From Shigella phage SSG23: a DNA stretch of 64,000 nucleotides. Positions 1 to 64,000 of the stretch are shown piece by piece. How positions within the stretch are numbered: position 1 is the first letter of the stretch; the number at the start of each line of letters is the position of its first letter. The notes under the pieces were generated by a model. That model saw only the letters and a list, made by a program, of their open reading frames with translations. It made no database searches and was not told the origin of the DNA. The position numbers were made by a program, and so were the translations under genes. Location of the stretch: sequence record PQ351811, one strand, 5' to 3'.

Positions 1-329
1 ACCGTTACGCAAAACACGGTAAAATTGATGCTGGCGTATTGAGCATGGTTATCGAAAGTAGCAATACCGAAGTAACCGATGTGGTGGAAGCACTTAAAAC
101 TAAACAGTTTGCTAATGTGCGTAAACTTGCGCCACGATATACCAATACATACGCTCAATTTGTCAAGAAACTTTATAATGAGTTGTATACTCAAGTTAAG
201 CCAGCGTCGATTATTCGTCTCACTGAGATCATCGGTGAAAATAATCAGATGTTTGCACACGCGGCTGATAAAGAGATTCACATTGTCTTTTTGTTAATGC
301 AATTAATGGTTGAATTGGAGTTCGTATAA
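1..329 (+). CDS. 44: clamp-loader large subunit (gp44-like), 3' fragment; 5' end outside window
   Basis: Frame open from window edge to TAA 327-329; stop overlaps ATG of next gene (TAATG); lies upstream of 62-regA-43 as in T4. Positional call only. Confidence 0.5.
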   Translation, partial: RYAKHGKIDAGVLSMVIESSNTEVTDVVEALKTKQFANVRKLAPRYTNTYAQFVKKLYNELYTQVKPASIIRLTEIIGENNQMFAHAADKEIHIVFLLMQLMVELEFV

Positions 330-907
330 TGTTAGGTCAATTTTTCGGTGAAGATGATACACAATTAAACGAGCATGAAATTGCATGGCGCTCTCGTGAT
401 TGGGAAAAGGTGTCTGAACTAGCGGACACATTCACCGAGAAAACCGACAATGCATTATTTGCTCTGATGGATCATATCACCTTAGATAAACAGCGCGTTA
501 ATGTGGGAAACAATTCTGCATATAACCAGAGATGGATTAACACCGCTCTTTCCCAGCACGCAGATTGTCTATATAGCGCGTATGTGATGAATTTAATCGG
601 TCATGGCCTCCCAGATCAAATGCATTTTGATTATCTCTTACAGAGTATTTCTAAGGGGAAACGATACGGTAAATGGGCTAAACTAACAGAAGAATTGGAC
701 CAAAAATTGGTTTTAATGGCAGTGGCGAAAGCATATTGTGTAAATATGGATGACGCCCGGTTTTATCTCGATTTGGCTAATGAAAAGGGATATATGGACA
801 AGTTATTGAAGCACATTAAACCGTATGCGACCGATGAACTTTTGGCGGGTGTTACTAAGAATCAGACAGAAAGGAAACGACTTAAAAAGATTATAGAAAG
901 GTGGTAA
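329..907 (+). CDS. 62: clamp-loader small subunit gp62
   Basis: 192 aa; motifs QLNEHEIAW, MNLIGHGL, KRYGKWAKL and C-terminal KRLKK..W resemble T4 gp62 as recalled; T4 synteny. Confidence 0.8.
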   Translation: MLGQFFGEDDTQLNEHEIAWRSRDWEKVSELADTFTEKTDNALFALMDHITLDKQRVNVGNNSAYNQRWINTALSQHADCLYSAYVMNLIGHGLPDQMHFDYLLQSISKGKRYGKWAKLTEELDQKLVLMAVAKAYCVNMDDARFYLDLANEKGYMDKLLKHIKPYATDELLAGVTKNQTERKRLKKIIERW

Positions 908-908
908 A

Positions 909-1271
909 ATGATTGAAATTAATTTGATTAATCCTGAAAACTTCCTTAAAATTAAGGAGACTTTAACCCGCTGCGGCATTGCCAACAATCGAGACAAGAC
1001 GCTGTATCAGTCTTGTCATATTCTCCAGAAGAAGGGGCGTTATTACATCGTTCATTTCAAGGAGTTGTTGAAATTAGATGGTCGTAGTGTTAAAATGACG
1101 TGGGAAGATGAATTACGCCGTAATAACATTGCAAAACTTCTTGCGCAGTGGAATCTATGCACCCTGATTGATAGTGATTTTGAAACTACCGAAGTTAATA
1201 ATTTCCGCGTACTGTCTTTTAAACAGAAAGAAGAGTGGACGCTGATCGAGAAATATCAGATCGGACGCTAA
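909..1271 (+). CDS. regA: translational repressor RegA
   Basis: 120 aa; MIEINLINPENFLKIKETLTRCGIANNRDKTLYQSCHILQKKG near-identical to T4 RegA N-terminus; located between 62 and 43. Confidence 0.9.
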   Translation: MIEINLINPENFLKIKETLTRCGIANNRDKTLYQSCHILQKKGRYYIVHFKELLKLDGRSVKMTWEDELRRNNIAKLLAQWNLCTLIDSDFETTEVNNFRVLSFKQKEEWTLIEKYQIGR

Positions 1272-1292
1272 GATACTGATGGGATAGGGGTG

Positions 1293-1321
1293 TTGACAAA
1301 CTAGTTCGACTCCCCTATAAT
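1293..1321 (+). promoter_or_regulatory. sigma70-like early promoter TTGACA-17-TATAAT upstream of gene 43; spacer flanked by inverted repeat ATAGGGG/CCCCTAT
   Basis: TTGACA 1293-1298, TATAAT 1316-1321, 17-bp spacer; RBS AAGGAG then ATG 1354. Confidence 0.6.
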
Positions 1322-1353
1322 GAGTGTCTTTCGTAAGTGAAGGAGTTTATATT

Positions 1354-4032
1354 ATGTATTTTCTGTCATGTGAGCGAGTAGGTGATAAGATCTACGAGCG
1401 TTATATTGATGATGCTGGACAAGAACAAGAGCGTTACGTTGAATATACGCCAACATTATTTCATCATGCCGCGCCTGGTATGGTTACTAATTATAAAGAT
1501 ATCTATGGCAAGCCTTGCATTGCTAAAAAATTCCCATCTATGAACGAGGCCAACAAATGGCGTAAAAAGATGGGGGAAATGGGGCAAGAGGCACTAGGGA
1601 TGGATGATTTTATCATCTCCTATCTGTCTGATACATATAAAGGTGAGATTCGATATGACCGAAATAAAATCCGTGTAGCATGGGTTGATATTGAGGTCAC
1701 TGCACCGGAATTTCCTAAACCAGAAGAGGCGAAATATCCTATCGATGCAATTACGCATTATGACTCCGTACATGATCGTTTCTTTGTATTTGATTTGAAA
1801 GGAAAAAACGGTGAAATCTGGGAAGCAAGAAAGTCTATTCTTCGACCTGATATTGTAGAGCGCGTTGTTTATAACGTCTATGATACAGAAGATGAATTGC
1901 TATTAGAATACATCCGATTCTTTGAGGAAAATCGACCAGTTGGCTTCACTGGCTGGAACACAGAAACATTCGATATCCCGTATATCATTAAGCGTATCAG
2001 TAATAAGTTTGGAAGTCGAACGGCAAACCGTTTAAGCCCGTGCGGTAAGATTAAATCCCGAATCTCACAGGATGATTTTGGCAACGAGCGTGAAGCATTT
2101 ACGATCATGGGGATCGAAAGCCTTGATTACATTGACCTGTACAAGAAATTTAGCTTTACGACTCAACCAACATATGCATTAGATTATGTTGCTGAATATG
2201 AGACAGGAATCGGTAAGGTTGATTATGATGGTCCGTTAAAGAAATTGCGTGATGACAACCATCAACTTTACATCGATTATAACATCGGCGACGTTGACCG
2301 TGTGCTGGCGATTGATAAAAAACGTGGTTTTATTGATCTGGTGTATAGCCTATGTTTCTATGCAAAAATTAAATTTAACCATGTTTATAATCCGATGAAA
2401 GTATGGGATGCTATTATCTTCGGATCTCTGAAAGCAGAGGGTAAAGTAGTACCGGAAAATAAGATACAGCCTAAGCAGACTTATCCCGGCGCATTTGTAA
2501 AAGAACCTGTGCCGAATGCTTACCGTTGGATGATGAGCTTTGACTTAACAAGTCTTTATCCATCTATTATTCGACAGGTTAATATTTCGCCGGAAACTAT
2601 CGCTGGGTCTTTTGATGCTGCACCGATGCACGAGTATATCAATAAAACTGCCCCGCGTCCGAGTGATGAGTATTCTTGCTCGCCTAACGGATGGATGTAT
2701 CGAAAAGATATTCATGGTATCGTACCGATTGAGATTAAAAAGGTATTCGACCAGCGTAAGCAGTACAAAAACATGATGTTGGCATGTGATCGCAATGCTG
2801 AACTCTGTAAAGCGATTCTACACGATGAAAATCATGTTTATGGGGGAACCATTAGCTATAGCGTTGAAGTTCGTCATGACTTCGATGAAGCGTTTAAATC
2901 TATGCTTTCGGAATTGAGCAAAGATACCCTAGAAAAATTGCTGGAAGAATGTAAAGACGAGTCGATCTTGTGCAACACAAACCAGCTTTCTCGAAAAGTT
3001 TTGATCAACTCCCTTTATGGTGCGTTGGGGAATCCTAAATTCCGCTTTTATGATCTCCGTAACGCTAGTGCGATCACATTGTTTGGTCAGCTTGCAATTC
3101 AGTGGATTGAGCGTAAGATTAACGAATACTTAAACGAGCTTTGCGGAACAACTGATTTTGCATATGTTCGTTATTGTGATACTGACTCCGTTTATGTGCT
3201 GGTTAACAATGTTGTTGATAAGGTTGGCGGGGAAGACCGTTTCGACGATACCGAAAAACTTGTTGACTTCCTTGATAATTTCGGTAAGCATAGAATGGAA
3301 CCGATTATCGACAAGGGATATCGCGAGTTATGCGAGTACATGAACAACTATGAGCACTTGATGTTTATGGACCGTGAGGCAATTGCCGGACCGCCTTTGA
3401 AGTCTGCGGGTATCGGTGGATTCTGGACTGGTAAAAAGCGTTATGCTCTTAATGTTTGGGATATGGAAGGAACGCGCTTTGCTGAACCTAAGCTAAAAAT
3501 CATGGGCTTGGAAACACAACGTAGTTCTACTCCTAAAGCATGTCAGAAATCACTGAAAGAATGTATTCGTCGTATGTTGCAGGAAGGTGAAGAGTCATTG
3601 CAGGAATACTACGGTATTTTTGAGCAAGAATTTAGAAAACTTGACTATCTTGAGGTTGCTGCGGTATCATCTGCAAACAACCTACAGAAATACAGCGATT
3701 CAAACGGGTATCCGATTAAGGGTTGTCCGTATGCGGTTAAGAGTGTATTGTGTTATAATCGTAATGCTCGAAAATTCGGACTAGATCCGATTCGTGAGGG
3801 CGAGAAAGTTATGATCGTACCGCTCAAAGATCGAAATCCGTTTGGAGAAATCTGTTTTGGTTGGTTGTCTGGTACTCGTATTCCGCCAGAAATTGAATCA
3901 GAAGTGTTAAAGTGGTTAGACTGGCCTTTGTTGTTTAATAAGACTTTCGTCAAACCACTGGAGAACATTACCACGGCTGCAAAGCTGCAATATGAAAAAG
4001 TTGCTTCTCTGACTGACCTGTTTGACATTTAA
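1354..4032 (+). CDS. 43: DNA polymerase gp43 (family B)
   Basis: 892 aa from RBS-proximal ATG; long collinear similarity to T4 gp43 (YGKPCIAKKFPSMNEA, DIEV exo motif, SLYPSII, NSLYGALGN, YCDTDS pol motifs). Confidence 0.95.
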   Translation: MYFLSCERVGDKIYERYIDDAGQEQERYVEYTPTLFHHAAPGMVTNYKDIYGKPCIAKKFPSMNEANKWRKKMGEMGQEALGMDDFIISYLSDTYKGEIRYDRNKIRVAWVDIEVTAPEFPKPEEAKYPIDAITHYDSVHDRFFVFDLKGKNGEIWEARKSILRPDIVERVVYNVYDTEDELLLEYIRFFEENRPVGFTGWNTETFDIPYIIKRISNKFGSRTANRLSPCGKIKSRISQDDFGNEREAFTIMGIESLDYIDLYKKFSFTTQPTYALDYVAEYETGIGKVDYDGPLKKLRDDNHQLYIDYNIGDVDRVLAIDKKRGFIDLVYSLCFYAKIKFNHVYNPMKVWDAIIFGSLKAEGKVVPENKIQPKQTYPGAFVKEPVPNAYRWMMSFDLTSLYPSIIRQVNISPETIAGSFDAAPMHEYINKTAPRPSDEYSCSPNGWMYRKDIHGIVPIEIKKVFDQRKQYKNMMLACDRNAELCKAILHDENHVYGGTISYSVEVRHDFDEAFKSMLSELSKDTLEKLLEECKDESILCNTNQLSRKVLINSLYGALGNPKFRFYDLRNASAITLFGQLAIQWIERKINEYLNELCGTTDFAYVRYCDTDSVYVLVNNVVDKVGGEDRFDDTEKLVDFLDNFGKHRMEPIIDKGYRELCEYMNNYEHLMFMDREAIAGPPLKSAGIGGFWTGKKRYALNVWDMEGTRFAEPKLKIMGLETQRSSTPKACQKSLKECIRRMLQEGEESLQEYYGIFEQEFRKLDYLEVAAVSSANNLQKYSDSNGYPIKGCPYAVKSVLCYNRNARKFGLDPIREGEKVMIVPLKDRNPFGEICFGWLSGTRIPPEIESEVLKWLDWPLLFNKTFVKPLENITTAAKLQYEKVASLTDLFDI

Positions 4033-4093
4033 GATAAAGTGTGTATAATGGCGGGTGTTGGGTGACGATACCCGCCAATGTGAGAAATATACT

Positions 4094-4282
4094 ATGAGAG
4101 ACATTGAAAAGATTAAACGTGAACGAGAGGAAGGTATAGAGCATTTCAAGAAAGTTCACGGAAATCACAGCAACGAAGTATTTGTGACGATCGATGTTGA
4201 TGCGATGAAAAAGTTAATTCAAGAGCACTACAAAGATCGAATAACAATGAAGCAATTAAAGTATTACGGATTAACTGAATAG
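4094..4282 (+). CDS. hypothetical small protein
   Basis: 62-aa ORF in the 43-uvsX gap; no motif recognised. Confidence 0.3.
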   Translation: MRDIEKIKREREEGIEHFKKVHGNHSNEVFVTIDVDAMKKLIQEHYKDRITMKQLKYYGLTE

Positions 4283-4293
4283 AGGTATTAATA

Positions 4294-5364
4294 ATGTCTG
4301 TACTGGAAAAACTGAAAAAGAACTCTACCCTGAAAACTACTGCGGTACTGTCTAAATCCAGCTTCTTTAACGAAAAAACAAATACTCGCACTAAGATCCC
4401 GATGCTGAATATTGCGTTTTCTGGTGATCTTAAAAAAGGCTTTCAATCTGGTCTGATTTTCTTTGCTGGTCCGTCTAAGCACTTTAAATCAAACATGGGA
4501 TTAACTTGTGTTAGTGCATACATGAAACAGAATCCTGATGCGGCTTGCTTGTTCTTTGATTCTGAGTTTGGTATTACTTCCGCATATCTGGAATCTATGG
4601 GAGTAGATCCTGATCGCGTGGTGCATGTTCCAATCAAGAACATCGAAGAACTTAAATTTGAAATCATGAACCAGCTTGAGCAAATTACCCGCGAAGATAA
4701 AGTGATTATCTTTATTGACTCAATCGGTAACTTAGCAAGTAAAAAAGAAGTTGAAGACGCGATTAATGAGAAATCCGCGCAGGATATGACGCGAGCTAAA
4801 GCACTTAAAGGCTTGTTCCGTATGGTTACGCCATATCTGACTATGAATGATATCCCGTGCATCGCCATTAACCACACTTACGAAACGCAAGAAATGTTTA
4901 GTAAGACCGTTATGTCCGGCGGTACTGGCGCGATGTATTCAGCCAATGAAGTTTTCATTATCGGTCGTCGTCAGCAGAAAGAAGGAACCGAAATTACTGG
5001 TTATGATTTTATCCTGAATGCGGAAAAATCACGAACCGTTAAAGAAAAATCTAAGTTCCCGATTAGCGTAACCTTTAGCGGTGGTATCGATCCATATTCT
5101 GGCTTGCTGGAATTGGCTGTAGAGTTAGGTTGGGTAGTGAAACCGTCAAACGGCTGGTATTCTCGTTCCATCCTGAATACAGAGACCGGAGAGATGGAAA
5201 CCGAAGAACGCAAGTTCCGTGCTAAAGAAACCAATAGTATTGAGTTCTGGAAACCACTTCTGACAAACGATAAGTTTAACGAAGCAATCAACGATCATTA
5301 TAAGCTGGGACAAGTGATCAGCAATGAAGCAGTTGACAAAGAAATCGAAGATATGTTAGCATAA
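4294..5364 (+). CDS. uvsX: recombinase UvsX (RecA-like)
   Basis: 356 aa; FFNEKTNTRTKIPMLNIAFSG, Walker A FAGPSKHFKSN, DSIGNLASKKE and NHTYETQEMFSKTVMSGGTG match T4 UvsX. Confidence 0.95.
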   Translation: MSVLEKLKKNSTLKTTAVLSKSSFFNEKTNTRTKIPMLNIAFSGDLKKGFQSGLIFFAGPSKHFKSNMGLTCVSAYMKQNPDAACLFFDSEFGITSAYLESMGVDPDRVVHVPIKNIEELKFEIMNQLEQITREDKVIIFIDSIGNLASKKEVEDAINEKSAQDMTRAKALKGLFRMVTPYLTMNDIPCIAINHTYETQEMFSKTVMSGGTGAMYSANEVFIIGRRQQKEGTEITGYDFILNAEKSRTVKEKSKFPISVTFSGGIDPYSGLLELAVELGWVVKPSNGWYSRSILNTETGEMETEERKFRAKETNSIEFWKPLLTNDKFNEAINDHYKLGQVISNEAVDKEIEDMLA

Positions 5365-5375
5365 CAATGGTAGTA

Positions 5376-5397
5376 AAGGGGCTACTTGCCCCTTTTT
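5376..5397 (+). terminator. rho-independent terminator after uvsX
   Basis: Hairpin AAGGGGC-tactt-GCCCCTT followed by T-run. Confidence 0.6.
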
Positions 5398-5419
5398 CAT
5401 ATCTAGAGAGGATTATATT

Positions 5420-5737
5420 ATGGATAAGAAACCAACAAGTTTAGAAGAAGCACACGGCTTGATTCAAGAAGCAATGAAGACAGTTATTCAGGAATTGATA
5501 ATTGTTGATGAAGAGGGAGAGCATCATATTGTCTATATTCATAATGTTGAATACGATCCAGACACTAAAGGTATTGTGGTCGACTACTCCACGCCGTCAG
5601 ATCGTGATGTGGTATATCCTCACGTCATTAAGGCGTTAACCGCGCAGATCAAAGAAGCAGAAGAAAAGTTGAAAAAGGAAACTTTCTGGTATAAACTCAA
5701 GACCTTTGTTATGCGTGTAGTCGGGGGCTATGTATGA
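5420..5737 (+). CDS. hypothetical protein in the gene 40 position
   Basis: 105-aa ORF between uvsX and 41, stop overlaps 41 start; positional only. Confidence 0.4.
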   Translation: MDKKPTSLEEAHGLIQEAMKTVIQELIIVDEEGEHHIVYIHNVEYDPDTKGIVVDYSTPSDRDVVYPHVIKALTAQIKEAEEKLKKETFWYKLKTFVMRVVGGYV

Positions 5738-7146
5738 TTAAAACTATCTTTTCACAGTTGATTTACAATGGCGCATTCTTTACGAATGTATGGCCTCACC
5801 TTAAAGCGGACTACTTCACCGAAGACGAAGAAAAACTGATTTATAAGCTGATTAAAAAGCACGTAGACGAATATTCTAATATTCCTACGCCAACTGCATT
5901 ACAGATTGCTTTAGACAAGGAGAGAGGCAATCAGACAACATATGAAGGGGCTAAAACTCTTCTCGATTCGCTGGAGAATACACCGGAAGACCTTGATTGG
6001 TTAATGAAGGAAACCGAAAAATTTATCCGCGACCGCGCTATGTATAATGCAATGTCACGGGCGCTAGAGATTCAGGCGAACGCACAACTACCAAAAGAGA
6101 AACAGAATAAGAAATTGCCAAGTGAAGGCGCTATTCCTGAGATCATGCAGGAAGCACTATCCATTACGTTTGATTCTGATGTAGGTCATGACTGGTTTAA
6201 TGACTTTGAAAAACGATTCTTGTTATATCAGACTAAAGCGAATAAGATCCCGTTTAAGCTGTCTATTCTGAATAAAATCACGAAAGGCGGGGCAGAGAAA
6301 AAGACATTGAATGTTTTACTTGCTGGTGTAAACGTTGGTAAATCGTTGGGATTGTGTTCTCTTGCTGCGGATTATATGGAATGTGGTTATAATGTTCTGT
6401 ATATCTCAATGGAGATGGCAGAGCATGTCGTAGCCAAACGTATTGACGCAAATTTGCTTGACATTACCTTAGATGAATTGGATGATGGCAATGTTTCCTT
6501 TGCTGAATATTCCGCACGCATGAAACGCGTCAAGAATAAGAAAGCTGGAGAACGTCCAATCGGCAAGCTGATGATCAAACAGTATCCGACTGGTGGCGCG
6601 AACTCCAATCACTTTGAGGCGTTAATGAATGAATTGCGACTCAAGAAACAGTTTAAACCTGATGTTGTGATTGTTGACTATCTGGGGATTTGCGCATCGT
6701 CTCGCTTGCGTGTATACTCTGAAAATAGTTACACACTAGTTAAGGCTATTGCGGAAGAACTTCGCGGATTTTTTGTTAAGTGGGATGTTGTTGGTTGGAC
6801 TGCGGCACAGACTACCCGCGCGGGTTGGGATGCTTCCGACCTTAACATGAGTGATACCGCTGAATCAGCAGGTCTTCCGGCTACAGCCGATTTTATGTTG
6901 GGTGTAATTGAGACCGAAGATCTTGCAAAAATGGGTGTTCAATTACTCAAGCAGATTAAATCTCGTTACGGTGATAAGAACTATTATTCACGGTTTAACG
7001 TTGGTGTGAAAAAAGGCAATCAGCGTTGGTATGAAGTCCCAAACCAGATCGCAGATCAGGAGAATGCACAAGTTAAACCACAAAGCGCACAGCAAGCCGA
7101 GAAACGAGAAAAACTCGACGAGCTAGCAAATAACATGACTTTCTAA
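5734..7146 (+). CDS. 41: replicative helicase gp41 (DnaB-like)
   Basis: 470 aa; Walker A LLAGVNVGKS; size and position as T4 gp41. Confidence 0.9.
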   Translation: MIKTIFSQLIYNGAFFTNVWPHLKADYFTEDEEKLIYKLIKKHVDEYSNIPTPTALQIALDKERGNQTTYEGAKTLLDSLENTPEDLDWLMKETEKFIRDRAMYNAMSRALEIQANAQLPKEKQNKKLPSEGAIPEIMQEALSITFDSDVGHDWFNDFEKRFLLYQTKANKIPFKLSILNKITKGGAEKKTLNVLLAGVNVGKSLGLCSLAADYMECGYNVLYISMEMAEHVVAKRIDANLLDITLDELDDGNVSFAEYSARMKRVKNKKAGERPIGKLMIKQYPTGGANSNHFEALMNELRLKKQFKPDVVIVDYLGICASSRLRVYSENSYTLVKAIAEELRGFFVKWDVVGWTAAQTTRAGWDASDLNMSDTAESAGLPATADFMLGVIETEDLAKMGVQLLKQIKSRYGDKNYYSRFNVGVKKGNQRWYEVPNQIADQENAQVKPQSAQQAEKREKLDELANNMTF

Positions 7147-7196
7147 TAAAATGCGCCCTACGGGGCGCTGGTGAATGATTTGATAGGAGATATAAC

Positions 7197-7832
7197 ATGA
7201 TCGCTAATGCTTTACCGCCAAAATGGATCGTAAGTCGTTTTTATACTCTCAAGGAAGGTAACGCACCTGATGGTCGTCCGATCCGAGATCTGTTTCTGGA
7301 GATGACTACAGCCGAAGCACAGTTTTATAATGATCTGACAGACGATAAGCCATTTCTCGTAAATTCGGTGGACCTTGATGGTAATGTTACGTCAATTATC
7401 GCACATGGTGGGGAAGTGAAAAATATTACTTCCTTGCGTGATCACGGTTGGGAAATTGCTTGTGTATTTCCTGCGGATGTACGCGGATTCTTTGATGAGG
7501 TATCTGATATTAAAGTAAATGCACTGGAACCATATGACGAGAACCCACCACTGAAAGAAGAAAAAGAGTTGACACCGGAAGATGTAGGCAGTATACTACA
7601 ACCCGACCTGTTTAAAAAGATTAGCGGTTTATGGACTATTACCCTGTATCCAACCGCATTAGGTTTAGAATTGGGTATGCCAACTTATTCTGATATTGAT
7701 AATTGGACTAAGCACATTGATAAAGATGTTGAAAAACAGCGAAACAATGCTAAACTACAGTTGAAAGAGAAACGCAAAGATCTTGAACGACAACTGAAAG
7801 AAACAAAACATTTGCTTTCTACGTTCGCTTGA
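7197..7832 (+). CDS. hypothetical protein
   Basis: 211-aa ORF with upstream RBS; no motif recognised. Confidence 0.45.
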   Translation: MIANALPPKWIVSRFYTLKEGNAPDGRPIRDLFLEMTTAEAQFYNDLTDDKPFLVNSVDLDGNVTSIIAHGGEVKNITSLRDHGWEIACVFPADVRGFFDEVSDIKVNALEPYDENPPLKEEKELTPEDVGSILQPDLFKKISGLWTITLYPTALGLELGMPTYSDIDNWTKHIDKDVEKQRNNAKLQLKEKRKDLERQLKETKHLLSTFA

Positions 7833-7862
7833 TCTATAATGAAACTCTAAGGAGACTATATT

Positions 7863-8237
7863 ATGAAAAATATGATTACACCGGAAGATGTAGCATTTAA
7901 AACCGCAAATAACGGAGACATTCTTATCTTTATTAACGGTAAACATGCTGGTATGGTTGAACCGGAAGGACGCTGGGGAGTCGCCGAACTTTATGATGTG
8001 GCTGGTGTAGATCCGAAAACTGCAATTGTTTTTCTGGCTGATAAAGATCAAATGCGTCGAAAAATTGCTGCGCTCTATAATGAAGCAGTATATTTCTACG
8101 AACCGTTTCATCGTATTAAAACGATCTCCCGCGTGACTCGAAAAGATGTTAACGCTTGTATTATCAAGATTGTAGAGAATCAGGATAAACTGACGAAAGA
8201 CCAGATCGTTGACTTACTGAAAGAGATTATTCTATGA
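7863..8237 (+). CDS. hypothetical protein
   Basis: 124-aa ORF, RBS GGAGA upstream. Confidence 0.45.
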   Translation: MKNMITPEDVAFKTANNGDILIFINGKHAGMVEPEGRWGVAELYDVAGVDPKTAIVFLADKDQMRRKIAALYNEAVYFYEPFHRIKTISRVTRKDVNACIIKIVENQDKLTKDQIVDLLKEIIL

Positions 8238-8557
8238 TTGGCTTTAAACAGTTTGTTGAAGAAAATAAACTCAAAGAAGATATGACCGCTGGCGATGCTG
8301 GCGGCAATCCTGAGAAGATCGCAGCAGGGGAAACGAGCGGATCTATTACCAATCGTGGACCTAGCGTAGTGGGTAAAGAAAAACGCAAGAAGGAGAAAGA
8401 CGGTGCTTAGTATCATCATGTTTATCGTTGGCTTGCTGTCCGCTATTATCGGTGTTGTTGTTTTCGGATTATCTGGACACAAAACAAAAACAGAAAAGTT
8501 ATCCGAGATCACAATGTATGTTGGTGTAGTTCTCATTCTGTTATCGGTGGCGCTTAA

Positions 8558-8761
8558 ATGATTACGATGAAATGTCTTAAAAGCACATATGCACTTTTTG
8601 AAGCCGGAAAAGAATATGAATTTACAGAACTTGATCCGGTAGGCCGTTTTCGTGTATTCTCTTACACATCGCCAGATGGTAGTGTCTACAAATTTGGCTT
8701 AGATGAGAACGGAGAGAATGAAAATGAAAGTGTTGGAACTTTCATGAAATTTGAGCTATAA
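8558..8761 (+). CDS. hypothetical protein
   Basis: 67-aa ORF directly upstream of primase gene. Confidence 0.4.
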   Translation: MITMKCLKSTYALFEAGKEYEFTELDPVGRFRVFSYTSPDGSVYKFGLDENGENENESVGTFMKFEL

Positions 8762-8770
8762 GAGGTTATT

Positions 8771-9799
8771 ATGATTTACTACGCAGATTATGAAATAGCG
8801 GAAAAAGCCATATACGGCGAACGAAATTTTAAACGGTTGCATACTAGCTCATTTACGCTGGTCTGTAGTTGTCCGATCTGCGGTGACTCAAAGAAAAATC
8901 ATACTCAAGCGCGATTCCGTATCTATACCTATAAGGATAGTTTGCGTTGTGGTTGTTTCAACTGTAACTACAATCAGCCGTTAGGTGAATTTCTCAAACA
9001 GTATAAGCCGGACCTATTCAGGGAATGGCTTATGGAACGACGGAAGGAACAAGGCGACCACAAGAACACCACGTTCAAGCCACTGAAAAAGGTAGAAAAG
9101 CCGGAGATTAAGAAAGTGCAAACATTGCCTTTCTGCGAGAGATTAGATACTCTTCCGGCTAATCATCCTATAATAAAGTATGTCAGTGATCGTTGCATTC
9201 CCAACGATAAATGGGATCTTCTGTATTTCACGAGAGAATGGCAAAAGGTAGCAAATCACATTAAAGCGGATACCTTCAAGAATCCGCAACCTGAACCGCG
9301 TTTAGTGATTCCTATCTTTAACCGTGAGAACAAGATAGAATCCATTCAGGGGCGAGCATTGAGAAAGGATTACGGAAAGACCAAATATATGACGATTAAA
9401 ACTCATGAGTTAGCGAGTAAGGTCTACGGTCTTGAACGTGCTGATCCGAGCAAACCAGTGTACTTCTTAGAGGGTCCGATAGATTCCCTGTTCATTGATA
9501 ATGGATGTGCTATCACTGGCGGTACTTTGGGATTGGATGAAATTCCTTTCCCTGATCAGCGAGTGTTTGTACTTGACGCCGAACCACGGTCAGCCGATAC
9601 AATGCACCGACTGGAAAAGTTTATCAATGCAGGGGAAAAGATTGTATTGTGGGATCGTTGCCCGTGGCATTCTAAAGACGTTAACGCCATGATTCAGGAC
9701 GAGGGCGCTACACGCGACCAGATCATGGAATATATCAAAGAGAACACCGTACAAGGTCTGATGGCTAAAATGCGGTTTATGAAATATTGTAAATTTTAA
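8771..9799 (+). CDS. 61: DNA primase gp61 (zinc ribbon + TOPRIM)
   Basis: 342 aa; zinc ribbon CSCPICGD...CGCFNC; TOPRIM-like EGPIDSLF...VLDAE; same length as T4 gp61. Confidence 0.85.
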   Translation: MIYYADYEIAEKAIYGERNFKRLHTSSFTLVCSCPICGDSKKNHTQARFRIYTYKDSLRCGCFNCNYNQPLGEFLKQYKPDLFREWLMERRKEQGDHKNTTFKPLKKVEKPEIKKVQTLPFCERLDTLPANHPIIKYVSDRCIPNDKWDLLYFTREWQKVANHIKADTFKNPQPEPRLVIPIFNRENKIESIQGRALRKDYGKTKYMTIKTHELASKVYGLERADPSKPVYFLEGPIDSLFIDNGCAITGGTLGLDEIPFPDQRVFVLDAEPRSADTMHRLEKFINAGEKIVLWDRCPWHSKDVNAMIQDEGATRDQIMEYIKENTVQGLMAKMRFMKYCKF

Positions 9800-9813
9800 T
9801 TAATGAGGTGAAT

Positions 9814-10332
9814 ATGTCAGAATTTAATTCTTGCGCTGGTCTGGTTAGCGACGAAACTATGTCTAAAGCTGGTATTGCGTATTCCGAGGCAATCACTAGC
9901 GGCAAAGATCCGCTGCAAGTAATGTTAGATATGCAAAAAGGCTTACAGGTCGCACTAGCTGATAAATTTGAGTGGGTGCCGCATCCTGATAAGCTGGAAA
10001 CTTGCGGGGAGATCCTTGATTGGATGAAGTTGTGGGATGACGCAATCGACGACGAGACACGAGAACTTTATGTTGCCCTGGGTGGCATGTCAAATGGCAA
10101 AGATGCAAGCGCAATTACTAAAGTGTGGAAGAAGAACCACGGCGAAGCACGAGCGCGTAAATTTGCTGATCTGTCAGATGACGATAAAATCGAAATTGCG
10201 ATGGAATTGATCGATATCTGGCATTTCGTGCTGATTAAAATGCTGGGCTTAGGTTTAACCGCTAAGGATATCTTCAAGCTGTACTACCTGAAAAATGCTG
10301 AAAATTTCGCCCGTCAAGAACGCGGCTACTAA
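9814..10332 (+). CDS. 56: dCTPase/dUTPase gp56 (MazG-like)
   Basis: DPLQVMLDMQ, HPDKLET, IFKLYYLKNAENFARQERGY match T4 gp56 almost residue-for-residue at the C-terminus. Confidence 0.85.
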   Translation: MSEFNSCAGLVSDETMSKAGIAYSEAITSGKDPLQVMLDMQKGLQVALADKFEWVPHPDKLETCGEILDWMKLWDDAIDDETRELYVALGGMSNGKDASAITKVWKKNHGEARARKFADLSDDDKIEIAMELIDIWHFVLIKMLGLGLTAKDIFKLYYLKNAENFARQERGY

Positions 10333-10368
10333 AAATTAGTTGACACTACTCTATAATGGTTTTATTAT

Positions 10369-10398
10369 GCCTCCCGTCGAAAGATTGGAGGCTTTTTA
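10369..10398 (+). terminator. rho-independent terminator after gene 56
   Basis: Hairpin GCCTCCC...GGAGGC followed by TTTTT. Confidence 0.6.
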
Positions 10399-10400
10399 TT

Positions 10401-10904
10401 ATGCAATTCACACCAGAAGAACTTAACATCATTGATGAAGTGATGAACTCTAAAGAAAATATCGATATGTCGATCCTTAATGGATTGATTGAAAAGACTG
10501 AACGGTTAGTGCATCACGAAGCCTTGTATCGCGGTGTGAGCAAAAGAGAAGGCCGTAAGCTGGATACCTTAATTGTGGGTGATTCTTTCGTTGTAGAGCG
10601 TCCTATGAGCTTTACGCCACTACAATCAACAGCAGAGGACTTTGCAACCGATGTTTATGCAACAGGAAAGATTATTGCAGTAAAACCTACCAAGCCTTGC
10701 ATGAATTATTACGAACATGCTATAGACCGAGTGGTGTCTAAAGAGTATGACAATCCGACTACTCGACTGTCTTTGTATGCTATGTTGGCTGATGAGCGCG
10801 AGTGCATATACAAGACAGGGACGACCATGATCCTTGATGAGATCGAGGAAGTTTACGCGTGCAATGGCGACCTGATAGAGATTTACAAATTTTCTTTAAT
10901 TTAA
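10401..10904 (+). CDS. hypothetical protein; possible mono-ADP-ribosyltransferase (ModA/ModB-like)
   Basis: 167 aa; candidate R-S-ExE triad (LYRGVS, S/T-rich LQST, ERECIY) with ART-like spacing; occupies the modA/modB slot between 56 and dda. Confidence 0.3.
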   Translation: MQFTPEELNIIDEVMNSKENIDMSILNGLIEKTERLVHHEALYRGVSKREGRKLDTLIVGDSFVVERPMSFTPLQSTAEDFATDVYATGKIIAVKPTKPCMNYYEHAIDRVVSKEYDNPTTRLSLYAMLADERECIYKTGTTMILDEIEEVYACNGDLIEIYKFSLI

Positions 10905-10906
10905 GT

Positions 10907-10936
10907 GTTGACAGCACAAACCAGATAGACAATAAT
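10907..10936 (+). promoter_or_regulatory. sigma70-like early promoter (PeSL-family leader, no palindrome)
   Basis: TTGACA 10907-10912, A/T-rich -10 about 18 bp downstream, conserved leader cataccaactaaggagaatcaatt before ATG 10966. Confidence 0.45.
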
Positions 10937-10965
10937 ACACACATACCAACTAAGGAGAATCAATT

Positions 10966-11721
10966 ATGAAACTGTTTGCTTTTAAATCTAACGAAGAATT
11001 GGCGCTGGTTGTTTTCCGTTTGAACTCTATCATGGCTGGCGCTTCTCGTCGTAACAAAGACTTCTCTATGAGCTTAGTCACTGTGCGTAACATCTATCGC
11101 CAGACTCATTGCGCATATTCAGGTGAGGCGTTCGGTGAAGGTGATGATGGACTCTCCTTAGAGCGCATTGATTGCAATCTGGGCTATGTTGATGGCAATG
11201 TGATTCCGGTTAAACTGAAATACAATTCTTTCCGTGGTAATCACACTATCGAATCTCTTAAAGAGATCCAGGAACTAGGAACTAACGGTAAACTTTCTGA
11301 TGATGAGATCGCCCTACGTGCAAAGTACATCGAGTGGATCGAACTTAACGAGAATCGCATCAAGAATCAGGAAATGGCGATTGAAGAAAAGAAATTAGCG
11401 GTAGAACGCCACAAAAAGCACAATGAACCGGAGAAAGCAGAGGCAGCAGAGAAAGCAATTAAAAACACTCTCTTCCGTATGGAAGAACGTTATCAGAAAA
11501 TTGCAGATCTCAAGCAAGCCCTTAGCGAAATCAACAAGAAAGAGGAAAAACTTAAGGCTATTGCAAATAATACCGAAATCGTGCTAAAATATACCAGCGT
11601 TTTGATTGAATCTCTTTCTAAGTATGAGAACTTAACGCCAGCACAAAAAGAACGCGTGAAATACGGGCTTCCGATTGATGCGTCGTGGATTGAATTGATG
11701 AAAGCGAAGGTAGGTTTATAA
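10966..11721 (+). CDS. hypothetical protein with coiled-coil C-terminal half (Srd position)
   Basis: 251-aa ORF; charged repeat-rich C-terminus; position between ART-like gene and dda matches T4 srd; no sequence confirmation. Confidence 0.4.
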   Translation: MKLFAFKSNEELALVVFRLNSIMAGASRRNKDFSMSLVTVRNIYRQTHCAYSGEAFGEGDDGLSLERIDCNLGYVDGNVIPVKLKYNSFRGNHTIESLKEIQELGTNGKLSDDEIALRAKYIEWIELNENRIKNQEMAIEEKKLAVERHKKHNEPEKAEAAEKAIKNTLFRMEERYQKIADLKQALSEINKKEEKLKAIANNTEIVLKYTSVLIESLSKYENLTPAQKERVKYGLPIDASWIELMKAKVGL

Positions 11722-12035
11722 TGCATGTATTTGCTGTATGTTATCGTGATAAAGACGGATTCTTTCAATACTCAGTGGACGCGAAAGGTCGCGTCCTAAC
11801 TTGCGAAACACATGATGCAGCGTTAGCGTCAATGTGTGATCAGATAGATTATTGTGAGAGTCTATTGGCAGGTGAACCGAAATACAAGGTTGTGCCTAAA
11901 CGAAAATTTGGTATAATCCGGTCTTCTGAAATTGTTCGGGATGGTGTAGAATACAAAATTCCAGACTATGAAAAAGAGCGGGTACGACGAGAACTCAATA
12001 CTATCTGTGTTCGCAAGGTGAGGATTTTAGGATAA
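11721..12035 (+). CDS. hypothetical protein
   Basis: 104-aa ORF, start overlaps upstream stop (TAATG). Confidence 0.4.
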   Translation: MHVFAVCYRDKDGFFQYSVDAKGRVLTCETHDAALASMCDQIDYCESLLAGEPKYKVVPKRKFGIIRSSEIVRDGVEYKIPDYEKERVRRELNTICVRKVRILG

Positions 12036-13426
12036 TGAGCAGAGTATTAACTTTCGATATGTTGACAGACGGACAAAAACATGCTTTCGATGTTCTGATG
12101 AAACGCATTGAACAAAAGAAACATACAACTGTCCGAGGTGCGGCGGGTACTGGTAAAACCGCAATGATGAAATTCATTGTTCAGGAAATGGTCCGCCGTG
12201 GTGTAACTGGTGTGGTTTTGGCAACGCCTACCCACCAGGCTAAAAAAGTTTTGAGTAAGGCGGTAGGTCGTCAAGCATTTACTTTACATGCTTTATTGCG
12301 TCTTAATCCGACCAATTATGAAGATACTCAAGTATTTGAACAAAAAGATACTCCTAAGCTAGATGATGTTCAGATCATCATTGTTGATGAAGCGAGTATG
12401 GTCGATAAGAAGTTATTTGATATTCTCATGAAGAGTATCAACGGGCGAATTGTTATTATTGCCGTGGGTGATCCGCACCAGTTACGACCAGTTGATCCGA
12501 GCGGTGCAACGTCAATTTCTCCTTTCTTCACGGTTGAAGAGTTTCAGAACGTGGAGTTAACAGAAATTAAAAGGTCTAATGCACCAATAATTGATGTGGC
12601 GACCGCTGTCCGTAACGGTAAATGGGTATTCGAAAAGCAGTGCGGTAACGAGGGTGTATTCCATAGCTCAACTCTACCGGAGTTTATGACTCGTTATTTT
12701 GAAGCAGTGAAAACGCCGGAAGACCTTCTAGAAAACCGTATTCTGGCTTACACTAATAAGAGTGTCGAAAAACTCAATGAAATTGTGCGTAAGCGCATTT
12801 ACAATACAGAAGATCCGGTCATTGTAGATGAAATTCTGGTTACTCAGGAACCGTTGATCGAATATCTGCGAGATGAACGCGGGAAGAAGATTCCTAATGT
12901 GATTTTTAACAACGGTGAGATGATCCGAGTTAAAGAGGTTATACCGCGCGAATTTACATTACGTTGCACGGGGGTAGATCCGCAACCAGTTTTAGGGTAT
13001 ACTCTTAAAGTCGAAAGCGTCGATAATGACGAAGACAAAGAGATCCTGAATCAGAAAGTTGGTTTAGATGCAGTCGGAATCACTACCGACAAACCGGATT
13101 TAGTAGAAATCAATATTCTGACAGAACAACGACAGAAGAACATTTTCTCTATCTACCTGAATACGGTAGCCGGACAATATCGCGAAATGAAGAAAGAGAA
13201 TCCAAACTTTAAACCAGATTGGGATTCTTTCTGGACGATGAAACGTATGTTCCTTAATGTAAAAGCATTACCAGCTTGCACTATTCATAAGTCACAAGGG
13301 ATCAGCGTAGACCGCGTGTTCCTGTATACTCCTTGCATGTGTACAGATAATGTTGACTTTGAACTGGCAATGCAGTTATTATATGTGGGTGTTACCCGTG
13401 CACGTTATCGGGTAGACTATATTTGA
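12035..13426 (+). CDS. dda: DNA helicase Dda (SF1)
   Basis: 463 aa; DMLTDGQKHAFDVLMK, Walker A GAAGTGKT, VDEASMVD, KRSNAPIIDVATAVRNGKW and C-terminal LLYVGVTR match T4 Dda. Confidence 0.9.
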   Translation: MSRVLTFDMLTDGQKHAFDVLMKRIEQKKHTTVRGAAGTGKTAMMKFIVQEMVRRGVTGVVLATPTHQAKKVLSKAVGRQAFTLHALLRLNPTNYEDTQVFEQKDTPKLDDVQIIIVDEASMVDKKLFDILMKSINGRIVIIAVGDPHQLRPVDPSGATSISPFFTVEEFQNVELTEIKRSNAPIIDVATAVRNGKWVFEKQCGNEGVFHSSTLPEFMTRYFEAVKTPEDLLENRILAYTNKSVEKLNEIVRKRIYNTEDPVIVDEILVTQEPLIEYLRDERGKKIPNVIFNNGEMIRVKEVIPREFTLRCTGVDPQPVLGYTLKVESVDNDEDKEILNQKVGLDAVGITTDKPDLVEINILTEQRQKNIFSIYLNTVAGQYREMKKENPNFKPDWDSFWTMKRMFLNVKALPACTIHKSQGISVDRVFLYTPCMCTDNVDFELAMQLLYVGVTRARYRVDYI

Positions 13427-13605
13427 GGAAACTATTATGATTATGCGAAATATCCCCGAATTTGACGAAGTGACGGTACGCCGTCACAATGGAACTGTTA
13501 CCATGTGTTTTAGTTGGGGTCATTATGGATGGAACGTGTCCGGCGACAGTGAAGCTGAATGTATCAATAAAATGATCGAACATTTCACTAAGCGAGGTTT
13601 TTGAT

Positions 13606-13848
13606 ATGGTTGTTATTAACGATATCTCTAAGGTAATTCATCTTGAATCAATTGTCGCGTGGAACCGTCAAAAGATTCATTGTGACTATGCACAACATGT
13701 AATGAATTTTAACAACAAGGTACGCGCATACATGGCAACGGACCGACTGTTAACCGATAATTACGGTAAAGGAATTATTGATTGTAGCGGTTTCATTCTG
13801 GACAAAAACGATCTTGAGTTGTTCCGGCATATAGCGGAGGATATTTAA
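13606..13848 (+). CDS. hypothetical protein
   Basis: 80-aa ORF between dda and dexA. Confidence 0.35.
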   Translation: MVVINDISKVIHLESIVAWNRQKIHCDYAQHVMNFNNKVRAYMATDRLLTDNYGKGIIDCSGFILDKNDLELFRHIAEDI

Positions 13849-13849
13849 A

Positions 13850-14518
13850 ATGCTTCCAGTGGATTTAATGATTGACTTTGAAAGTTTAGGTTATCCGCCT
13901 GATGGGGCGGTAATCAATATGGCGGCAATCGGATTTAAAGAAGATCCACACAATCCACCGACATTTAAAGAACTGGTTGATAATTCCTTTCTGGTAAAAT
14001 TTGATATTCCTTCCCAGAAAGGTGTAAGGATCTTTGATCATGGTGTGGTTGAATGGTGGAAGAATACCGCCTCAGAAGGCATGAGAAAGCAATTAATCAC
14101 AAATGGGACGGAAGTATCAACCAAAGAAGGTTTAGCGCGTTTTAACGCATTCTGTGAATCCGTGGGAGTAGATCCGGTTAAATCCGTAATGTGGTCACGC
14201 GGTAATGCGTTTGATATTCCGTTGCTAGTTGATATGATTCGACGCGCTCATAATACCCGTGAGACGTTCACTCTTGAACCTGTGCGATTCTGGAACATCC
14301 GAGATGTTCGCACCGCCATTGAGCGTACATTAATGCATCGTGGTATGTGTGAGTGTCCGCTACCAATGGGTACATTAGACGGATTCATCGCACATGATGC
14401 AATTCACGATTGCGCTCGCGATATTCTTATGCTAATCTATGCACAACGTTATGCTATGGGTCTGGAAGACCTGCCAGAAAATCCAGACCCAAATTCAGTT
14501 AAGAAACAAAGGGGATAA
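13850..14518 (+). CDS. dexA: exonuclease A (DexA)
   Basis: 222 aa; DFESLG, FDIPSQKG, VEWWKN, FDIPLLVDMIRR, GTLDGFIAHDAIHDCARDILM and ALRYAMGLED-type C-terminus match T4 DexA. Confidence 0.85.
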   Translation: MLPVDLMIDFESLGYPPDGAVINMAAIGFKEDPHNPPTFKELVDNSFLVKFDIPSQKGVRIFDHGVVEWWKNTASEGMRKQLITNGTEVSTKEGLARFNAFCESVGVDPVKSVMWSRGNAFDIPLLVDMIRRAHNTRETFTLEPVRFWNIRDVRTAIERTLMHRGMCECPLPMGTLDGFIAHDAIHDCARDILMLIYAQRYAMGLEDLPENPDPNSVKKQRG

Positions 14519-14519
14519 T

Positions 14520-14693
14520 ATGCCATTATACGATTATTCTTGTGAAGAACACGGTCAATTTCAGAAAATCCGCAAAATTTCCGAGCGTGAAAAGGCAGAA
14601 TGTCCTGAATGTGGGAAAGAATGTAAACAGGGATTAACTGCCCCGCGCGGTATTAATGGCGGGTATTACGATAAAAATGTGCGCGTGTCATGA
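14520..14693 (+). CDS. small zinc-ribbon protein (FmdB-like CxxC...CxxC)
   Basis: 57 aa MPLYDYSCEEHG...CPECGKEC; RBS GGGGA upstream. Confidence 0.45.
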   Translation: MPLYDYSCEEHGQFQKIRKISEREKAECPECGKECKQGLTAPRGINGGYYDKNVRVS

Positions 14694-14702
14694 GTCATAT
14701 AC

Positions 14703-14730
14703 TTGACAATCACTCAATTTTTAATATGAT
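14703..14730 (+). promoter_or_regulatory. candidate sigma70-like promoter upstream of gene 39
   Basis: TTGACA 14703-14708, 16-bp spacer, TATGAT. Confidence 0.4.
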
Positions 14731-14792
14731 TGTTGCAGCCGTCTTTGTGGCGGTTGCAGTAAGTTATGGTTATGTTATGAAGAGGTTTAATA

Positions 14793-16616
14793 ATGAGTGA
14801 GTTCCGCATTTTATCGGATCGTGAACATGTCCTTAAGCGTGCAGGAATGTACATAGGATCAACTACTTATGAAGAACATCAACGTTTCCTGTTCGGTAAG
14901 TGGACAAAAATTTCATACGTTCCTGGACTGGTTAAAATCATTGATGAGATCATCGACAACTCTGTAGATGAGGCGATCCGCACTAACTTTGAATTTGCCA
15001 ATGTGATTAGCGTCGATATCCAAAACAATATTGTTACGGTAACAGACAATGGTCGCGGTATTCCTCAACATATGGTTACTACTCCAGAGGGTACGCAGAT
15101 TCCGCAACCTGTAGCCGCATGGACACGAACAAAAGCCGGGTCTAACTTTGATGATACCAATCGATTAACGCAAGGGATGAACGGCGTAGGATCGTCGTTG
15201 TCAAATTTCTTTAGCGATTGGTTTACTGGTGTAACCTGTGACGGTGAAACAGAAATGACCGTTCAATGCACAAATGGTGCTGAAAATATCACATGGTCAT
15301 CAAAACCATCAAAATTAAAGGGAACAAAGGTTACATTTTGTCCAGACTTCGATCACTTCGAAGGTTATATGATGGACAACTCTGTTTTAGATATCGTTCA
15401 TGATCGTCTGCAATCATTGAGCGTAATATTTCCGAAGATCACGTTTAAGTTTAATGGTAAACGTATTGTTAGTAAGTTCAAGGAGTATGCTAAACTCTAT
15501 AATGATGATCCGTTTGTCATTGAAGATAAAAACTTTTCACTTGCCCTAGTTCCTGCGGTTGAGGGTGAAGGTTTTAAATCTGTATCCTTTGCTAATGGTC
15601 TGTTTACCAAAAACGGGGGAACACACGTTGATTATGTGATGGATGATCTTTGTGAAGAGATTGTAAAACGAATCAAGAAAGAATATAAGGTTGATGTTAC
15701 TAAAGCTGCGGTTAAGTCTGGTTTGACCTGTATCCTTATTGTTCGTGAATTGCCTAACCTTCGTTTTGATTCACAGACAAAAGAGCGATTGACTAACCCG
15801 ACTGGTGATATCAAGCGTCATATTGATCTGGACTTTAAAAAACTGGCTAAGGTCATTGCTAAGAAAGAAAACATTATCATGCCTATTATTGCTGTAGTTC
15901 TAGCACGCAAAGAGGCAGCAGATAAAGCGGCAGCGACTAAGGCAGCAAAGGCAGCAAAACGGGCTAAGGTTGCAAAACACGTTAAAGCTAACCTTATTGG
16001 AACTGACGCAGAAACTACCCTGTTTCTGACGGAAGGTGATTCCGCAATCAACTATCTGATTTCTGTACGTGATCAAGATTTACATGGCGGTTTCCCGTTG
16101 CGAGGTAAAACTCTTACAACGTGGGAACAACCGGAGGCAAAGATCGTTAAGAATGCCGAAATTTTTAACATCATGGCGATCACTGGCTTGCAATTTGGTG
16201 TTGATGCATTGGAAGTTATGCAATACAAAAATATTGCGATTATGACTGACGCGGATACTGACGGGATCGGATCTATTAAGCCTAGTCTGATCTCTTTCTT
16301 TGCACGTTGGCCTGAATTGTTCGAAGATGGACGAATCCGGTTTATCAAAACACCTATTATCATTGCAGAACCAAAGAAAGGTGATGATGTTCGATGGTAT
16401 TATGACCTAGAAGATTTCGAGAACGACCGAGATAATATCAAAGGTTATAACATTCGATATATCAAAGGGTTAGCATCGCTTACAGAATCAGATTATCATC
16501 GCGTGATCAATGATCCTGTCATGGAGATCATCACGTTACCGGAAAACTATAAAGAGCTATTCGATTTGCTCTATAGCGAAGATTCAGACCGCCGTAAAGA
16601 GTGGATGTGTAGCTAA
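14793..16616 (+). CDS. 39: topoisomerase II large subunit, fused gp39+gp60 form (GyrB-like ATPase + TOPRIM)
   Basis: 607 aa continuous ORF; GHKL ATPase motifs (DNGRGIP, GxxGxG-type GMNGVGSS), TOPRIM EGDSA...DADTDG; T4 splits this into 39 (516 aa) and 60. Confidence 0.85.
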   Translation: MSEFRILSDREHVLKRAGMYIGSTTYEEHQRFLFGKWTKISYVPGLVKIIDEIIDNSVDEAIRTNFEFANVISVDIQNNIVTVTDNGRGIPQHMVTTPEGTQIPQPVAAWTRTKAGSNFDDTNRLTQGMNGVGSSLSNFFSDWFTGVTCDGETEMTVQCTNGAENITWSSKPSKLKGTKVTFCPDFDHFEGYMMDNSVLDIVHDRLQSLSVIFPKITFKFNGKRIVSKFKEYAKLYNDDPFVIEDKNFSLALVPAVEGEGFKSVSFANGLFTKNGGTHVDYVMDDLCEEIVKRIKKEYKVDVTKAAVKSGLTCILIVRELPNLRFDSQTKERLTNPTGDIKRHIDLDFKKLAKVIAKKENIIMPIIAVVLARKEAADKAAATKAAKAAKRAKVAKHVKANLIGTDAETTLFLTEGDSAINYLISVRDQDLHGGFPLRGKTLTTWEQPEAKIVKNAEIFNIMAITGLQFGVDALEVMQYKNIAIMTDADTDGIGSIKPSLISFFARWPELFEDGRIRFIKTPIIIAEPKKGDDVRWYYDLEDFENDRDNIKGYNIRYIKGLASLTESDYHRVINDPVMEIITLPENYKELFDLLYSEDSDRRKEWMCS

Positions 16617-16621
16617 AACAC

Positions 16622-16649
16622 TTGACATACAAGGGAGATTCTCTATAAT
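16622..16649 (+). promoter_or_regulatory. sigma70-like early promoter with flanking GGGAG/CTCCC repeat
   Basis: TTGACA 16622-16627, 16-bp spacer, TATAAT 16644-16649. Confidence 0.55.
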
Positions 16650-16683
16650 GGGAGTCTCCCTTTTCTTTTATGAGGATTTAATA

Positions 16684-16983
16684 ATGAGCAAAAAGAATAA
16701 CATGATGATGAGCATGGCAAAGTTCATGGAAGCAGACCTGATCAAAAATACAGTACAGCATGAACGTCAGCGAGAAGCCGCAGTGATTGCAGAACAAGGT
16801 TTTCAGGTTATCCGCAATCCACCTAAAGACACGGTTAAATCGAAATACAGAGACGATTTGAAAGACCATGAAGTACGGGAACTGGTTAATGATCTGCGTG
16901 ACATTGCTATCAAATATCATGGTTATCAGTGCTTAAGAGAACTGATTGCAGAGCGAGTAATGGATGCACTGAAAAAAGATTAA
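16684..16983 (+). CDS. hypothetical protein
   Basis: 99-aa ORF from RBS-proximal ATG; ORF-track upstream extension runs through the promoter. Confidence 0.4.
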   Translation: MSKKNNMMMSMAKFMEADLIKNTVQHERQREAAVIAEQGFQVIRNPPKDTVKSKYRDDLKDHEVRELVNDLRDIAIKYHGYQCLRELIAERVMDALKKD

Positions 16984-16990
16984 AAAGTTG

Positions 16991-17019
16991 TTGACGCTGG
17001 ATCGGGGATATAGCATAAT
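16991..17019 (+). promoter_or_regulatory. PeSL-type promoter TTGACG-17-CATAAT inside palindrome GGGGATAT...ATATCCCC
   Basis: Near-identical copy at 63508-63536. Confidence 0.55.
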
Positions 17020-17040
17020 ATCCCCATCGAAAACAAAAGG

Positions 17041-17244
17041 TTGACTTATATGAAACCGTTTAAGAATGAAGAAACTCAAAAATTTTGTGAAAAAATTGCA
17101 GAAATCTACTTGACAGGAGAGAAGGAAAAGGCTAATATTATGTTCAAAGAGGCAGTTTCCTTGATGAAAGTAGCACGCTGGGAACTGATTGCAATGCAAG
17201 ACCAAATTCGTTATCTAGTAACAAAGGAGAATCAAAATGCGTAA
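17041..17244 (+). CDS. hypothetical protein
   Basis: 67-aa ORF; start uncertain (alternative ATG at 17050). Confidence 0.35.
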   Translation: MTYMKPFKNEETQKFCEKIAEIYLTGEKEKANIMFKEAVSLMKVARWELIAMQDQIRYLVTKENQNA

Positions 17245-17431
17245 CCATTACATCGAACTGGCAAGCCGTAAAGTTTCCGATCTGAAAGGCGTAATTGCTT
17301 ACTATGAAGAAGTCCTGAAAAACGAAATTGCTGATTGGGAACGTAAAGAATACAGCAAGTGCTTAGAGAAAAGCCGCGCTGAATTGGTTGACGCAGAAGC
17401 CCATCTGCAATGGGTGATTGAAAATGTGTAA
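17237..17431 (+). CDS. hypothetical protein
   Basis: 64-aa ORF, RBS AAGGAGA upstream. Confidence 0.35.
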   Translation: MRNHYIELASRKVSDLKGVIAYYEEVLKNEIADWERKEYSKCLEKSRAELVDAEAHLQWVIENV

Positions 17432-17441
17432 GGAGTAGAAA

Positions 17442-17699
17442 ATGAGTCGAAGTTTTGATTTTATGTTCGCCAAGTATCATCGAGACAAGAAATCGATGGA
17501 CCTGTTTATGGAATGTTTGAGGTATGAATATGCTCACCTTCGGAAGAACAAAATTGATCCGCAAGTTTCCTACGAAAACATCAAGAAATATGCGAAAGAA
17601 GTGATTGACAATAATTGCACCGTGACATATAATGCGTTTATTGATTTATGGGCGTGGGATGTAATCTACGCAGAGATGGACAAAGAAGATTTTAATTAA
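17442..17699 (+). CDS. hypothetical protein
   Basis: 85-aa ORF, RBS AGGAG upstream. Confidence 0.35.
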   Translation: MSRSFDFMFAKYHRDKKSMDLFMECLRYEYAHLRKNKIDPQVSYENIKKYAKEVIDNNCTVTYNAFIDLWAWDVIYAEMDKEDFN

Positions 17700-17713
17700 G
17701 TGAGGATTATATT

Positions 17714-19822
17714 ATGAAAATGCATATTGATAATGAAGAAGTATTTGGCAGTGACCTGAGCGGTGCGGTTGATTTTTCACTGAAAGCAAGTAGCAAGGCT
17801 TTTATGGTGCTTTCTAAGAACACATATCAATATTGTGAGCGTGCTTGCGTCCGTGAGTATTCGTGCAATGCTACCGACACTCACAAAGAAGCCGGAACCT
17901 TAGATCGTCCGTTTGATATTCATTTGCCGACTGCAATCGAACCGTATTTCTCTGTACGTGATTATGGTACTGGTATTCCATCTAAGAAAGAATTAGAACA
18001 ACTGTTTACGGTTTACTTTGAATCAACCAAAGACCAGACTAATGACTATATCGGATCTTTTGGTTTGGGTGCGAAGTCTGCTTATAGCTACACCGACACC
18101 TTTACAATCGTGAACTATTACAATGGTCGCGCTTATGGCTTTACTGCATTCGTGCAAAACTCTATGCCGAAAATGGTGCAGATTTTCGACGAACCAACCT
18201 ATGAAGACAATGGTCTGAAAATCACTATTCCGGTGAAAGAGAAAGATATTCAGACATGGCATCGAGAAGCACAATTTGTACTGCGTCATTTTGGGGAACA
18301 TAAACCGAATATCAACGCAATCGAAATTAATTATTTCCCTAGCTTTGATAATTATTATGTGTGTAATGGACGTGATAACGATTCCTATGTGGTATATGCA
18401 ATCATGGGTAAGATCCAGTATCCGATCCCGTATGAATATGTTCGCGGAACATGGTTAGAAGCTGTAAACCGCCAGCACCAGACCATTTACATTAATTTTG
18501 AGTTGGGTGATCTGGACCTGATGCCATCGCGTGAAGAAGTTCACTTGTCAATTGAGACTAAAGCGAACATCGAAAAACGTATTGCAGAAATCAATGAAAT
18601 GATGTTGGAAAAGGTTAAAGAGAAGATCGCCAGCATTGAAACGGAGCGTAAACTCGCGCAATTTATGAGCGAGTATTCATCGACTCAACGCAATATTATT
18701 AGCAAGATGGGTAAGATCGGACAATGGGACGATCCGGTAGCAATCTATAACAAGTTTGTAAATGCTGGTAAAGATTCGCCTAATGACGTAGAAGGTCAAG
18801 TGTATACTCTGTATCGTACTCGACACACAATCAGCAAATTGCGCCCTGCTTTCGTTAGCAGTCAATACAACATTACGCACTTTGTATGGATTCATAAAGA
18901 AGATATTCTATGTGTAATTGATGATACGGATAAACCGAAACTGCGTGCACTGACTCTTAACGGCATGGTCCAGGAATACGGCATCAATAAAAAGGTACTG
19001 GTGTTCCGTCAGAGCAACGAAAAACACATGGAGACTTTCGAGTACATCAAACAGTATTATGATGAATCGGAAATGACCGTGATTAAGGTATCCGAGGCCG
19101 ATGATCTGCGTGCTAAAGCAGTTAAGCCGGAGAAGACCGAACGTGCACAGCGTGAAGCTACTCCTAAGCTGCCTAACGTGTATATCATGGAAAAGATTGG
19201 TGACAGTTGGCATAAAACCAGCCATCATATGAAAGCGGCAGAGATTCGCGAGTTATCAGGCTTGCACATGTTCCGCGTGGGTGATGCATTCGAAAGCCGT
19301 AGCCGTCAATCGATCTATAGTGAAGATACCTTACACACGGCGCTTGACTACTTCGGGGTAACAAAGTATATTATTACCAGAAACGAGACACAAAAATATC
19401 TCGTTGACGAACAACTGGAATGCGCGCTAGAATTTGTTCGCGGTAAGCTGGCTGGTCTGGCTAAGAAGGTTAAGACCAATCATCTGGGGTATGGCGAATA
19501 TCTGGGTGTGATCACTATGTTGTTTCATGACGATGAATTAGAACGCTGTATTCCAGAATTTATTGACAGACTCTATGGTCGTCATTATAATAAAGAGGTT
19601 TCCAAGTTGCTCCTTCGTACTCGTTGGATTATGGACGAAGAAACTAAGAAGATCTGCGATGAAAAATTCACGGCAGCAAACGAACGAATTAAAGCAGTTT
19701 GTGCGAAGTTTAAAGAGAATAGCCCGTTACTGTATGATATTGTAGATAACTGGTATCGTATTCTGCATAATGACAAACGCGCACAAGACTTTATGAAACT
19801 GGTTAAGAATGTTAAATTTTAA
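17714..19822 (+). CDS. rIIA: rIIA protein (membrane-associated, GHKL-type ATPase fold)
   Basis: 702 aa; VRDYGTGIP and IGSFGLGAKSAYSYTDTF match T4 rIIA Bergerat-fold motifs; followed by rIIB. Confidence 0.85.
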   Translation: MKMHIDNEEVFGSDLSGAVDFSLKASSKAFMVLSKNTYQYCERACVREYSCNATDTHKEAGTLDRPFDIHLPTAIEPYFSVRDYGTGIPSKKELEQLFTVYFESTKDQTNDYIGSFGLGAKSAYSYTDTFTIVNYYNGRAYGFTAFVQNSMPKMVQIFDEPTYEDNGLKITIPVKEKDIQTWHREAQFVLRHFGEHKPNINAIEINYFPSFDNYYVCNGRDNDSYVVYAIMGKIQYPIPYEYVRGTWLEAVNRQHQTIYINFELGDLDLMPSREEVHLSIETKANIEKRIAEINEMMLEKVKEKIASIETERKLAQFMSEYSSTQRNIISKMGKIGQWDDPVAIYNKFVNAGKDSPNDVEGQVYTLYRTRHTISKLRPAFVSSQYNITHFVWIHKEDILCVIDDTDKPKLRALTLNGMVQEYGINKKVLVFRQSNEKHMETFEYIKQYYDESEMTVIKVSEADDLRAKAVKPEKTERAQREATPKLPNVYIMEKIGDSWHKTSHHMKAAEIRELSGLHMFRVGDAFESRSRQSIYSEDTLHTALDYFGVTKYIITRNETQKYLVDEQLECALEFVRGKLAGLAKKVKTNHLGYGEYLGVITMLFHDDELERCIPEFIDRLYGRHYNKEVSKLLLRTRWIMDEETKKICDEKFTAANERIKAVCAKFKENSPLLYDIVDNWYRILHNDKRAQDFMKLVKNVKF

Positions 19823-19833
19823 GAGGTGATATT

Positions 19834-19965
19834 ATGACTAAACTGACCGCTATCCAGAAAGAAACTATTCGTAAACAATACGCTCGCGGCTTGACTAAAG
19901 GCGAACTGGCACGAATCTATAATGTATCAGACCGCACAATCCGCAAGGTTGTCGAAGCAAAATAA
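19834..19965 (+). CDS. 43-aa helix-turn-helix peptide resembling the rIIB N-terminal domain
   Basis: MTKLTAIQKETIRKQYARGLTKGELARIYNVSDRTIRKVVEAK; RBS GAGGTGA 6 nt upstream; below ORF-track size cutoff. Confidence 0.45.
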   Translation: MTKLTAIQKETIRKQYARGLTKGELARIYNVSDRTIRKVVEAK

Positions 19966-19977
19966 TTCTGGTATAAT
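19949..19977 (+). promoter_or_regulatory. promoter with extended -10 (TTGTCG-17-TGgTATAAT) upstream of rIIB
   Basis: Overlaps 3' end of the 43-aa HTH ORF. Confidence 0.5.
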
Positions 19978-20026
19978 GATGTGAATCGGGCGGCGATAGT
20001 CGCCCACTAATAGAGGAATGAATACT

Positions 20027-21019
20027 ATGACTAAAGCAAAAATCACCGTCTCTGACCGTAACGTTCAATGCCTGGACTCTGCGAAACAAATCAAACTGGC
20101 TAAACAGTGGGGCGAAGGTAAGTTTACTACCCGCGAAGCACTTGCGGCAGCATTTGGTGTATCTCGTCGCACTGCCTCCCGTGTATTACTGATTCAGAAA
20201 GACGCAGTAGCGGAAGGTCGCAAGGCACTGGAAAACCGTAAAGCACGCCGTAAAACCAGTAAAGGAAAAGGCGGTGAACGCGCAAAAAAGCCCGTGACTA
20301 CTTCCTCAAAAATCGTAGCAATAGCCTCATCTAAATTCATTACTATTACATGTGGTGACATTGTTTATACTGCTGACCCATCACATGTTAACTTTAATGA
20401 AGCACTGGAAGCGATTAAACAAAATGATTTCATCAAAGCTATTACGCTGATTGACATTAAGAAAGCGGTTGAAGTATATTATCACGGCGCTTTCCGTATC
20501 GAAAATGGCATTGTGTATTATCATAATATTGTTCTTGATAATAATCTGACTCGTCGAGTTGTTGAGTCGATTAAAGAGAATAAGCCATATACGCACTATC
20601 TGAACTTCTTTGAGAAGTGCAAGAAAAACCCTAGCCGTAAGGCGGTAGATCGTCTGTTTGACTTCTTAGAGCACAACGACATTGAGATCGGGGAAGATGG
20701 TTGTTTCTATGCATGGAAACGTGTTGATGTTGATTATAAAGATTTCTTTACGCATACGTTTGATAATAGCCCAGGGCGCACGGTTAAAATGAAGCGTAAA
20801 GACGTGGACCCAGATGATGACCGCACTTGCTCTAATGGCCTCCATGTTGCAGCGAAACACTACATTCCGCACTATGGCGGTGGACGAGGCCGAATCATTA
20901 AATGCAAAGTTGATCCGCGTCACGTTGTAAGTATTCCGAAAGATTATGCGAATGCCAAAATGCGCTGTCATCGTTACTATGTGGTTGAAGATGTAACCGA
21001 AGGTTTTAGCCATTACTAA
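20027..21019 (+). CDS. rIIB: rIIB protein
   Basis: C-terminal two thirds match T4 rIIB (NPSRKAVDRLFDFL, FYAWK, FDNSPGRTVKM, CSNGLHV, DYANAKMR, VVEDVTE); start may be 20018 or 20027. Confidence 0.85.
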   Translation: MTKAKITVSDRNVQCLDSAKQIKLAKQWGEGKFTTREALAAAFGVSRRTASRVLLIQKDAVAEGRKALENRKARRKTSKGKGGERAKKPVTTSSKIVAIASSKFITITCGDIVYTADPSHVNFNEALEAIKQNDFIKAITLIDIKKAVEVYYHGAFRIENGIVYYHNIVLDNNLTRRVVESIKENKPYTHYLNFFEKCKKNPSRKAVDRLFDFLEHNDIEIGEDGCFYAWKRVDVDYKDFFTHTFDNSPGRTVKMKRKDVDPDDDRTCSNGLHVAAKHYIPHYGGGRGRIIKCKVDPRHVVSIPKDYANAKMRCHRYYVVEDVTEGFSHY

Positions 21020-21027
21020 CAGAGGAA

Positions 21028-21351
21028 TTGATTATGATTGATATGAAGGTTACTTGCGAAAGTGCACATGTTGAAGTAGAACAGGTATTATATCCATCTC
21101 AACGCGTTACGGTGACTTTAGACGAGGTGGATCTGGCTAATAGTGTTACCGTTGAAGATATTGCTAACGAGTATGACCATGATGAACTGTTAGATGCAAT
21201 CCCTGAACATGTTGTCATTCAGCATGTAGTAAGCAATAATGATCCATCGACTTTCATTAAAGAATATGGCGCTGATGAAATGCTCGATGAAATTGGCGAA
21301 AAGATTGTTATTGCATGGCTTGAAAACAACGGTTATACTGTAGAACAATAA
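21028..21351 (+). CDS. hypothetical acidic protein
   Basis: 107-aa ORF. Confidence 0.4.
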   Translation: MIMIDMKVTCESAHVEVEQVLYPSQRVTVTLDEVDLANSVTVEDIANEYDHDELLDAIPEHVVIQHVVSNNDPSTFIKEYGADEMLDEIGEKIVIAWLENNGYTVEQ

Positions 21352-21358
21352 TCAACAT

Positions 21359-21382
21359 AGGCCGCTTTGCGCGGCCTTTCTT
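21359..21382 (+). terminator. rho-independent terminator
   Basis: Hairpin AGGCCGC-tttgc-GCGGCCT followed by TTCTT. Confidence 0.55.
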
Positions 21383-21396
21383 AGAGGGAATATATT

Positions 21397-21690
21397 ATGA
21401 CGGTCACGATTATTACCAAATACGACGACGAAAATGTGATTTACGGTGATGTGGTTGTTGTTCACGGTCGTAGCATGAAAGTTACTGGTAATTGTAAAGA
21501 TGGTGCTATTATTTGCGGTGAACTTGTGCGAACCGTCAATCCTATCACCGACGAACAAAAGCGAGACATTATCAGAAAATTTAAAGACAGCGGATATTGT
21601 AACGTTGTGGTGATTCAAGAAAAATTTGAAGTAGGACACCTATACACAAACCAGAAAACAATTCCAGTATCAATGATGAAAGGCGGTTAA
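21397..21690 (+). CDS. hypothetical protein
   Basis: 97-aa ORF. Confidence 0.4.
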   Translation: MTVTIITKYDDENVIYGDVVVVHGRSMKVTGNCKDGAIICGELVRTVNPITDEQKRDIIRKFKDSGYCNVVVIQEKFEVGHLYTNQKTIPVSMMKGG

Positions 21691-21692
21691 TA

Positions 21693-22055
21693 ATGCTAGG
21701 TCATTCTAAAATAGAAGATTGCTCATTCAGAGCAATGAAAGATGATTTTTCTGTCCTGTATGCGTCTATCCGAGAATTGTTTGTAGATTTTAAGCAATTC
21801 AGGGAATACAAAGGCGTTAAGATGCGGGAGTGGGTATTCTGGCCTTTCTATATCATTACTCTGTTTTCTATGGTATTTTGTTTTGTCGGGATCACTATCG
21901 CTAGCTTTGTCACTTGCGTTTTCCTGATTATCCGGTGTATCATGTTTGCTTTGATTGCTGCCCCGTTTATTGTTTCAATCCTTCCGTTAAAATGGCTATT
22001 GGATTGGGCTGATAAATCTGATAAAGTAAAGAATGTGATTTGTAAGCGTGTATGA
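21693..22055 (+). CDS. hypothetical membrane protein
   Basis: 120 aa with two long hydrophobic segments (FWPFYIITLFSMVFCFVGITIASFVTCVFLII...). Confidence 0.45.
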   Translation: MLGHSKIEDCSFRAMKDDFSVLYASIRELFVDFKQFREYKGVKMREWVFWPFYIITLFSMVFCFVGITIASFVTCVFLIIRCIMFALIAAPFIVSILPLKWLLDWADKSDKVKNVICKRV

Positions 22056-22062
22056 GGTGAAG

Positions 22063-23427
22063 ATGGATAAAATTAGTCAAATTATAAACACAATTACTTA
22101 CCGTAGCCTTGAAAGCATTGTACACAATGAAGCTAAGGAATATGCGATCTATTCTGCCGAGGAACGCGGGATTCCTCAATTAGTAGATGGGCTTAAACCA
22201 GTGCAACGCTTTGTTATGGAATGTGCTTTGCAAAAGAGTAAAGGCGACCGTAAGAAATTCCGTAAGATGGCAGATATTGGATCTGGTGTTGCTGAGTTGG
22301 GGTATCACCACGGGGAAACTAATGCCGTAGAAGCTGGATCACTCATGGCGAATACATGGAGCAATAATACTCCACTGCTTGACGGTCAAGGTAACTTTGG
22401 ATCGCGTTTAGTCCAGAAAGCGGGGGCAGCACGTTATATCTTTGCTCGTGTGCATGAAAACTTCTTTAAAATCTATAAAGATATGAATTGCGCACCTAAG
22501 CACGAAGATCTGGAACACATCCCGCCAGCATTCTACTTGCCAGTCGTGCCAATGGTATTAGCTAATGGTATTAGTGGTATTGCTACAGGGTACAAAACTG
22601 ACATTTTACCGCATTCACTGGAAAGCCTCATTGAATGCACAGAGCTAGCACTTGCCGGAAAACTGGATAAAGAACCTACTGTTCAATTCCCGAAATTCAC
22701 GGGTAAAGTTATCCCGCGAGATGATCGCGATGGTGTGATTCTTGAGGGTACATATGAACTAAACGGCAAGACTAAGCTGACAATAACGGAAGTTCCTTAT
22801 AAGTTCGACCGTGAAGAATATGTAGCGGTACTGGATGCGCTGGAAGAAAAAGATCTGATTGTATCGTATAATGACCGTTGCTCTAAGGACGGATTCAGAT
22901 TTGAAGTAACCCTGAAACGCGATTATTTCAAAAGTGAAGATGAATCCGCTCGACATGAGCAGATCATGAAGGATTTTAAGTTAACGCAGCTAGTAGCACA
23001 GAATATCGTAGTAGTTAACGAACGTGGTTTAGTTGAAGTATTCGAGAAAGCGAGCGATCTGATCCGTCGATTCGTCGAAATCAGATTAGGCTATGTAGAT
23101 AAACGCATTGAATTGATGCAAGCCGAAACACTGGAAGCATACAATTATGCAATGGCTAAAGCAGAATTTATCGACCGCGTAATTAAGGGCGAAATCGAGC
23201 TACAGGGCAAGAAAAAGGCCGAGGTGATGCAATCCATCAATGGACATGAAAAACTGCGTCCATATGCCGATAAGCTCGTTTCTATGCCATTGTATAGCGT
23301 TACTCAAGAAGAGTATGATCGACTGGTCAAAGATGCCGATAAACATCATAGTGAATATGAGTATTGGACAAAGACGACCGCAATGAAGGAATATAAGAAA
23401 GATCTTAAAGAACTTAAGAAGGGTTGA
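22063..23427 (+). CDS. 52: topoisomerase II medium subunit gp52 (GyrA-like)
   Basis: GLKPVQRFV motif and size match T4 gp52; start chosen at RBS-proximal ATG. Confidence 0.85.
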   Translation: MDKISQIINTITYRSLESIVHNEAKEYAIYSAEERGIPQLVDGLKPVQRFVMECALQKSKGDRKKFRKMADIGSGVAELGYHHGETNAVEAGSLMANTWSNNTPLLDGQGNFGSRLVQKAGAARYIFARVHENFFKIYKDMNCAPKHEDLEHIPPAFYLPVVPMVLANGISGIATGYKTDILPHSLESLIECTELALAGKLDKEPTVQFPKFTGKVIPRDDRDGVILEGTYELNGKTKLTITEVPYKFDREEYVAVLDALEEKDLIVSYNDRCSKDGFRFEVTLKRDYFKSEDESARHEQIMKDFKLTQLVAQNIVVVNERGLVEVFEKASDLIRRFVEIRLGYVDKRIELMQAETLEAYNYAMAKAEFIDRVIKGEIELQGKKKAEVMQSINGHEKLRPYADKLVSMPLYSVTQEEYDRLVKDADKHHSEYEYWTKTTAMKEYKKDLKELKKG

Positions 23428-23633
23428 TTATGAAAGATTATCCCGTAGGTGGTTATGTGGCTTTCGTGTTCAACAATGAAAAGATTGCACCAATGGTCGT
23501 TGAGACTATGGAAGAAGCCAACCGGATCACTATTGAATCTCTGAACAAGTTAGCAGAGATAACAAACACACCAAAACACAGAGCAACGATAGATTATTTG
23601 ATGAAAGAATTTTTGGAGGGAAAGTATGACTGA
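23424..23633 (+). CDS. hypothetical protein
   Basis: 69-aa ORF overlapping gp52 stop. Confidence 0.35.
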   Translation: MIMKDYPVGGYVAFVFNNEKIAPMVVETMEEANRITIESLNKLAEITNTPKHRATIDYLMKEFLEGKYD

Positions 23634-24021
23634 ACGACGCATCACTGCAACTGGTTTGGGTAATCATCATGCATGGATGGTTAATCCAGACAAAAATCCT
23701 TATAAACTGTACGATACAACGATTAAACCGTGGGATAATGGCGTGTGGAAAACATCACCGACAACAGCACCTATTATGACCGATCCGAAACCGATTAGCC
23801 CGATGGCGGAACCAGTACAGATTAAGCCGTTACCATACCAGATAACGACGAATAGCATCGCCAACAAGCAAGAAAATGATATTGATATGATCTACGAGAT
23901 GATTAAACTTTGGCGTGATGTTTATCTGGGTGTTCTTTGCAACACAGATAAAAGTGCACATGCGGCAGCGGTACTTGCATCTCATGCGGTAGACGAAGCC
24001 AAAAAGAAATTTAGCAAGTAA
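23626..24021 (+). CDS. hypothetical protein
   Basis: 131-aa ORF. Confidence 0.4.
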   Translation: MTERRITATGLGNHHAWMVNPDKNPYKLYDTTIKPWDNGVWKTSPTTAPIMTDPKPISPMAEPVQIKPLPYQITTNSIANKQENDIDMIYEMIKLWRDVYLGVLCNTDKSAHAAAVLASHAVDEAKKKFSK

Positions 24022-24030
24022 CTGATTATT

Positions 24031-24059
24031 AAGCCGATCCTTGTGGTCGGCTTTTTTTT
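24031..24059 (+). terminator. rho-independent terminator (AAGCCGATCC-ttgtg-GTCGGCTT + T8)
   Basis: Strong hairpin and T-run; same element in inverted orientation at 34614-34636. Confidence 0.7.
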
Positions 24060-24072
24060 ATTTTAAAAGTTG

Positions 24073-24101
24073 TTGACTTCCATAATCCAACATTGCATAA
24101 T
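24073..24101 (+). promoter_or_regulatory. sigma70-like early promoter TTGACT-17-CATAAT
   Basis: Conserved leader cataccaaacaaaaggagattcaaaa then ATG 24133. Confidence 0.55.
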
Positions 24102-24132
24102 ACACCCATACCAAACAAAAGGAGATTCAAAA

Positions 24133-24339
24133 ATGAAAGTACGTTGCATTGAAACCGATCACATCAATTATAGCTTTAGTGTCGGGTGTGATTATGATGT
24201 TGATATATTCACGGACAATAGCGGAAACACATTTGATGTAGTTCACGGTGACTATATTTGGTTTTACTTTGACAAACAACAACTTACTGCAACCAAACGA
24301 AATGGTGATCCGGTAGCAAAATTTGAAATAATCGAATAA
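24133..24339 (+). CDS. hypothetical protein
   Basis: 68-aa ORF from RBS-proximal ATG. Confidence 0.4.
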   Translation: MKVRCIETDHINYSFSVGCDYDVDIFTDNSGNTFDVVHGDYIWFYFDKQQLTATKRNGDPVAKFEIIE

Positions 24340-24345
24340 AGTCTA

Positions 24346-24374
24346 TTGACACCAGAACAAGGGAGTAGTAACAT
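24346..24374 (+). promoter_or_regulatory. PeSL-type promoter TTGACA-17-TAACAT within palindrome GGGAGTA...TACTCCC
   Basis: Palindrome 24361-24380; conserved leader and RBS before ATG 24406. Confidence 0.55.
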
Positions 24375-24405
24375 ACTCCCATACCAAACAAAAGGAGAAT
24401 CAAAG

Positions 24406-24678
24406 ATGAGCAACAAAAACAGCAAAGTGTTAGCAATTGCAGATAAAGTAGGCTACTGGAAATGTTGGGATGATATGGAGAAATTAGGCGGTCGCTATCT
24501 CGATAACTTAGAGTTGCATTATTGCCAAGCGCGTAATGCAGAAGTTGCGGGAGTAGCAATCGAAGATATTCCGTCTAAAGTCTTCGGATTCTCTAAAGAT
24601 GATACCTTAGAGTATGTTTTTAAGGCTGTAATGGATCAAGCATGGGAAGACGCAGAGACACGCGCTCTTGATTGGTGA
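24406..24678 (+). CDS. hypothetical protein
   Basis: 90-aa ORF. Confidence 0.4.
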   Translation: MSNKNSKVLAIADKVGYWKCWDDMEKLGGRYLDNLELHYCQARNAEVAGVAIEDIPSKVFGFSKDDTLEYVFKAVMDQAWEDAETRALDW

Positions 24679-24853
24679 TAATATGAACTGGTATAAAATT
24701 TGGAAAAATCAGGTGGAGGCTTATCTAGGGTATAAGCCCACCGACGAAGAATTACTCGATGCAATGTACGAAGACGGACTAAATCCGAAAGTAGCCGCGC
24801 AAGAATACGCGGAATGGATGAAGGTCGAAGATAACCTAAAGGGGAAACTATGA
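24668..24853 (+). CDS. hypothetical protein
   Basis: 61-aa ORF; start uncertain (possibly 24683). Confidence 0.3.
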   Translation: MIGDNMNWYKIWKNQVEAYLGYKPTDEELLDAMYEDGLNPKVAAQEYAEWMKVEDNLKGKL

Positions 24854-25074
24854 AGAAAATGATTGCAATTGCTTTGCTGGCTAGTGCATGTACTGTAAAT
24901 GCTAATACCGCAGCGATGGTCGCGGCTGTAACTGCTGCAAATGCTTCCGTTATGGCTTCACAAGAGGCAGCACGCCAGCAAGCACAACAAGAAGCCCAGC
25001 GAAAAGCACATGAGGCGACGAAAAATTTTCACGAAAATAATAAAAAAGAAGTTGACGCCAAAGGTCGTCGGTAG
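24850..25074 (+). CDS. small secreted protein (N-terminal signal peptide)
   Basis: MKKMIAIALLASACTVNA signal-like N-terminus, Ala/Gln-rich mature part; 3' end overlaps next promoter. Confidence 0.4.
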   Translation: MKKMIAIALLASACTVNANTAAMVAAVTAANASVMASQEAARQQAQQEAQRKAHEATKNFHENNKKEVDAKGRR

Positions 25075-25080
25075 TATTAT
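25052..25080 (+). promoter_or_regulatory. PeSL-type promoter TTGACG-17-TATTAT
   Basis: Followed by ACTCCC half-palindrome and conserved leader. Confidence 0.5.
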
Positions 25081-25114
25081 ACTCCCATACCGAAACGAAC
25101 TGGAGGAAATAAAA

Positions 25115-25357
25115 ATGGTTAAAGTTAATGTTATCGAAGTTGCACTGTACGACGCTGGGATCTTCCTGAATGAAAAAGAAGCTGCCGTCCTCGACGAACT
25201 GAAAACTGTTTTTGTTCCTGTAGTAGAAGACGTAGAAGCAATCAAAATCGCTTCTCGTAAACTGTCCCATGAAGCATTTGACATGATTGATCCGGTTTTC
25301 AAAGTTATGCACGAATGCGCGGTTATGATGACCGAAGAAGAAGCGAAAAATTTCTAA
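25115..25357 (+). CDS. hypothetical protein
   Basis: 80-aa ORF from RBS-proximal ATG. Confidence 0.4.
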   Translation: MVKVNVIEVALYDAGIFLNEKEAAVLDELKTVFVPVVEDVEAIKIASRKLSHEAFDMIDPVFKVMHECAVMMTEEEAKNF

Positions 25358-25363
25358 AATTAG

Positions 25364-25392
25364 TTGACGTAAAGAAACGGGAGTAGTAAGAT
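25364..25392 (+). promoter_or_regulatory. PeSL-type promoter TTGACG-17-TAAGAT within palindrome GGGAGTAgtaagaTACTCCC
   Basis: Palindrome 25379-25398; leader ataccaaacgaaaggagaatcac. Confidence 0.55.
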
Positions 25393-25421
25393 ACTCCCAT
25401 ACCAAACGAAAGGAGAATCAC

Positions 25422-25634
25422 ATGAAATCTATCGAGCAAGTAGTAACCGAGTTTATGAGCTACGAAGGAAACCGCATCTTTGGACGTTCTCAAGTTCGCG
25501 AGATCGTAGAAGAAGTTGCGAGAGAGTTTGCGGAATCTGGTCACATTATCACGAAAGACCGTAAAGAAGAAGCAGTAAACCAGATCATGGCTATACAGAA
25601 AATGCGTATTAATTTACGCGTGGGTAAACATTAA
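25422..25634 (+). CDS. hypothetical protein
   Basis: 70-aa ORF. Confidence 0.4.
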   Translation: MKSIEQVVTEFMSYEGNRIFGRSQVREIVEEVAREFAESGHIITKDRKEEAVNQIMAIQKMRINLRVGKH

Positions 25635-25643
25635 AAATAGTTG

Positions 25644-25672
25644 TTGACAGGGGATCGGTGATCCCCTATAAT
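25644..25672 (+). promoter_or_regulatory. PeSL-type promoter TTGACA-[GGGGATCggtGATCCCC]-TATAAT
   Basis: 17-bp palindromic spacer with two GATC sites forms the whole spacer between consensus -35 and -10. Confidence 0.6.
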
Positions 25673-25703
25673 GAACTCATCAAGACAACGAAGGAGAATC
25701 AAA

Positions 25704-25859
25704 ATGAAACATACTCACAAATTAATGGTTAAATTTGAAGGTGCTAAGGGATATGAACGTTACGGTGTATTCTTCTCTGAGGATGATGCATGGGATGCTG
25801 GTTTGGCAACGTTCGCCGAACACAACAACATTGAAGACTTTACTGTAGAAGAAATTTAA
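25704..25859 (+). CDS. hypothetical protein
   Basis: 51-aa ORF from RBS-proximal ATG. Confidence 0.35.
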   Translation: MKHTHKLMVKFEGAKGYERYGVFFSEDDAWDAGLATFAEHNNIEDFTVEEI

Positions 25860-25867
25860 AAAAGTAG

Positions 25868-25896
25868 TTGACACCGGATTATGGGAGTAGTAAGAT
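25868..25896 (+). promoter_or_regulatory. PeSL-type promoter TTGACA-17-TAAGAT within palindrome GGGAGTAgtaagaTACTCCC
   Basis: Palindrome 25883-25902. Confidence 0.55.
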
Positions 25897-25929
25897 ACTC
25901 CCATCAAGAAAAACATTGAGGAATATATT

Positions 25930-26688
25930 ATGAAAAACATTATCGCTGCTATCGTTCTTTCTGCTACTGCTTTCGGTGCTAATGCTGCGTCCTTTGATTG
26001 CACTAAGGCTACTACCAAATCAGAGAAGTTTATTTGTGCTAATGAGTCAATCTCCGCACTGGATTCTAAACTTCATGAAGTATATGTTAAGGCCGTTAAG
26101 ATTGATCCGTCTCTGAAACAAGAGCAACGTAACTGGAATAAAACTGTTCGTGATACTATGATCAATATCGGGCAGATTCAGCCACTGGAGGCTGTATATA
26201 ACGCTCAAATCCAAAACTTGATGAATGTATTACCTAAAGAAGAAACAGCGTCAGAAAGCGATTCAGAGACTTCTGCGAAGGTTGAAAAAGAACAACCGAA
26301 ACAGGAAGCAAAAGTGGTAGAAGAACCGAAGGTTGAAACTTTTACTTATCAATGCAACATTCGCTATGAGTGGAGTATTAAAGATGGAATTTCCACCAAA
26401 ATTAAAGAAGCGCCACTGTATGCCAAATATGGAAATCAACCAGGAGATCTTCAAGTAACAATTAAAAATGGGGAAATGGTCGATTTTGTATACATTGATG
26501 AATACAACGTACACAAAGCAAACGTACAAGAAACCGTTATGACTAAAGGCGGGTTTTATAAAAATGTTGGCAAGAAAGATCTATATGAATACTCCGTTTT
26601 CGAACCAAACGACGGAACTATTCGATTTGAAAAACGTCATCCTACATTCGGTGGCGCAATTGATGTAGATCAATACGTTTGCAAGTAA
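25930..26688 (+). CDS. secreted protein with DUF1311/LprI-like (lysozyme-inhibitor family) N-terminal domain
   Basis: 252 aa; signal peptide MKNIIAAIVLSATAFGANA; FDCTKATTKSEKFICANESISALDSKLHEVY...QEQRNWNKTVRD fits DUF1311 pattern as recalled. Confidence 0.45.
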   Translation: MKNIIAAIVLSATAFGANAASFDCTKATTKSEKFICANESISALDSKLHEVYVKAVKIDPSLKQEQRNWNKTVRDTMINIGQIQPLEAVYNAQIQNLMNVLPKEETASESDSETSAKVEKEQPKQEAKVVEEPKVETFTYQCNIRYEWSIKDGISTKIKEAPLYAKYGNQPGDLQVTIKNGEMVDFVYIDEYNVHKANVQETVMTKGGFYKNVGKKDLYEYSVFEPNDGTIRFEKRHPTFGGAIDVDQYVCK

Positions 26689-26699
26689 GAGGTTAAATT

Positions 26700-26978
26700 A
26701 TGCAATTCAATAACATGAAGATCACAAAAGATTGGTGGGATGCTATGAGAGCTAACGACCGGATCGGAATTGGAAAGGCAGAAAAGACAGTTGTTATTGT
26801 CGAGTATAAAGCGACGCAAGATCTTTTAATTAAGGAACTTATTCGAGCGGGGAGCTATCAAACACCGGAGGGTCTTATTGACATGATGGTTGATAACATG
26901 TATAGTGACGAACCGCCAAACATTAAACAACATTACAAGCAGTATTACCGAAAGTGGCAGAAGTATAACCGAAAATAG
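26700..26978 (+). CDS. hypothetical protein
   Basis: 92-aa ORF. Confidence 0.4.
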   Translation: MQFNNMKITKDWWDAMRANDRIGIGKAEKTVVIVEYKATQDLLIKELIRAGSYQTPEGLIDMMVDNMYSDEPPNIKQHYKQYYRKWQKYNRK

Positions 26979-27001
26979 TTTGTTGACGTGAGGATTATAT
27001 T

Positions 27002-27193
27002 ATGGTAATTTTTAATCGCGATGGTATCATAGTTCGGCAACACCCATTCCTTGAATACTATCAGGTTGAACAATGGGGATACGGGGATTGCTCGCGCTCA
27101 TACGGTCAAAGCTGGAGATACCGTACAGTTTTTGAATCAACTAATATTGACAAAGTACGACAGAAAGTTTTAGAACTTCTTAACGATAAGTGA
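27002..27193 (+). CDS. hypothetical protein
   Basis: 63-aa ORF, RBS GAGGA upstream. Confidence 0.35.
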   Translation: MVIFNRDGIIVRQHPFLEYYQVEQWGYGDCSRSYGQSWRYRTVFESTNIDKVRQKVLELLNDK

Positions 27194-27203
27194 GGATTAC
27201 ATC

Positions 27204-27572
27204 ATGGAAATTCAAAACAATTACGAAAAATGTGTTATTATCAATGATCTGCAACGTCAATTGCACCACTACGAAACCGATTATAAGACAGCAACCAAAA
27301 CCGGAAAACTGAAAGTGTGGGAAGTTTGGTATAACCGAAACTATCTAGGCAGTATCCACAAACTTGATCGCAGTGATGTTTATACAATGCATGTAGGCGC
27401 TTGCGGTGAATCGGATGTAGCATTTAATTTCATGGAAGCACTTGCATTCTATGTAGAATATCTGGTAGACTATATCGAGTTGGAAGAGGAAGTGGTAGAA
27501 TTGCTTCCTCCACCGGAAGAAGCGCCGGAAGCAACTATCCTTAAAGCATTAAAGAAAATCTTTGTTAAGTGA
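27204..27572 (+). CDS. hypothetical protein
   Basis: 122-aa ORF, RBS GAGGA upstream. Confidence 0.4.
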   Translation: MEIQNNYEKCVIINDLQRQLHHYETDYKTATKTGKLKVWEVWYNRNYLGSIHKLDRSDVYTMHVGACGESDVAFNFMEALAFYVEYLVDYIELEEEVVELLPPPEEAPEATILKALKKIFVK

Positions 27573-27580
27573 GGTGAACT

Positions 27581-27913
27581 ATGAAAAATGTACTGATTGT
27601 ATGGGAACTGATTCCAGAAACTACCGAATTGTACATGGTACAGGTTGACGATAAAGAATTTGAAATTCTGAAACGCGTCAACTGCAAATATATTAACATT
27701 GATGACATGACCCCAGAAATGGACTATGTAAACTATGCTCTCATGCAGCCTAGCTGGATTATGGATGAAACTAAAGCAGATGCCGAATCGCTGGGTGTAC
27801 CGGAAGAAGTATTAGCGAAATGGCATCAATTCAAAGTTGAGATAAAAGAGGGTGAACCGTTTATCCCTAGCGGTATGATCGACGCGGTGATCGTAACAGG
27901 TTTTCATCTGTAA
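27581..27913 (+). CDS. hypothetical protein
   Basis: 110-aa ORF. Confidence 0.4.
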   Translation: MKNVLIVWELIPETTELYMVQVDDKEFEILKRVNCKYINIDDMTPEMDYVNYALMQPSWIMDETKADAESLGVPEEVLAKWHQFKVEIKEGEPFIPSGMIDAVIVTGFHL

Positions 27914-27925
27914 GGGTATTCTATA

Positions 27926-28258
27926 ATGTTTAATTATGACAAATATGAATCATGGAAAGCATCCGAACTGAAAGAGGCAGCGCGGTTAATCACACCGCGT
28001 CTTTATCCGGTACTGTTTAGCGCCGATAAAGTAACAAGGGAAGTAAACGAGGCGCTATCGGTTTTAGGTTATCTAATCGATAAAGTAGAGAAAACATCGG
28101 TATTCACAAATAGTGTAGAATATACCCGTTATCGAGTGTTTTTAGATTCCCTGCTCGTTGTCATTAAGGCGCTAAATGATCATAACTACACCATGAACAT
28201 GACGAAAATAATCGACGAAGCAAGAATTATGACAGAGAATATTTTCGGAAGATTTTGA
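27926..28258 (+). CDS. hypothetical protein (paralog of 28374-28688)
   Basis: 110 aa; C-terminus IIDEARIMTENIFGRF resembles IIIDARKLAENVYGKF of the next-but-one ORF. Confidence 0.4.
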   Translation: MFNYDKYESWKASELKEAARLITPRLYPVLFSADKVTREVNEALSVLGYLIDKVEKTSVFTNSVEYTRYRVFLDSLLVVIKALNDHNYTMNMTKIIDEARIMTENIFGRF

Positions 28259-28373
28259 TTATGAAAGATGATGAATCATTGAAAATTGCACTGGTTATTC
28301 TATTACAAGGTATAGAATTAGCAAACCACGAAAAAATGTTGATACAACAACGTGAAATTATGAGAGGTTGATT

Positions 28374-28688
28374 ATGAGTGATATTAAAACCGATGAAGAA
28401 ATGCAGGATATTGCAAAGGAATTAACCACCATCATGATCCGTCGCGGATCGTATAATGCAAAAACCATTATCGATGAAGTCAATACAGCGATTAAGGCAA
28501 TCGAGAAAGTAAAGTCAGACGTTGCATTTGAAAGATACACATGGGAAGATATTCGCAATCGAAGCCGCTATAATTTCTTTGTTGATTGTATTATGTCAAT
28601 GGTTGAACATTACGGGCATAGCATGAATGACATTATCATCGATGCACGTAAGCTGGCAGAGAATGTTTACGGGAAGTTTCCAGAATGA
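28374..28688 (+). CDS. hypothetical protein (paralog of 27926-28258)
   Basis: 104 aa. Confidence 0.4.
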   Translation: MSDIKTDEEMQDIAKELTTIMIRRGSYNAKTIIDEVNTAIKAIEKVKSDVAFERYTWEDIRNRSRYNFFVDCIMSMVEHYGHSMNDIIIDARKLAENVYGKFPE

Positions 28689-28933
28689 AATTAGAGCAAG
28701 CGATTGTTTATTTTGAGATGGGCTATGATATTGCTCGTGTAGAATGGGAAGATGGTGATTTTGTTCGATTGATTGATCTTCCAGAAACAGCTATTGCACT
28801 GGTCAAAGTAGAAAACGGCGTACAACGAAATTACGCGTTTTCTGACGAAGACAAACAAGCCGATGACTGGTACGCTACCTGTTTTCATCATACAGCGTCA
28901 AAATTCGATTCAGGCGCGTCTATGCGTCAATAA
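28685..28933 (+). CDS. hypothetical protein
   Basis: 82-aa ORF. Confidence 0.4.
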   Translation: MKLEQAIVYFEMGYDIARVEWEDGDFVRLIDLPETAIALVKVENGVQRNYAFSDEDKQADDWYATCFHHTASKFDSGASMRQ

Positions 28934-28937
28934 AAAA

Positions 28938-28965
28938 GAAGGGGAGGCCGAAAGGCTTCCCCTTT
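28938..28965. terminator. bidirectional terminator hairpin between convergent plus-strand block and holin gene
   Basis: AAGGGGAGGCC-gaaa-GGCTTCCCCTT with A-run upstream and T-run downstream. Confidence 0.6.
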
Positions 28966-28968
28966 AAG

Positions 28969-29625
28969 TTATCTAATCCTTCCGAGGATTCTGGCAGATT
29001 GATTACAAAGAGTATCTAAATTCTCGATATCAATATCTGGTTTATTCTTCCATGCAATGGCAATACTACCAGAATAGACATTATCGAGATTGAATATAGG
29101 ACAAGAATACATGAATCCTATATCGATATTCTCTAATTTTTTCTCCCTCGATGGAATATACTGGAAATCTTTATCGGTAAAATAGGATTTACCTAAAAGA
29201 TGCCTACGATATTCTTCACTCGTTTTATTGATAGGGAATCCGCCTAAATTCTTTTCATCGATTGTATGCGGTAGCTTTCCTTCATATGCCACCAAATCAA
29301 CAAAATAGTTTAGGTTTTTCGGACGAAAACTAAAAACAGCAGAAAAATCGGCATCAGCCGACACATGAACTATCTGTAACTGCTCCTGTGCTGCATTATC
29401 AAAATTGCGGTCTTTCTCTACCTGGAGAACGTGAGCATAAGTCTCATAACGAGTCTCTTTATACAAAGCAAACAACTCGTTTTTGCTATAAACGACAAAT
29501 GCTAATATGGACAACACGACGGCAGCAAAAACACGAAGTACGAGCAACTCCGTGCTTTTAGTTGTGAAAATAGCGCGCAGGACATTTGAGATAGCAAAGT
29601 CTTTCTCTTTTTCAGAAACTTGCAT
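28969..29625 (-). CDS. t: holin T
   Basis: 218 aa; single TM then EQLQIVHVSADADFSAVFSFRPKNLNYFVDLVAYEGKLP and ARILGR match T4 holin T. Confidence 0.85.
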   Translation of the reverse strand: MQVSEKEKDFAISNVLRAIFTTKSTELLVLRVFAAVVLSILAFVVYSKNELFALYKETRYETYAHVLQVEKDRNFDNAAQEQLQIVHVSADADFSAVFSFRPKNLNYFVDLVAYEGKLPHTIDEKNLGGFPINKTSEEYRRHLLGKSYFTDKDFQYIPSREKKLENIDIGFMYSCPIFNLDNVYSGSIAIAWKNKPDIDIENLDTLCNQSARILGRIR

Positions 29626-29658
29626 ATAATGCCCTAAGATAACTATGACAGTGTACTC

Positions 29659-29898
29659 TTATTTAGGTACTTGACTATCACTAGGTTTATCTTGCTCGTT
29701 GCTATCTTCCGACTGATCTTTATTAAACTCCTTATAAAGTTCTTCCACAAAACGGTCATCAATTGGCGTATTGGTATAAGCCGCAAGACGACGAGCGCAA
29801 TAGAAGAAAATTTTAGTGAGCATCTTTTCACTAATTAACTTTGATAATAGTTTCATTCCGAAACTAGACAAAGCACCAATGACGATATTATAGACCAT
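29659..29898 (-). CDS. hypothetical small protein between gene 37 and t (not gp38-like in size)
   Basis: 79 aa, hydrophobic/amphipathic N-terminus, acidic C-terminus. Confidence 0.35.
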   Translation of the reverse strand: MVYNIVIGALSSFGMKLLSKLISEKMLTKIFFYCARRLAAYTNTPIDDRFVEELYKEFNKDQSEDSNEQDKPSDSQVPK

Positions 29899-29940
29899 AG
29901 CCGTTTCTCCTTAGTAGTTTCCCTTCCCTGGGAGTTTTCC

Positions 29941-32883
29941 TTAATTCTTTTTAAGTTCCGCTAGTTCAGCTTTAACGGCTTTCAATTCTTCGCTCATTTC
30001 CTGAAACGCCTTAATTAAAAGAGCGTTGACAGCAGAGTTAGAAATTGTTAATATCTCTTCTGGTTTATCTGGATCGCCGACCTTAGAAGTTGTTACGGCT
30101 TCCGGCAATTCTTTTTCAAGATCCTGTGCAATAATACCAACTTCATGAGCAATGACAGTACGGTCAGTTAAAGATTTAACCTTATCGTAGGTGTATACAG
30201 TCAAGCGATTAACTTTATCGGTGGCATTCTCTTTATACTCTTCCTTGTTGATTTTAAGGCGAGCATCAGAACGAATATACACATCGTTAAACGAACCGTT
30301 ACGACCTACCGACATATCACCGGAGGCGTTAAAGTCAAAGTTGGCGTCATGAACGTTTAGGCGAGCTAAAGCATTGGTAATAGTACCACTAGGAACATGT
30401 ACACCCATTGCTGCGATATGATATTTACCCCAATGCGTCGCTTTCCATACGTTATGTGCCGAGTCAACGGATTGAGGACACCCAACCATAAGGCCAGCAG
30501 CACGGTCACGCCAGCTAGCCCAACTACCGCCAGCAACTTCACCACGAATCAGGCCATTACCGCCACCAGTTACAGTACCAGCTTCCAATTGGATCATTTT
30601 ATCTGCAAATTTCCACGTCTGGGCTTGTTTCTGACCACGGAAGCGAATAACACCAGCATCATCGGAATACATCAAACCTAGTTCTAAACCGTCTGGATCT
30701 CTAAACCAGATATGCTTATTACCAGTGCGACGAAATTCAATATCAGCACCGTTCAAAAGAATATTGCCGCCAGTGTGAATTGCTTGAGGCTTAACAGTAC
30801 CGTTGATGGCAAACTCAATTGCAGAAGTACCCGGACCGCCAGGCCGTTGAGTATACCAATGCCAACCACTTTCATCTACACACTCGAAAACCTGTTTACG
30901 GGAACCACTATTACCCCATGCACGAATGTTAAAGCCAGATGTGGCTGTACCCTTGCCCCACGTTAATTTCCCTTCTGTGGTTAAATCCCCTCGGAAGTGA
31001 GCAAGCAATCCACCATCAGCATTACGTTCGGTTGTAAAATGTGTTCCTTTCGTGTCTTCAAATTGTAAAACATTATATCGTCCAGCGTTACTATTCCCCC
31101 AATGGTTAATAGTGAAAGAATCCATCGACTGATTCCCACCCGCAGAGAAAGTAAGCAATCCTTTTTCTAAGAATACATTGTTGCTAAAACGAGCAGCACG
31201 GCTATCTCTTTCGAGAACTAATGCGCCTTCGTTACCATCACCACCTAAAGTAACTTTACCATTTGTCAAATCGTAGATGAATGGTCGGTTGCCGTTCCAT
31301 CCACCAAAACGGTCATTTTCTTCTGTGGAAAGAAGATAAATTTTCGTACCGTCATTACGCCAGAATGCACCGTAATTACCAAAGATCATGCGATATGCAT
31401 CTGAGTTAGCGGAATAGTATTGTCCGTTGGTATATACAATTTTTGTTTTTCCTGTAGTCAAATTTACTTGTCCACTACCTTCCAAATCAAATGAGTTAGC
31501 ACCAACATCATTACGCCACACAAAACCATCACTAGTACCATCCGCATGACCGATATAACCACTACGTTGGTTTTTACCATCACGACGATCCCACCACGCC
31601 ATATAGGCAGCTTGATCAGTCTGGCGATGTAAAGTCATCGCATTACCACTACCGTGCAATTCCATTTTACCAGTAATTACATATCCTTTATAGCTACCAG
31701 GTATAGCACTATTAGAATCAACTCTAAGAACTTCCGTAGAATCTGTAACACCAGTAGCAAGACGATATACAGCACCCTGAACGGTTTCATGCCAAACCAT
31801 TTCATTATAGTTACTACGGAATTTACGAATATATTTCCTACCAGTACCTCTATCATTACTCAAGTGAACAATATCATAGCTATTTTGTGTGTTGTCGTCA
31901 AAACTCAACACACCTCGTTTGTTTTCGGTGTTGAAAAGAGTTACAGCGCGACCGCCAATAACATTATCGCCAGCAGGACGTTCAGCAACAAAATCTGGAA
32001 CGTCATGCACTGTTAAATTAACATCAACACTTTTACCAAATTCAACAATAACGTTATCAGTATAACGCTGATATTTCACATAGATATCATAGTTATCGCC
32101 AGAAGTGTTAACAGCCAAAACATCAAATGATTTGTTTGTATTTCGGCGATATGCAATAACGTTAACACCTTTAGGGCGATTATTTCCACTACGAATAACA
32201 ATTTCTACAATATCAACTTGATCGTATGCAGTAACGTTATATCCGTTGCCGCCATGAATACGGAAAAATACGCTACGCCCATTTTGTGGAATCATTGCAG
32301 TTGCTAATTTAAAATAGCCTTCAACGGTATCAACAGGAACTGTAGCAAGTTTAACGTTCTTAACAAACATTCTATCTACTTCTTGTTTGCTATAAACGTT
32401 CAATTCTCCTGGAGTTGGCTTATCACCTTCGTGATACATGCGGTAACTGAATCTCTTGTTGCCATCCTTATCAAAACCATAGGTTTTAACCTGAGAGGAA
32501 CTAGAACCATATTGAAATTCAAACCCGCGACCGTGTGCTTTACCGTTAGAATGAGGAATGTTCAGAATCAAGTTAGACCAACCATCAGCATTATTCGTTC
32601 GAAACGCACCAAATTTGTCAAGGTCGCGAGCGGTTGAATCGTCCATATAGTTAGCGGTTTTACCTAAAATATAGTTGTCGCCGTCAACCTTACCAGCGAA
32701 TCTAACTTGTCGGTCATAAACCGGAGGACAACTTAAATTGATAATAGCACCGGAATCATTTTTAGTAAGAAGATATTGATCCGCAAGGTTGATTGCCAAT
32801 TCCCCCGGATTCATCGTACCAGCATCAGGTCGACGACCTTTAGTGCTAGTGCGTTTAAATTGGATTCTGCTTAAATCTGCCAT
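29941..32883 (-). CDS. 37: long tail fibre distal subunit gp37 with C-terminal intramolecular chaperone (peptidase S74-like) domain
   Basis: 980 aa; N-terminus MADLSRIQFKR...GELAINL matches T4 gp37; C-terminal about 110 aa has SDARLKIN and GIIAQDLEKELPEAV. Confidence 0.8.
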   Translation of the reverse strand: MADLSRIQFKRTSTKGRRPDAGTMNPGELAINLADQYLLTKNDSGAIINLSCPPVYDRQVRFAGKVDGDNYILGKTANYMDDSTARDLDKFGAFRTNNADGWSNLILNIPHSNGKAHGRGFEFQYGSSSSQVKTYGFDKDGNKRFSYRMYHEGDKPTPGELNVYSKQEVDRMFVKNVKLATVPVDTVEGYFKLATAMIPQNGRSVFFRIHGGNGYNVTAYDQVDIVEIVIRSGNNRPKGVNVIAYRRNTNKSFDVLAVNTSGDNYDIYVKYQRYTDNVIVEFGKSVDVNLTVHDVPDFVAERPAGDNVIGGRAVTLFNTENKRGVLSFDDNTQNSYDIVHLSNDRGTGRKYIRKFRSNYNEMVWHETVQGAVYRLATGVTDSTEVLRVDSNSAIPGSYKGYVITGKMELHGSGNAMTLHRQTDQAAYMAWWDRRDGKNQRSGYIGHADGTSDGFVWRNDVGANSFDLEGSGQVNLTTGKTKIVYTNGQYYSANSDAYRMIFGNYGAFWRNDGTKIYLLSTEENDRFGGWNGNRPFIYDLTNGKVTLGGDGNEGALVLERDSRAARFSNNVFLEKGLLTFSAGGNQSMDSFTINHWGNSNAGRYNVLQFEDTKGTHFTTERNADGGLLAHFRGDLTTEGKLTWGKGTATSGFNIRAWGNSGSRKQVFECVDESGWHWYTQRPGGPGTSAIEFAINGTVKPQAIHTGGNILLNGADIEFRRTGNKHIWFRDPDGLELGLMYSDDAGVIRFRGQKQAQTWKFADKMIQLEAGTVTGGGNGLIRGEVAGGSWASWRDRAAGLMVGCPQSVDSAHNVWKATHWGKYHIAAMGVHVPSGTITNALARLNVHDANFDFNASGDMSVGRNGSFNDVYIRSDARLKINKEEYKENATDKVNRLTVYTYDKVKSLTDRTVIAHEVGIIAQDLEKELPEAVTTSKVGDPDKPEEILTISNSAVNALLIKAFQEMSEELKAVKAELAELKKN

Positions 32884-32920
32884 TTGATAAAATCCTTAAA
32901 CGGTTATTAGAATAATATTA

Positions 32921-32948
32921 TTTAGAAAAGCGGGGAGATAATCCCCGC
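32921..32948 (-). terminator. terminator-like hairpin between genes 36 and 37
   Basis: GCGGGGA-gataa-TCCCCGC; U-run on minus strand. Confidence 0.45.
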
Positions 32949-32953
32949 TAAAA

Positions 32954-34444
32954 TTAGAAAGTACCAAAATCAATCACCGCATTAAGTGGAACCGCGCCAA
33001 CCTCTGCGGGTGTCGGTTTATGGCCTTCGTGGTAAAGTTCATAGCGATCTGTGTCTTGAGTATTTCCACGCGCTTTAATGAAAACAGCTTTAGAATCGTG
33101 TGTAATACCCAATTTTTCGGTGGCTTTGATATCGCTGATACGGTGAATCATAGCCGTGCCATCGGCACTATTTAACCCAGCATAGTAGTTATCACCGTTA
33201 TATGCACCTCTAGCCGTTTTAACGCCATTTGCAGCCGGAACAGTTAACGGTCCTGTCATGGTGTCGCCAGTTACGTTAACATAGCGAATATCGGCTAATT
33301 TACGGTGATCTACATAGTTCCATGCAGTCCACGATTCATTAGAACAGGAACGCCAGCACATCGGATGGTCAATAGATTCAGGATAATACACCTGAACAAT
33401 TCGACGAGTACCGACCGCATCTTCTGGGCGGTATACCATCAAAACGCCGTTATAATAGCTATCAGACGGTTTATTAGTACCTGATCCAGCATTTTCCACA
33501 CGATAGATACCGCGATTAATAAGAGTGTTCCAATCAACGTTTCCAATGATGGTTGGATTTGCTACCATTGATTTTTTCTCAAAGTAGCTCAAACGAACCA
33601 ATTCATTAGGACCAGCAGGATCGTTTGTCGCCAACATTCTAGGCGCTTGCAAGTTACCTTCCATAATATCACCAGCACGTTTAACCTGTGCATCATTGGT
33701 GACATTACCTAGACCAACATCGGCTTTAGTTGGTTTATTGTTGGTGTGATAAAAACGACCTTCTTTGCCATTAACAAAAATGGTAGGCTCATCTTTACTT
33801 CGGAATACCAACGTATCAAGAACGTTACCATAATAGATTTTAGTGGCATCAAAATTAATTAAATCACGTCCCCTTGCAATTAATTTCGAATCAACCGATA
33901 ATTTAACTGTGACAGTGTTTAAATTATATGTTCCTGAGAGAGTATCACCGCGACGGGAGACTAAATCCAAATCATTATTCGTCGGTTTATTGACAGGGCT
34001 ATAGACGCGCTGACCTGTGTCTTTAATGGTTGTCCCTTCGATAGTCCCTTTAGACTTAAATTCGCCCGTTGTGGTGTCAATATAAGCCATGATAACACCA
34101 TCACGGGCATTAACAAAGCCGATTGACTTCCATGAATGCAAACCCCAGCTTACACCGTCAAAATTAGCGGCATCGCTCTGTCCTTTAAAAATACCGTTCT
34201 TTTTGGTTTCCCCAGCCGATGCACTACCTACGCTTAAACCTTCCTCAAAATGAACTTGCTTTTGAAATGTACCACCCTCGGATGCACTAACAGCATCAAA
34301 ATCGGTAGCCGAAGGTCTATCAAAAGCGGTATAGATTTTATGACCTTTGTAGAAAAGCTGATCTCCCGCTGGCTGGATCGTCAAGTTTCCTTGCGTCCAA
34401 ATGGGAGATCCGCCTACAGTAGATCCATGTTTCAAATCTGCCAT
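32954..34444 (-). CDS. 36: long tail fibre hinge subunit gp36 (enlarged, 496 aa)
   Basis: N-terminus MADLKHGSTVGGSPIWTQGNLTIQPAGD matches T4 gp36 (MADLKVGSTTGGSVIWHQGNF...); much longer than T4 gp36. Confidence 0.7.
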   Translation of the reverse strand: MADLKHGSTVGGSPIWTQGNLTIQPAGDQLFYKGHKIYTAFDRPSATDFDAVSASEGGTFQKQVHFEEGLSVGSASAGETKKNGIFKGQSDAANFDGVSWGLHSWKSIGFVNARDGVIMAYIDTTTGEFKSKGTIEGTTIKDTGQRVYSPVNKPTNNDLDLVSRRGDTLSGTYNLNTVTVKLSVDSKLIARGRDLINFDATKIYYGNVLDTLVFRSKDEPTIFVNGKEGRFYHTNNKPTKADVGLGNVTNDAQVKRAGDIMEGNLQAPRMLATNDPAGPNELVRLSYFEKKSMVANPTIIGNVDWNTLINRGIYRVENAGSGTNKPSDSYYNGVLMVYRPEDAVGTRRIVQVYYPESIDHPMCWRSCSNESWTAWNYVDHRKLADIRYVNVTGDTMTGPLTVPAANGVKTARGAYNGDNYYAGLNSADGTAMIHRISDIKATEKLGITHDSKAVFIKARGNTQDTDRYELYHEGHKPTPAEVGAVPLNAVIDFGTF

Positions 34445-34477
34445 AAAGTAACCTCAAAAATTAGTTATAGTTCCGAG

Positions 34478-34485
34478 TATTTATA
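34478..34485 (-). promoter_or_regulatory. T4-type late promoter TATAAATA upstream of gene 36
   Basis: Plus-strand TATTTATA 34478-34485, about 34 nt upstream of start codon at 34444. Confidence 0.6.
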
Positions 34486-34603
34486 GAATGTTAACAAAAT
34501 ATCGCTTCGCGACGTGCCGTAGGCACTGACTATTTTTTAACCGAAACAAACTTTTCTATATTCTAAAGATCTTTCTTCGTTTTGGCTACGTTTTAACCAA
34601 CTG

Positions 34604-34636
34604 TATAAAAATAAAGCCGACCACATGGATCGGCTT
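34604..34636 (-). terminator. rho-independent terminator after gene 35 (minus strand)
   Basis: Hairpin 34614-34636 nearly identical (1 mismatch in 23) to reverse complement of terminator at 24031-24053; U-run on minus strand. Confidence 0.6.
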
Positions 34637-34646
34637 GTTAAAAATG

Positions 34647-35786
34647 TTAATCAACATCGAACTCTTTAAAGTTGTTGGATGTGATATGTTTATTATCTCT
34701 AGGCAGCTTAAGAAGACTCATTACAGGGTTAGTAAAATCACCGTTATCCTGAATATGAGTTGTTCTAACACCATTAACACCAAAGGAAGTAGGACCAGTC
34801 GTTTTGACAACCCCACTGATCGGCGTTATTAGTATGTTTCTAACTTTAACAATACCTTCATTGGAGTTGGTTGGATATCTAACGCAACCAGTTACTACAC
34901 TATCAACTCCTTCCGGTACAGTATAAACAGCTTCAAACTTTTCCCATTGATCTTTTTTGCTGGCATTGTATCGAACACCAGTTTTGTATTGTCCATCAGT
35001 AAAATAGTTGTGATAGAAACGCGCTGTTACGTTAGCTGCGGCTGCGGCACTATCACGGAACAATTCAAAAGATATTGATAGTTTGTCACCCGCCTTTATG
35101 TTAAAATCTTCAAGTGGTGCGCTGATCTCATCATGAGGCCATTGTATTAGCTCGAAATGTTCGGCATCTTCGCTAACATACTCAACCGGATAATCTAAAA
35201 ATCTCTGTGGTGTTCCTGTGATCGCAAGATCATCTATAGTATCATAAACCTTCTCAATTTGTATAGACGAATCTTGTCCTTCCCCGTGGGTCGCTTGCAT
35301 ACCCTCACAAACAATTTTACCCATTTTCGTAGAATAAATTGCTGCATATGATACACGAGGCATTTGCTGTAACAAAATATGGTTAGGGAATGATACAGCC
35401 CCCAGCTTAGAGAATACATCATCGCTTACCGGGTCTGCAAACAATTCTCCATGCGTTGCCATCGCAATGATATAGTCACCTTTCAGCAAAGAAAGATAAT
35501 CACGCATTGCCAAAACAGCACCCCGACCATAGAATACCTTTTCTTCGTGTAGTTGTCCAGTTTGGGTAAGAACTTTAAAATTTAGGCCAGTTTCATAGCC
35601 AGTCCCGACGATCTCCACTCCATTAAATCTAATCCTTGCTGGTTTGGTAGAATCCGCATTAGATCCGCGTACTTCCAGCTTATACATCACAGAGTTGTTT
35701 TCTGAAATGCTTGTAAATGTCGCGGAGTCCTCATCGAAATGCGCAAATTTAATTCCAGTGTTGCGTAATTCTATCTCTTGTGTCAT
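34647..35786 (-). CDS. 35: tail fibre protein in the gp35 (hinge connector) position
   Basis: 379 aa between gp34 and gp36 homologs, same size class as T4 gp35; not sequence-confirmed. Confidence 0.5.
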   Translation of the reverse strand: MTQEIELRNTGIKFAHFDEDSATFTSISENNSVMYKLEVRGSNADSTKPARIRFNGVEIVGTGYETGLNFKVLTQTGQLHEEKVFYGRGAVLAMRDYLSLLKGDYIIAMATHGELFADPVSDDVFSKLGAVSFPNHILLQQMPRVSYAAIYSTKMGKIVCEGMQATHGEGQDSSIQIEKVYDTIDDLAITGTPQRFLDYPVEYVSEDAEHFELIQWPHDEISAPLEDFNIKAGDKLSISFELFRDSAAAAANVTARFYHNYFTDGQYKTGVRYNASKKDQWEKFEAVYTVPEGVDSVVTGCVRYPTNSNEGIVKVRNILITPISGVVKTTGPTSFGVNGVRTTHIQDNGDFTNPVMSLLKLPRDNKHITSNNFKEFDVD

Positions 35787-35819
35787 AATAACCCCATAGG
35801 GGGCTTTCGCCCCCTTTAA

Positions 35820-38800
35820 TTAGTCTTCCCAGATAAAGTCTACGGTACGAGTCAGATTATTGGCGATGATTTTAACATTACCAACTTTGATCCAATCACG
35901 AACCGTCATAGAGTTCATTAAACCACCTTCCGCAACCACTGCCCCGATTTCCTGAGCGGTAGGCTTATTCTGTTTGGTGTAAATTTCACCCCAGGCGGTC
36001 CATTGACCACCAGTACCGGAACGGATATAATGTTTATGAGTACCATCAGGGGACCAAAGCTGGGTAAGCCCGTCCTCGTCAGTGCCCCATTGCATCAGAG
36101 TACCGTTTTTCTTCTCTGGATAAGTATCTTTGATGTTCTTGGTAGTAACGCGCATATTCCAGAAACCGATATTACCGATTGCCGGAGCGGTTGCCGCGCT
36201 AGCTTCATGCTTAACAGAAACAATAGGCGCATTATCCATAATCAGCTTACCGACCATTGTATCGCCAGCATTCTTAACAAACTGACGGTTAAGAACTTCG
36301 TCAGCGTTTCCTGCGTGTACGATCTGATATTTCTGTCCGGCGATCTCTGTAGTTAACGTTTGATAACCTGCCTTGATGTTAACACTTCCACCGTGACCGA
36401 TATTCAACATACCATCAGGGGAACGAGTCATTGCCGGATTAGACTGGTCAACAATGTATAAACCGCCTTGTTTCGCATACAGGTTACGACCTGCAATAAA
36501 GTCTCGATATGCTGCCGCGTCGCCATTATGTTCCATAGCAAAGGCGTAATGCTCGACAAATCCAGAATCGTTAATCTTACCAAAAGCGATAGCATCACTA
36601 TCAACAACTTGCGCTGTTCCAGTACCACCAACGATAATAGACCATGAGTTTTCCATACCTTCCGATGCGGTTGTGCCGTGCAGAGTAATTCCGGTGTGAC
36701 CGTCAACTCCACGCTCACCCAATACCAGATGACCATTACTCGGATCATCAGTCGAGTTCTTAGTCACAAACAGAGTTTCAAAGGAACCAGATTTTAAGCA
36801 CTCTAAATCGCCCTTCACGTTAACGTTTTTATTAAACGTGTAATTGCTCTCAATGGTCTGGTCAATGTCTCTACGCGCCCATTTAGCGGCCTCTACGTTA
36901 CCCAATTTCAAACTATTCTGAGCGGTTGCCATCTTAGGTAAGAAATTAGCAAGTGCGTAGTTTAATCCTTTAGGGGTAACAGCTATTCCGTCATGCTGGT
37001 AATTTCCTAGTTCTTGAGTAGAACCTTGCAGATTATCACCAACAAAACAGTTTTCCTGAGTAGCAACTTTCAAGAAACCACGACGCGCTTCGGTTGCTTT
37101 CCATGTATCCTCTGTCTGAACAACATATTTGAAGTTCTTCGGAGAAATTGCTACATTGTCCAGTGTACCAGCGACGGTTTCGGCTTGAGTACCAACTCGG
37201 ATAATACCTTCTTTAACTTCGGTGGCCTTTTTGCCTTGCAGCTTTTTAGGGGTAATGATCGTGGCGTCATCTTTTCCCGCATCGGTAAGCTGAGTAGTAG
37301 CAACTTTAGCGACACCTTTTGTATCTTCGGTTGCATCAAGACCGCTGATCATGATACCTTGCCACAAATCACCAGTAAGGTTAAGCCCCTGAGTCGGATC
37401 TACTTTCAAACGCTGTGCATTCTCAAAGAAGGTTTTAATCTTCAATGGGGTAGAAATGCGAGCGTCGTCACGACCTGCGTCAAATTCCGGCTGAGTTGCA
37501 ATTTCTGCTAAACCGTGTAGAGTTTCCGTCGCACGGCGAGTATGCAGCTTTTTAGGCGTGATGATATGGTTATCACTCTGACCTAAGTTTGTTTCTTCCT
37601 GAGTTGCAATTTCAGCGATACCAGTACGCGATTCGGTAGCAGTACGTTTCGTTAGCGTGCGAGTAGTGATCAGCAATGCATCTTGCGGGGTTGATTCTGT
37701 AGCCCCTTGCACTTCCGCGTCAGTTGCCAGATAGCCAACACCACGGGAAGTTTCGGTCGCCTTGACCTCGTTGATGTTTTGTGGTGTAACAATTTTAGCA
37801 TGGTCATTGATGTTATAGATCCCTGTACCAGCTTCGCCACGTCGAGCGGCAGCACGACCGCCTACCTGAACAATTTCAGCAATACCAGCGAGGTCTTCGG
37901 AAGCGCGACGTTCTTCTAATTTCTTAGGAGTAATAGCGCGGGTATCGTCTAAACCTTCATTGGTTTCGTGCTGGGTTGCAATTTCCATCACACCACGACG
38001 GGCTTCGGTAGCAACACAGTCATTTAACTTTTTAGGTGTAACGATAACATCATCCAGGAAGCTGGAACCAGTATCTTGATGCGTTTCCGCCTGAGTAGCA
38101 ATACGAGCAATACCGCGTCGAGTTTCGTTGGCGGTTTTATTAGCCAGCATTTTTGGCGTTACTGCAACTTCGTCGCTAGGATTCTCTTCATGGTTTTTAT
38201 TCGTTTCATTCTGGGTAGCCAGTGCAATTACACCAACACGCTCTTTGCGAGTCGGATCTACTCGTTCTACGATCGGGTGAGCGTGTGCTACCAACCAGTG
38301 TTTCTTACCATCATCACCTTCTGAATAAGAGAACTCCAGATAAGGTACATAATCATTTGCAGCGTTGAACGACAATTCAGACACTTCCTTCCACGTCTCG
38401 GTCCCGTTGAATGGGTACTCGCTACGTTTCGGAAACTGAACCATGTTTTTCTGCATAAGGATTTTTGTATCCTCTGCGGCGGTGATAATACGGCAATTCT
38501 GGTTTCCGTGCATATACTGCATAGAAACTTGGATACGATCACCAGGCTCGACGTTGGTCGGTAGCGTCAGAGTAACATCATGATCACCAAATACAGCAAC
38601 ATAGCTATTAGGTTGCAAGCGAGTGTCATCGATGATCGGTTTAAGACGAACAGACTGATCACCATCCCACACACGCCATAAGTTTTCCGGCTTATCAAAG
38701 ATGAATACACCATGACCGCTACGCTTACCGATAATCTCTTTTAGACCGAACGTGCCGATTGATTGTTCTTCTGCGTGCTCATGGACTTTAACCGTAACGT

Positions 38801-39560
38801 GGTTGGTTGCGGTTAATCCGTCAAGGTCTGTAGTCTGGATCATGTCGCCATTGTTGGCAAACTTAGGAAGCACTAAGGTAATATTACCCAATGAACTACG
38901 ACGAAATACTTGATCACCATTCTGCATTTGAATAGCATCAATTGCTGGCTGTGCGTACACACCGCGCGGCTCTGTTCCCGTCTGATAAACGTGCCAACGA
39001 TTGCGAACAAAGATGAAATAGTTCATTGCATAAGGGGTAGTGCAATGCCATTTTCGGTTATACACATTACCGTTATGATAGAACTCATGCCCTGAACTCA
39101 AGAACGATAATTCGTTAACACCACACTTGCCACCGATATCTTTTACTGTTATAGTGTCTCCCTCTGCTGGTTTATTTGGCATAGAGAAAGTCAAGTTTGC
39201 AAATTGACCATCTGCTGCGATATAATCACCAGACTTTAAAGGAGTATCACCGGAAGTTGCTGCAACATAGTCCCAACGTGGGTCCGTGCGCAGTGCTTGC
39301 CATTTAGTCGGGTCAAAATCACCTGCTGGCTTTGTGATATCTTCTTTTGCATAATACGGGCGGTTTTGATAGATTGTAGTTCCGTATTGATCATAACCGC
39401 GAGTTGTGTCATACTGAGTAATACCATTATGGTAATTGAAAAATTCAACGTTGACCGCATCGGTGTTGACATTCTTATCAGCCAATGCTACATTGACGAC
39501 CTTTTCATTACCAGCGTCAAAGCCAAATGTGGCCTTGAAATGTTGAGAAAAATCTGCCAT
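35820..39560 (-). CDS. 34: long tail fibre proximal subunit gp34
   Basis: 1246 aa; N-terminus and repeated ...ITPKKL.../...TETRRG(I/V)A(E/R)IAT... modules match T4 gp34; C-terminus ...VDFIWED. Confidence 0.9.
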   Translation of the reverse strand: MADFSQHFKATFGFDAGNEKVVNVALADKNVNTDAVNVEFFNYHNGITQYDTTRGYDQYGTTIYQNRPYYAKEDITKPAGDFDPTKWQALRTDPRWDYVAATSGDTPLKSGDYIAADGQFANLTFSMPNKPAEGDTITVKDIGGKCGVNELSFLSSGHEFYHNGNVYNRKWHCTTPYAMNYFIFVRNRWHVYQTGTEPRGVYAQPAIDAIQMQNGDQVFRRSSLGNITLVLPKFANNGDMIQTTDLDGLTATNHVTVKVHEHAEEQSIGTFGLKEIIGKRSGHGVFIFDKPENLWRVWDGDQSVRLKPIIDDTRLQPNSYVAVFGDHDVTLTLPTNVEPGDRIQVSMQYMHGNQNCRIITAAEDTKILMQKNMVQFPKRSEYPFNGTETWKEVSELSFNAANDYVPYLEFSYSEGDDGKKHWLVAHAHPIVERVDPTRKERVGVIALATQNETNKNHEENPSDEVAVTPKMLANKTANETRRGIARIATQAETHQDTGSSFLDDVIVTPKKLNDCVATEARRGVMEIATQHETNEGLDDTRAITPKKLEERRASEDLAGIAEIVQVGGRAAARRGEAGTGIYNINDHAKIVTPQNINEVKATETSRGVGYLATDAEVQGATESTPQDALLITTRTLTKRTATESRTGIAEIATQEETNLGQSDNHIITPKKLHTRRATETLHGLAEIATQPEFDAGRDDARISTPLKIKTFFENAQRLKVDPTQGLNLTGDLWQGIMISGLDATEDTKGVAKVATTQLTDAGKDDATIITPKKLQGKKATEVKEGIIRVGTQAETVAGTLDNVAISPKNFKYVVQTEDTWKATEARRGFLKVATQENCFVGDNLQGSTQELGNYQHDGIAVTPKGLNYALANFLPKMATAQNSLKLGNVEAAKWARRDIDQTIESNYTFNKNVNVKGDLECLKSGSFETLFVTKNSTDDPSNGHLVLGERGVDGHTGITLHGTTASEGMENSWSIIVGGTGTAQVVDSDAIAFGKINDSGFVEHYAFAMEHNGDAAAYRDFIAGRNLYAKQGGLYIVDQSNPAMTRSPDGMLNIGHGGSVNIKAGYQTLTTEIAGQKYQIVHAGNADEVLNRQFVKNAGDTMVGKLIMDNAPIVSVKHEASAATAPAIGNIGFWNMRVTTKNIKDTYPEKKNGTLMQWGTDEDGLTQLWSPDGTHKHYIRSGTGGQWTAWGEIYTKQNKPTAQEIGAVVAEGGLMNSMTVRDWIKVGNVKIIANNLTRTVDFIWED

Positions 39561-39588
39561 TATTGGGTCTCCTTTTATAGTATGTTCA

Positions 39589-39596
39589 TATTTATA
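39589..39596 (-). promoter_or_regulatory. T4-type late promoter TATAAATA upstream of gene 34
   Basis: Plus-strand TATTTATA 39589-39596, about 29 nt upstream of start codon at 39560. Confidence 0.6.
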
Positions 39597-39634
39597 AAAT
39601 GAGGCTTGATAGAAACAAAAGAGGATGATATACT

Positions 39635-39820
39635 ATGGTTAAAGTTGATTTGTCAGACGGCGCAAAATGGATAGTTGACAGAATCCCAGATAAGGATTAC
39701 AATTATTTCCGTGCCGAATTAAACAATGCAATTCTGCGAGTTATGGAGAAATACGGGTATGATCGTGAAGTATCTAACTCGTTTGGCGAATATGTTGTTG
39801 TGAGAGTGGAGAGAACTTAA
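39635..39820 (+). CDS. hypothetical protein
   Basis: 61-aa ORF directly upstream of rnh. Confidence 0.3.
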   Translation: MVKVDLSDGAKWIVDRIPDKDYNYFRAELNNAILRVMEKYGYDREVSNSFGEYVVVRVERT

Positions 39821-39822
39821 TT

Positions 39823-40770
39823 ATGACGTATAACCCGTTTACAAAAACTACCGCTACACTTAATGATTTCTTCGATGATCCAGAAGATAAACTGCCGGAA
39901 GGTGTGCATTTGATTGATATGTCGCAGCTTATGATTGCTACTATCTCTCATACATTTAAGCCGGAAGATCCGATTAATGAAGGTATGATTCGTCATCTTA
40001 TCCTTGACACCATGCGTTATAATATGACAAAATTCAAAGAGCAATACCCGATTACGGTACTTGCCTTTGACTCTAGCAAAGGTTACTGGCGACGTGATAT
40101 CGCACCATATTACAAACGTAACCGCAAGGAAAAGCGAGACGCAGATCCGCGTGATTGGGATATGATCTTTGCGGCGATCAATAAGATCACCGAAGAGTTT
40201 AAAGAGAACATGCCTTATCACGTTATTAAGGTTGACAAAATTGAAGCAGATGATATAATCGCTGTGTTAACTAAAAAGTTTTCTGTAGAAGGTCGCCAGG
40301 TGCTAATCAACTCCGGCGATGGTGACTACACACAGTTGCACAAATACAAAAACGTGAAACAGTGGGCACCAGTACAGAAAGCATGGAAGAAGTGCAAATA
40401 TGGTAGCCCATACAAAGACCTTATGGTAAAATGTGTTAAGGGCGACGCAAAAGACGGTGTAGCCTCTGTCAAATGTCGTAGTGATTTTATTATCTCTCGA
40501 CTGGAAGGGGAGCGAGCTAAACCAATTGCAACCAAATGGTTAGAGCAAATTTTCGATGTCGAAGATCCAAAGTCTTTGATGACAGAGGAAGAAGCACGAC
40601 GCTTTGACGAAAACCGCGAACTTATTGATTTTGAATTTATTCCTGATAACATCGAATATGAAATTTTGTTAGCCTGGGAGAAATCTAAACCAGCACCACG
40701 CGGTAAAATTTATAACTATTTTGTAACAAATGCGTTAGTTAAAATGTTGCAGAAAATTGGTGAGTTCTAA
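39823..40770 (+). CDS. rnh: RNase H / 5'-3' exonuclease (FEN family)
   Basis: 315 aa; VRHLILD, GYWRRDIAPYYK, MPYHVIKVDKIEADDIIAVL, DGDYTQLHKYKNVKQW, PRGKIYNYFV and C-terminal ..KIGEF match T4 Rnh. Confidence 0.9.
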   Translation: MTYNPFTKTTATLNDFFDDPEDKLPEGVHLIDMSQLMIATISHTFKPEDPINEGMIRHLILDTMRYNMTKFKEQYPITVLAFDSSKGYWRRDIAPYYKRNRKEKRDADPRDWDMIFAAINKITEEFKENMPYHVIKVDKIEADDIIAVLTKKFSVEGRQVLINSGDGDYTQLHKYKNVKQWAPVQKAWKKCKYGSPYKDLMVKCVKGDAKDGVASVKCRSDFIISRLEGERAKPIATKWLEQIFDVEDPKSLMTEEEARRFDENRELIDFEFIPDNIEYEILLAWEKSKPAPRGKIYNYFVTNALVKMLQKIGEF

Positions 40771-40780
40771 GGGTTGACAC

Positions 40781-41377
40781 ATGAAAGAACTTGAATTAAA
40801 ATACTATGCTCATTCACAGGAAGGTGTAGAAACAATCTGTGATTTGTGGGTGGCAATGTATGACGGGTACAATCTCATAGACCGAGATAACATATTAAAA
40901 CACGAATTTTATTATGATACCGAAGATCATGCACTGCGTCGAAAAGGAATTTATGCTCGACTTGACGTTAACAGATCATTGATCATGGTCAAAATAGGTG
41001 ATAGTGAATCTGGACTATTCAACCGAGAAGAAATTACTTTTTCAACAATGGATGATTTCTATCACTATGTTGATAGTCTAGGCGTAAACTCCGACCTTAT
41101 CGTCCCTTTACTGCAAGTTATGACATATCGCAAGTCATTGACACTTGACCTTGAGGGTGCTATAGTGGAAATGTGCAAAGACACTTTCTATTATTGCAAA
41201 GTAGGCGAAGGAATGGGCGACGCTCACTATGAACTTGAGTTCGAGTTAAAATCAGGTGATGAAAAAGCACTTGACATTATCCGAGAAATGATGCTAGAAT
41301 ATGTCGGCGATGATTTAAGTCCTAGCGAAATCTCAAAAGCTGAACGTGGTTTTCAATTAATGATTAAAGAGGGTTAA
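40781..41377 (+). CDS. CYTH-domain (triphosphate tunnel metalloenzyme) protein
   Basis: 198 aa; N-terminal ExExK (ELELKY), YYDTEDHALRRKGIYARLD, NREEIT, YELEFELK fit CYTH (CyaB/ThTPase) signature as recalled. Confidence 0.55.
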   Translation: MKELELKYYAHSQEGVETICDLWVAMYDGYNLIDRDNILKHEFYYDTEDHALRRKGIYARLDVNRSLIMVKIGDSESGLFNREEITFSTMDDFYHYVDSLGVNSDLIVPLLQVMTYRKSLTLDLEGAIVEMCKDTFYYCKVGEGMGDAHYELEFELKSGDEKALDIIREMMLEYVGDDLSPSEISKAERGFQLMIKEG

Positions 41378-41381
41378 TATT

Positions 41382-41657
41382 ATGACTGAACAGAAAAAAG
41401 AAAAAGTAGTATTTGACGAAGCAGTACACGGAAATACCCTGGCACAACTGATTAAAGAAGCCAGCGATCAGAAAACCATTCAAGAAGCATACGGCGATAA
41501 GATCAAAGAGATCAAACAGCGTGCTAAAGAAGAATTAGGAGTAGATGGTAAAATGTGGGGCATTCTGTTTAAACTGTATCACCAGCAACAGCGCGAAACC
41601 TTCGAAGCGGAACGCGATGAAGCGGTAGAACTCTATGATCGGGTGTTCAATGCTTAA
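41382..41657 (+). CDS. hypothetical protein in the dsbA position
   Basis: 91-aa ORF upstream of 33; positional only. Confidence 0.35.
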   Translation: MTEQKKEKVVFDEAVHGNTLAQLIKEASDQKTIQEAYGDKIKEIKQRAKEELGVDGKMWGILFKLYHQQQRETFEAERDEAVELYDRVFNA

Positions 41658-41904
41658 TGAACATGCGGTAAAGGCCGCGAACAAAACAGCAAACGGTCTT
41701 GCAATCGAAAAACTGGTCGTTGAAGAGGGATTGACTTATCTTGAAGCGACAACGCAGTTTGTAGAGGAAAACTCTATCGAATATGGTCACTATCAGAAAT
41801 ATATTCCGGTGTCCATTATTGACAAGATCACACAAGAATGTATAGTAAATAGAACGCTCAGGAAGGGAGTGATCGACGAACCGACCAACACTCTCGATAT
41901 TTAA
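41650..41904 (+). CDS. 33: late transcription co-activator gp33
   Basis: EKLVVEEGLTYLEATTQFVEENSI...YIPVSIIDKI and C-terminal PTNTLDI match T4 gp33; start uncertain. Confidence 0.8.
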   Translation: MLNEHAVKAANKTANGLAIEKLVVEEGLTYLEATTQFVEENSIEYGHYQKYIPVSIIDKITQECIVNRTLRKGVIDEPTNTLDI

Positions 41905-41913
41905 GGGGTATGT

Positions 41914-42594
41914 ATGATCAGAAACCGTCTTCCTCCAGATCCAGATATGCGAATTAATGCTAAATCTGTGTATATGTTATATTGCATGATGAAAGCTCAT
42001 ATGAACGGGCGTTATGATTGTGTAAAATATAATTGGAGGATGCGGTTATCTGATGCCGCATTCAATAAACGCAGAGATAAGTATTATTTCGCGAAATTAG
42101 CGGAAAAGTACAATCTAAGAGAATTATACTTCCTATTCCTAAGCAATCTGGTAGCTAATACCGATGCATGGGTAGGTGAAATCACTGATGTTGACGCATA
42201 CGGATTTTACATGGAGTATATCGGTAAGATCACTGATGCGGCAACACGATTTGACGATGACATTAAAAGTCTTGTATACTTCTCCGAGAAACGCGGGGTT
42301 ACTCTTAAAGAGCTAATTACATACAATCCCGCAACCGAAACTAGCGGTATCTTTAAGCTACTGCAAAATCGGATTATATCGTTTGAGTCGTTTATGTTGT
42401 TAGATAGCTTTCTAAATATAATCGACGAACACGACAAGGTAGCCAAAGACTTGATTTGGCAAACTTATAGTGTTAAAATGAAGGCGTACAAGAAACTACT
42501 TGTTATTGACGCCACAAAAGCAAGAGCATTATTTGTTAAAGTAGTTAAAGAGTGTAAAGAAATATCTCAATTAAAAGCCGAAACAAATAGTTGA
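41914..42594 (+). CDS. 59: helicase loader gp59
   Basis: 226 aa; KSVYMLYCMMKAHMNGRYDCVKYNWRMRLSDAAFNKRRDKYYF, LVANTDAW, IFKLLQNRIISFESFMLLDSFLNIIDEHD match T4 gp59. Confidence 0.9.
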   Translation: MIRNRLPPDPDMRINAKSVYMLYCMMKAHMNGRYDCVKYNWRMRLSDAAFNKRRDKYYFAKLAEKYNLRELYFLFLSNLVANTDAWVGEITDVDAYGFYMEYIGKITDAATRFDDDIKSLVYFSEKRGVTLKELITYNPATETSGIFKLLQNRIISFESFMLLDSFLNIIDEHDKVAKDLIWQTYSVKMKAYKKLLVIDATKARALFVKVVKECKEISQLKAETNS

Positions 42595-42618
42595 CAAGTA
42601 AATCTAAATCTGTATAAT
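42591..42618 (+). promoter_or_regulatory. sigma70-like promoter with extended -10 (TTGACA-16-TGtTATAAT) upstream of gene 32
   Basis: -35 overlaps the gp59 stop codon. Confidence 0.55.
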
Positions 42619-42654
42619 AGTCTAGTAAATTAATCAAAAGAAGGAATAGTGAAT

Positions 42655-43596
42655 ATGTTTAAACGCCAAGATTCTTCCAAACTGCAAGCTCAACTGGCCG
42701 CACTGAAAGGTGGCAACGGTTTCTCTAAAGAAGATCCGAAAGAGTGGAAGATTAAGACTGATGCAGCAGGTAACGGTGAAGCCCTGATTCGCTTCCTGCC
42801 GTCTAAGACAGAAGACGGTCTGCCGATTGTGAAACTGGTAAACCATTCCTTCAAAGTTAATGGAAAATGGTATTGGGAAAACTGCTCCAGCACCCACGGT
42901 GATTTTGATTCTTGCCCTGTGTGCAAATATATTAACGAAAAAGATTTGTACAATACCGATAAAACCGAATGGCAACTGATCAAGCGTAAAGCGTCTTACT
43001 ACGCAAATATTCTGGTACTGAAAGATCCTCAAGCACCGGAAAACGAAGGCAAGGTATTTAAATTCCGCTTCGGTCAGAAAATTTATGATAAGATCGTTGC
43101 AATGGTGAACGTGAATACCGATATGGGCGAAGTTCCGGTCGATGTAACTTGTGTGTTCTCCGGTGCTAACTTCCTCCTGAAAGCTAAGAAGGTTGATAAA
43201 CACCAGAACTATGATGATTCTCGTTTCATGCAGCAATCACAGCTTCCGAAAATTGAAGACGAAGCATACCAGAAATATCTGATGGAAAACATGGTTGATC
43301 TGGGTGAGATTGTAGCACCTAGCCAGTTTAAACCGTTTGACGAACTGGAAACCAAATTTAAGAAAACTATGGGTGTGTCTATGGTAGCGGGTGCTGCGGC
43401 TTCCAGTGCTGCGGCGGCGATTAACAGCCAGCTTGATGATTTTGATGCTCAGATGAATGCATTCGATTCTGGTATTACCGCAGCTAGCACGGCGTCAGAT
43501 TCTTCCGCTGATGACCTGATGGCATCTCTGGACCTGGGTGGCGGTACTTCCTCCGCTTCTGATCTGGATGACCTGGATTCTCTGTTAGCGATGTAA
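42655..43596 (+). CDS. 32: single-stranded DNA-binding protein gp32
   Basis: [67 protein letters not shown] and acidic Ser/Asp-rich C-terminus match T4 gp32. Confidence 0.9.
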
Positions 43597-43607
43597 TGAA
43601 TTTTTAT

Positions 43608-43632
43608 AGCCTCCCTTCGGGGAGGCTTTTTT
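43608..43632 (+). terminator. rho-independent terminator after gene 32
   Basis: AGCCTCCC-ttcg-GGGAGGCT followed by T6. Confidence 0.7.
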
Positions 43633-43658
43633 ATTACCTAAAAATTTATGAAAAGGTG

Positions 43659-43686
43659 TTGACATGTTGGTGAGGTAATGTATAAT
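43659..43686 (+). promoter_or_regulatory. sigma70-like early promoter TTGACA-16-TATAAT
   Basis: Consensus hexamers; leader ends ggaggattaaca before ATG 43716. Confidence 0.55.
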
Positions 43687-43715
43687 GAACTCATCGAAAC
43701 AATGGAGGATTAACA

Positions 43716-44045
43716 ATGTTTTTGAATGCTACCCTTTCCCAGAAAAGTGATAAAATCGAACTTCTGTATGTCATTGCTGATGTGGACGTACAACGAAGAA
43801 ATATAGATTTAAAAATTCACAAATATTATACTATGAGTGAATATCATGAAATCGAGATCCCACATAGTGTGTATCCTGCATTATTGTTAGGAAAAGGAAA
43901 TCTAAGTGAATATTCTTTGAAAGTCATCAAAGATTCTAAATCAATGCTTGCTCATATGGAAAAAGATTTTCTTGATGAAATTTCCGCGCTAGTTATTAAA
44001 CTGAAAGAAGAAACAGCACCGCTTTTCATGGAACAAAAAGGTTGA
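43716..44045 (+). CDS. hypothetical protein
   Basis: 109-aa ORF. Confidence 0.4.
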   Translation: MFLNATLSQKSDKIELLYVIADVDVQRRNIDLKIHKYYTMSEYHEIEIPHSVYPALLLGKGNLSEYSLKVIKDSKSMLAHMEKDFLDEISALVIKLKEETAPLFMEQKG

Positions 44046-44069
44046 CTCCGAACACAGATGATGTATAAT
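44042..44069 (+). promoter_or_regulatory. sigma70-like promoter TTGACT-16-TGtTATAAT
   Basis: -35 overlaps stop of preceding ORF. Confidence 0.5.
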
Positions 44070-44100
44070 ACAAACATCAAAACAAAGAGAGGATTATATT

Positions 44101-44430
44101 ATGTGGACAGTAGAACAAATCGTAGATGAAACAGTAAGTATTATCGCATGTGGCACTATTGAAGAATGCCTTAAAGCCGCTAACCGTGAATGTATTATGG
44201 TTTATGAAGCCCGTCGCGGTGATGGTACTGTGTTAACCAGCGACTATCGATATGAACCAAAAATGATTACCTTTCGTTTTTGGGAAAATGGTGTTAATGT
44301 TGGGGTATCTCACTTAAAACGTTTTCGTGATTATTCTGACCGTTATTTCATCACACCGGATAATGGTCAAGAATTTAAGACAGCAATCACCGAAGAAAAT
44401 GTAAACGAAAACTTCTTTAAACTGATTTGA
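44101..44430 (+). CDS. hypothetical protein
   Basis: 109-aa ORF. Confidence 0.4.
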   Translation: MWTVEQIVDETVSIIACGTIEECLKAANRECIMVYEARRGDGTVLTSDYRYEPKMITFRFWENGVNVGVSHLKRFRDYSDRYFITPDNGQEFKTAITEENVNENFFKLI

Positions 44431-44444
44431 TAGGAGATTATATT

Positions 44445-45014
44445 ATGATTCAATGTGTATTTGCGATTGGTGACACTAAAATGTCAGATGAAAATTGGGC
44501 GTTTGGTTTTAAAGGTGGCTTACCGTGGGGTCGTCCAATCAAAAAGGATATGGAAAACTTCCAAATGCGCACTATGACGCGGTTTAGCGATGCTGCGGTA
44601 GTAATGGGGCGTAATACCTTTGAAAGTCTTCCTAAAGCTCTTGCAGGACGTCTTAATGTGGTTATTAGCACCGATGCCAGTAAGCCGACACCAAAAGCTA
44701 AAAACGGCGACCAGCCAGATGTGTATACTGGAATTGAATTAAAGGATCTGTTAAAAGCCCTTGAGAAAACGCAAGGTTTGGTAAGCGTTATCGGTGGACC
44801 TTCCCTGATTGAAAAAGCAGTTGAGTTTGCGGACCGTATTGTGTTAACGTATGTTCAACGTTCAGGAATCAACGATCCGTTTGAATATGATGTTGGTATC
44901 TCTAAGGAAATGATTCAGGAATTGTATTTTGACTTTGCAACAAAAGAAGAACATAATTACTTCCTTGATGATTACCTGATCAGTGAGCAAATTTTAGAAC
45001 GTAAGAAGGCGTAA
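44445..45014 (+). CDS. frd: dihydrofolate reductase
   Basis: AFGFKGGLPWG, MGRNTFESLP, VSVIGGPSL DHFR motifs; adjacent to td as in T4. Confidence 0.85.
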   Translation: MIQCVFAIGDTKMSDENWAFGFKGGLPWGRPIKKDMENFQMRTMTRFSDAAVVMGRNTFESLPKALAGRLNVVISTDASKPTPKAKNGDQPDVYTGIELKDLLKALEKTQGLVSVIGGPSLIEKAVEFADRIVLTYVQRSGINDPFEYDVGISKEMIQELYFDFATKEEHNYFLDDYLISEQILERKKA

Positions 45015-45015
45015 C

Positions 45016-45108
45016 ATGAAAATTCTGACAGATTATGAGTGTAAACATTGCGGTGAATCTTTGATGTTTGCTGGTAGTCGGTGTTTACATTGTGGGAGGG
45101 AACAATAA
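45016..45108 (+). CDS. 30-aa zinc-ribbon-like peptide
   Basis: MKILTDYECKHCGESLMFAGSRCLHCGREQ; CxxC...CxxC; stop overlaps next ATG. Confidence 0.3.
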   Translation: MKILTDYECKHCGESLMFAGSRCLHCGREQ

Positions 45109-45377
45109 TGAAAATAACCATTATTCAATTATGGTCGGCTACCAGTGAAAACTACGCAGTAGCCGTAGATTATTACGGTTTACAATATCTCTATGATGAA
45201 GCGAGCGCATCATGGCTTCCGGTGCAAGAAAATAGCGATATCTCAAGACCTGCTACTGTATTCGATCCGGGCGTTGTCTTTATCAATATTGACGAGACAG
45301 TAGCAAAACTGCGTAAGAAAGCAATCAATAAGAAAAAGGTGATGTGGGATGAAAGAATATTTGAAACTATTGCGTGA
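45108..45377 (+). CDS. hypothetical protein
   Basis: 89-aa ORF; 3' end overlaps td start. Confidence 0.35.
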   Translation: MKITIIQLWSATSENYAVAVDYYGLQYLYDEASASWLPVQENSDISRPATVFDPGVVFINIDETVAKLRKKAINKKKVMWDERIFETIA

Positions 45378-46581
45378 TGTTCTTGATAATGGCTGGCCTC
45401 GTGAAGACCGAACGGGGGTAGGTACGCTCTCTAAATTCGGCGCAGAGATGCGAATTGACTTAAGCAAGGGTTTCCCCTTACTGACAACTAAAAAGATGGC
45501 TACAGCCTCTGTAATTGGCGAGTTGCTATGGTTTATGGAAGGGTCGCTGGACCGCCGTCGCTTACAGGAAATTACACGCGGTAAATTCGATGACGAAGCC
45601 TTTGATATTTGGCGCGGTAACTGTCTTGATATGAAAGAAAAGAATCCTTTGCGATTCAACGGCTATAATGTTGGCAATATGTATGGTATGGCGTGGCGAC
45701 GCAAGCCGATTCATCCACACGGTGAAATCAAAATTAAGCGCGTTAAGAGCAAATATACACATACATTTAAGCACCCGTGGGTAGAAGACTTTACGCCAAC
45801 CAACGACACAGAAGACCGTTTATGTGCTATCTGGCGTGGTATGCGTTATGAAGAGTTTGATTCTGAATATAATCAATTCTTAGTAGCAGACCACTGGAAG
45901 ACTCAATCCAATTTTGTTAATGATGCATACTGCTTGTGGGGATTCCAGGAATGGGTAGATGATGGTTATTTCGGTTATCTGCTTGATAGTGATTATCTGG
46001 GTGGGGATATGTTCGCACCGGATACCACAATCTTTGTTAATATGGACGTAGACACATCAAGCCCTAAAGACGATGAAGAATATATCTATCGCCCGAAGAT
46101 TTGGGAAGACCAGTTACAAAACGTGATTGAACAAATTAAAAATAATCCAACGGATCGCCGGATCATTATTGACTCATGGAACGTACAAGGAACACATAAT
46201 GCTGTATTAGGTGTATGTCATCCTTTCGTGCAATTCTACGTCAATGAAGGTAAACTGTCCTGTATGTGGTTTCAGCGAAGCGTAGACAGCTTTTTGGGCT
46301 TGCCCTTTAACGTCGCCAGCTATGCGCTGTTAACTCACATCATAGCGAAAATGTGCGACCTTGAGGTTGGCGAACTGATTTTCTCCGGCGGAGATACTCA
46401 CATTTACAAAAACCACTTTGACCAAGTTATGGAGCAATTAAACCGTGTTCCGTTTGATAAACCAACAATTGAGTTGCCGGAATTTAAATCTTTAGATGAG
46501 GTATTGACAAAAACTCCGAAAGACTTTAAAATTCACAACTATCAAAGCCACCCGGCAATCACCGCTCAAATGGCAGTATAA
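45349..46581 (+). CDS. td: thymidylate synthase (ThyA family) with large internal insertion
   Basis: 410 aa; both ends collinear with E. coli ThyA/T4 Td (DRTGVGTLS, FPLLTTKK, catalytic VCHPFVQFY, LGLPFNVASYALL, GGDTHIY); about 125 aa inserted after YGMAWRR. Confidence 0.85.
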   Translation: MKEYLKLLRDVLDNGWPREDRTGVGTLSKFGAEMRIDLSKGFPLLTTKKMATASVIGELLWFMEGSLDRRRLQEITRGKFDDEAFDIWRGNCLDMKEKNPLRFNGYNVGNMYGMAWRRKPIHPHGEIKIKRVKSKYTHTFKHPWVEDFTPTNDTEDRLCAIWRGMRYEEFDSEYNQFLVADHWKTQSNFVNDAYCLWGFQEWVDDGYFGYLLDSDYLGGDMFAPDTTIFVNMDVDTSSPKDDEEYIYRPKIWEDQLQNVIEQIKNNPTDRRIIIDSWNVQGTHNAVLGVCHPFVQFYVNEGKLSCMWFQRSVDSFLGLPFNVASYALLTHIIAKMCDLEVGELIFSGGDTHIYKNHFDQVMEQLNRVPFDKPTIELPEFKSLDEVLTKTPKDFKIHNYQSHPAITAQMAV

Positions 46582-46587
46582 ACAAAT

Positions 46588-46605
46588 GCGGGGAGAAATC
46601 CCCGC
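46588..46605 (+). repeat. GC-rich stem-loop GCGGGGA-gaaa-TCCCCGC
   Basis: Same stem-loop inside promoter at 49189-49206; related copies 32930, 53189, 57904. Confidence 0.5.
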
Positions 46606-46617
46606 AAGGAGTATCAA

Positions 46618-46920
46618 ATGAAAATATGCCGCGTTGTAAACAAGTACAATAGCGATTTTGATGTTAATATTCAGCGTGGTACTATGTGGGGAAATCCATA
46701 CACCGCCAAAGAATACGGACGAGAGAAAGCTATTGCATTATACAAAGAGTGGTTGTATAATAAGATTCGAAATGGTGAGATAACACGAGCGCATTTAGAA
46801 GTATTAAGACATATGCGCTTAGGTTGTACTTGCTACCCTAAGAAATGCCACGGTGAAGTATTGGCGGATCTCGTTAATAGAGTTTTCGGCGATACTCCAG
46901 AAAATACGCTTGATATATGA
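46618..46920 (+). CDS. DUF4326-family protein with gp33-like C-terminal tail
   Basis: 100 aa; GNPYT and LGCTCYPKKCHGEVL fit DUF4326 pattern as recalled; C-terminus DTPENTLDI closely matches gp33 C-terminus DEPTNTLDI. Confidence 0.5.
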   Translation: MKICRVVNKYNSDFDVNIQRGTMWGNPYTAKEYGREKAIALYKEWLYNKIRNGEITRAHLEVLRHMRLGCTCYPKKCHGEVLADLVNRVFGDTPENTLDI

Positions 46921-46931
46921 AGTGAGGTAAT

Positions 46932-49175
46932 ATGATTAAAAATGTTGTTAAGTCTTCCGGTCTGACTGTTCCGTTTGAAAAAGAAAAAGTAATGAAAATT
47001 CTGGAAGCGGCAGCCGAAGGTCATAACGTTGATCCATATGAATTGTTTGATATGGTTGAACCGCTTCTGACAGAAGGTATGTCTACCAACGATATCCAGA
47101 AAGTATTGATTAAGGTCGCCGCAGATAACATTACTGTAGAAACACCTGATTATCAATATGTAGCAAGTAACCTTGCAATGTTCGCGCTTCGTAAATCAGT
47201 ATATGGTCAATTCCAACCGATTGATTTTTACAGCCATATTGAGCGTAATATTGCAACCGGAAAATATGATCGCGAAATTCTGCAAAAGTATTCCCGTGAA
47301 GAAGTGGAATATCTGGAGAAATTCATCGATCATAAACTTGATTTTAAAATGACCTATGCTGGTGCGATGCAGTTAAAAGAGAAATATCTTGTTCAGGATC
47401 GCAGCACTAAGAAAATCATTGAAACACCGCAATTTGCGTATATGCTGATCGGTATGTGCTTACATCAAGAAGAGACAGAAAATCGACTTGAACATGTGAT
47501 TGATTTTTATAATGCTGTTGCGAATAAGCAAATTTCTCTGCCTACTCCGATTATGGCGGGTGTGCGTACCCCGACACGACAATTTAGTTCGTGTGTGGTG
47601 ATTGAAAGTGATGACTCATTGCAGGGCATCAATGAAACAGCAAATGCAATCATCAAGTATATTAGTAAGCGTGCTGGTATCGGCATCAATGCTGGTATGA
47701 TTCGCGCGGAAGGATCTAAGATCGGGCATGGTGAAGTTCGTCATACTGGCGTTATCCCGTTCTGGAAACATTTTCAGACTGCCGTTAAGTCATGTTCACA
47801 AGGCGGTATTCGTGGCGGGGCAGCGACTCTCTATTACCCAATGTGGCATTTAGAGTTTGAAAGTCTTATTGTGTTGAAGAACAACAAAGGGGTAGAAGAT
47901 AACCGCATCCGTCATCTTGATTACGGCGTACAGATTAATAACCTGATGGTAGAGCGATTCCTTAAACGCGATTACATTACTCTGTTTAGTCCAGATGTTG
48001 CGGGTGGCTTGTTGTGGGATCTGTACTTCCGAGATGAGGAAGGATTCCGCCAGCTTTACGAAAAACTGGAAAAAGATCCGAGTGTGCGTAAAACTCGTGT
48101 TAAAGCCGAAGACCTGTTTTTAGCGGTGGCAATTGAACGTTTTAACACTGGTCGAATCTATCCAGCGTTCACAGACAACATGAACAATCACGGGGCGTTT
48201 ATTCGTAATGTAGCACCGATTAAACAATCTAACCTGTGTTGTGAAATTGCTCTGCCGACAAAACCGATGGGTCGTGATGATTCAGAGATCAGCCTATGCA
48301 CTTTGGCAGCATATGTTTTAGGTAATTTCGATATCGAAAACATGGAAGAAGTAGAACGCATTGCTATGGTTATGGTGCGTGCGCTTGACAACTTGTTAGA
48401 TTATCAGGATTATCCTGTAAAACAAGCACTGACAGCCAAAAAACGTCGCTCTCTGGGTGTTGGCGTGACTAACTTTGCATCATATCTGGCGGATAATTTC
48501 TTCACATATGAAGACGCTAACGAGTTTACGCATAAAACGTTTGAACGCTTGCAATATGCTCTGATTAAGGCTAGTGTGCAACTGGCTAAAGAGAAGGGTG
48601 CTTGCGAACTGATGCACGAAACACGTTATGGTCGCGGTGAACTTCCTATTGACTGGTACAAAAAGACAGTAGATGAACTGGTTGATCCGGTGTATGAGAT
48701 GGATTGGGAAGAACTGCGCGAAGACCTGAAAAAATATGGCATTCGTAACAGTACGCTTTCGGCGCTGATGCCTTGTGAGTCGTCTTCTCAGGTGTCTAAC
48801 AGCACAAACGGTATTGAACCGCCTCGCGGGATTGTATCGGTTAAAGGATCAAAGGAAGGACAATTTAATCAGGTTATTCCGAACGTAGAGAATAATGCTG
48901 ATGTTATTGACCTGCTTTGGACACTGATCAAGAAAGGTAACAAGCCTTATCTGACACTGGCAGCGATCATGCAGAAGTTTGTAGATCAGGCGATTAGTTC
49001 CAATACATCCTACGATCCAAGCACTTATAAGACTGGTAAAGTCGATATTGCTGATGTATTAGATGATATGTTGTTTGCTCAATATTACGGCCTCAAGACA
49101 CTGTATTACGCTAACGTGCGTGATGGTGCTGATGGTACGGAAGACGCTAGCGAATGTTCATCTTGCAAACTGTAA
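46932..49175 (+). CDS. nrdA: ribonucleotide reductase large subunit NrdA (class Ia)
   Basis: 747 aa; N-terminal ATP-cone, active-site region NLCCEI, C-terminal CxxC tail (CSSCKL). Confidence 0.9.
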   Translation: MIKNVVKSSGLTVPFEKEKVMKILEAAAEGHNVDPYELFDMVEPLLTEGMSTNDIQKVLIKVAADNITVETPDYQYVASNLAMFALRKSVYGQFQPIDFYSHIERNIATGKYDREILQKYSREEVEYLEKFIDHKLDFKMTYAGAMQLKEKYLVQDRSTKKIIETPQFAYMLIGMCLHQEETENRLEHVIDFYNAVANKQISLPTPIMAGVRTPTRQFSSCVVIESDDSLQGINETANAIIKYISKRAGIGINAGMIRAEGSKIGHGEVRHTGVIPFWKHFQTAVKSCSQGGIRGGAATLYYPMWHLEFESLIVLKNNKGVEDNRIRHLDYGVQINNLMVERFLKRDYITLFSPDVAGGLLWDLYFRDEEGFRQLYEKLEKDPSVRKTRVKAEDLFLAVAIERFNTGRIYPAFTDNMNNHGAFIRNVAPIKQSNLCCEIALPTKPMGRDDSEISLCTLAAYVLGNFDIENMEEVERIAMVMVRALDNLLDYQDYPVKQALTAKKRRSLGVGVTNFASYLADNFFTYEDANEFTHKTFERLQYALIKASVQLAKEKGACELMHETRYGRGELPIDWYKKTVDELVDPVYEMDWEELREDLKKYGIRNSTLSALMPCESSSQVSNSTNGIEPPRGIVSVKGSKEGQFNQVIPNVENNADVIDLLWTLIKKGNKPYLTLAAIMQKFVDQAISSNTSYDPSTYKTGKVDIADVLDDMLFAQYYGLKTLYYANVRDGADGTEDASECSSCKL

Positions 49176-49183
49176 AATAAGTG

Positions 49184-49212
49184 TTGACGCGGGGAGAAAT
49201 CCCCGCTATAAT
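49184..49212 (+). promoter_or_regulatory. PeSL-type promoter TTGACG-[GCGGGGAgaaaTCCCCGC]-TATAAT
   Basis: Palindromic 17-bp spacer 49189-49206. Confidence 0.6.
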
Positions 49213-49243
49213 ACAACCATCAAAAACAAATGAGGATTTTATT

Positions 49244-49411
49244 ATGACCAAATTAAAATGTGTTGCTGTAGATTTTGAGCTAGCTGATAGCTTTGTTGTC
49301 GGTGATGAATATGATGCTCGACATGATGGGACTTGCTACTACGTTAAGGATGAATACGGCGTAGAATGGGCTATTCTTCCTGATGATAAATGTTTTGAGG
49401 TTGTCGGATAA
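49244..49411 (+). CDS. hypothetical protein
   Basis: 55-aa ORF from RBS-proximal ATG. Confidence 0.3.
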   Translation: MTKLKCVAVDFELADSFVVGDEYDARHDGTCYYVKDEYGVEWAILPDDKCFEVVG

Positions 49412-49584
49412 TGGCTACTGTATGGTTATTGATTGCAATAAGCAATTCAATGTATAATTACGGAAATATGTCAAGCATTGAATTTGCCACAAAGCAGGAT
49501 TGCGTTAAAGCTCGCGAGATTATCCGCGAAGACAATAAACGCTTTATGAATCTGTATTGCATTGAAAAGCAGAAGGTGAACTAA
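49411..49584 (+). CDS. 57-aa micro-protein (tandem paralog A)
   Basis: MATVWLLIAISNSMYNYGNMSSIEFATKQDC...; start overlaps upstream stop (TAATG); below ORF-track cutoff. Confidence 0.35.
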   Translation: MATVWLLIAISNSMYNYGNMSSIEFATKQDCVKAREIIREDNKRFMNLYCIEKQKVN

Positions 49585-49751
49585 TGGCTACATTATGGTT
49601 ATTGCTTTCCGTTAGTGTCGGCGTATATAATAAAGGAACTGTTACCAGCGTAGAGTTTTCATCACATCAAAGTTGTTTTGAAGCCATGCAGGAATTGCAA
49701 CAGGATAGCGAAATAAACAGAAATACTAAGTTCTTTTGTGTTAAAAAGTGA
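49584..49751 (+). CDS. 55-aa micro-protein (tandem paralog B)
   Basis: MATLWLLLSVSVGVYNKGTVTSVEFSSHQSC...; start overlaps stop of paralog A. Confidence 0.35.
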   Translation: MATLWLLLSVSVGVYNKGTVTSVEFSSHQSCFEAMQELQQDSEINRNTKFFCVKK

Positions 49752-49820
49752 TAGTGAGGTGAATTAATCCTTCTTCTGGATACCTGATAAATAATGGTAT
49801 ACAGAAAAGAGGATTTATTC

Positions 49821-50468
49821 ATGAACTTACAAAAACTACACGACGCAATCATAGAAAAAGCGAAGATAAGAGGAACCGTTGAAGGATATAAGGAAACACA
49901 TCATATTTTACCGCGATCTATGGGTGGCGGTGATGAAGTCGATAACCTGATTGATTTGACAGCCAAAGAACATTTTGTGATTCATCACCTGCTAGCAAAA
50001 ATTCATGGTGGACCTATGGCGCAAGCATTTGGTATGATGTGTTTGGCAAAAAATGCTAAGACCAATAAAAGAGATTATGTTGTTTCGTCTAGGGTATATG
50101 AACAAGCTAGGGTACTGATATCTGAACAAAGAAAGGGTAAGCCTATGAAAGAAGAAACGCGAAGAAAGATTAGCGAATCTTCGAAAGGTGTATTGAAATC
50201 AGAAGAGACAAAAGCTAAAATGCGTAAACCAAAAACAAAGGAGCACGCGTTAAACATTTCAAAAGCTAGAATGGGAAGTAAAAATCCTATGTTTGGGAAA
50301 CCATCGCCAACTAAAGGAATACCACATAGCGAGGAAATGAGAAAGCTGATTGCACAAAGGACAAAGGAAGCAACAATGGCAGATCCTTGTCCGCATTGCG
50401 GTAAAATTACCAATAAAGGCAATGCTCTACGATGGCACTTTGATAACTGCAAAATGAGGAATATGTGA
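49821..50468 (+). CDS. HNH homing endonuclease (MobE-like; HNH + NUMOD3 repeats + C-terminal zinc finger)
   Basis: ETHHILPRSMGGGDEVDNLIDLTAKEHFVIH; repeated basic K-rich motifs; CPHCGK; inserted between nrdA and nrdB like T4 mobE. Confidence 0.75.
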   Translation: MNLQKLHDAIIEKAKIRGTVEGYKETHHILPRSMGGGDEVDNLIDLTAKEHFVIHHLLAKIHGGPMAQAFGMMCLAKNAKTNKRDYVVSSRVYEQARVLISEQRKGKPMKEETRRKISESSKGVLKSEETKAKMRKPKTKEHALNISKARMGSKNPMFGKPSPTKGIPHSEEMRKLIAQRTKEATMADPCPHCGKITNKGNALRWHFDNCKMRNM

Positions 50469-51635
50469 ATGGGAAATACGGTATTTAATCGTGAACATGT
50501 TGATATTATGAATGAACCGATGTTTCTGGGTAGCGGTTTAGGTATCGCTCGTTATGACATTCAGCGTCATCAAGTATTTGAAGAACTAATTGAAAAATCT
50601 CTGTCATTTTTCTGGCGTCCAGAAGAGATTTCACTTGCAACTGACCGCATTCAATATCTGAATATGGGCGATGTTGAAAAACGTTTCTTTACAGAAAACT
50701 TGAAGTATCAGACATTACTTGATTCTATTCAAGGTCGCGCACCATCCGCAGCATTTGGTCCAATTGTATCTGATCCGACTCTCGATACATGGTTGCAAAC
50801 ATGGACATTCAGCGAGACAATTCATAGCCGCAGTTATACTCACATTATGCGTAACTGTTTCATTGATCCGGCTAGTGAGTTTGACCAGATCATCGATAAC
50901 CCTGCTATCATGAAGCGAGCGGAATCTATCGGGCAATATTATGATGATGTTCTTTATTGGATTCGTAAGTATGAGAATGCAAAAGAAGATCTCCGCTATT
51001 GGGAAGAACGAGACGACCAGACAGCATTAGATGATGCAAGAAGAGTTTTTGAAGATACAAAACGAGATCTGATGGCGTCGATTTATCTGTGTGCACACTG
51101 CGTTAATGCACTGGAAGCAATCCGTTTTTATGTATCCTTTGCATGTACTTTCAGCTTTGCCGAACGTGGTTTACTGGAAGGTAACGCGAAGATCATGAAA
51201 TTTATTGCGCGTGATGAACAACTTCACTTAAAAGGTACACAATACATTATTCGTCAATGGCAAACGGGGGCTGACGGTGATGAGTGGAAACAGATTGCGG
51301 AAGAACTTGAAGACGAAGCAACGAAAATCTTTCTGGATGTTGTCGAGCAAGAAAAAGAATGGGTAGACCACCTATTCGCAATGGGGGCAATTCCTAACCT
51401 GTCACCGGAAATTCTGAAAACCTATGTAGAATACCTGGCAGATTCCCGTATGCGTGCTGCCGGACTGAAAAGCCCGTTTAGTGTTCGTCGTCATCCTTTA
51501 CCGTGGATGCGTAAGTGGTTAAACTCTGACGAAGTTCAAAACGCGGCGCAAGAAGTAGAGATCATGTATCTGGTATCTCAGGTTAATACCGATTTAACAG
51601 ACGACGACTACAACCGATTCGGGAAATATCTATGA
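50469..51635 (+). CDS. nrdB: ribonucleotide reductase small subunit NrdB
   Basis: 388 aa; VDIMNEPMFLGSGLGIARYDIQRHQVFEEL matches T4 NrdB N-terminus; uninterrupted (no intron). Confidence 0.9.
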   Translation: MGNTVFNREHVDIMNEPMFLGSGLGIARYDIQRHQVFEELIEKSLSFFWRPEEISLATDRIQYLNMGDVEKRFFTENLKYQTLLDSIQGRAPSAAFGPIVSDPTLDTWLQTWTFSETIHSRSYTHIMRNCFIDPASEFDQIIDNPAIMKRAESIGQYYDDVLYWIRKYENAKEDLRYWEERDDQTALDDARRVFEDTKRDLMASIYLCAHCVNALEAIRFYVSFACTFSFAERGLLEGNAKIMKFIARDEQLHLKGTQYIIRQWQTGADGDEWKQIAEELEDEATKIFLDVVEQEKEWVDHLFAMGAIPNLSPEILKTYVEYLADSRMRAAGLKSPFSVRRHPLPWMRKWLNSDEVQNAAQEVEIMYLVSQVNTDLTDDDYNRFGKYL

Positions 51636-52108
51636 TATATTTTGTCGATTTAGATTTTACGATCACAGATCCAACGCATCGACTAGCTAAGATGCCAACC
51701 GAAAATCTTGATAAAGTCGAGTCATGGATCGAATATAACAAGGCATGTGGGGGAGATTCCCCCATTTACGATGTAATTCGTGTTATCAATGCTCTTTCTG
51801 ACAACGGTCATTTGATTTACATCCTCACCGGACGAAGTTCACATGCTTACATAGAAACGGTGGAATGGCTGATCGCTAATGATGTGTGTTTCGATAAAAT
51901 CTTTATGAGAGGTCGCAATGATTCCCGTAAAGACTATCACATCAAATTAGAGGTAATTAAATCCTTTGATAAAGATGAAGTTGTCGGAGTCTTTGAGGAT
52001 AACCCGGAAGTGATTAAAGTTCTCAGAGAAAACGGCTATCGTGTCTTTGACGTAGGAAATCACAAAGACAAGACACGAGCGGATATTGCAAATCACGGTC
52101 ATGATTAA
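51632..52108 (+). CDS. HAD-superfamily phosphatase-like protein
   Basis: 158 aa; N-terminal DLDFT (DxDxT) motif and later GRSS... region. Confidence 0.45.
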   Translation: MIYFVDLDFTITDPTHRLAKMPTENLDKVESWIEYNKACGGDSPIYDVIRVINALSDNGHLIYILTGRSSHAYIETVEWLIANDVCFDKIFMRGRNDSRKDYHIKLEVIKSFDKDEVVGVFEDNPEVIKVLRENGYRVFDVGNHKDKTRADIANHGHD

Positions 52109-52118
52109 TGTTTGTTCA

Positions 52119-52145
52119 AAGTCGCCCATAGTGGCGACTTTTTTG
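52119..52145 (+). terminator. rho-independent terminator
   Basis: AAGTCGCC-catagt-GGCGACTT followed by T-run. Confidence 0.7.
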
Positions 52146-52155
52146 TTATTGGGTG

Positions 52156-52184
52156 TTGACAATCGGATCTTGCCATAGCATAAT
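52156..52184 (+). promoter_or_regulatory. sigma70-like early promoter TTGACA-17-CATAAT
   Basis: Leader acatcgaaacggaggaacat before ATG 52209. Confidence 0.55.
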
Positions 52185-52208
52185 ACGCACATCGAAACGG
52201 AGGAACAT

Positions 52209-52427
52209 ATGGAAACAGAAGAACAAGTCATTGCATATTTTCATCGTAAAAAGATGAAACTTAGAATCGAAAAACAGTACATCAATCACTATATTGACCG
52301 AGTCCACTTAACAAGTACACCTTACCTATTCCGGTTGATAAACCCTCGAAAACGGTGGGATAAGTTGGATAGAAACACAAAAATAATTGATAAACTCACC
52401 CAATGGTGGAATGAATACAACAAGTAA
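52209..52427 (+). CDS. hypothetical protein
   Basis: 72-aa ORF; stop lies in the A-run of the following PeSL. Confidence 0.4.
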   Translation: METEEQVIAYFHRKKMKLRIEKQYINHYIDRVHLTSTPYLFRLINPRKRWDKLDRNTKIIDKLTQWWNEYNK

Positions 52428-52478
52428 AAAAGTAGTTGACACTGAATAACGGGGGTAGTAATATACCCCCATCGAAAC
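52427..52478 (+). repeat. PeSL copy 1: 52-bp promoter/stem-loop cassette (TTGACA-17-TAATAT, palindrome GGGGGTA...TACCCCC)
   Basis: 52 bp identical to 52703-52754. Confidence 0.7.
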
Positions 52479-52492
52479 AAAGGAGAATCAAA

Positions 52493-52711
52493 ATGAAATT
52501 TATCTGCACCGACTCTATCAGCAAACACTTTGTAGTAGGCGAAGTATACGAATCTACTACCATTCGTCAGCGTGACCTGATGGGTCGCCTTTACAATCAG
52601 CCAGTATTCATTATTGGTGAAGAATTGTTCTACATTGAAAACCGTCCGTGGGTTGCTTTCAATAAACGAGGACGCAAGGTAGCAAAATTCGAACTTGTCA
52701 TTAAAAAGTAG
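52493..52711 (+). CDS. hypothetical protein flanked by identical PeSLs
   Basis: 72-aa ORF from RBS-proximal ATG; stop TAG inside second PeSL copy. Confidence 0.45.
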   Translation: MKFICTDSISKHFVVGEVYESTTIRQRDLMGRLYNQPVFIIGEELFYIENRPWVAFNKRGRKVAKFELVIKK

Positions 52712-52754
52712 TTGACACTGAATAACGGGGGTAGTAATATACCCCCATCGAAAC
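52703..52754 (+). repeat. PeSL copy 2: 52-bp promoter/stem-loop cassette
   Basis: 52-bp exact direct repeat of 52427-52478. Confidence 0.7.
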
Positions 52755-52781
52755 GAAACTAACTTACTAAGGAGTATCAAG

Positions 52782-53180
52782 ATGATTAAATTTCAAACTC
52801 GCAAAGACGTTCTGGACTTCGTTAAAGTTTTCGGTTACGCTGCATTGCAACATGCAATGGACAAAATGACCATCACCCCAGATCAGACTATGCTGATCCG
52901 TATGGTTAAAGCAACCGCCTACAAAAACGACATTACCCTCTCAGAAATCAACGACGGTAATACTGTCCGCGAGGTGATTGTTTCTTTCGAATCACCGAAA
53001 ATTGGCGGTTTTCATACCACGATGTTAGGCGAAATCACTGTCACTGTATACGGGCAAGGTGGCGGAGTGTTCACCGTAAAAGAAGCGATGGAAAACGGGA
53101 CACTGAACAAAGAAAAACTGGAATTTGTCCTGAAAATCATCAAGGAGCGTAACGAAGCTCGCGATATTCTGGAAAGTTAA
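52782..53180 (+). CDS. hypothetical protein
   Basis: 132-aa ORF. Confidence 0.4.
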   Translation: MIKFQTRKDVLDFVKVFGYAALQHAMDKMTITPDQTMLIRMVKATAYKNDITLSEINDGNTVREVIVSFESPKIGGFHTTMLGEITVTVYGQGGGVFTVKEAMENGTLNKEKLEFVLKIIKERNEARDILES

Positions 53181-53230
53181 TAAGGTGGGCGGGAGAAATC
53201 CCGCCTTTGTTGTGACGTGAGGAAAGGATA

Positions 53231-53692
53231 ATGATTAATGAGCTAATAGAAAACTATGGATTCGTTAAATATTCATGTTTAGAGTGTAAAGATGGTGATG
53301 TGATTCTACCGCCTCAGAAGAACCGTTTAAATGTTCTTTACGCTATTGTGGTTGATGATGAACTGGTATATATTGGTCAGACTGTTAATCTAAGAAAGCG
53401 GATCAATTATTACCGGACTAGCATTAACAGACAGACACCAACGGCGGATACTCGCAAGAGTAAGAATATTCATAAGGCGCTAGAGGAAGGGAAGACAGTA
53501 ACATTCTATTACCGCCAGTGCTTTGAGTTGTACATCGAGAATCCAACGGGTAAGGATATTATAAGCACTGCCGATATCGAAGAACCTGTTTTGATCACCA
53601 AATTTAAACCAGAATGGAACACAAATTATGTCAACAAAAGAAAACAACAAAAAAGTTTTAGCATTGTTCAAAAATCTGATGACACTATGTGA
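53231..53692 (+). CDS. denA: endonuclease II (DenA; GIY-YIG family)
   Basis: YGFVKY..., NVLYAIVVDDELVYIGQTVNLRKRINYYRTSINR, ARQCF match T4 DenA; about 17 aa longer at C-terminus. Confidence 0.85.
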   Translation: MINELIENYGFVKYSCLECKDGDVILPPQKNRLNVLYAIVVDDELVYIGQTVNLRKRINYYRTSINRQTPTADTRKSKNIHKALEEGKTVTFYYRQCFELYIENPTGKDIISTADIEEPVLITKFKPEWNTNYVNKRKQQKSFSIVQKSDDTM

Positions 53693-54797
53693 CGGATCTG
53701 ATACGTTCTATTACAAAGATGAAATTACGGCAATGCAAACCCGTATGCGCATTTTTAGTTATCTGTACTTGAGCAAACCTGAAATGTGGAATAAACCAGA
53801 TGCGTTAGAGTGTCGCGGGATCATGTTTGAAATCGATGATAAAGACCGACCAGTCCGCATTGCATCTCGTCCTATGGAGAAGTTTTTTAATTTAGGCGAG
53901 AATGACCGCGCTCGCTTTAAGCCGGAAGAGGTGGAAATGGTCATGGACAAAATGGACGGTAGTCTAGTAAGCACATACATTGATAACGGCTATGTTCAGT
54001 TGAAGTCTAAAGCGGCCTTGTACTCAAGCCAGGCAGAGAGAGCAAACGGTCTTCTGTATTCAGAGAAGTATGCGGAACTACGTGCTAAGATCGCCGATAT
54101 TGGATCTGATTATACTTTCAACTTTGAATATACAGCACCAAGCAACCGAATTGTTGTAGAATACAACGAACCGTCGCTAACACTTCTGAATGTACGCCAT
54201 AACGTCACAGGAGAGTATGTACCGCATCAAATTCTATTCGCCGATGCAATCCTGCGTCCTCATCTGGTAAATGCGTTACAGGTTGATTCAGCGCGGTTTA
54301 GCAATATTCTTGATGAAGTTCGGACCGCAGAAGGTATCGAGGGAATTGTTGCACGAACCAAAGACGGTCAGATGTTCAAGGTGAAAAGTGAATGGTATAT
54401 TGGTGTGCATAACATTAAAAACACATCGATGTTTCCTAATAACCTGATCTACTATGTCGTAGAAAGCGAAACCGATGATTTGCGTGCTGCATATGAAGGT
54501 GAACCGGAAGCACTGGAACGAATCGAGCTATTCGAGGAAGCATTCAGGTCTATTCTTCGCAATGCCTTCACGACAGCAACAGAATTTTATAACGCACACG
54601 CGGGAGAAGACAGAAAGACATATGCATCCAATGCGACTATCGAATCACGTAAACATGGTGATGCACAAGCATATATTTTCATGTGTCTGATGATTGCATT
54701 TGATGGTCTTGATTATGACCGTATTCTGGCTTCAATGAAAACTTACTATCTACGGAATTATAAGAAACTGATTCCGGCTGATAAGATTGATTGGTAA
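53628..54797 (+). CDS. 63: RNA ligase 1 (gp63)
   Basis: DALECRGIMFE, PVRIASRPMEKFFNL, KMDGSLVSTY (ligase lysine motif), LLNVR.NVTGEY, KLIPADKIDW-type end match T4 Rnl1; start overlaps denA 3' end. Confidence 0.9.
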   Translation: MSTKENNKKVLALFKNLMTLCDGSDTFYYKDEITAMQTRMRIFSYLYLSKPEMWNKPDALECRGIMFEIDDKDRPVRIASRPMEKFFNLGENDRARFKPEEVEMVMDKMDGSLVSTYIDNGYVQLKSKAALYSSQAERANGLLYSEKYAELRAKIADIGSDYTFNFEYTAPSNRIVVEYNEPSLTLLNVRHNVTGEYVPHQILFADAILRPHLVNALQVDSARFSNILDEVRTAEGIEGIVARTKDGQMFKVKSEWYIGVHNIKNTSMFPNNLIYYVVESETDDLRAAYEGEPEALERIELFEEAFRSILRNAFTTATEFYNAHAGEDRKTYASNATIESRKHGDAQAYIFMCLMIAFDGLDYDRILASMKTYYLRNYKKLIPADKIDW

Positions 54798-54839
54798 TAA
54801 TAAGCGGGGCTTGCCCCGCCTATTGTCGTTGGGGGTAAT

Positions 54840-55163
54840 ATGTCAAAGCTGATATACGTTGTTATCATATCTGTGTTGCTGGGGGTAGGCGGCAATATGT
54901 GGTGGGAAAATAAGAAGGAGGTGGACCGATTAAATCAGGAATTTACAGAGTATAAGAAAAAGACAGATGAAAAGATGAAGGTCGTAGACTCACTACAAAA
55001 GGAGATGTACGGGATAAGAACTAAGTTCGCGGAAGAACAAAACAAAGCAATGAAAGACGCTACGCGAGGCTATGTAGTAGCACAAAAACCTAAGTTGGTA
55101 GAGAAACAGCTTAATGATTCATTTAAGGAGTTTACCGAAGAATTAAAGGAGGCGACTAAATGA
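54840..55163 (+). CDS. putative i-spanin (N-terminal TM + coiled coil)
   Basis: 107 aa; TM LIYVVIISVLLGVGG then charged helical region; position next to pseT as T4 pseT.3. Confidence 0.45.
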   Translation: MSKLIYVVIISVLLGVGGNMWWENKKEVDRLNQEFTEYKKKTDEKMKVVDSLQKEMYGIRTKFAEEQNKAMKDATRGYVVAQKPKLVEKQLNDSFKEFTEELKEATK

Positions 55164-55612
55164 GCATAGAAATATTGCCTACGCAAGAGCAGATAAGCAA
55201 TTTTAATCTGGTTGATTATCTGGGGATAGGTGCAAGCATTATTATCCTGATGGTGTTTTCAATTTTCGTAATACATTGGATGTTTAAGAAAGCACATAAG
55301 AATTTCCAGACCGCCATAATCCATGTTTTTGCTGTACCGATTGTATTTGCGCTTTCTTCATGTACAATGGACCATTATTCACAGGAACCGAAATTACATC
55401 CACCACTACCAGCACCAATAGAAAAAGTTGACATTGACCTGAATGTGGATACAATAGACGGTAAGCCTAGAGTTTCTATGTCGTGGGAGGACTCCCAAAA
55501 ATTTAGAGTCTGGTTGGCTGATATTAAGAGATATACACTTGAAAGTAAGTTGATCATGTGTTATTATCGCAAAGAACTCAATGAGGAACGGTGTAAACCG
55601 AAGGAGAAATAA
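55160..55612 (+). CDS. putative o-spanin (lipoprotein); start uncertain
   Basis: Internal signal plus lipobox FALSSC; possible true start at an internal ATG near 55280. Confidence 0.4.
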   Translation: MSIEILPTQEQISNFNLVDYLGIGASIIILMVFSIFVIHWMFKKAHKNFQTAIIHVFAVPIVFALSSCTMDHYSQEPKLHPPLPAPIEKVDIDLNVDTIDGKPRVSMSWEDSQKFRVWLADIKRYTLESKLIMCYYRKELNEERCKPKEK

Positions 55613-56490
55613 TGCCGAAATGTGAAGTGATTTTAACCGTTGGTTGTTCTGGGTCCGGTAAAACTACATGGGCTATGGAAACATGTAAACGGTTTAGTAA
55701 TTATCGTAATGTGAATCGTGATGATCTTCGTCTTATGTTGTTTGGTGTTGACTCACCTTTGAAATACAAATATACTAAGGAAAAGGAAAAGCTGGTAGAG
55801 TCTATTCAGAGAATGATTGCTCGCGAGACTCTATCACGCGGATTGAGTATCATTATCTCTGATACCAACCTGAAAGAAAAACATCGTGTATTCTACAAAG
55901 AACTTGCAAAAGAATTTAACGCGGTGTATACTGAACAAGTGTTCAATGAACCGTTTGAGACACTAAAGAAACGTAATTTCTATCGCGGCGAGAAAGCAAT
56001 TCCGCTATCTCATTTGCGTAACCAATTTTATCTGATGCAGGAATATATGGGTCAAGAAGTATACAAACCGAATACCATGCTGCCAAAGGCAGTGATCTTT
56101 GATATTGATGGAACATTAGCGGATAAGGGCGGTCGTCATCCGTTTGACTGGACAAAGGTCAAAGAAGATAAACCGCGTCCGCAAGTGATCGAAATGCTTA
56201 AACTGTATCGTGATAATGGTTATCGTATCATTACATGCTCAGGGCGTGAGGATGTTTGCGAAGAAGATACGCTGCAATGGTTGCGTGAACAGGGTATTGA
56301 ACCTAGCGATCACTTCCAGCGTGAAACTAATGATCGACGTCCAGACCATGAAGTCAAGAAAGAAATTTTCTTCTCTGAAATTGCACCGCGTTATCATGTT
56401 GTTTTGGCGGTAGATGACCGTGATCAAGTGGTTGACATGTACCGCGCAATCGGTGTAGAATGTTTTCAGGTTAACTACGGAGACTTTTAA
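55612..56490 (+). CDS. pseT: polynucleotide 5'-kinase/3'-phosphatase
   Basis: 292 aa; Walker A GCSGSGKTTWA, IISDTNL, HAD DIDGTLA, CSGRE, VVLAVDDRDQVVDMYRAIGVECFQV...GDF match T4 Pnk. Confidence 0.9.
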   Translation: MPKCEVILTVGCSGSGKTTWAMETCKRFSNYRNVNRDDLRLMLFGVDSPLKYKYTKEKEKLVESIQRMIARETLSRGLSIIISDTNLKEKHRVFYKELAKEFNAVYTEQVFNEPFETLKKRNFYRGEKAIPLSHLRNQFYLMQEYMGQEVYKPNTMLPKAVIFDIDGTLADKGGRHPFDWTKVKEDKPRPQVIEMLKLYRDNGYRIITCSGREDVCEEDTLQWLREQGIEPSDHFQRETNDRRPDHEVKKEIFFSEIAPRYHVVLAVDDRDQVVDMYRAIGVECFQVNYGDF

Positions 56491-56693
56491 TGTTTACCGA
56501 TAAAATTAAGAAATTAGGCGAATCACTTGCTAAACGTGGTTTTAATGTTGAGATTGAACCAGCACCAATTAACCCGTTTAGCGATGAGCGTCGTAGTGTA
56601 TATGTCATTATGAGCAATGATCATGGTGTGAATACATTCAATGTAAAACAGTATAGCGACGGGTCAGTAGAATACTTTCGCGTATACGGTTAA
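56490..56693 (+). CDS. hypothetical protein
   Basis: 67-aa ORF. Confidence 0.35.
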   Translation: MFTDKIKKLGESLAKRGFNVEIEPAPINPFSDERRSVYVIMSNDHGVNTFNVKQYSDGSVEYFRVYG

Positions 56694-56714
56694 TTGATAT
56701 GTGAGGATTATATT

Positions 56715-57221
56715 ATGTTATCACAAACTTACATGCAGATCGCCTATCTGATCGCAAAGAACTCTAAATGTGTTTCGTGGAAGGTAGGCGCACTAATTGA
56801 AAAAGACGGTCGAATCATTTCTACTGGATTTAATGGCACTCCGGCAGGGCAAGTAAATTGTAGCTGTCATGCACATAAAAGCGGTTGGCTGGATGATGAA
56901 GGTAAAATGATCCCTGAAAAGCGACCGGAACATAGCGCATGGTCACAGAAAAACGAGATCCACGCTGAATTAAATGCTATTTTGTTTGCTGCCCGTAATG
57001 GTGTATCGATTGAAGGGGCTAGTATGTGGTGCACTGCTTCACCGTGTCCAGATTGCGCTAAAGCAATTGCAAACAGTGGCATTAAACATCTATACTATTG
57101 CGATACATACGACCGAAATGGTGGGCGTGATTGGGCTGATATTTTGGATAAAGCCGACATTACGGTTACGCGTATTCCAAAAGCATTATTGACTGATTTG
57201 AAGGGTATTGATAATGACTGA
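56715..57221 (+). CDS. cd: dCMP deaminase
   Basis: QIAYLIAKNSKCVSWKVGALIEKDGRIISTGFNGTPAG, HAELNAILFAARNG, SPCPDCAKAIANSGIK match T4 Cd. Confidence 0.85.
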   Translation: MLSQTYMQIAYLIAKNSKCVSWKVGALIEKDGRIISTGFNGTPAGQVNCSCHAHKSGWLDDEGKMIPEKRPEHSAWSQKNEIHAELNAILFAARNGVSIEGASMWCTASPCPDCAKAIANSGIKHLYYCDTYDRNGGRDWADILDKADITVTRIPKALLTDLKGIDND

Positions 57222-57528
57222 ACAAATTGATAATATCGTACTTCGTGAAGCACTCAAGAAAATGTTTTCGGTCGGTACTCACTCTTTGCAGTTTACTAAG
57301 AAAGATGGTACTGTCCGAGATATGATCGCCACGCGAGATCCGGCACTGATGCCATTTGAAACATACGAAAAGTGGTTAGTGCCTAATGTTGATAAACCGC
57401 GTAAAGAATCAGAAACATCTTTGCCAGTATATGAAATTGCAGTTGAAGGTTTTCGTAGCTTCGGGCTTGATAGTCTGATTCATGTAAACGGCTTAACGCC
57501 AGCGCAGATCATCGAAATTTATAAATAA
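57214..57528 (+). CDS. hypothetical protein
   Basis: 104-aa ORF overlapping cd stop. Confidence 0.4.
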   Translation: MTEQIDNIVLREALKKMFSVGTHSLQFTKKDGTVRDMIATRDPALMPFETYEKWLVPNVDKPRKESETSLPVYEIAVEGFRSFGLDSLIHVNGLTPAQIIEIYK

Positions 57529-57569
57529 TTCATCATTAAACTGTATTGATTTGAAGAGGTAATAAAATT

Positions 57570-57893
57570 ATGACCGTTAAGACTCCTAAAGCACTTGGTG
57601 ATTATGTAATTATCGAAGCTAAAGCAGAAAGCGCAGGGACCGAAGTAAAAAGCTCTATGGGGATCATTATTGAGCAAAAGCGCAATATGGGCGAGATTCC
57701 GCTGGTAGGTAAGATTATTGATATTGGTGAAACTGTAGATAAAGAATTGCTGGGTAAAACTGTTCTACTGCCACACGGCAAGATGAATAAAGTTCCTCAC
57801 CCAGACGTTATTAACGGCGTTAAGAAGGAAGAAGAGATCGATCTTAAATGGACTGTAACACACAAACAGAATATTGTGGTAGTTTACGGTTAA
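57570..57893 (+). CDS. 31: co-chaperonin gp31 (GroES-like)
   Basis: 107 aa; GDYVIIEA..., mobile-loop-like region, KVPHPDV matches T4 gp31 NVPHPFV; position next to cd. Confidence 0.75.
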   Translation: MTVKTPKALGDYVIIEAKAESAGTEVKSSMGIIIEQKRNMGEIPLVGKIIDIGETVDKELLGKTVLLPHGKMNKVPHPDVINGVKKEEEIDLKWTVTHKQNIVVVYG

Positions 57894-57975
57894 TGATTTT
57901 AAACGGCGGGAATTATCCCGCCTATATTTTGGCTATATGATTTTGTAAGTTATTGATTATTAAGGAATTTTTATT

Positions 57976-58140
57976 ATGAAAACTATGAATGTAAACATCC
58001 ACGAAATCCATACCGAAGTATTCACCGAAGAAGACCAGTTTGGTGTATGGGTAAATCCTCACTCGATTACTATCGATATTCCTCATGACGATTACGATCC
58101 GTTCTCTATGATTAGCGAGATTAGTTTCAATGACTTCTGA
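57976..58140 (+). CDS. hypothetical 54-aa protein
   Basis: RBS-preceded ATG; below ORF-track cutoff. Confidence 0.3.
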   Translation: MKTMNVNIHEIHTEVFTEEDQFGVWVNPHSITIDIPHDDYDPFSMISEISFNDF

Positions 58141-58609
58141 AATTGATATCTATGCGGGTGGACCTTATCCATCTGGCGAGTTGAGTAATTTCAATAAAAG
58201 ACCATTCCGTCTATTTGGTTGCGATATTAACAGCACAGAAGGATTTTTACAGGGGCTAAGATTTAAGAACCCTCAGAGACAAAGAGAAATCTTTTTGATG
58301 CACGGTGGCAAAGCAAAAAGAACCGGAAGGACTGAAAAGATAGAGAATCACATGCTATATTTTCAGGGTCGCCCGATTCATCGAATGAGTGAGCATTATT
58401 ACAGACTGGTACATCTGGCATTTGTTACGATGGCACGGAATAACCCAGAATTTTGTAAAGCATTACTCGCTACCGGAAATAAGAAATTGCGTCATAGCAT
58501 AGGTGGAACTGATCCGTTAAAGACCATATTGACCGAATCGGAATTTTGTAGTATCCTCAATGATATTCGTGAACGTTTAACAAAACGAGGTGAAAATGTC
58601 AATTCTTAA
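58130..58609 (+). CDS. NADAR-like (YbiA/DUF1768 family) protein
   Basis: 159 aa; ELSNF, STEGFLQGLRF (cf. YbiA DFSNF...TSEHYFQAQKF), KALLATGNKKL fit NADAR pattern as recalled. Confidence 0.5.
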   Translation: MTSEIDIYAGGPYPSGELSNFNKRPFRLFGCDINSTEGFLQGLRFKNPQRQREIFLMHGGKAKRTGRTEKIENHMLYFQGRPIHRMSEHYYRLVHLAFVTMARNNPEFCKALLATGNKKLRHSIGGTDPLKTILTESEFCSILNDIRERLTKRGENVNS

Positions 58610-60092
58610 TATCATTAATCAGCTTGCAGCGACCGACAAAACATCGCTGAAAGAAAAGATCCTGAAAGAATCTGCAAGCAATGAAACGCTGAAAGAATGC
58701 TTTTATCTGGCATATTGCAAACAGGTTACGTTTGGCGTAAAGAAATACGATAAACCGTCGCGTTATTCATCTGTGTTGTCTTTATCCGGTGCATTACAGG
58801 TCTTTAAAAATAAACTTGCCACGCGTCAAGTAACTGGTAATGCCGCATTACAGCTAGTTACCGATACTCTGACTTGCTTGTCAGAAGATGATGCTAAAGT
58901 TGCAATGATGGTCCTGAATCGTGATCTGGAATGCGGTTGTTCCGCTACCACAGCAAACAAGGTATGGAAGAAGCTGATTCCTCAGCAGCCGTGCCATCTT
59001 GCATCGTCATGTTCTGATAAGACTATTGCCAATATCAAATATCCGGCGTATGCACAACTTAAAAGCGATGGCGCTCGTGGTATGGCTGATATTGACGGGG
59101 AAACATTAGCAATCTATACCCGTTCAGGTAATACCTATCAGGGGCTGGATGATTTGTTTGCTGTTTTAGAGCGTCTACGAGGCCGTGGAGTTGTTTTAGA
59201 TGGTGAGTTGGTATATATGCCTACCCTTTCGCAAACACCAGCGCAGAACTTCGTTGATAGCGTTTATGATGGTACTCTGTCATGGATATTTGAAGAAGAG
59301 GAAATGCCATTAACGCCAGTAGCGGAAGCAGTGAAAGAATCAGTTGTTGCAGATCGTCAGACCGGAAATGGTATCCTTAACAAATCACTGAAAGGAACTA
59401 TTCCGAAAGAAGAAGCCCAATGTATTGTATACACCGTCTGGGATGTTATCGACCGTGATGTGTATTACGGAAACGAGAAAGCAACGAAGCAGTATAAAGA
59501 TCGATTTGAGGAACTAAAACAGATTGTTGAAGAACTTAACGATCCTCGTGTTCAGATAATCGAAAATACTGTAGTTAACAATATCGATGAGGCTCGCGAA
59601 GTATATCATCGCTATGTAAACATGGGATTAGAAGGTATTATCCTTAAAAATTTACATGGTGTATTTGAAGATCGTCGCAGTAAAGATCAGGTTAAATTTA
59701 AAGAAGTGATTGACTTCGACGCGGAAATTGTTGATGTATATCCGCATAGTAAAGATCCTAACAAGGTAGGCGGTTTTACTGTCCGTAGTGCGTGCGGACG
59801 AATGACGACTAACACCGGATCGGGATTGACCGACACCACAACCGAAAAAGATGATGATGGTATTGAACGTGTAATTCCGTTCGATCGTCGAAATGAACTC
59901 GACCGAGAAATGTTATGGGCTGACCGTCATAACCTGATTGGAAAAGTCATTGAGATGACATGCAACGGGTATATCCGCAGCAAATCACGTAAAGAAGATG
60001 AACCGGAGTTCTCTTTATTTCTCCCGATCATCAAACGTATTCGCTACGACAAGACCACTGCAAATACAGTAAAAGAGGTATTCGATGTGTGA
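58596..60092 (+). CDS. 30: ATP-dependent DNA ligase gp30
   Basis: NRDLECG, ANKVW, YPAYAQLKSDGARG (ligase KxDG), VLDGELVY, GIANKSLKGTI, EGIILKN, KFKEV match T4 gp30. Confidence 0.9.
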   Translation: MSILNIINQLAATDKTSLKEKILKESASNETLKECFYLAYCKQVTFGVKKYDKPSRYSSVLSLSGALQVFKNKLATRQVTGNAALQLVTDTLTCLSEDDAKVAMMVLNRDLECGCSATTANKVWKKLIPQQPCHLASSCSDKTIANIKYPAYAQLKSDGARGMADIDGETLAIYTRSGNTYQGLDDLFAVLERLRGRGVVLDGELVYMPTLSQTPAQNFVDSVYDGTLSWIFEEEEMPLTPVAEAVKESVVADRQTGNGILNKSLKGTIPKEEAQCIVYTVWDVIDRDVYYGNEKATKQYKDRFEELKQIVEELNDPRVQIIENTVVNNIDEAREVYHRYVNMGLEGIILKNLHGVFEDRRSKDQVKFKEVIDFDAEIVDVYPHSKDPNKVGGFTVRSACGRMTTNTGSGLTDTTTEKDDDGIERVIPFDRRNELDREMLWADRHNLIGKVIEMTCNGYIRSKSRKEDEPEFSLFLPIIKRIRYDKTTANTVKEVFDV

Positions 60093-60561
60093 TAATGAAG
60101 GGGCGAAAGCCCCTAAACCTAAAAAATTGTCAAAGAAAGAGCAACGCCAGATCCTGAAAATGAAATACGGTGGACGTTGTGCCTATTGTGGCGAGGAACT
60201 AGGGGATCGCTGGCACGCAGACCACATCAAACCAGTATTGCGACGCTCAAAAGTAGTCTATGATGAAAGTGGACGAATTGCCCGTAATGATGATGGATCG
60301 TGGAAGTATAAGGTTGTAGGAATGCATAAACCGGAGCACGATATACTTGATAACATGAATCCGGCTTGTGTGCAATGCAATCTTTACAAAAGCTGTATGG
60401 GCTTAGAATACTGGCGTAAGTGTATACGCGAGAACTTCCAGAAGTACATTCAACGTAACATGGGATTACGTGCGGCTAAACGCTTTGGCTTACTTTCAAT
60501 CCACGATCAGCCAGTAGAATTTTATTTCGAAAAGTACGAGCGCGAGCATCAAGAAAAATAA
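60085..60561 (+). CDS. HNH endonuclease (free-standing)
   Basis: 158 aa; CAYCGEEL...HADHIKPV...NMNPACVQCNLYK classical HNH motif. Confidence 0.7.
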   Translation: MCDNEGAKAPKPKKLSKKEQRQILKMKYGGRCAYCGEELGDRWHADHIKPVLRRSKVVYDESGRIARNDDGSWKYKVVGMHKPEHDILDNMNPACVQCNLYKSCMGLEYWRKCIRENFQKYIQRNMGLRAAKRFGLLSIHDQPVEFYFEKYEREHQEK

Positions 60562-60574
60562 TTCAAAAAAGTTG

Positions 60575-60603
60575 TTGACAGGGGATCGCCGATCCCCTAT
60601 ACT
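60575..60603 (+). promoter_or_regulatory. PeSL-type promoter TTGACA-[GGGGATCgccGATCCCC]-TATACT
   Basis: Palindromic 17-bp spacer with two GATC sites. Confidence 0.6.
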
Positions 60604-60637
60604 GCACACATACCGAAACGAACTAGGAGAATCAATT

Positions 60638-60817
60638 ATGAACTTCAACGAAATCATCGCTAAAATCCGCTACAACGAAGAAACCATTGAACTGATGCAA
60701 AACAATATCACCAATGGTTATATGATTGCAGCGTCACAAGAAATCATTGATTTGACAGTAGCAGAAAATGCTCAGTTGAAACATCAACTTTCAACGGCTG
60801 GCGTGATTGTTATGTAA
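60638..60817 (+). CDS. hypothetical protein
   Basis: 59-aa ORF from RBS-proximal ATG. Confidence 0.4.
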   Translation: MNFNEIIAKIRYNEETIELMQNNITNGYMIAASQEIIDLTVAENAQLKHQLSTAGVIVM

Positions 60818-60834
60818 TAAAGAGAGGTGACTAA

Positions 60835-61167
60835 ATGGCAAAAGTTCAGGTAGGCGAGGTCTTCAAAATGGAAGACCACACCGTGGAAGAGATGAAAGGC
60901 GCGGTATTGAAAGTAACTAATTCAATGTGGCGTAGTGTGCTTTACATCAACTTTATCGACGGTGATGTGTGGTGGGCTAGTGATAACGTTAAATGGGGCG
61001 TTAAATGGGACGAAGAAGGCAATATGGCCATCAAGTTCTACAAAGGTCATACTCACTGGTTAGGAACAGAGGATGTTGTAGAAGTTCTGGCGGTTGATGT
61101 TATGCCAGGAGAGATCGAAAGTCTTAGCGGAACCGCAAAAGAAGCATTGACACGCCATTTTGTGTGA
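60835..61167 (+). CDS. hypothetical protein, member of HxHW...LAVDV paralog family
   Basis: 110 aa; ...GHTHWLGTEDVVEVLAVDV... Confidence 0.45.
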   Translation: MAKVQVGEVFKMEDHTVEEMKGAVLKVTNSMWRSVLYINFIDGDVWWASDNVKWGVKWDEEGNMAIKFYKGHTHWLGTEDVVEVLAVDVMPGEIESLSGTAKEALTRHFV

Positions 61168-61224
61168 TGTAATATAACAATCATTGGGAGGGGTAATACT
61201 CTCCCACAAATTGAGGATAATATT

Positions 61225-61416
61225 ATGTGTGGTCTTAAAATGGTTGCTGAATATAAGCAAACTGGTAATGTCATGATGTATCGTCGCAATGCTAACGAAG
61301 ACTGGAAACCTTCCAACCGAATTAAATCCATTCAGACGTTTATGAATAACATCAAAGAAAACCTTTTCGTTAAGCGTGCTGGTGTTGGACATTGGGAAGT
61401 TTACGAAGTTGTATAA
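61225..61416 (+). CDS. hypothetical protein
   Basis: 63-aa ORF, RBS GAGGA upstream. Confidence 0.4.
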   Translation: MCGLKMVAEYKQTGNVMMYRRNANEDWKPSNRIKSIQTFMNNIKENLFVKRAGVGHWEVYEVV

Positions 61417-61432
61417 TTTTGAGGAAATTGTT

Positions 61433-61726
61433 ATGGAACATACTAATTTGTTTGTAGCCGAACCTTTCGTTGAAGGCAATAAAAATCTGGCTAATACCGT
61501 TATTCTTTATGAAGATTGGATCTTTTACATCGACGAGCATTTAGATGTATTTTGTCGCACAGATAAAAGCGACCAATTTCCAATTGAAAAAAATCGAACA
61601 TCAAATCATTGGTACGGCGGGAATGACGAAACCGACCTAGCTATTGTTCTCGAATCAGGCGTAGAATCTGAACATGCCAATGAAGTGGCAGACAAATTTA
61701 TGAAATACGCATATAAAGCATTATAA
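61433..61726 (+). CDS. hypothetical protein
   Basis: 97-aa ORF from RBS-proximal ATG. Confidence 0.4.
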   Translation: MEHTNLFVAEPFVEGNKNLANTVILYEDWIFYIDEHLDVFCRTDKSDQFPIEKNRTSNHWYGGNDETDLAIVLESGVESEHANEVADKFMKYAYKAL

Positions 61727-61731
61727 AGTTG

Positions 61732-61760
61732 TTGACAGGGGATCACAGATCCCCTATAAT
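61732..61760 (+). promoter_or_regulatory. PeSL-type promoter TTGACA-[GGGGATCacaGATCCCC]-TATAAT
   Basis: Palindromic spacer 61738-61754 with two GATC sites. Confidence 0.6.
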
Positions 61761-61794
61761 GCACACATACCAACGAGATATAGGAGAATCAAAA

Positions 61795-61962
61795 ATGTTC
61801 CAGACTAAAGAAGAATGTGAAGCATACATTGTAGCAAACCACGGTGAAGACTACCTGAAATTCGATATCGTAGTAGCACAGAAGATCACCGGAATGGTTG
61901 CAAAATATCTGGGTGTTAAAGAAGGTTACTATCCGAGCAACGCACCAGAAATTAACAAATAA
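61795..61962 (+). CDS. hypothetical protein
   Basis: 55-aa ORF from RBS-proximal ATG. Confidence 0.35.
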   Translation: MFQTKEECEAYIVANHGEDYLKFDIVVAQKITGMVAKYLGVKEGYYPSNAPEINK

Positions 61963-61965
61963 TAG

Positions 61966-61994
61966 TTGACAATGATTAACGGGAGTAGTAAGAT
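61966..61994 (+). promoter_or_regulatory. PeSL-type promoter TTGACA-17-TAAGAT within palindrome GGGAGTAgtaagaTACTCCC
   Basis: Same module as 25364 and 25868. Confidence 0.55.
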
Positions 61995-62026
61995 ACTCCC
62001 ATCAAGAAAACAAACGGAGAATCAAA

Positions 62027-62206
62027 ATGAAAGCTATCGAAGTTCAGAAGTACATGGAAATCATCGTTGAAGGTAAAGCACATTTAGTGTTGACTACTCA
62101 CGTAGGATATGATAAAAATGTACATATGCTGGTAGACAATATCGGTTGGATGAAGTTTAATCCTAACGAGAATATACAAGCTCAAGAAATGACCATCCCT
62201 TTCTAA
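62027..62206 (+). CDS. hypothetical 59-aa protein
   Basis: RBS ACGGAGA then ATG; below ORF-track cutoff. Confidence 0.35.
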   Translation: MKAIEVQKYMEIIVEGKAHLVLTTHVGYDKNVHMLVDNIGWMKFNPNENIQAQEMTIPF

Positions 62207-62218
62207 GAGGAATATATT

Positions 62219-62497
62219 ATGATGCGAATTACTGCAACACTGGATAAGACACACAAAGAAAGATTTTTCGGTATGATCTTAAAAACGCCGATTTTCGATA
62301 ATTACCTTTATGTTGACTATGAAGGCCATATTAGCTATAAATGTAAAAATGATATTCGTGATTCCTTTGGTGATAAATCACAAGCTGATATTCATGACCA
62401 CTGGTGGACCTTCGACGAACCTTTACGGATTATCGCAGTTGATGTAAAAACAATAAAAGAAGCTGATAAGGTAGTTAACGATTATGAGCAAATTTAA
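62219..62497 (+). CDS. hypothetical protein, member of HxHW...(I/L)AVDV paralog family
   Basis: 92 aa; ...IHDHWWTFDEPLRIIAVDV... Confidence 0.45.
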   Translation: MMRITATLDKTHKERFFGMILKTPIFDNYLYVDYEGHISYKCKNDIRDSFGDKSQADIHDHWWTFDEPLRIIAVDVKTIKEADKVVNDYEQI

Positions 62498-62693
62498 AGA
62501 CTACAAAGCATATCAACAGATCCTGCGAGTATATGACGCGGAGTTCGCCGAAAAGATGATGGAAGATGCATCAAAATGCCCGTCCTTTTCTGGAAACAAG
62601 AATCATTATTCGACCGGGATTGTATCGTGGAAAGAAACCGCATATACTAAACAATGGATAGATGTGTTTTCAAAAACTCTTGAATGGTGTTAA
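62484..62693 (+). CDS. hypothetical protein (MSKFKDY tandem paralog 1)
   Basis: 69 aa. Confidence 0.4.
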   Translation: MSKFKDYKAYQQILRVYDAEFAEKMMEDASKCPSFSGNKNHYSTGIVSWKETAYTKQWIDVFSKTLEWC

Positions 62694-62695
62694 TT

Positions 62696-62911
62696 ATGAG
62701 CAAATTTAAAGATTATCGAGCATATAAAGCGATCTGCGATATATTCGATGAAAAGACCGCTCATGCAATGATGGAAGATGCAGAACAATATGAATCATTC
62801 GTCAATTCCAAAGATTGCGCAGTAAACGGGATTGTGTGTTGGAAAGATACAAAGTATGAAGAAAAATGGATTACCGTGTATTACGGAGAACTAGAATATG
62901 AAATTAACTAA
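62696..62911 (+). CDS. hypothetical protein (MSKFKDY tandem paralog 2)
   Basis: 71 aa. Confidence 0.4.
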   Translation: MSKFKDYRAYKAICDIFDEKTAHAMMEDAEQYESFVNSKDCAVNGIVCWKDTKYEEKWITVYYGELEYEIN

Positions 62912-63218
62912 AAAGATTTTTCCAGAATTGCGTAACTGTCTGTTACTGGTTACTGAATATAAGCCGTATACGATCTACTTGTACGTTGATGAAAATCTGA
63001 AAATCCGTTACTATGATTATACTTCTCCAGTGATGAAATCATTTGCTCACTCGATCGCAAATAACTGTATGAATCATAATCATTGGGTATCAGAAACGGA
63101 TGACGATGCGTCAGAAGTTGTAGTGGTTGCATGGAATCTATCACCAGCGGAAGCAGATCAAGCACGCATTAAGCATTATGCGAAAAACAATTGGTTTGAC
63201 CTTATAAGTGAGGACTAA
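62898..63218 (+). CDS. hypothetical protein, divergent member of HxHW paralog family
   Basis: 106 aa; ...NHNHWVSETDDDASEVVVVAWN... Confidence 0.4.
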   Translation: MKLTKKIFPELRNCLLLVTEYKPYTIYLYVDENLKIRYYDYTSPVMKSFAHSIANNCMNHNHWVSETDDDASEVVVVAWNLSPAEADQARIKHYAKNNWFDLISED

Positions 63219-63222
63219 TATT

Positions 63223-63501
63223 ATGTTCAAAGTAGGTGATAAGTTTATTCTTAGTCGTGATATTCTCCCTAATCTGAAAGGTTGTATCATCAATCCTAGT
63301 AAAAATTCATGGTTTTATCTGTTTATCGATGATGATCTAAATGTACGCGCCGAATATAAAGAAGGTCTTCGTACTGGTCTAGGCTTCTTTCACGATCATG
63401 ACCATAGCCATTGGCTAAACGGTGGATTCGAAGCAACGGTGTTAGCGGTTGATGTGACTTACACCAACATCATAGAAAAATATCAAAAAATTATTTTATA
63501 A
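63223..63501 (+). CDS. hypothetical protein, member of HxHW...LAVDV paralog family
   Basis: 92 aa; ...HDHSHWLNGGFEATVLAVDV... Confidence 0.45.
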   Translation: MFKVGDKFILSRDILPNLKGCIINPSKNSWFYLFIDDDLNVRAEYKEGLRTGLGFFHDHDHSHWLNGGFEATVLAVDVTYTNIIEKYQKIIL

Positions 63502-63507
63502 AAAGTG

Positions 63508-63536
63508 TTGACACCGGATAGGGGATATAGCATAAT
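63508..63536 (+). promoter_or_regulatory. PeSL-type promoter TTGACA-17-CATAAT inside palindrome GGGGATAT...ATATCCCC
   Basis: Near-identical to 16991-17019. Confidence 0.55.
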
Positions 63537-63582
63537 ATCCCCATCGAAACGAGATACACTTTCTAACTAGGAGAATCAAATT

Positions 63583-63870
63583 ATGGCATACATCACTATC
63601 ACTCTGAAAGTTAACAAATTCGCTCACGCTGCACACGAAACCGACAATGCAATCCGCAACAATAAGTTTGCACGTCTGGTACGCGATGCAGTAGCTAAAG
63701 AGTTCAACTTCAAATTTGCAGATGGTAAAGTTATCACTAAATGGACTCATGACGGCGAAACTAAAGTAGAACTTGCTGACAACTTCGCAAATCAGGAATA
63801 TGCGCACCGTCGCATTAATGAAATTATCAGCGATGAACTCTACTACGGCGTACAGGAAGGACTGTTTTAA
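63583..63870 (+). CDS. hypothetical protein
   Basis: 95-aa ORF. Confidence 0.4.
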   Translation: MAYITITLKVNKFAHAAHETDNAIRNNKFARLVRDAVAKEFNFKFADGKVITKWTHDGETKVELADNFANQEYAHRRINEIISDELYYGVQEGLF

Positions 63871-63874
63871 TATA

Positions 63875-63898
63875 AAGGGGGCTTTAAAGCCCCCTTTT
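63875..63898 (+). terminator. rho-independent terminator
   Basis: AAGGGGG-ctttaaag-CCCCCTT followed by T-run. Confidence 0.7.
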
Positions 63899-63923
63899 CA
63901 TCCAACTATTGAGGATAATACTA

Positions 63924-64000
63924 TGAAAGATATTACTTTTGAGTTTACCCGCGAAATTCTCCCAATGCTTCGAAAGTCTCTACTTAAGCTAGAGAACAGT
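63924..64000 (+). CDS. hypothetical protein, 5' fragment (continues beyond window)
   Basis: RBS GAGGA then ATG 63924; open to window end. Confidence 0.3.

Follow-up and report, generated by a model that had tools for sequence, protein, structure and literature searches.

The window analysed here, a stretch of 64,000 nucleotides, carries a small phage gene, ORF227, held between two identical 52-bp copies of a promoter-early stem-loop (PeSL). We consider it probable that the PeSLs provide recombination homology as well as early promoters, that ORF227 is an old resident of its site, and that the identity of the two flanking copies is the extreme of patchwise exchange between PeSLs. The locus belongs to an RB49-like Krischvirus and occupies the hyperplastic region that runs from nrdB/PNK-phosphatase to denA: this region is 100% identical to that of Shigella phage SFHK24 (PQ351812.1), and the 57 other records that match it at 92-98% are all from Krischvirus (RB49, phi1, JSE, GEC-3S, ECD7 and others), the genus in which PeSLs were first defined (Arbiol 2010, PMC2839356).

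Table 1 Features of the small-cassette array and its neighbours, in window coordinates
Feature	Position	Strand	Description
Homing-endonuclease-like ORF	49794-50468	+	First in the local gene order, 5' of nrdB
nrdB	50469-51635
PNK-phosphatase-like gene	51632-52108
Intrinsic terminator	52118..52141	+	Canonical, 9-bp stem and T-run; 3' of the PNK-phosphatase-like gene
Sigma-70-type promoter	52156..52184	+	TTGACA, 17-bp spacer, CATAAT; predicted to drive the ORF228 homologue
ORF228 homologue	52209..52427	+	72 aa; PHROG 18672 (function unknown)
PeSL copy 1 (L copy)	52427..52478	+
Copy 1, A-tract	52427-52431
Copy 1, -35 box	52436-52441		TTGACA
Copy 1, stem-loop	52451-52470
Copy 1, -10 box	52459-52464		TAATAT
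SD after copy 1	52480-52485		AAGGAG
ORF227 homologue	52493..52711	+	72 aa, ATG start at 52493; PHROG 14957 (function unknown)
PeSL copy 2 (R copy)	52703..52754	+
Copy 2, A-tract	from 52703
Copy 2, -35 box	52712-52717		TTGACA
Copy 2, stem-loop	52727-52746
Copy 2, -10 box	52735-52740		TAATAT
SD after copy 2	52769-52774		AAGGAG
ORF225 homologue	52782..53180	+	132 aa, ATG at 52782, behind PeSL copy 2; PHROG 10173 (function unknown)
Intrinsic terminator	53187..53206	+	Canonical, 8-bp stem with 6 G-C pairs and T-rich tail
denA, then rnlA			3' of the terminator at 53187..53206

The window holds exactly two copies of the 52-mer AAAAAGTAGTTGACACTGAATAACGGGGGTAGTAATATACCCCCATCGAAAC, both on the + strand and with 0 mismatches, and 100 dinucleotide-preserving shuffles yielded 0 matches to it. 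The copies are spaced 276 bp apart; their identity ends on the left at an A/T mismatch (52426/52702) and reaches 55 nt if one mismatch is allowed. Copy 1 starts at the final base of the TAA stop codon of the ORF228 homologue, and copy 2 contains the last two codons and the TAG stop of the ORF227 homologue (52703-52711). Thus, the first-pass annotation, which had described an exact 52-bp direct repeat bracketing one 72-aa ORF whose stop codon lies within the second copy, is correct in each of these respects. The repeat family has nine members in the 64-kb window, and this is its sole identical pair, the remaining seven members being just 64-82% identical to the 52-mer. Elsewhere in the window, three copies (25637-25709, 60568-60640 and 61725-61797) are 66-85% identical over 73 nt, with the ribosome-binding site and ATG included. 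Two 42-nt stretches located 212 nt apart (62481-62522 and 62693-62734) are 83% identical, each beginning with ATGAGCAAATTTAAAGA, and resemble, by their sequence, the starts of two small paralogous ORFs in tandem; this part of the window is rich in PeSLs (at 60568, 61725 and 61957).

The same annotation had called the repeats PeSLs, and this assignment is borne out: judged by all the sequence-defined features of the class, which are present here in the genus where PeSLs were described, both 52-bp copies are promoter-early stem-loops. Each begins in an AT-rich tract with a stop codon, TAAAAAAGTAG in copy 1 (stop codon at 52425-52427) and ATTAAAAAGTAG in copy 2 (stop codon at 52709-52711). Each contains a sigma-70 promoter, with TTGACA and TAATAT separated by a 17-bp spacer, that scores 10/12 in a promoter scan. 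A 7-bp polyG...polyC stem, GGGGGTA/TACCCCC, with a 6-nt loop (predicted fold -14 kcal/mol, z = -2.8) overlaps the -10 box in both copies, as it does in one of the two most frequent classes of PeSL (PMC2839356). The Shine-Dalgarno sequence AAGGAG follows, 7 nt ahead of the ATG of each downstream gene. The setting is that of a hyperplastic region of ORFans and indels in Krischvirus: the ORFs match no Pfam family and only PHROGs without known function, and ORF226, ORF227 and ORF228 are each variably present among the relatives, with breakpoints inside PeSLs.

The window has 23 sites with the pattern TTGACA-N17-TANNNT, where 1.1 would be expected; 22 of these sites lie on the + strand. The pairs of the stem covary across the family (GGGGG/CCCCC and GGGAG/CTCCC, with G-T intermediates); at stem position 28/41, a small sample comprises A-T in six sequences, G-C in two and G-T in two, which provides modest support for a conserved stem. 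Neither stem-loop is followed by a T-run, so these are not canonical intrinsic terminators, and the canonical terminators of the array are the two flanking ones only. Rfam covariance models searched over 51500-53800 gave no family that matches the element; the sole hit, NsiR4, is at chance level (E = 0.43) and lies outside the repeat. Several records carry altered elements. In GEC-3S (1036-1041 of its record), the -35 box of the L PeSL reads TTTACA; in PHB13 (about 1779-1800 of its record), the AAAAGTA tract of the L PeSL is duplicated; and the G-runs and C-runs of the stem range from 4 to 7 among records. These differences may reflect slippage or homopolymer sequencing errors.

The array is delimited by two terminators that are annotated in the same places in GEC-3S, G2494 and Makalu_003, one at its upstream limit and one that closes it ahead of denA. 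The promoter in front of the ORF228 homologue is related to the PeSLs and has no G/C stem-loop. The annotations of SFHK24, UPWr_E1 and the FL phages include a 30-aa 'hypothetical protein' at 52086-52178 (+); because it overlaps both the upstream terminator hairpin and the -35 box of this promoter, it is most likely not a real gene. Further upstream, the 224-aa ORF stops exactly at the start of nrdB and contains a NUMOD3 motif (Pfam E = 3.7e-9) together with an HNH-like HH...N...HH stretch, and probably encodes a free-standing homing endonuclease. In T4, mobE occupies the corresponding position, between nrdA and nrdB. The divergent Krischvirus-like metagenome contigs L038-L040, from which ORF228 is missing, carry a group I intron that splits nrdB into 235-aa and 84-aa pieces (220-441 of L038; Rfam RF00028, 52 bits, E = 6e-12), whereas nrdB is uninterrupted in the window. 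On the other side of the array, denA encodes 84 aa in ELT3 (1721-1975 of its record) and 143 aa in JSE (1837-2268 of its record) compared with 153 aa elsewhere, which points either to a genuine loss of endonuclease II or to a frameshift introduced by sequencing.

ORF227 is a real, selected, non-essential gene confined to Krischvirus. Of the 58 Krischvirus records, 56 carry a single copy at the same site, with a nucleotide identity of 95.7-100%, and the gene also occurs in 13 additional contigs from metagenomes or assemblies; AV108 and ELT3 are the only two of the 58 records that lack it. Differences from the window copy number 1-16 in 219 nt, similar to those in ORF228 and ORF225 of the same genomes. 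In a set of 37 sequences, third codon positions account for 27 of the 33 variable sites and the protein is nearly unchanged, which indicates purifying selection, whereas the two phages without the gene indicate that it is dispensable. Homologues of ORF227 form one cluster among 5.8 billion proteins; a Pfam search of the protein gave no match, PHROG 14957 was its sole PHROG match, and an AlphaFold2 model made without an alignment has a mean pLDDT of 53.7. We also considered whether ORF227 and ORF228, at 72 aa each, are paralogues that emerged by tandem duplication, and rejected this possibility because BLASTP gives no alignment between them.

The comparison with related genomes proposed in the first-pass annotation was carried out on the interval between the PNK-phosphatase-like gene and denA in the 58 Krischvirus records. 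The order ORF228-ORF227-ORF225 is found in 12 records that represent 10 phages (the window, ECD7, Skers, Brandy, UPWr_E1, JK32, G2494, Whisky, JSE and phiS), and ORF228-ORF227-ORF226-ORF225 in about 41 records, including RB49, phi1 and GEC-3S. About 41 records contain ORF226 and 12 lack it. In three records (011D4, E26 and ELT4), other small ORFs replace ORF228 ahead of ORF227-ORF226-ORF225, although for ELT4, unlike 011D4 and E26, this architecture was deduced from matching query coverage. The divergent metagenomic lineage L038-L040 has ORF227-ORF225, with ORF228 absent. Finally, AV108 and ELT3 (2 records) have ORF228-ORF226-ORF225, with one PeSL between ORF228 and ORF226.

The alignment gaps in AV108 (287 nt) and ELT3 (281 nt) each correspond to one PeSL plus ORF227, with gap ends that fall inside the flanking PeSLs, so that a single hybrid PeSL is left at the junction. 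These natural deletion variants support the earlier suggestion that the cassette can be excised by recombination between PeSLs. The two junctions differ. In ELT3, the switch from L-type to R-type sequence can lie anywhere in the shared core, and the remaining PeSL holds the exact 52-mer; in AV108, the L-type GAAACGAAACA is kept and the crossover lies in the 13-nt AAGGAGAATCAAA just 5' of the ATG of ORF226. Because the junctions differ and, judging by their flanking genes, the two phages are not each other's nearest relatives, we count what appear to be two independent losses of ORF227, or at least two independent final events; one deletion followed by patch exchange could, in principle, account for both junctions. 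The loss of ORF226 is similarly heterogeneous: phiS has a crossover of its own, at AGTTGACAGCAT, and the other ORF228-ORF227-ORF225 phages share a different junction. As far as can be read from these alignments, each small cassette of the array is individually gained and lost at PeSL boundaries, as the PeSL gene-shuffling model predicts (PMC2839356). In AV108, the PeSL between ORF226 and ORF225 (about 1195-1264 of its record) is itself rearranged, AGTTGGGGAGTAGTAAGATACTTAGTAAGATACTCCC; its -35 box is destroyed and the segment AGTAAGATACT occurs in duplicate, a scar suggestive of slippage or recombination within the stem-loop.

The product expected from recombination between the two identical PeSLs, ORF228-PeSL-ORF225, was not seen in the 58 records or the 13 contigs. 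Scans of IMG/VR for this junction and for further ORF228/ORF226 junctions returned 0 hits each, in a collection with so little Krischvirus (1 contig for the control, the normal junction) that the scans have no power.

We compared the L (upstream) and R (downstream) PeSLs of ORF227 in 33 genomes. Because a GAAAC indel of 5 nt in the window disturbs a search by L junctions, the L alleles were taken from direct alignment of the loci. In 30 of the 33 genomes, the longest stretch of exact L/R identity measures 12-36 nt, for example, 16 nt in RB49, 32 nt in KMB43 and the FL phages, and 36 nt in Skers and G2494. The pair is identical in the other three, over 52 nt in both SFHK24 and L033, a metagenome scaffold, and over 59 nt in Brandy, where both copies contain an unusual run of six C. 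The differences between L and R come in blocks rather than as scattered point changes: a spacer block reads ctgaataac versus gcatgaaac, gcctgaaac or caacaaaac, and a block spanning the -10 box and the 3' arm reads taagatactccc versus taatataccccc. All combinations of these blocks occur among the genomes in a mosaic pattern. About 12 phages have an R copy with the L-type spacer, and Skers, G2494, JK32 and UPWr_E1 have an L copy with the R-type 3' block. Skers and G2494 have the exact 52-mer as their L copy alone, E26 and Makalu_003 have it as their R copy alone, and in ELT3 it is the one PeSL left. The spacer of the 52-mer is not a functional requirement, since the window's other PeSLs have unrelated ones.

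The first-pass annotation had taken the identity of the copies as the sign of a recent insertion, and this part of it does not hold up: ORF227 occupies the site in nearly all records with a divergence like that of its flanks, and the 52-mer also occurs as a lone L, R or sole PeSL in other phages. Because the allele exists elsewhere and the gene is a long-standing resident, identity reflects the exchange or retention of PeSL sequence and not the age of the gene. From the sequences compared, ORF227 looks like an old, conserved, non-essential resident, and its recent insertion is wrong or at least unsupported. The simplest reading of the identity appears to be repeated short-patch exchange between neighbouring PeSLs and subsequent allele shuffling, with SFHK24 as a chance combination of fully matching alleles. 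The gene-by-gene mosaicism among the relatives is strong, which fits shuffling of alleles between co-infecting phages; gene conversion between PeSLs is a candidate mechanism.

A more specific form of insertion deserves separate consideration, namely, that the lineage lost ORF227, kept one PeSL and regained the gene from a mini-circle with a matching PeSL allele. Integration of such a circle by a single crossover automatically yields two identical flanking copies; in RB49/phi1, ORF192 and ORF210 are known to occur in mini-circles that combine a single ORFan with a single PeSL (PMC2839356), the single PeSL of ELT3 is the exact 52-mer, and between SFHK24 and L033 the L-ORF227-R module differs by 1 nt, located in the ORF, compared with 8-9 nt in the flanking genes. 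We nevertheless give this scenario little chance. The recipient order that it requires, ORF228-PeSL-ORF225, is the one missing from all the records and contigs (and from IMG/VR, which holds almost no Krischvirus), nearly all relatives carry ORF227 at the site, and the 32-nt and 36-nt intermediates fit stepwise patch exchange; moreover, a chimeric circle that integrates reciprocally exchanges patches between the copies and does not homogenise them unless the circle and its target already match. Retention of an ancestral duplicate, with L and R identical since the array was built and substitutions not yet accumulated, would dispense with conversion altogether. Given a genus-wide divergence of roughly 2-5%, we estimate that merely ~2-3 substitutions are expected in the 104 nt (2 x 52), and the ctgaata-type spacer is also present in the R copy of the divergent L038-L040 lineage. 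This reading, too, seems improbable when set against the blockwise, mosaic L/R differences elsewhere (5 changes within 9 nt), the derived six-C run common to both Brandy copies, and the restriction of identical copies to three of 33 genomes.

Functional convergence, that is, selection for one optimal strong promoter and stem-loop that holds both copies identical, could draw on the fact that both copies are placed to drive early genes and on the conservation of the -35 box, -10 box and stem across the family. However, the identity extends over the spacer, the A-tract and the post-stem ATCGAAAC, all freely variable in the other seven members of the family, and non-identical L and R copies suffice in most relatives, which makes convergence very improbable. 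Even less credit is due to an artefact in which assembly or polishing copied one PeSL onto the other. It has no direct support, apart from the variation of G/C homopolymer runs among records that could partly be sequencing error, and it is at odds with a 52-nt repeat that is shorter than typical reads and has unique sequence on both sides, as well as with identical pairs in independent assemblies, Brandy (MZ504876) and L033. There is also a more ambitious reading that we regard as unlikely, albeit less so than any of these: either neighbouring PeSLs undergo concerted evolution via ectopic gene conversion that from time to time renders them identical, with identity raising the rate at which the enclosed gene is excised and circularised, or the identical pair is the first natural footprint of mini-circle re-integration. 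Neither phenomenon is described in the available portions of PMC2839356 and PMC4122927. If concerted evolution does occur, PeSL arrays would cycle between a 'locked' state, with 12-36 nt shared, and a 'mobile' state, with 52-59 nt shared.

In the explanation that we favour, the locus would operate as follows. The two PeSLs would head two consecutive single-gene early transcription units, ORF227 and ORF225, with host sigma-70 RNA polymerase starting ~7 nt past each TAATAT, near 52471 and 52747, as deduced from Arbiol 2010 and from the anatomy of the elements. With its position upstream of the start, the G5/C5 stem-loop would form only in read-through transcripts from the preceding promoter; the hairpin could act on read-through only, because transcripts that start ~7 nt past the -10 box do not include it. 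It might attenuate such transcripts, a role that has been proposed for PeSL stem-loops and demonstrated for a different PeSL (PMC2839356), although attenuation by the two stem-loops described here is doubtful because they have no T-run. Promoter and terminator/attenuator activity has been assayed for PeSL193/192, 206/205 and 211/210 (PMC2839356), and it is from these assays, along with the sequence, that we infer promoter and attenuator activity for the PeSLs described here.

As the comparison of genomes shows, the PeSLs also serve as portable homology for the T4-type recombination system of the phage itself. For T4-type recombination, ~50 bp or less of homology is sufficient (Singer 1982, via PMC2839356), so a perfect 52-bp repeat with a spacing of 276 bp is a good substrate. 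Exchange between the two copies would remove a 276-bp unit, ORF227 plus one PeSL, and release it as a circle, and after the deletion, ORF228 and ORF225 would remain intact and promoter-driven. Pairs of PeSLs in RB49/phi1 produce mini-circles of ~400-1500 bp, the smallest of which (ORF210) is present at roughly 1 per 10^5 virions (PMC2839356). The patchwise exchange itself would be ectopic gene conversion, or the shuffling of already converted alleles between co-infecting phages. If this explanation is true, the phage would lose or circularise the cassette more readily than its relatives that share 12-36 nt, and stocks of SFHK24 are predicted to contain the 276-bp circle and the ORF228-PeSL-ORF225 deletion variant more commonly than stocks of those relatives.

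The closest counterparts of this locus are the ORFan192 and ORFan210 cassettes of RB49/phi1 (PMC2839356), which belong to the same genus. Their PeSLs have the same anatomy (A-rich tract with a stop, sigma-70 consensus, polyG/polyC stem-loop over the -10 box, SD and ATG), and the cassettes likewise consist of a single small ORFan between two PeSLs, show presence/absence polymorphism and leave a chimeric PeSL at the junction. In RB49, 51 PeSLs have been catalogued (Arbiol 2010, PMC2839356); the ORF225-228 locus, from nrdB to denA, is not discussed there, although both RB49 and phi1 carry all four ORFs. The two PeSLs around ORF227 in the window differ from the RB49 copies at the same site in their 52 nt of identity as opposed to 16 nt. 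In other genera, the T4/PST and KVP40/nt-1 indels similarly involve promoter-terminator motifs as exchange points in hyperplastic regions, with different PeSL consensus sequences (Comeau 2014, PMC4122927).

Outside this family of phages, integron cassettes are alike in being single-gene modules with repeated recombination sites at their ends and a circular excised intermediate, an analogy drawn by Arbiol et al. themselves (PMC2839356). Integron cassettes depend on an integrase and attC, whereas PeSL cassettes have their own promoter and rely on general homologous recombination; with its own promoter and with nrdB, PNK-phosphatase, denA and rnlA, and no integrase, as neighbours, the ORF227 cassette is not an integron cassette. 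Neither is it a transposon, given that it has no recombinase and no terminal inverted repeats. The lambdoid 'morons' (Hendrix 2000, via PMC2839356) are also solitary accessory genes with their own promoter and terminator, but their flanking signals are not thought to mediate mobility, whereas those of PeSL cassettes are a recombination substrate (PMC2839356).

The locus described here is a further case of the gene-shuffling system reported in 2010 from the same genus, and not a new kind of element. What it adds is a natural deletion series at ORF227 and evidence for homogenisation of adjacent PeSLs. One cassette is found in three states: complete between divergent PeSLs, complete between perfectly identical ones, or lost, in which case either of two distinct hybrid junctions marks the site. 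Each of the three adjacent cassettes varies on its own as well, and together they provide a clean natural example for the PeSL modular-shuffling model. With 52 nt in SFHK24, 36 nt in Skers and 16 nt in RB49, these phages form a series of identity lengths that may bear on gene loss in T4-type phages.

Follow-up and report, generated by a model that had tools for sequence, protein, structure and literature searches.

Shigella phage SSG23 carries a short reading frame, gene 30.3, in the interval from gene 31 to the DNA ligase gene, and the question raised by this locus is whether its product is a counter-defence enzyme and, if so, against which defence. The window in which we analyzed it is a 64,000-nucleotide stretch of sequence record PQ351811. 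A first-pass annotation, made from the letters alone, had called the product NADAR-like and had offered two roles for it: counter-defence against DarT-type toxins that ADP-ribosylate DNA, or partnership with the phage's own ADP-ribosyltransferases. Our analysis suggests that SSG23 30.3 is very probably the Krischvirus (RB49-type) orthologue of T4 gp30.3 (AdfN), a guanine-ADP-ribose DNA glycohydrolase that neutralizes the toxin DarT1. Family membership, fold, active-site residues and gene order were computed here; enzymatic activity and counter-defence come from the literature on the T4 orthologue, and we infer that the Krischvirus allele would share that activity.

Gene 30.3 in Krischvirus genomes

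Gene 30.3 runs on the plus strand from an ATG at position 58130 to a stop codon ending at 58609 and encodes 159 amino acids, exactly the coordinates and length given in the first-pass annotation. The open reading frame, matches to PF08010 and phrog_652, BLASTP and the predicted fold together identify it as an adfN orthologue encoding a single-domain, phage-type NADAR. No alternative-frame ORF of at least 40 amino acids was found on the plus strand inside it, whereas T4 has an annotated internal ORF, 30.3', which has no counterpart in SSG23.

The product is 100% identical to RB49 gp30.3. Shigella phage SFHK24 (genus Krischvirus) matches the surrounding 2.6-kb region with 100% identity, and over the same 2.6 kb JSE, the Ec_Makalu phages and further RB49-like phages show 96-98% identity. 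Each of the 59 matching phage records has a DNA identity of at least 95%, and in 59 records the protein, too, is at least 95% identical, a degree of conservation that argues for purifying selection. SFHK24 and most relatives carry the gene as a 'hypothetical protein'; the SSG23/SFHK24-type gene could be relabelled as an AdfN-type NADAR, DNA ADP-ribosylglycohydrolase. In a tblastn search with the 30.3 protein, 1509 records of phages of Escherichia, Klebsiella, Aeromonas, Acinetobacter, Vibrio and other groups contained a homologue, and 1501 of these matches span at least 80% of the protein, so that the gene is kept intact in phage records. An exhaustive profile search of the gp30.3 family returned 1665 cluster representatives (E<=1e-3). 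The family HMM detected a single gp30.3 copy in SFHK24, the closest complete genome, and no second NADAR copy there.

The position of the gene between gene 31 and a DNA ligase gene, as first proposed, is correct. Gene 31 (57570..57893, plus strand) encodes a GroES-like co-chaperonin with a weak Cpn10 match (E=0.0029), annotated in near-identical phages as a head assembly/morphogenesis co-chaperone that works with GroEL. Directly 3' of it, a consensus scan detected a terminator-like GC hairpin with a T-run (57905..57922, plus strand), which is also annotated as a 'terminator' in Ec_Makalu records and which, judging from the sequence, may divide gene 31 from a unit made up of 31.-1, 30.3 and 30. 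The 54-residue ORF named 31.-1 in the RB49 record (57976..58140, plus strand) has no Pfam match, and its end overlaps the start of 30.3 by 11 nt. At the other end, gene 30 (58596..60092, plus strand, with the start as in the SFHK24 annotation) encodes an ATP-dependent DNA ligase recognized by PF01068 (E=2.4e-22). Preceded by GAGGTGAAA, the ligase ATG at 58596 falls within the end of 30.3, so that the two genes overlap by 14 nt, an arrangement suggestive of translational coupling. From this arrangement of reading frames, 31.-1, 30.3 and 30 probably form one translationally coupled chain. A promoter scan found no convincing sigma-70-type promoter between the hairpin and 31.-1/30.3/30.

The order 31, 30.3, 30 is shared with T4, in which the gene likewise lies downstream of gene 31 and upstream of the ligase gene, and this syntenic place beside gene 30, together with end-to-end similarity of the proteins, speaks for orthology. 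The SSG23 neighborhood is nevertheless more compact than that of T4. SSG23 30.3 abuts the ligase gene, whereas in T4 the two are separated by 30.2 and 30.1; towards gene 31, SSG23 has only 31.-1 where T4 has rIII and 30.4-30.9. The T4 loci used for comparison were gene 30.3 at 6308..6766 of L001 and gene 61.2 at 4133..4759 of L005. Genes flanking SSG23 30.3 encode a polynucleotide kinase/phosphatase, a dCMP deaminase, a 31.1-like WYL_2 protein, gene product 31, the ligase and an HNH endonuclease. The HNH endonuclease gene (60085..60561, plus strand) overlaps the ligase gene end by 8 nt at the place where T4 has alt.1 and alt, and a second homing endonuclease gene (49794..50468) lies between nrdA and nrdB; both look like mobile insertions.

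Family membership and the NADAR fold

The 30.3 protein matches the Pfam family PF08010 (Phage_30_3) with E=1.2e-38 and 132.5 bits (cut-off 36) over profile positions 2-138 of 138, and PHROGs assigns it to phrog_652 (E=2.5e-45). BLASTP aligns its residues 3-150 with residues 2-152 of T4 gp30.3 at 38% identity (E=2e-30), reaching the last residue (152) of the T4 protein. Like SSG23 30.3, the T4 protein is a single-domain NADAR core matching PF08010 over its full length. The Pfam NADAR profile itself, PF08719, which had been proposed as a check on the NADAR assignment, gave only a sub-threshold match, at 15.5 bits (E=0.021) against a gathering score of 35.1. Some members of the gp30.3 family score up to 27 bits on the same profile. 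Among NCBIfam profiles only 'NADAR family anti-phage protein' was matched, and faintly (E=0.023), apart from a DltA match described below; the defence-system profiles of PADLOC returned none. By Pfam sequence criteria, the 30.3 protein is thus a member of a separate gp30.3 family.

An AlphaFold2 model built from a 12-sequence alignment (mean pLDDT 94.2, pTM 0.89) shows the YbiA/NADAR fold, with a helical core and small beta-hairpins at its flanks. Foldseek searches of the PDB with this model ranked E. coli YbiA first (2b3w, E=2.5e-6, TM 0.65) and an ADP-ribose-bound NADAR of Phytophthora second (8bau, E=1e-3); all further matches had E>3. Aligned by hhalign, the gp30.3-family profile and YbiA correspond over 125 columns (probability 90.7%, E=1.3e-6), and YbiA was the sole, weak PDB sequence match of the family profile (E=0.12). 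The motif parallels with YbiA pointed out in the first-pass annotation are kept in both the MAFFT and the hhalign alignments: G16-ELSNF21 pairs with YbiA GDFSNF, S35-TEGFLQGLRF45 with TSEHYFQAQKF, and A111-LLATG116 with LLLATA. Given the hhalign result, the PDB profile match and the fold, this motif likeness is beyond chance. The Foldseek matches to YbiA and 8bau, the hhalign and family-profile results and the motif correspondences together lead us to assign the NADAR fold to the 30.3 protein.

A PDB search by sequence alone also matched residues 45-151 of the protein, with nominal significance, to the D-alanine carrier-protein ligase DltA (7vhv_D, E=3.8e-4), accompanied by a faint NCBIfam DltA match. 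Neither fold search agrees with this kinship, and the match is therefore probably due to chance.

With YbiA, annotated as an N-glycosidase, as its top structural match, the 30.3 protein could conceivably be a metabolic N-glycosidase acting on riboflavin-pathway intermediates. Several observations argue against this. YbiA (2B3W, PF08719 family) and the 30.3 protein share 22% identity, the 30.3 protein falls into its own family, and gp30.3 proteins carry an extra beta-hairpin (residues 75-84) compared with YbiA. The last-strand Glu that defines the YbiA family is replaced by His in the 30.3 protein, no riboflavin genes lie nearby, and the T4 orthologue has a demonstrated role on ADP-ribosylated DNA (PMC11825919). 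We consider a riboflavin-related function scarcely credible.

Active-site residues and C-terminal helix

The active-site features expected of a phage NADAR were located by alignment. E37 (codon GAA, 58238..58240, plus strand) corresponds to the catalytic E36 of T4 AdfN and to the Glu of YbiA TSEHYF; of the 170 family domains aligned, 162 have a Glu at this position, and the Glu is invariant in the 12-sequence alignment. The classification by De Souza and Aravind, which PMC11543638 and PMC11125620 cite, distinguishes three NADAR types by their residue at another position: His in the phage type, Glu in the YbiA type and Asp in the BC4488/DarG1 type. H122 (codon CAT, 58493..58495, plus strand) is the last-beta-strand His characteristic of phage (gp30.3-type) NADARs, and the model has a strand at residues 119-121. 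Its counterparts in the alignment are the His of T4 and the Glu of YbiA KLVEH, and His is found there in 158 of the 170 family domains. E37 and H122 are thus each conserved in about 95% of the family. The C-terminal alpha-helix (residues 136-155, 58535..58594, plus strand) is intact in the AlphaFold2 model and has high pLDDT. T4 AdfN has the same catalytic Glu, phage-type His and intact C-terminal helix. The PF08010 match, the profile link to YbiA and these conserved Glu and His residues bear out the original designation of the product as NADAR-like.

The SSG23 protein differs from T4 gp30.3 in having seven extra C-terminal residues and an Arg at the K43 position. This residue, R44 (codon AGA, 58259..58261, plus strand), stands where YbiA has the Lys of QAQKF, and in the family the position is Lys in 159 and Arg in six of 170 domains. 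Arg together with intact Glu and His occurs only in the closest relatives, P0001 and P0002, and in P0144. The exchange is conservative and keeps the charge. The other conserved positions checked (among them Q41, Q51, K63, R85, T135 and E138) are all intact. With E37, H122 and the C-terminal helix present, R44 is the sole departure among the active-site features that we checked.

The NADARs of DarG1 antitoxins, which belong to the BC4488 family (Geobacter/Trichlorobacter lovleyi, 8BAT; E. coli C7), differ from the SSG23 protein on three counts. They carry an Asp in the last strand in place of H122, and they have an N-terminal extension, which the SSG23 protein lacks, its domain beginning at about residue 4. 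The darG1 gene moreover adjoins darT1, while SSG23 30.3, carried by a lytic phage, is an orphan, with gene 31, 31.-1 and the ligase gene as its neighbors.

Guanine-ADP-ribose and DarTG1 as candidate targets

The T4 gene 30.3 has been renamed adfN, and its product is a guanine-ADP-ribose DNA glycohydrolase (PMC11825919, PMC11125620). T4 or T2 deleted for adfN no longer plates on DarTG1 cells, and adfN supplied in trans rescues RB69 on such cells; AdfN is needed to overcome DarTG1 and also suffices to do so (PMC11825919). RB69, which is DarTG1-sensitive, has a frameshifted allele without the last helix (the final 15 residues), and E36A, K43A and C-terminal truncation each impair the function of T4 AdfN (PMC11825919). 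Purified T4 AdfN takes ADP-ribose (ADPr) off DNA (PMC11825919), and in vitro the purified T4 gp30.3 cleaves G-ADPr in DNA, not T-ADPr (PMC11125620). The methods of the latter report give 'gp30.3; residues 1-208' as the T4 NADAR construct, whereas T4 gp30.3 has 152 residues (NC_000866); 208 amino acids is the length of T4 gp61.2 (AdfA). The construct length given is probably a typographical error, and this bears on how far the in vitro result can be relied on.

By analogy with T4, DarT1 of the DarTG1 toxin-antitoxin defence would ADP-ribosylate guanine in the phage DNA during infection. The 30.3 enzyme, a predicted free-standing, core-only NADAR-fold N-glycosidase, would then cleave the bond between ADP-ribose and guanine and make the DNA replicable again. 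E37 and H122 would act in catalysis around the ribose, R44 standing where a Lys is usual. Because it would restore DNA by cleaving ADP-ribose from guanine, the enzyme would imitate DarG1 and in effect be an 'orphan antitoxin'. Two other phage-borne orphan NADARs, AdfN-Bas32 (T5-like) and AdfN-Bas60 (Vequintavirinae), also counter DarTG1 (PMC11825919). They belong to other NADAR clades, were acquired independently and need no phage-specific context, whereas SSG23 30.3 belongs to the T4-type (gp30.3) clade. The idea of a DarT-type counter-defence, raised in the first-pass annotation, is therefore supported by the function published for the T4 orthologue gp30.3 (PMC11825919, PMC11125620), within limits: it holds for guanine-ADPr made by DarT1, while thymidine-ADPr made by DarT2 (DarTG2) lies outside the published specificity. 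For reversal of C-ADPr, a summary table names only the NADAR and YbiA families and not phage NADAR (PMC12945103). Our literature search found no paper linking DarTG with Krischvirus, nor did we find a Krischvirus, RB49 or JSE mentioned in the set of 17 phages that PMC11825919 tested.

The function of the gp30.3/AdfN family was published in 2024-2025, so the finding is not new and its novelty is low; what it does illustrate is that motifs read without tools correctly recovered a phage counter-defence gene. The uncertainty left in the AdfN assignment stems from the 38% identity to the assayed T4 protein, the K-to-R change and a possible requirement for a partner. As to the last of these, T4 AdfN is fully functional only in T-even infection (PMC11825919), which makes it seem to need a partner factor. 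Neither T4 gp30.3 nor YbiA rescues uninfected E. coli from DarT1 toxicity (PMC11125620), and YbiA thus gave no in vivo protection against DarT1. With T4 gp30.2, gp30.1 and gp61.2 (AdfA) as queries, tblastn found no match for any of the three in the 64-kb window or in the whole SFHK24 genome. A further difference from T4, besides the lack of a detectable AdfA in SFHK24, is that RB49 DNA has unmodified cytosines (PMC4041780). SSG23 has a 211-residue ORF (7197..7832, plus strand) flanked by genes 41 (helicase) and 61 (primase), the place taken in T4 by 61.2 (AdfA, 208 amino acids). We rejected it as an AdfA homologue, since BLASTP found no similarity to T4 gp61.2 and it has no Pfam match.

These features allow a reading in which the Krischvirus allele is weakened or re-specialized, with the Lys-to-Arg exchange at an ADPr-contacting position or a missing T-even partner rendering it ineffective against DarTG1 or tuning it to another DarT variant or base. 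R44 does stand at a position where nearly all family domains have Lys, K43A lowers the function of T4 AdfN, the T4 enzyme needs its T-even context, and homologues of gp30.2, gp30.1 and AdfA are undetectable in the whole SFHK24 genome. Set against this, Arg carries the same charge as Lys, every other conserved position checked is intact (E37, Q41, Q51, K63, R85, H122, T135 and E138 among them), and the identity across the 59 records argues for purifying selection. We regard such a loss or shift of activity as improbable.

A related and somewhat less doubtful, though still tentative, proposal is that Krischvirus AdfN is a natural variant with a working mode unlike that of the T4 enzyme, given R44, the unmodified cytosine DNA and the lack of detectable AdfA, gp30.2 and gp30.1. 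If this were so, and if Krischvirus AdfN countered DarT1 alone, for example in uninfected cells, the T-even need for a 'partner' would be lineage-specific, and comparative genomics could find the T4 co-factor or a dependence on DNA modification; alternatively, the variant might have a shifted base or nucleic-acid specificity. The added scientific value of the SSG23 gene is small, and lies in the fact that R44, the stripped-down neighborhood and the unmodified-DNA background make the RB49-type allele a convenient comparator for the T-even dependence of T4 AdfN.

The chief substrate might also be something other than DarT1-modified DNA, be it guanosine-ADPr RNA, soluble ADPr derivatives of host NAD-based immunity or the products of Alt and Mod, with 30.3 serving as an ADPr 'housekeeper'. 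G-ADPr in RNA is likewise a substrate of the T4 NADAR in vitro (PMC11833690, PMC12945103), and Iyer et al. argued from gene context that phage NADARs act mostly on soluble ADPr derivatives and are expressed early, together with ADP-ribosyltransferases (PMC9503650). The phage has such enzymes of its own. A Mod-like ADP-ribosyltransferase ORF (10356..10904, plus strand; annotated start 10401), called 'RNA polymerase ADP-ribosylase' in SFHK24, has no Pfam match at E<=0.01, and its gene (10401..10904) adjoins a pyrophosphohydrolase gene and an Srd-like gene; Alt and a second ADP-ribosyltransferase are encoded beyond the window, some 10 kb downstream of 30.3. None of them adjoins 30.3, however. NADARs are inactive on phosphate-linked ADPr (PMC11833690), there is no report of activity on protein-ADPr, and T4 and T2 genetics, in which deletion abolishes and trans expression restores plating, point to DarTG1 as a true target (PMC11825919). 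We therefore consider a different chief substrate unlikely, and the partnership with the phage's own ADP-ribosyltransferases suggested in the first-pass annotation has no support so far. All three alternatives, an RNA or soluble ADPr substrate, a weakened or re-specialized allele and a YbiA-like metabolic role, are less likely than an AdfN-type enzyme directed against DarT1.

Domains of the gp30.3 type also occur outside phages. A Candidatus Falkowbacteria contig (L006) carries two paralogues (3089..3691 and 6001..6669) with a NUDIX gene nearby, and at this one locus examined, from a CPR bacterium, no DarT was linked to the gp30.3-type gene. Predicted fusions join gp30.3-type domains to BspA-type leucine-rich repeats, Lgt or an FtsW/RodA-like membrane domain (among P0073, P0110, P0086, P0114 and P0014), although errors of gene calling may account for some of them. 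In P0014, one full Phage_30_3 domain is accompanied by further partial, degenerate copies.

Follow-up and report, generated by a model that had tools for sequence, protein, structure and literature searches.

A small HNH endonuclease gene behind the DNA ligase gene of RB49-like phages behaves like a gene under stable inheritance and selection

Is the small HNH endonuclease gene that directly follows the DNA ligase gene in this T4-type phage a homing element, a DNA-processing partner of the ligase or a source of the cassette shuffling in the adjacent hyperplastic region, all of which had been suggested in the original prediction? The gene (60085–60561, + strand, 158 aa, from the ORF list and sequence) lies in a 64,000-nt stretch of DNA (the window) and is the orthologue of RB49ORF212c and phi1 ORF212, as supported by Pfam, PHROG and dN/dS. 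It is already known and annotated, having been listed as an HNH endonuclease since 2006 (RB49ORF212c; Pfam, 9.2e-7; PMC1524935). The RefSeq ‘HNH endonuclease’ entries of RB49, Phi1, JSE, GEC-3S, ECD7 and others represent the same gene (97.5–100% aa identity), which likewise follows gene 30 and overlaps the ligase stop in the same way. The compact HNH protein first proposed from the letters alone is borne out, its coordinates, quoted motif strings and overlap with the ligase stop all being present, while the interpretation attached to it is only partly supported.

Support from PHROG, Pfam and dN/dS places the ORF far beyond chance. The 158-aa protein matches PHROG 2118 (‘HNH endonuclease’, E=5.7e-55) and Pfam PF01844 (HNH; 26.5 bits, curated gathering threshold 21.4, E=7e-6), although the latter alignment covers only profile positions 1–24 of 47, because a 35-aa insertion restricts it to the first half of the motif; the gene is also annotated ‘HNH endonuclease’ in PQ351812.1. 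CAYCGEEL, HADHIKPV and CVQCN correspond to residues 32–39, 44–51 and 95–99. The catalytic residues, whose absence on alignment would speak against a nuclease, are in place: eight positions (C32, C35, D46, H47, N90, C95, C98 and N99) are invariant across 26 diverse homologs. The catalytic core (residues 30–103; 60172–60393, + strand) has the features of a ββα-metal fold, with a zinc knuckle (C32xxC35), a D46-H47 general base, the 35-aa β-hairpin insertion, a structural Asn (N90) and C95xxC98 followed by the terminal metal ligand N99; the final metal-binding position is thus Asn (H-N-N variant), as in Cas9. Both invariant CxxC pairs align with the zinc ligands of Gme HNH (Cys38, 41, 73 and 76; PMC3765158). 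The core is followed by a family-specific C-terminal helical extension (60394–60558, + strand; ..RNMGLRAAKRFGL..PVEFYFEKYE..; alignment and model), in which G135, L136, F146, F148 and E149 are invariant, and the structure model has a single compact domain with flanking helices (107–124, 126–133 and 147–156). The ORF is real and intact as a small HNH nuclease gene, with all catalytic and zinc ligands preserved.

Assignment to a named defence or RNA-guided family was not obtained. No family in the NCBIfam scan of the protein exceeded its cut-off, TIGR02646 (retron) scored 16 bits against a cut-off of 52, and PADLOC gave weak motif-level matches to PtuB (E=4e-4 to 1e-2, motif region only) and Cas9. 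The protein does not belong with the defence HNH effectors PtuB, retron TIGR02646 or Cap5, and no PtuA ATPase, retron RT or SAVED partner gene adjoins it in the annotation. Likeness to the HNH domain of Cas9 or IscB is limited to the fold, those domains being RNA-guided modules of large proteins, with most Cas9 HNH domains lacking the double-CxxC zinc site.

The HNH ATG (60085) overlaps the stop codon of gene 30 (TGA, 60090–60092; ATGTGTGA, 8-nt overlap), which encodes the co-oriented ATP-dependent DNA ligase directly upstream (58596–60092, + strand; Pfam DNA_ligase_A_M, 2.4e-22; PHROG 114, 2.1e-142; annotation). Together with the Shine-Dalgarno sequence of the HNH gene (AAGAGG, 60073–60078) this forms a putative translational coupling junction (60073–60092, + strand), arranged in the same way in each of six further Krischvirus loci (ligase end 2293, HNH start 2286). 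The first larger gene of this co-directional block is 30.3 (Phage_30_3/NADAR-like; 58130–58609, + strand; Pfam PF08010, 1.2e-38) and HNH is its last cistron. A stem-loop/terminator with TATATT after gene 31 (57905–57930, + strand; terminator scan and sequence) is the probable upstream boundary of a unit containing ORF57976, 30.3, 30 and HNH, and the promoter/terminator scan found no strong promoter and no terminator between 57.93 and 60.57 kb. An independent HNH transcription unit was rejected, since no sigma-70-like promoter above 9/12, intrinsic terminator or T4 late promoter is present directly upstream of the ORF.

At its 3′ end the block stops at a perfect PeSL (60575–60603, + strand; TTGACA-GGGGATCGCCGATCCCC-TATACT), 14 nt past the HNH stop, in which an early promoter (−35 TTGACA, −10 TATACT; 11/12 in the promoter scan) carries an embedded GGGGATCG/CGATCCCC stem-loop (for the PeSL concept see PMC2839356, PMC4122927). 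With this element the ligase-HNH unit ends and the hyperplastic small-ORF region begins. A search with the strict PeSL pattern gave three matches against none expected in shuffled sequence, the others being at 61732–61760 and at 25644; a PeSL does follow HNH, but the ‘PeSL-rich block’ originally described there was somewhat generous, with only two strict PeSLs in 60.5–64 kb. Homology between Krischvirus genomes breaks at the HNH 3′ end or at or just downstream of this PeSL: the last four HNH codons are replaced in RB49 and FL15 (giving a 4-residue C-terminus unlike that of SFHK24), with ORF211 inserted directly downstream, and the ORF that follows the PeSL in Phi1 and ELT4 is a different one. 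In two divergent metagenomic lineages (L014 and L040), too, no other gene separates HNH from a terminator/promoter and the small-ORF array beyond. Although these boundaries could be taken to mean that the nuclease makes the breaks driving PeSL cassette shuffling, as the original prediction suggested, selection that keeps ligase and HNH together and intact accounts for them just as well. The small-ORF block at 25644 has a PeSL and no nuclease gene nearby, and homologous recombination from PeSL to PeSL with mini-circles already accounts for shuffling without a dedicated nuclease (PMC2839356); a role in shuffling is very unlikely and found no support here.

The HNH gene was found after the ligase gene, at the same site, in 58/58 Krischvirus genome records (95.7–100% nt identity), with no empty ligase-adjacent site among them; a 59th ligase-matching record, a 1.5-kb RB49 fragment, falls outside this count. 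SFHK24 has S62 where most other Krischvirus have N62. HNH evolves as slowly as the ligase and is under purifying selection as strong (dN/dS by NG86 in seven genomes: HNH 0.034, ligase 0.038, gp30.3 0.046), which is also expected of a selfish endonuclease still spreading somewhere. Across the junction of ligase and HNH the SNP density stays uniform, showing neither a co-conversion step nor any sign of a tract. GC and GC3 are only slightly above those of the neighbours and the GC content of HNH is 0.434 vs 0.407 for the window; its composition is therefore ameliorated, with no sign of recent import. Scanning of IMG/VR contributed no more than two further Krischvirus contigs, together with distant homologs of siphophage type, and the metagenome_contigs scan only a frameshifted, chimeric 1-kb Krischvirus fragment.

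Beyond Krischvirus, the ligase-HNH order is kept in three divergent metagenomic RB49-like lineages (HNH 58–70% and ligase 51–70% identical): L014 (ligase 70%, HNH 70%; TAATG overlap at the junction), L043 (60% and 58%; 16-nt gap) and L040–L042, ~168-kb T4-like contigs (51% and 60%; 23-nt overlap in L040) in which pseT, cd, gp31 and 30.3 are 49%, 56%, 58% and 51% identical. HNH divergence is congruent with that of the ligase down to about 50–60% identity, the two genes co-diverging in at least four RB49-like lineages. In GenBank, the nearest ligases of phages other than Krischvirus reach at most 45% identity, with no HNH match in the phages that carry them. An ‘HNH next to ligase’ in Pseudotevenvirus KPN-12i was rejected, being an unrelated HNH_3+AP2 gene upstream of the ligase gene.

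Homologs of lower identity (≤45%) are dispersed over early regions of siphophages and prophages and tra operons of F-type plasmids, which suggests a mobile origin of the gene. The HNH ORF between trbC and traN of F-type plasmids and those of eiAU, Sasha, Bcep176 (gp50) and HCM1.27c (38–45% identity over about 85% of the length) share the invariant residues and C-terminal motif and are, like the phage gene, always embedded co-directionally with stop/start overlap. They differ in hosts and neighbours, usually have a shorter central insertion and lack the N-terminal 13-residue extension. No constant neighbour gene was found across 12 phage, prophage or metagenomic and 4 plasmid contexts, which include replication modules, methyltransferases (~4/16), terminase (two), PAPS-reductase-family genes (three) and the trbC/traN slot, and a ligase gene lies beside the homolog in none of the 12 non-T4 phage and 4 plasmid contexts examined.

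An active free-standing homing endonuclease in the style of T4 Seg or Mob would cut ligase-proximal DNA of co-infecting relatives that lack HNH and be copied in, with flanking markers, by recombinational repair. Several features fit this: a position like that of free-standing homing genes, with a conserved gene on one side and a variable region on the other, the patchiness of the wider family, whose members lie between conserved genes in mobile elements unrelated to one another (trbC/traN in F-type tra operons, siphophage replication modules), and the placement of RB49ORF212c under ‘putative mobile DNA elements’ by Nolan et al. 2006 (PMC1524935). The ligase locus can also be invaded, since the HNH_3+AP2 homing gene in a Pseudotevenvirus lies just upstream of the ligase gene. 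T4-type free-standing homing endonucleases (MobE at nrdA/nrdB, Seg, AP2-HNH proteins such as RB49 ORF040) resemble the ligase-adjacent gene in their intergenic location next to a conserved gene of a T4-type genome and, for MobE, in the HNH-family catalytic motif. However, they possess DNA-binding modules such as NUMOD or AP2 and come and go between close relatives, whereas the ligase-adjacent protein consists of a catalytic core and helices only, with HNH as its sole Pfam domain and no NUMOD, AP2, IENR1 or HTH-type module detected; small HNH nickases can nonetheless recognise 3–7 bp (PMC3592412). The same genomes provide a control in the gene relative to which this one had correctly been called a second HNH, a MobE-like HNH+NUMOD3 homing endonuclease gene between nrdA and nrdB (49794–50468, + strand; Pfam NUMOD3, 3.7e-9; PHROG 655, 5.2e-56) with an HNH motif visible in its translation. 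It shows the expected sporadic pattern (7/58 Krischvirus records, with other inserts at that site in other genomes), in contrast to the 58/58 records without an empty site at the ligase gene. With the flat SNP density across the junction, the matching ligase divergence and the purifying selection, current homing, as raised in the original prediction, is unlikely, and in Krischvirus the ligase-adjacent HNH behaves like a gene that is stably inherited and selected.

Other roles can be weighed from the neighbourhoods of the homologs. A solitary restriction-like module, acting against host or competitor DNA while a phage DNA methyltransferase protects self DNA, might suit a T4-type phage that uses unmodified cytosine. 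Homologs recur near methyltransferase genes (an N6_N4 methyltransferase directly before the P0026 homolog, a C5 methylase two genes upstream in Sasha, others close by in eiAU and Bcep176), SFHK24 has three annotated methyltransferases, and conservation across the clade suggests a real benefit to the phage. However, a methyltransferase lies within 3 kb in only about 4/16 contexts examined, such genes are common in phage early regions anyway, the nearest one in this phage is about 5 kb away and outside the ligase-HNH unit, and no modification-reading domain was detectable in the HNH protein; we regard this explanation as distinctly unlikely. Two further roles are effectively refuted, packaging as for HNH proteins of the HK97 gp74 type and replacement of the debranching enzyme endonuclease VII (T4 gp49). 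Two homologs (Bas77, BT-1011) do lie just upstream of terminase genes, and weak PHROG and Pfam matches to ‘endonuclease VII’ families accompany a size near that of gp49. T4-type phages package by headful, and here the terminase genes are at 8142–10459 of the record and HNH at 136246–136722, so the packaging role was rejected; the protein does not have the Pfam Endonuclease_7 plus dimerisation domain organisation of gp49, and the substitute role was rejected as the genome already encodes a gp49, distinct from the HNH protein. The small zinc-knuckle HNH nickases of phages and prophages (Gme HNH, PDB 4H9D; GVE2 HNH, 5H0O; N.phiGamma), with genes usually beside cos/terminase, act in packaging, while the present gene lies in the replication/early region of a headful-packaging T4-type phage. 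Its product is at most about 30% identical to them over the core and differs in the 35-aa β-hairpin insertion that separates its H and N elements and in a distinct conserved C-terminal FYFEK helix bundle.

The explanation we favour, and consider probable, is that a small zinc-knuckle (ββα-metal) nuclease gene was acquired by an ancestor of the RB49-like phages and is now a fixed, vertically inherited and selectively maintained accessory gene. The source would have been the pool of free-standing small HNH genes in siphophages, prophages and plasmids. The gene would be co-transcribed with the ligase gene early or mid-infection and translationally coupled to it, and its product, holding Mg2+ or Mn2+ through D46/N99 with H47 as general base, would nick or cut duplex DNA. 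Such divalent-metal-dependent cleavage is predicted from the intact residues and from characterised analogues, among which ten small HNH enzymes of phages or prophages nick in a site- and strand-specific manner with 3–7 bp specificity (PMC3592412). Like these, the enzyme may have low (3–7 bp) or structure-dependent specificity, with the conserved long β-hairpin insertion (residues ~53–80) and C-terminal helices likely supplying DNA contacts. It may act, expressed together with the ligase, as an accessory nuclease or nickase, and the benefit to the phage would be DNA processing (the introduction of nicks into host, rival or replicating DNA, for which the ligase is the natural sealer) and not ongoing self-propagation. 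The ‘DNA-processing partner’ of the ligase first proposed is possible in view of the conserved adjacency, which may also be historical, a trace of where one ancestral insertion landed on the border of a conserved block, with no necessary functional tie. A bolder version, which we hold to be a long shot, sees in HNH a core gene that has been domesticated and defines the RB49-like clade, its product working with the coupled ligase as a programmed nick-and-seal pair, where nicking might start recombination-dependent replication or, in a T4-type phage without hmC, mark and attack unmethylated host or rival DNA; if true, this would explain HNH conservation equal to or above that of the ligase over about 50% protein divergence.

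The result is mainly a clarification: a gene that since 2006 has carried the label ‘putative mobile DNA element’ or ‘HNH endonuclease’ shows non-mobile behaviour in Krischvirus on comparison, which opens no long-standing question and will not surprise a specialist. Several RB49-like phages are candidates for therapy, and a compact natural nickase might be obtained from the gene. Being fixed, co-diverging with the ligase and constrained like core replication genes, it can therefore reasonably be regarded as a candidate domesticated nuclease gene that plays a real part in RB49-like phages.

The HNH ORF (60085–60561, + strand, 158 aa) lies directly after gene 30 (DNA ligase), in the order pseT, cd, 31.x, 31, a 54-aa ORF, 30.3, 30, HNH ORF and an array of small unknown ORFs. 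As originally predicted, it is compact, contains the strings CAYCGEEL, HADHIKPV and CVQCN and overlaps the ligase stop: the HNH ATG and ligase TGA fall within 60085–60092 (+ strand; ATGTGTGA), with AAGAGG 6 nt 5′ of the ATG. A textbook PeSL (early promoter with embedded stem-loop), TTGACA-GGGGATCGCCGATCCCC-TATACT (60575–60603), starts 14 bases past the HNH stop, with a second at 61732 and a third far off at 25644 (0 matches expected in shuffles). The gene is also correctly described as the second HNH of the window, the first being MobE-like and located in the nrdA/nrdB interval (49794–50468, + strand; HNH motif plus NUMOD3, PHROG 655). The surrounding 4-kb stretch has 100% identity to Shigella phage SFHK24 (PQ351812.1; Straboviridae, Krischvirus, RB49 group; window position 1 is its position 76162) and 94–97% identity to 57 other Krischvirus records.

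Between a stem-loop at 57905–57930 and the PeSL at 60575, promoter and terminator scans found no promoter >9/12, terminator or late promoter, so the HNH ORF is most simply the final cistron of a 30.3-30-HNH unit. The stem-loop, GC-rich, located after gene 31 and directly followed by TATATT, resembles a PeSL-like terminator/promoter without a good −35, and a T4 late promoter (TATAAATA, 57520–57527) lies 43 nt 5′ of gene 31. Another, distinct small nuclease gene of this early region (53231–53689, + strand) overlaps the rnlA start and encodes a GIY-YIG-domain endonuclease (PHROG 1111, 2.1e-52).

The HNH gene was matched in 58 phage records (95.7–100% nt identity), overlapping the ligase end every time, and a query of the ligase 3′ half plus HNH returned the identical set. 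The ligase 5′ part returned 59; since the extra record is a 1,491-bp RB49 fragment ending within ligase, the gene is carried by 58/58 Krischvirus genomes, and no empty ligase-HNH site was found among Krischvirus records in GenBank. As an internal control for mobility, the nrdA/nrdB homing endonuclease was mapped across the same 58 records. It is present in only seven (SFHK24, PTE-Eco09, phiS, two JSE records, FL15 and AV108), and the junction is empty in most of the rest, occupied by a DNA (cytosine) methyltransferase in Delraymugoa, Aragogtheria and KMB43 and by a different HNH in G5211 and G2494. The nrdA/nrdB interval is a classic insertion hot spot, and its endonuclease has the pattern of a mobile endonuclease in Krischvirus, which the ligase-adjacent HNH does not.

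Nei-Gojobori dN/dS across seven Krischvirus genomes (SFHK24, RB49, Phi1, JK32, Brandy, FL15, ELT4) was 0.034 for HNH, 0.038 for ligase and 0.046 for gp30.3, with similar dS (~0.10–0.12) for all three. Variable-site density is flat on crossing the ligase/HNH junction, and HNH GC (0.434) and GC3 (0.428) are slightly higher than in neighbouring genes. A 1,029-bp metagenome contig (MAVA01000210.1) carries a Krischvirus ligase-HNH fragment with several frameshifts in HNH, its last 160 bp being an inverted segment from ~400 bp downstream; these features suggest an assembly or sequencing artefact rather than a pseudogene.

The same arrangement was identified in uncultured RB49-like lineages. A word-indexed protein search identified P0003 (70% identical to HNH), on a 1.3-kb contig (L014); there the C-terminal half of ligase (70% identical) immediately precedes it, the two genes overlapping at TAATG, and a terminator and promoter follow. 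An exhaustive representative search (1,288 50%-identity clusters at E≤1e-3, 359 at E≤1e-10) added two intermediates, P0121 (60–61% identical), on ~168-kb T4-like contigs (L040, ENA ERZ27275837 k141_13924, 167,953 bp; L041, ERZ27275846; L042, Logan SRR9943761) with the order rnlA-spanin-pseT-cd-31.x-31-30.3-ligase-HNH, and P0122 (58–59%), on a 7.8-kb contig (L043) with 31.x-31-30.3-ligase-HNH. Identities to the window are 51% (ligase), 49% (pseT), 56% (cd), 58% (gp31), 51% (gp30.3) and 60% (HNH) for the P0121 lineage, and 60% (ligase) and 58% (HNH) for that of P0122; HNH has therefore been kept as well as or better than adjacent core genes in four lineages. With proteins 49–70% identical to those of Krischvirus and the pseT-cd-31-30.3-ligase-HNH order retained, these contigs appear to represent RB49-like genera absent from the GenBank phage collection searched. 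The ligases next in identity in GenBank (Slopekvirus, Pseudotevenvirus, Tequatrovirus; ≤45%) come from phages in which no homolog of this HNH was found, and the simplest history is a single acquisition at the base of the RB49-like clade, then vertical inheritance. In Klebsiella phage iPHaGe-KPN-12i (Pseudotevenvirus; L007, 2469–3020) the gene of an unrelated homing-type endonuclease (HNH_3+AP2) runs into the ligase start; a different HNH class has thus invaded the locus independently in another T4-like genus.

Beyond the RB49-like clade, the closest proteins (120–140 aa) reach at most 45% identity. They are encoded by siphophages, podophages and prophages from a wide range of bacteria, among them eiAU, Sasha, Bas77, Bcep176 and phages of Acinetobacter, Klebsiella, Vibrio, Caulobacter, Polaribacter and Streptococcus, and in 2,695 plasmid records (2,445 conjugative), mostly conjugative enterobacterial plasmids. 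They lie in replication/early modules, prophage early regions, directly ahead of terminase genes (two cases) or, on plasmids, in the trbC-traN interval of the F-type transfer operon, as in IncF pYU15_94 (L047, 3986–4405) and Kp36 unnamed2 (L048, 3986–4408), where homologs with 38–40% identity overlap the traN start. Nearly all are co-directional with their neighbours, with stop/start overlap. A family with selfish mobility, past or present, would be expected to be dispersed in this way among the conserved genes of unrelated mobile elements, which makes a mobile origin of the Krischvirus gene plausible; present mobility in Krischvirus is not supported. In three loci (a Vibrio phage and two plasmids, one IncY; L035, L038, L039), phosphoadenosine-phosphosulfate-reductase-family genes lie 1–4 kb 5′ of the homolog.

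HNH is the final conserved gene ahead of the variable, hyperplastic block. Krischvirus homology runs through it, usually through the PeSL, and then breaks: the next ORF is common to SFHK24, JK32 and Brandy, another is common to Phi1 and ELT4, and in RB49 and FL15 (L012) ORF211 (RB49 ORF211c; L008, 2767–3111; 114 aa, hydrophobic), an integron-ORF homolog (Arbiol et al. 2010), replaces the last four HNH codons and the PeSL, placing a recombination breakpoint inside the HNH 3′ end. The suggestion that the nuclease generates this cassette shuffling found no supporting sign and is very improbable: selection on ligase-HNH would produce the boundary equally well, the PeSL at 25644 lies in a small-ORF block without a nuclease gene, and recombination between PeSLs, to which shuffling has been ascribed (Arbiol et al. 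2010; Comeau et al. 2014), suffices.

The protein has an intact ββα-Me active site and a structural zinc site, and its gene is tightly coupled to gene 30, retained clade-wide and under strong constraint; it is probably a domesticated accessory nuclease. A still-active homing endonuclease, one of the two roles first proposed, is compatible with the scattered homologs but unlikely given 58/58 carriage with no empty site, against 7/58 for the nrdA/nrdB enzyme. Small HNH enzymes of phages that have been characterised are nickases that depend on Mn/Mg, are site- and strand-specific and recognise 3–7 bp (PMC3592412; also PMC3765158, PMC5304195); by analogy, the protein would nick or cut duplex DNA, recognising a short sequence or a DNA structure, with H47 activating water, D46/N99 holding the metal and a conserved β-hairpin insertion plus C-terminal helices contacting DNA. 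Candidate substrates are host DNA, rival phage DNA or the replicating DNA of the phage itself, in the last case with ligase as sealing partner. A methylation-gated anti-host or anti-rival nuclease seems quite unlikely; phage methyltransferases may bear on self-protection, if HNH is methylation-sensitive. Three DNA methyltransferase genes, one among baseplate genes, are annotated in PQ351812.1 (19645–20484, 55768–56580 and 141951–142667, the last ~1.8 kb past the window end). A packaging or EndoVII role is scarcely credible: terminase genes are ~126 kb away, and the genome encodes its own gp49 endonuclease VII (Endonuclease_7 plus dimerisation domain), unrelated to HNH past the first CxxC. A defence-type HNH was also rejected (motif-level matches only, no adjacent partner genes).

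The gene itself was already known: Nolan et al. (2006; PMC1524935) listed RB49ORF212c, an HNH endonuclease by Pfam, among ‘putative mobile DNA elements’, and RefSeq and many GenBank records label it HNH endonuclease. Added here are that the ‘mobile element’ label is at odds with its distribution and that ligase-HNH synteny reaches uncultured RB49-like lineages.
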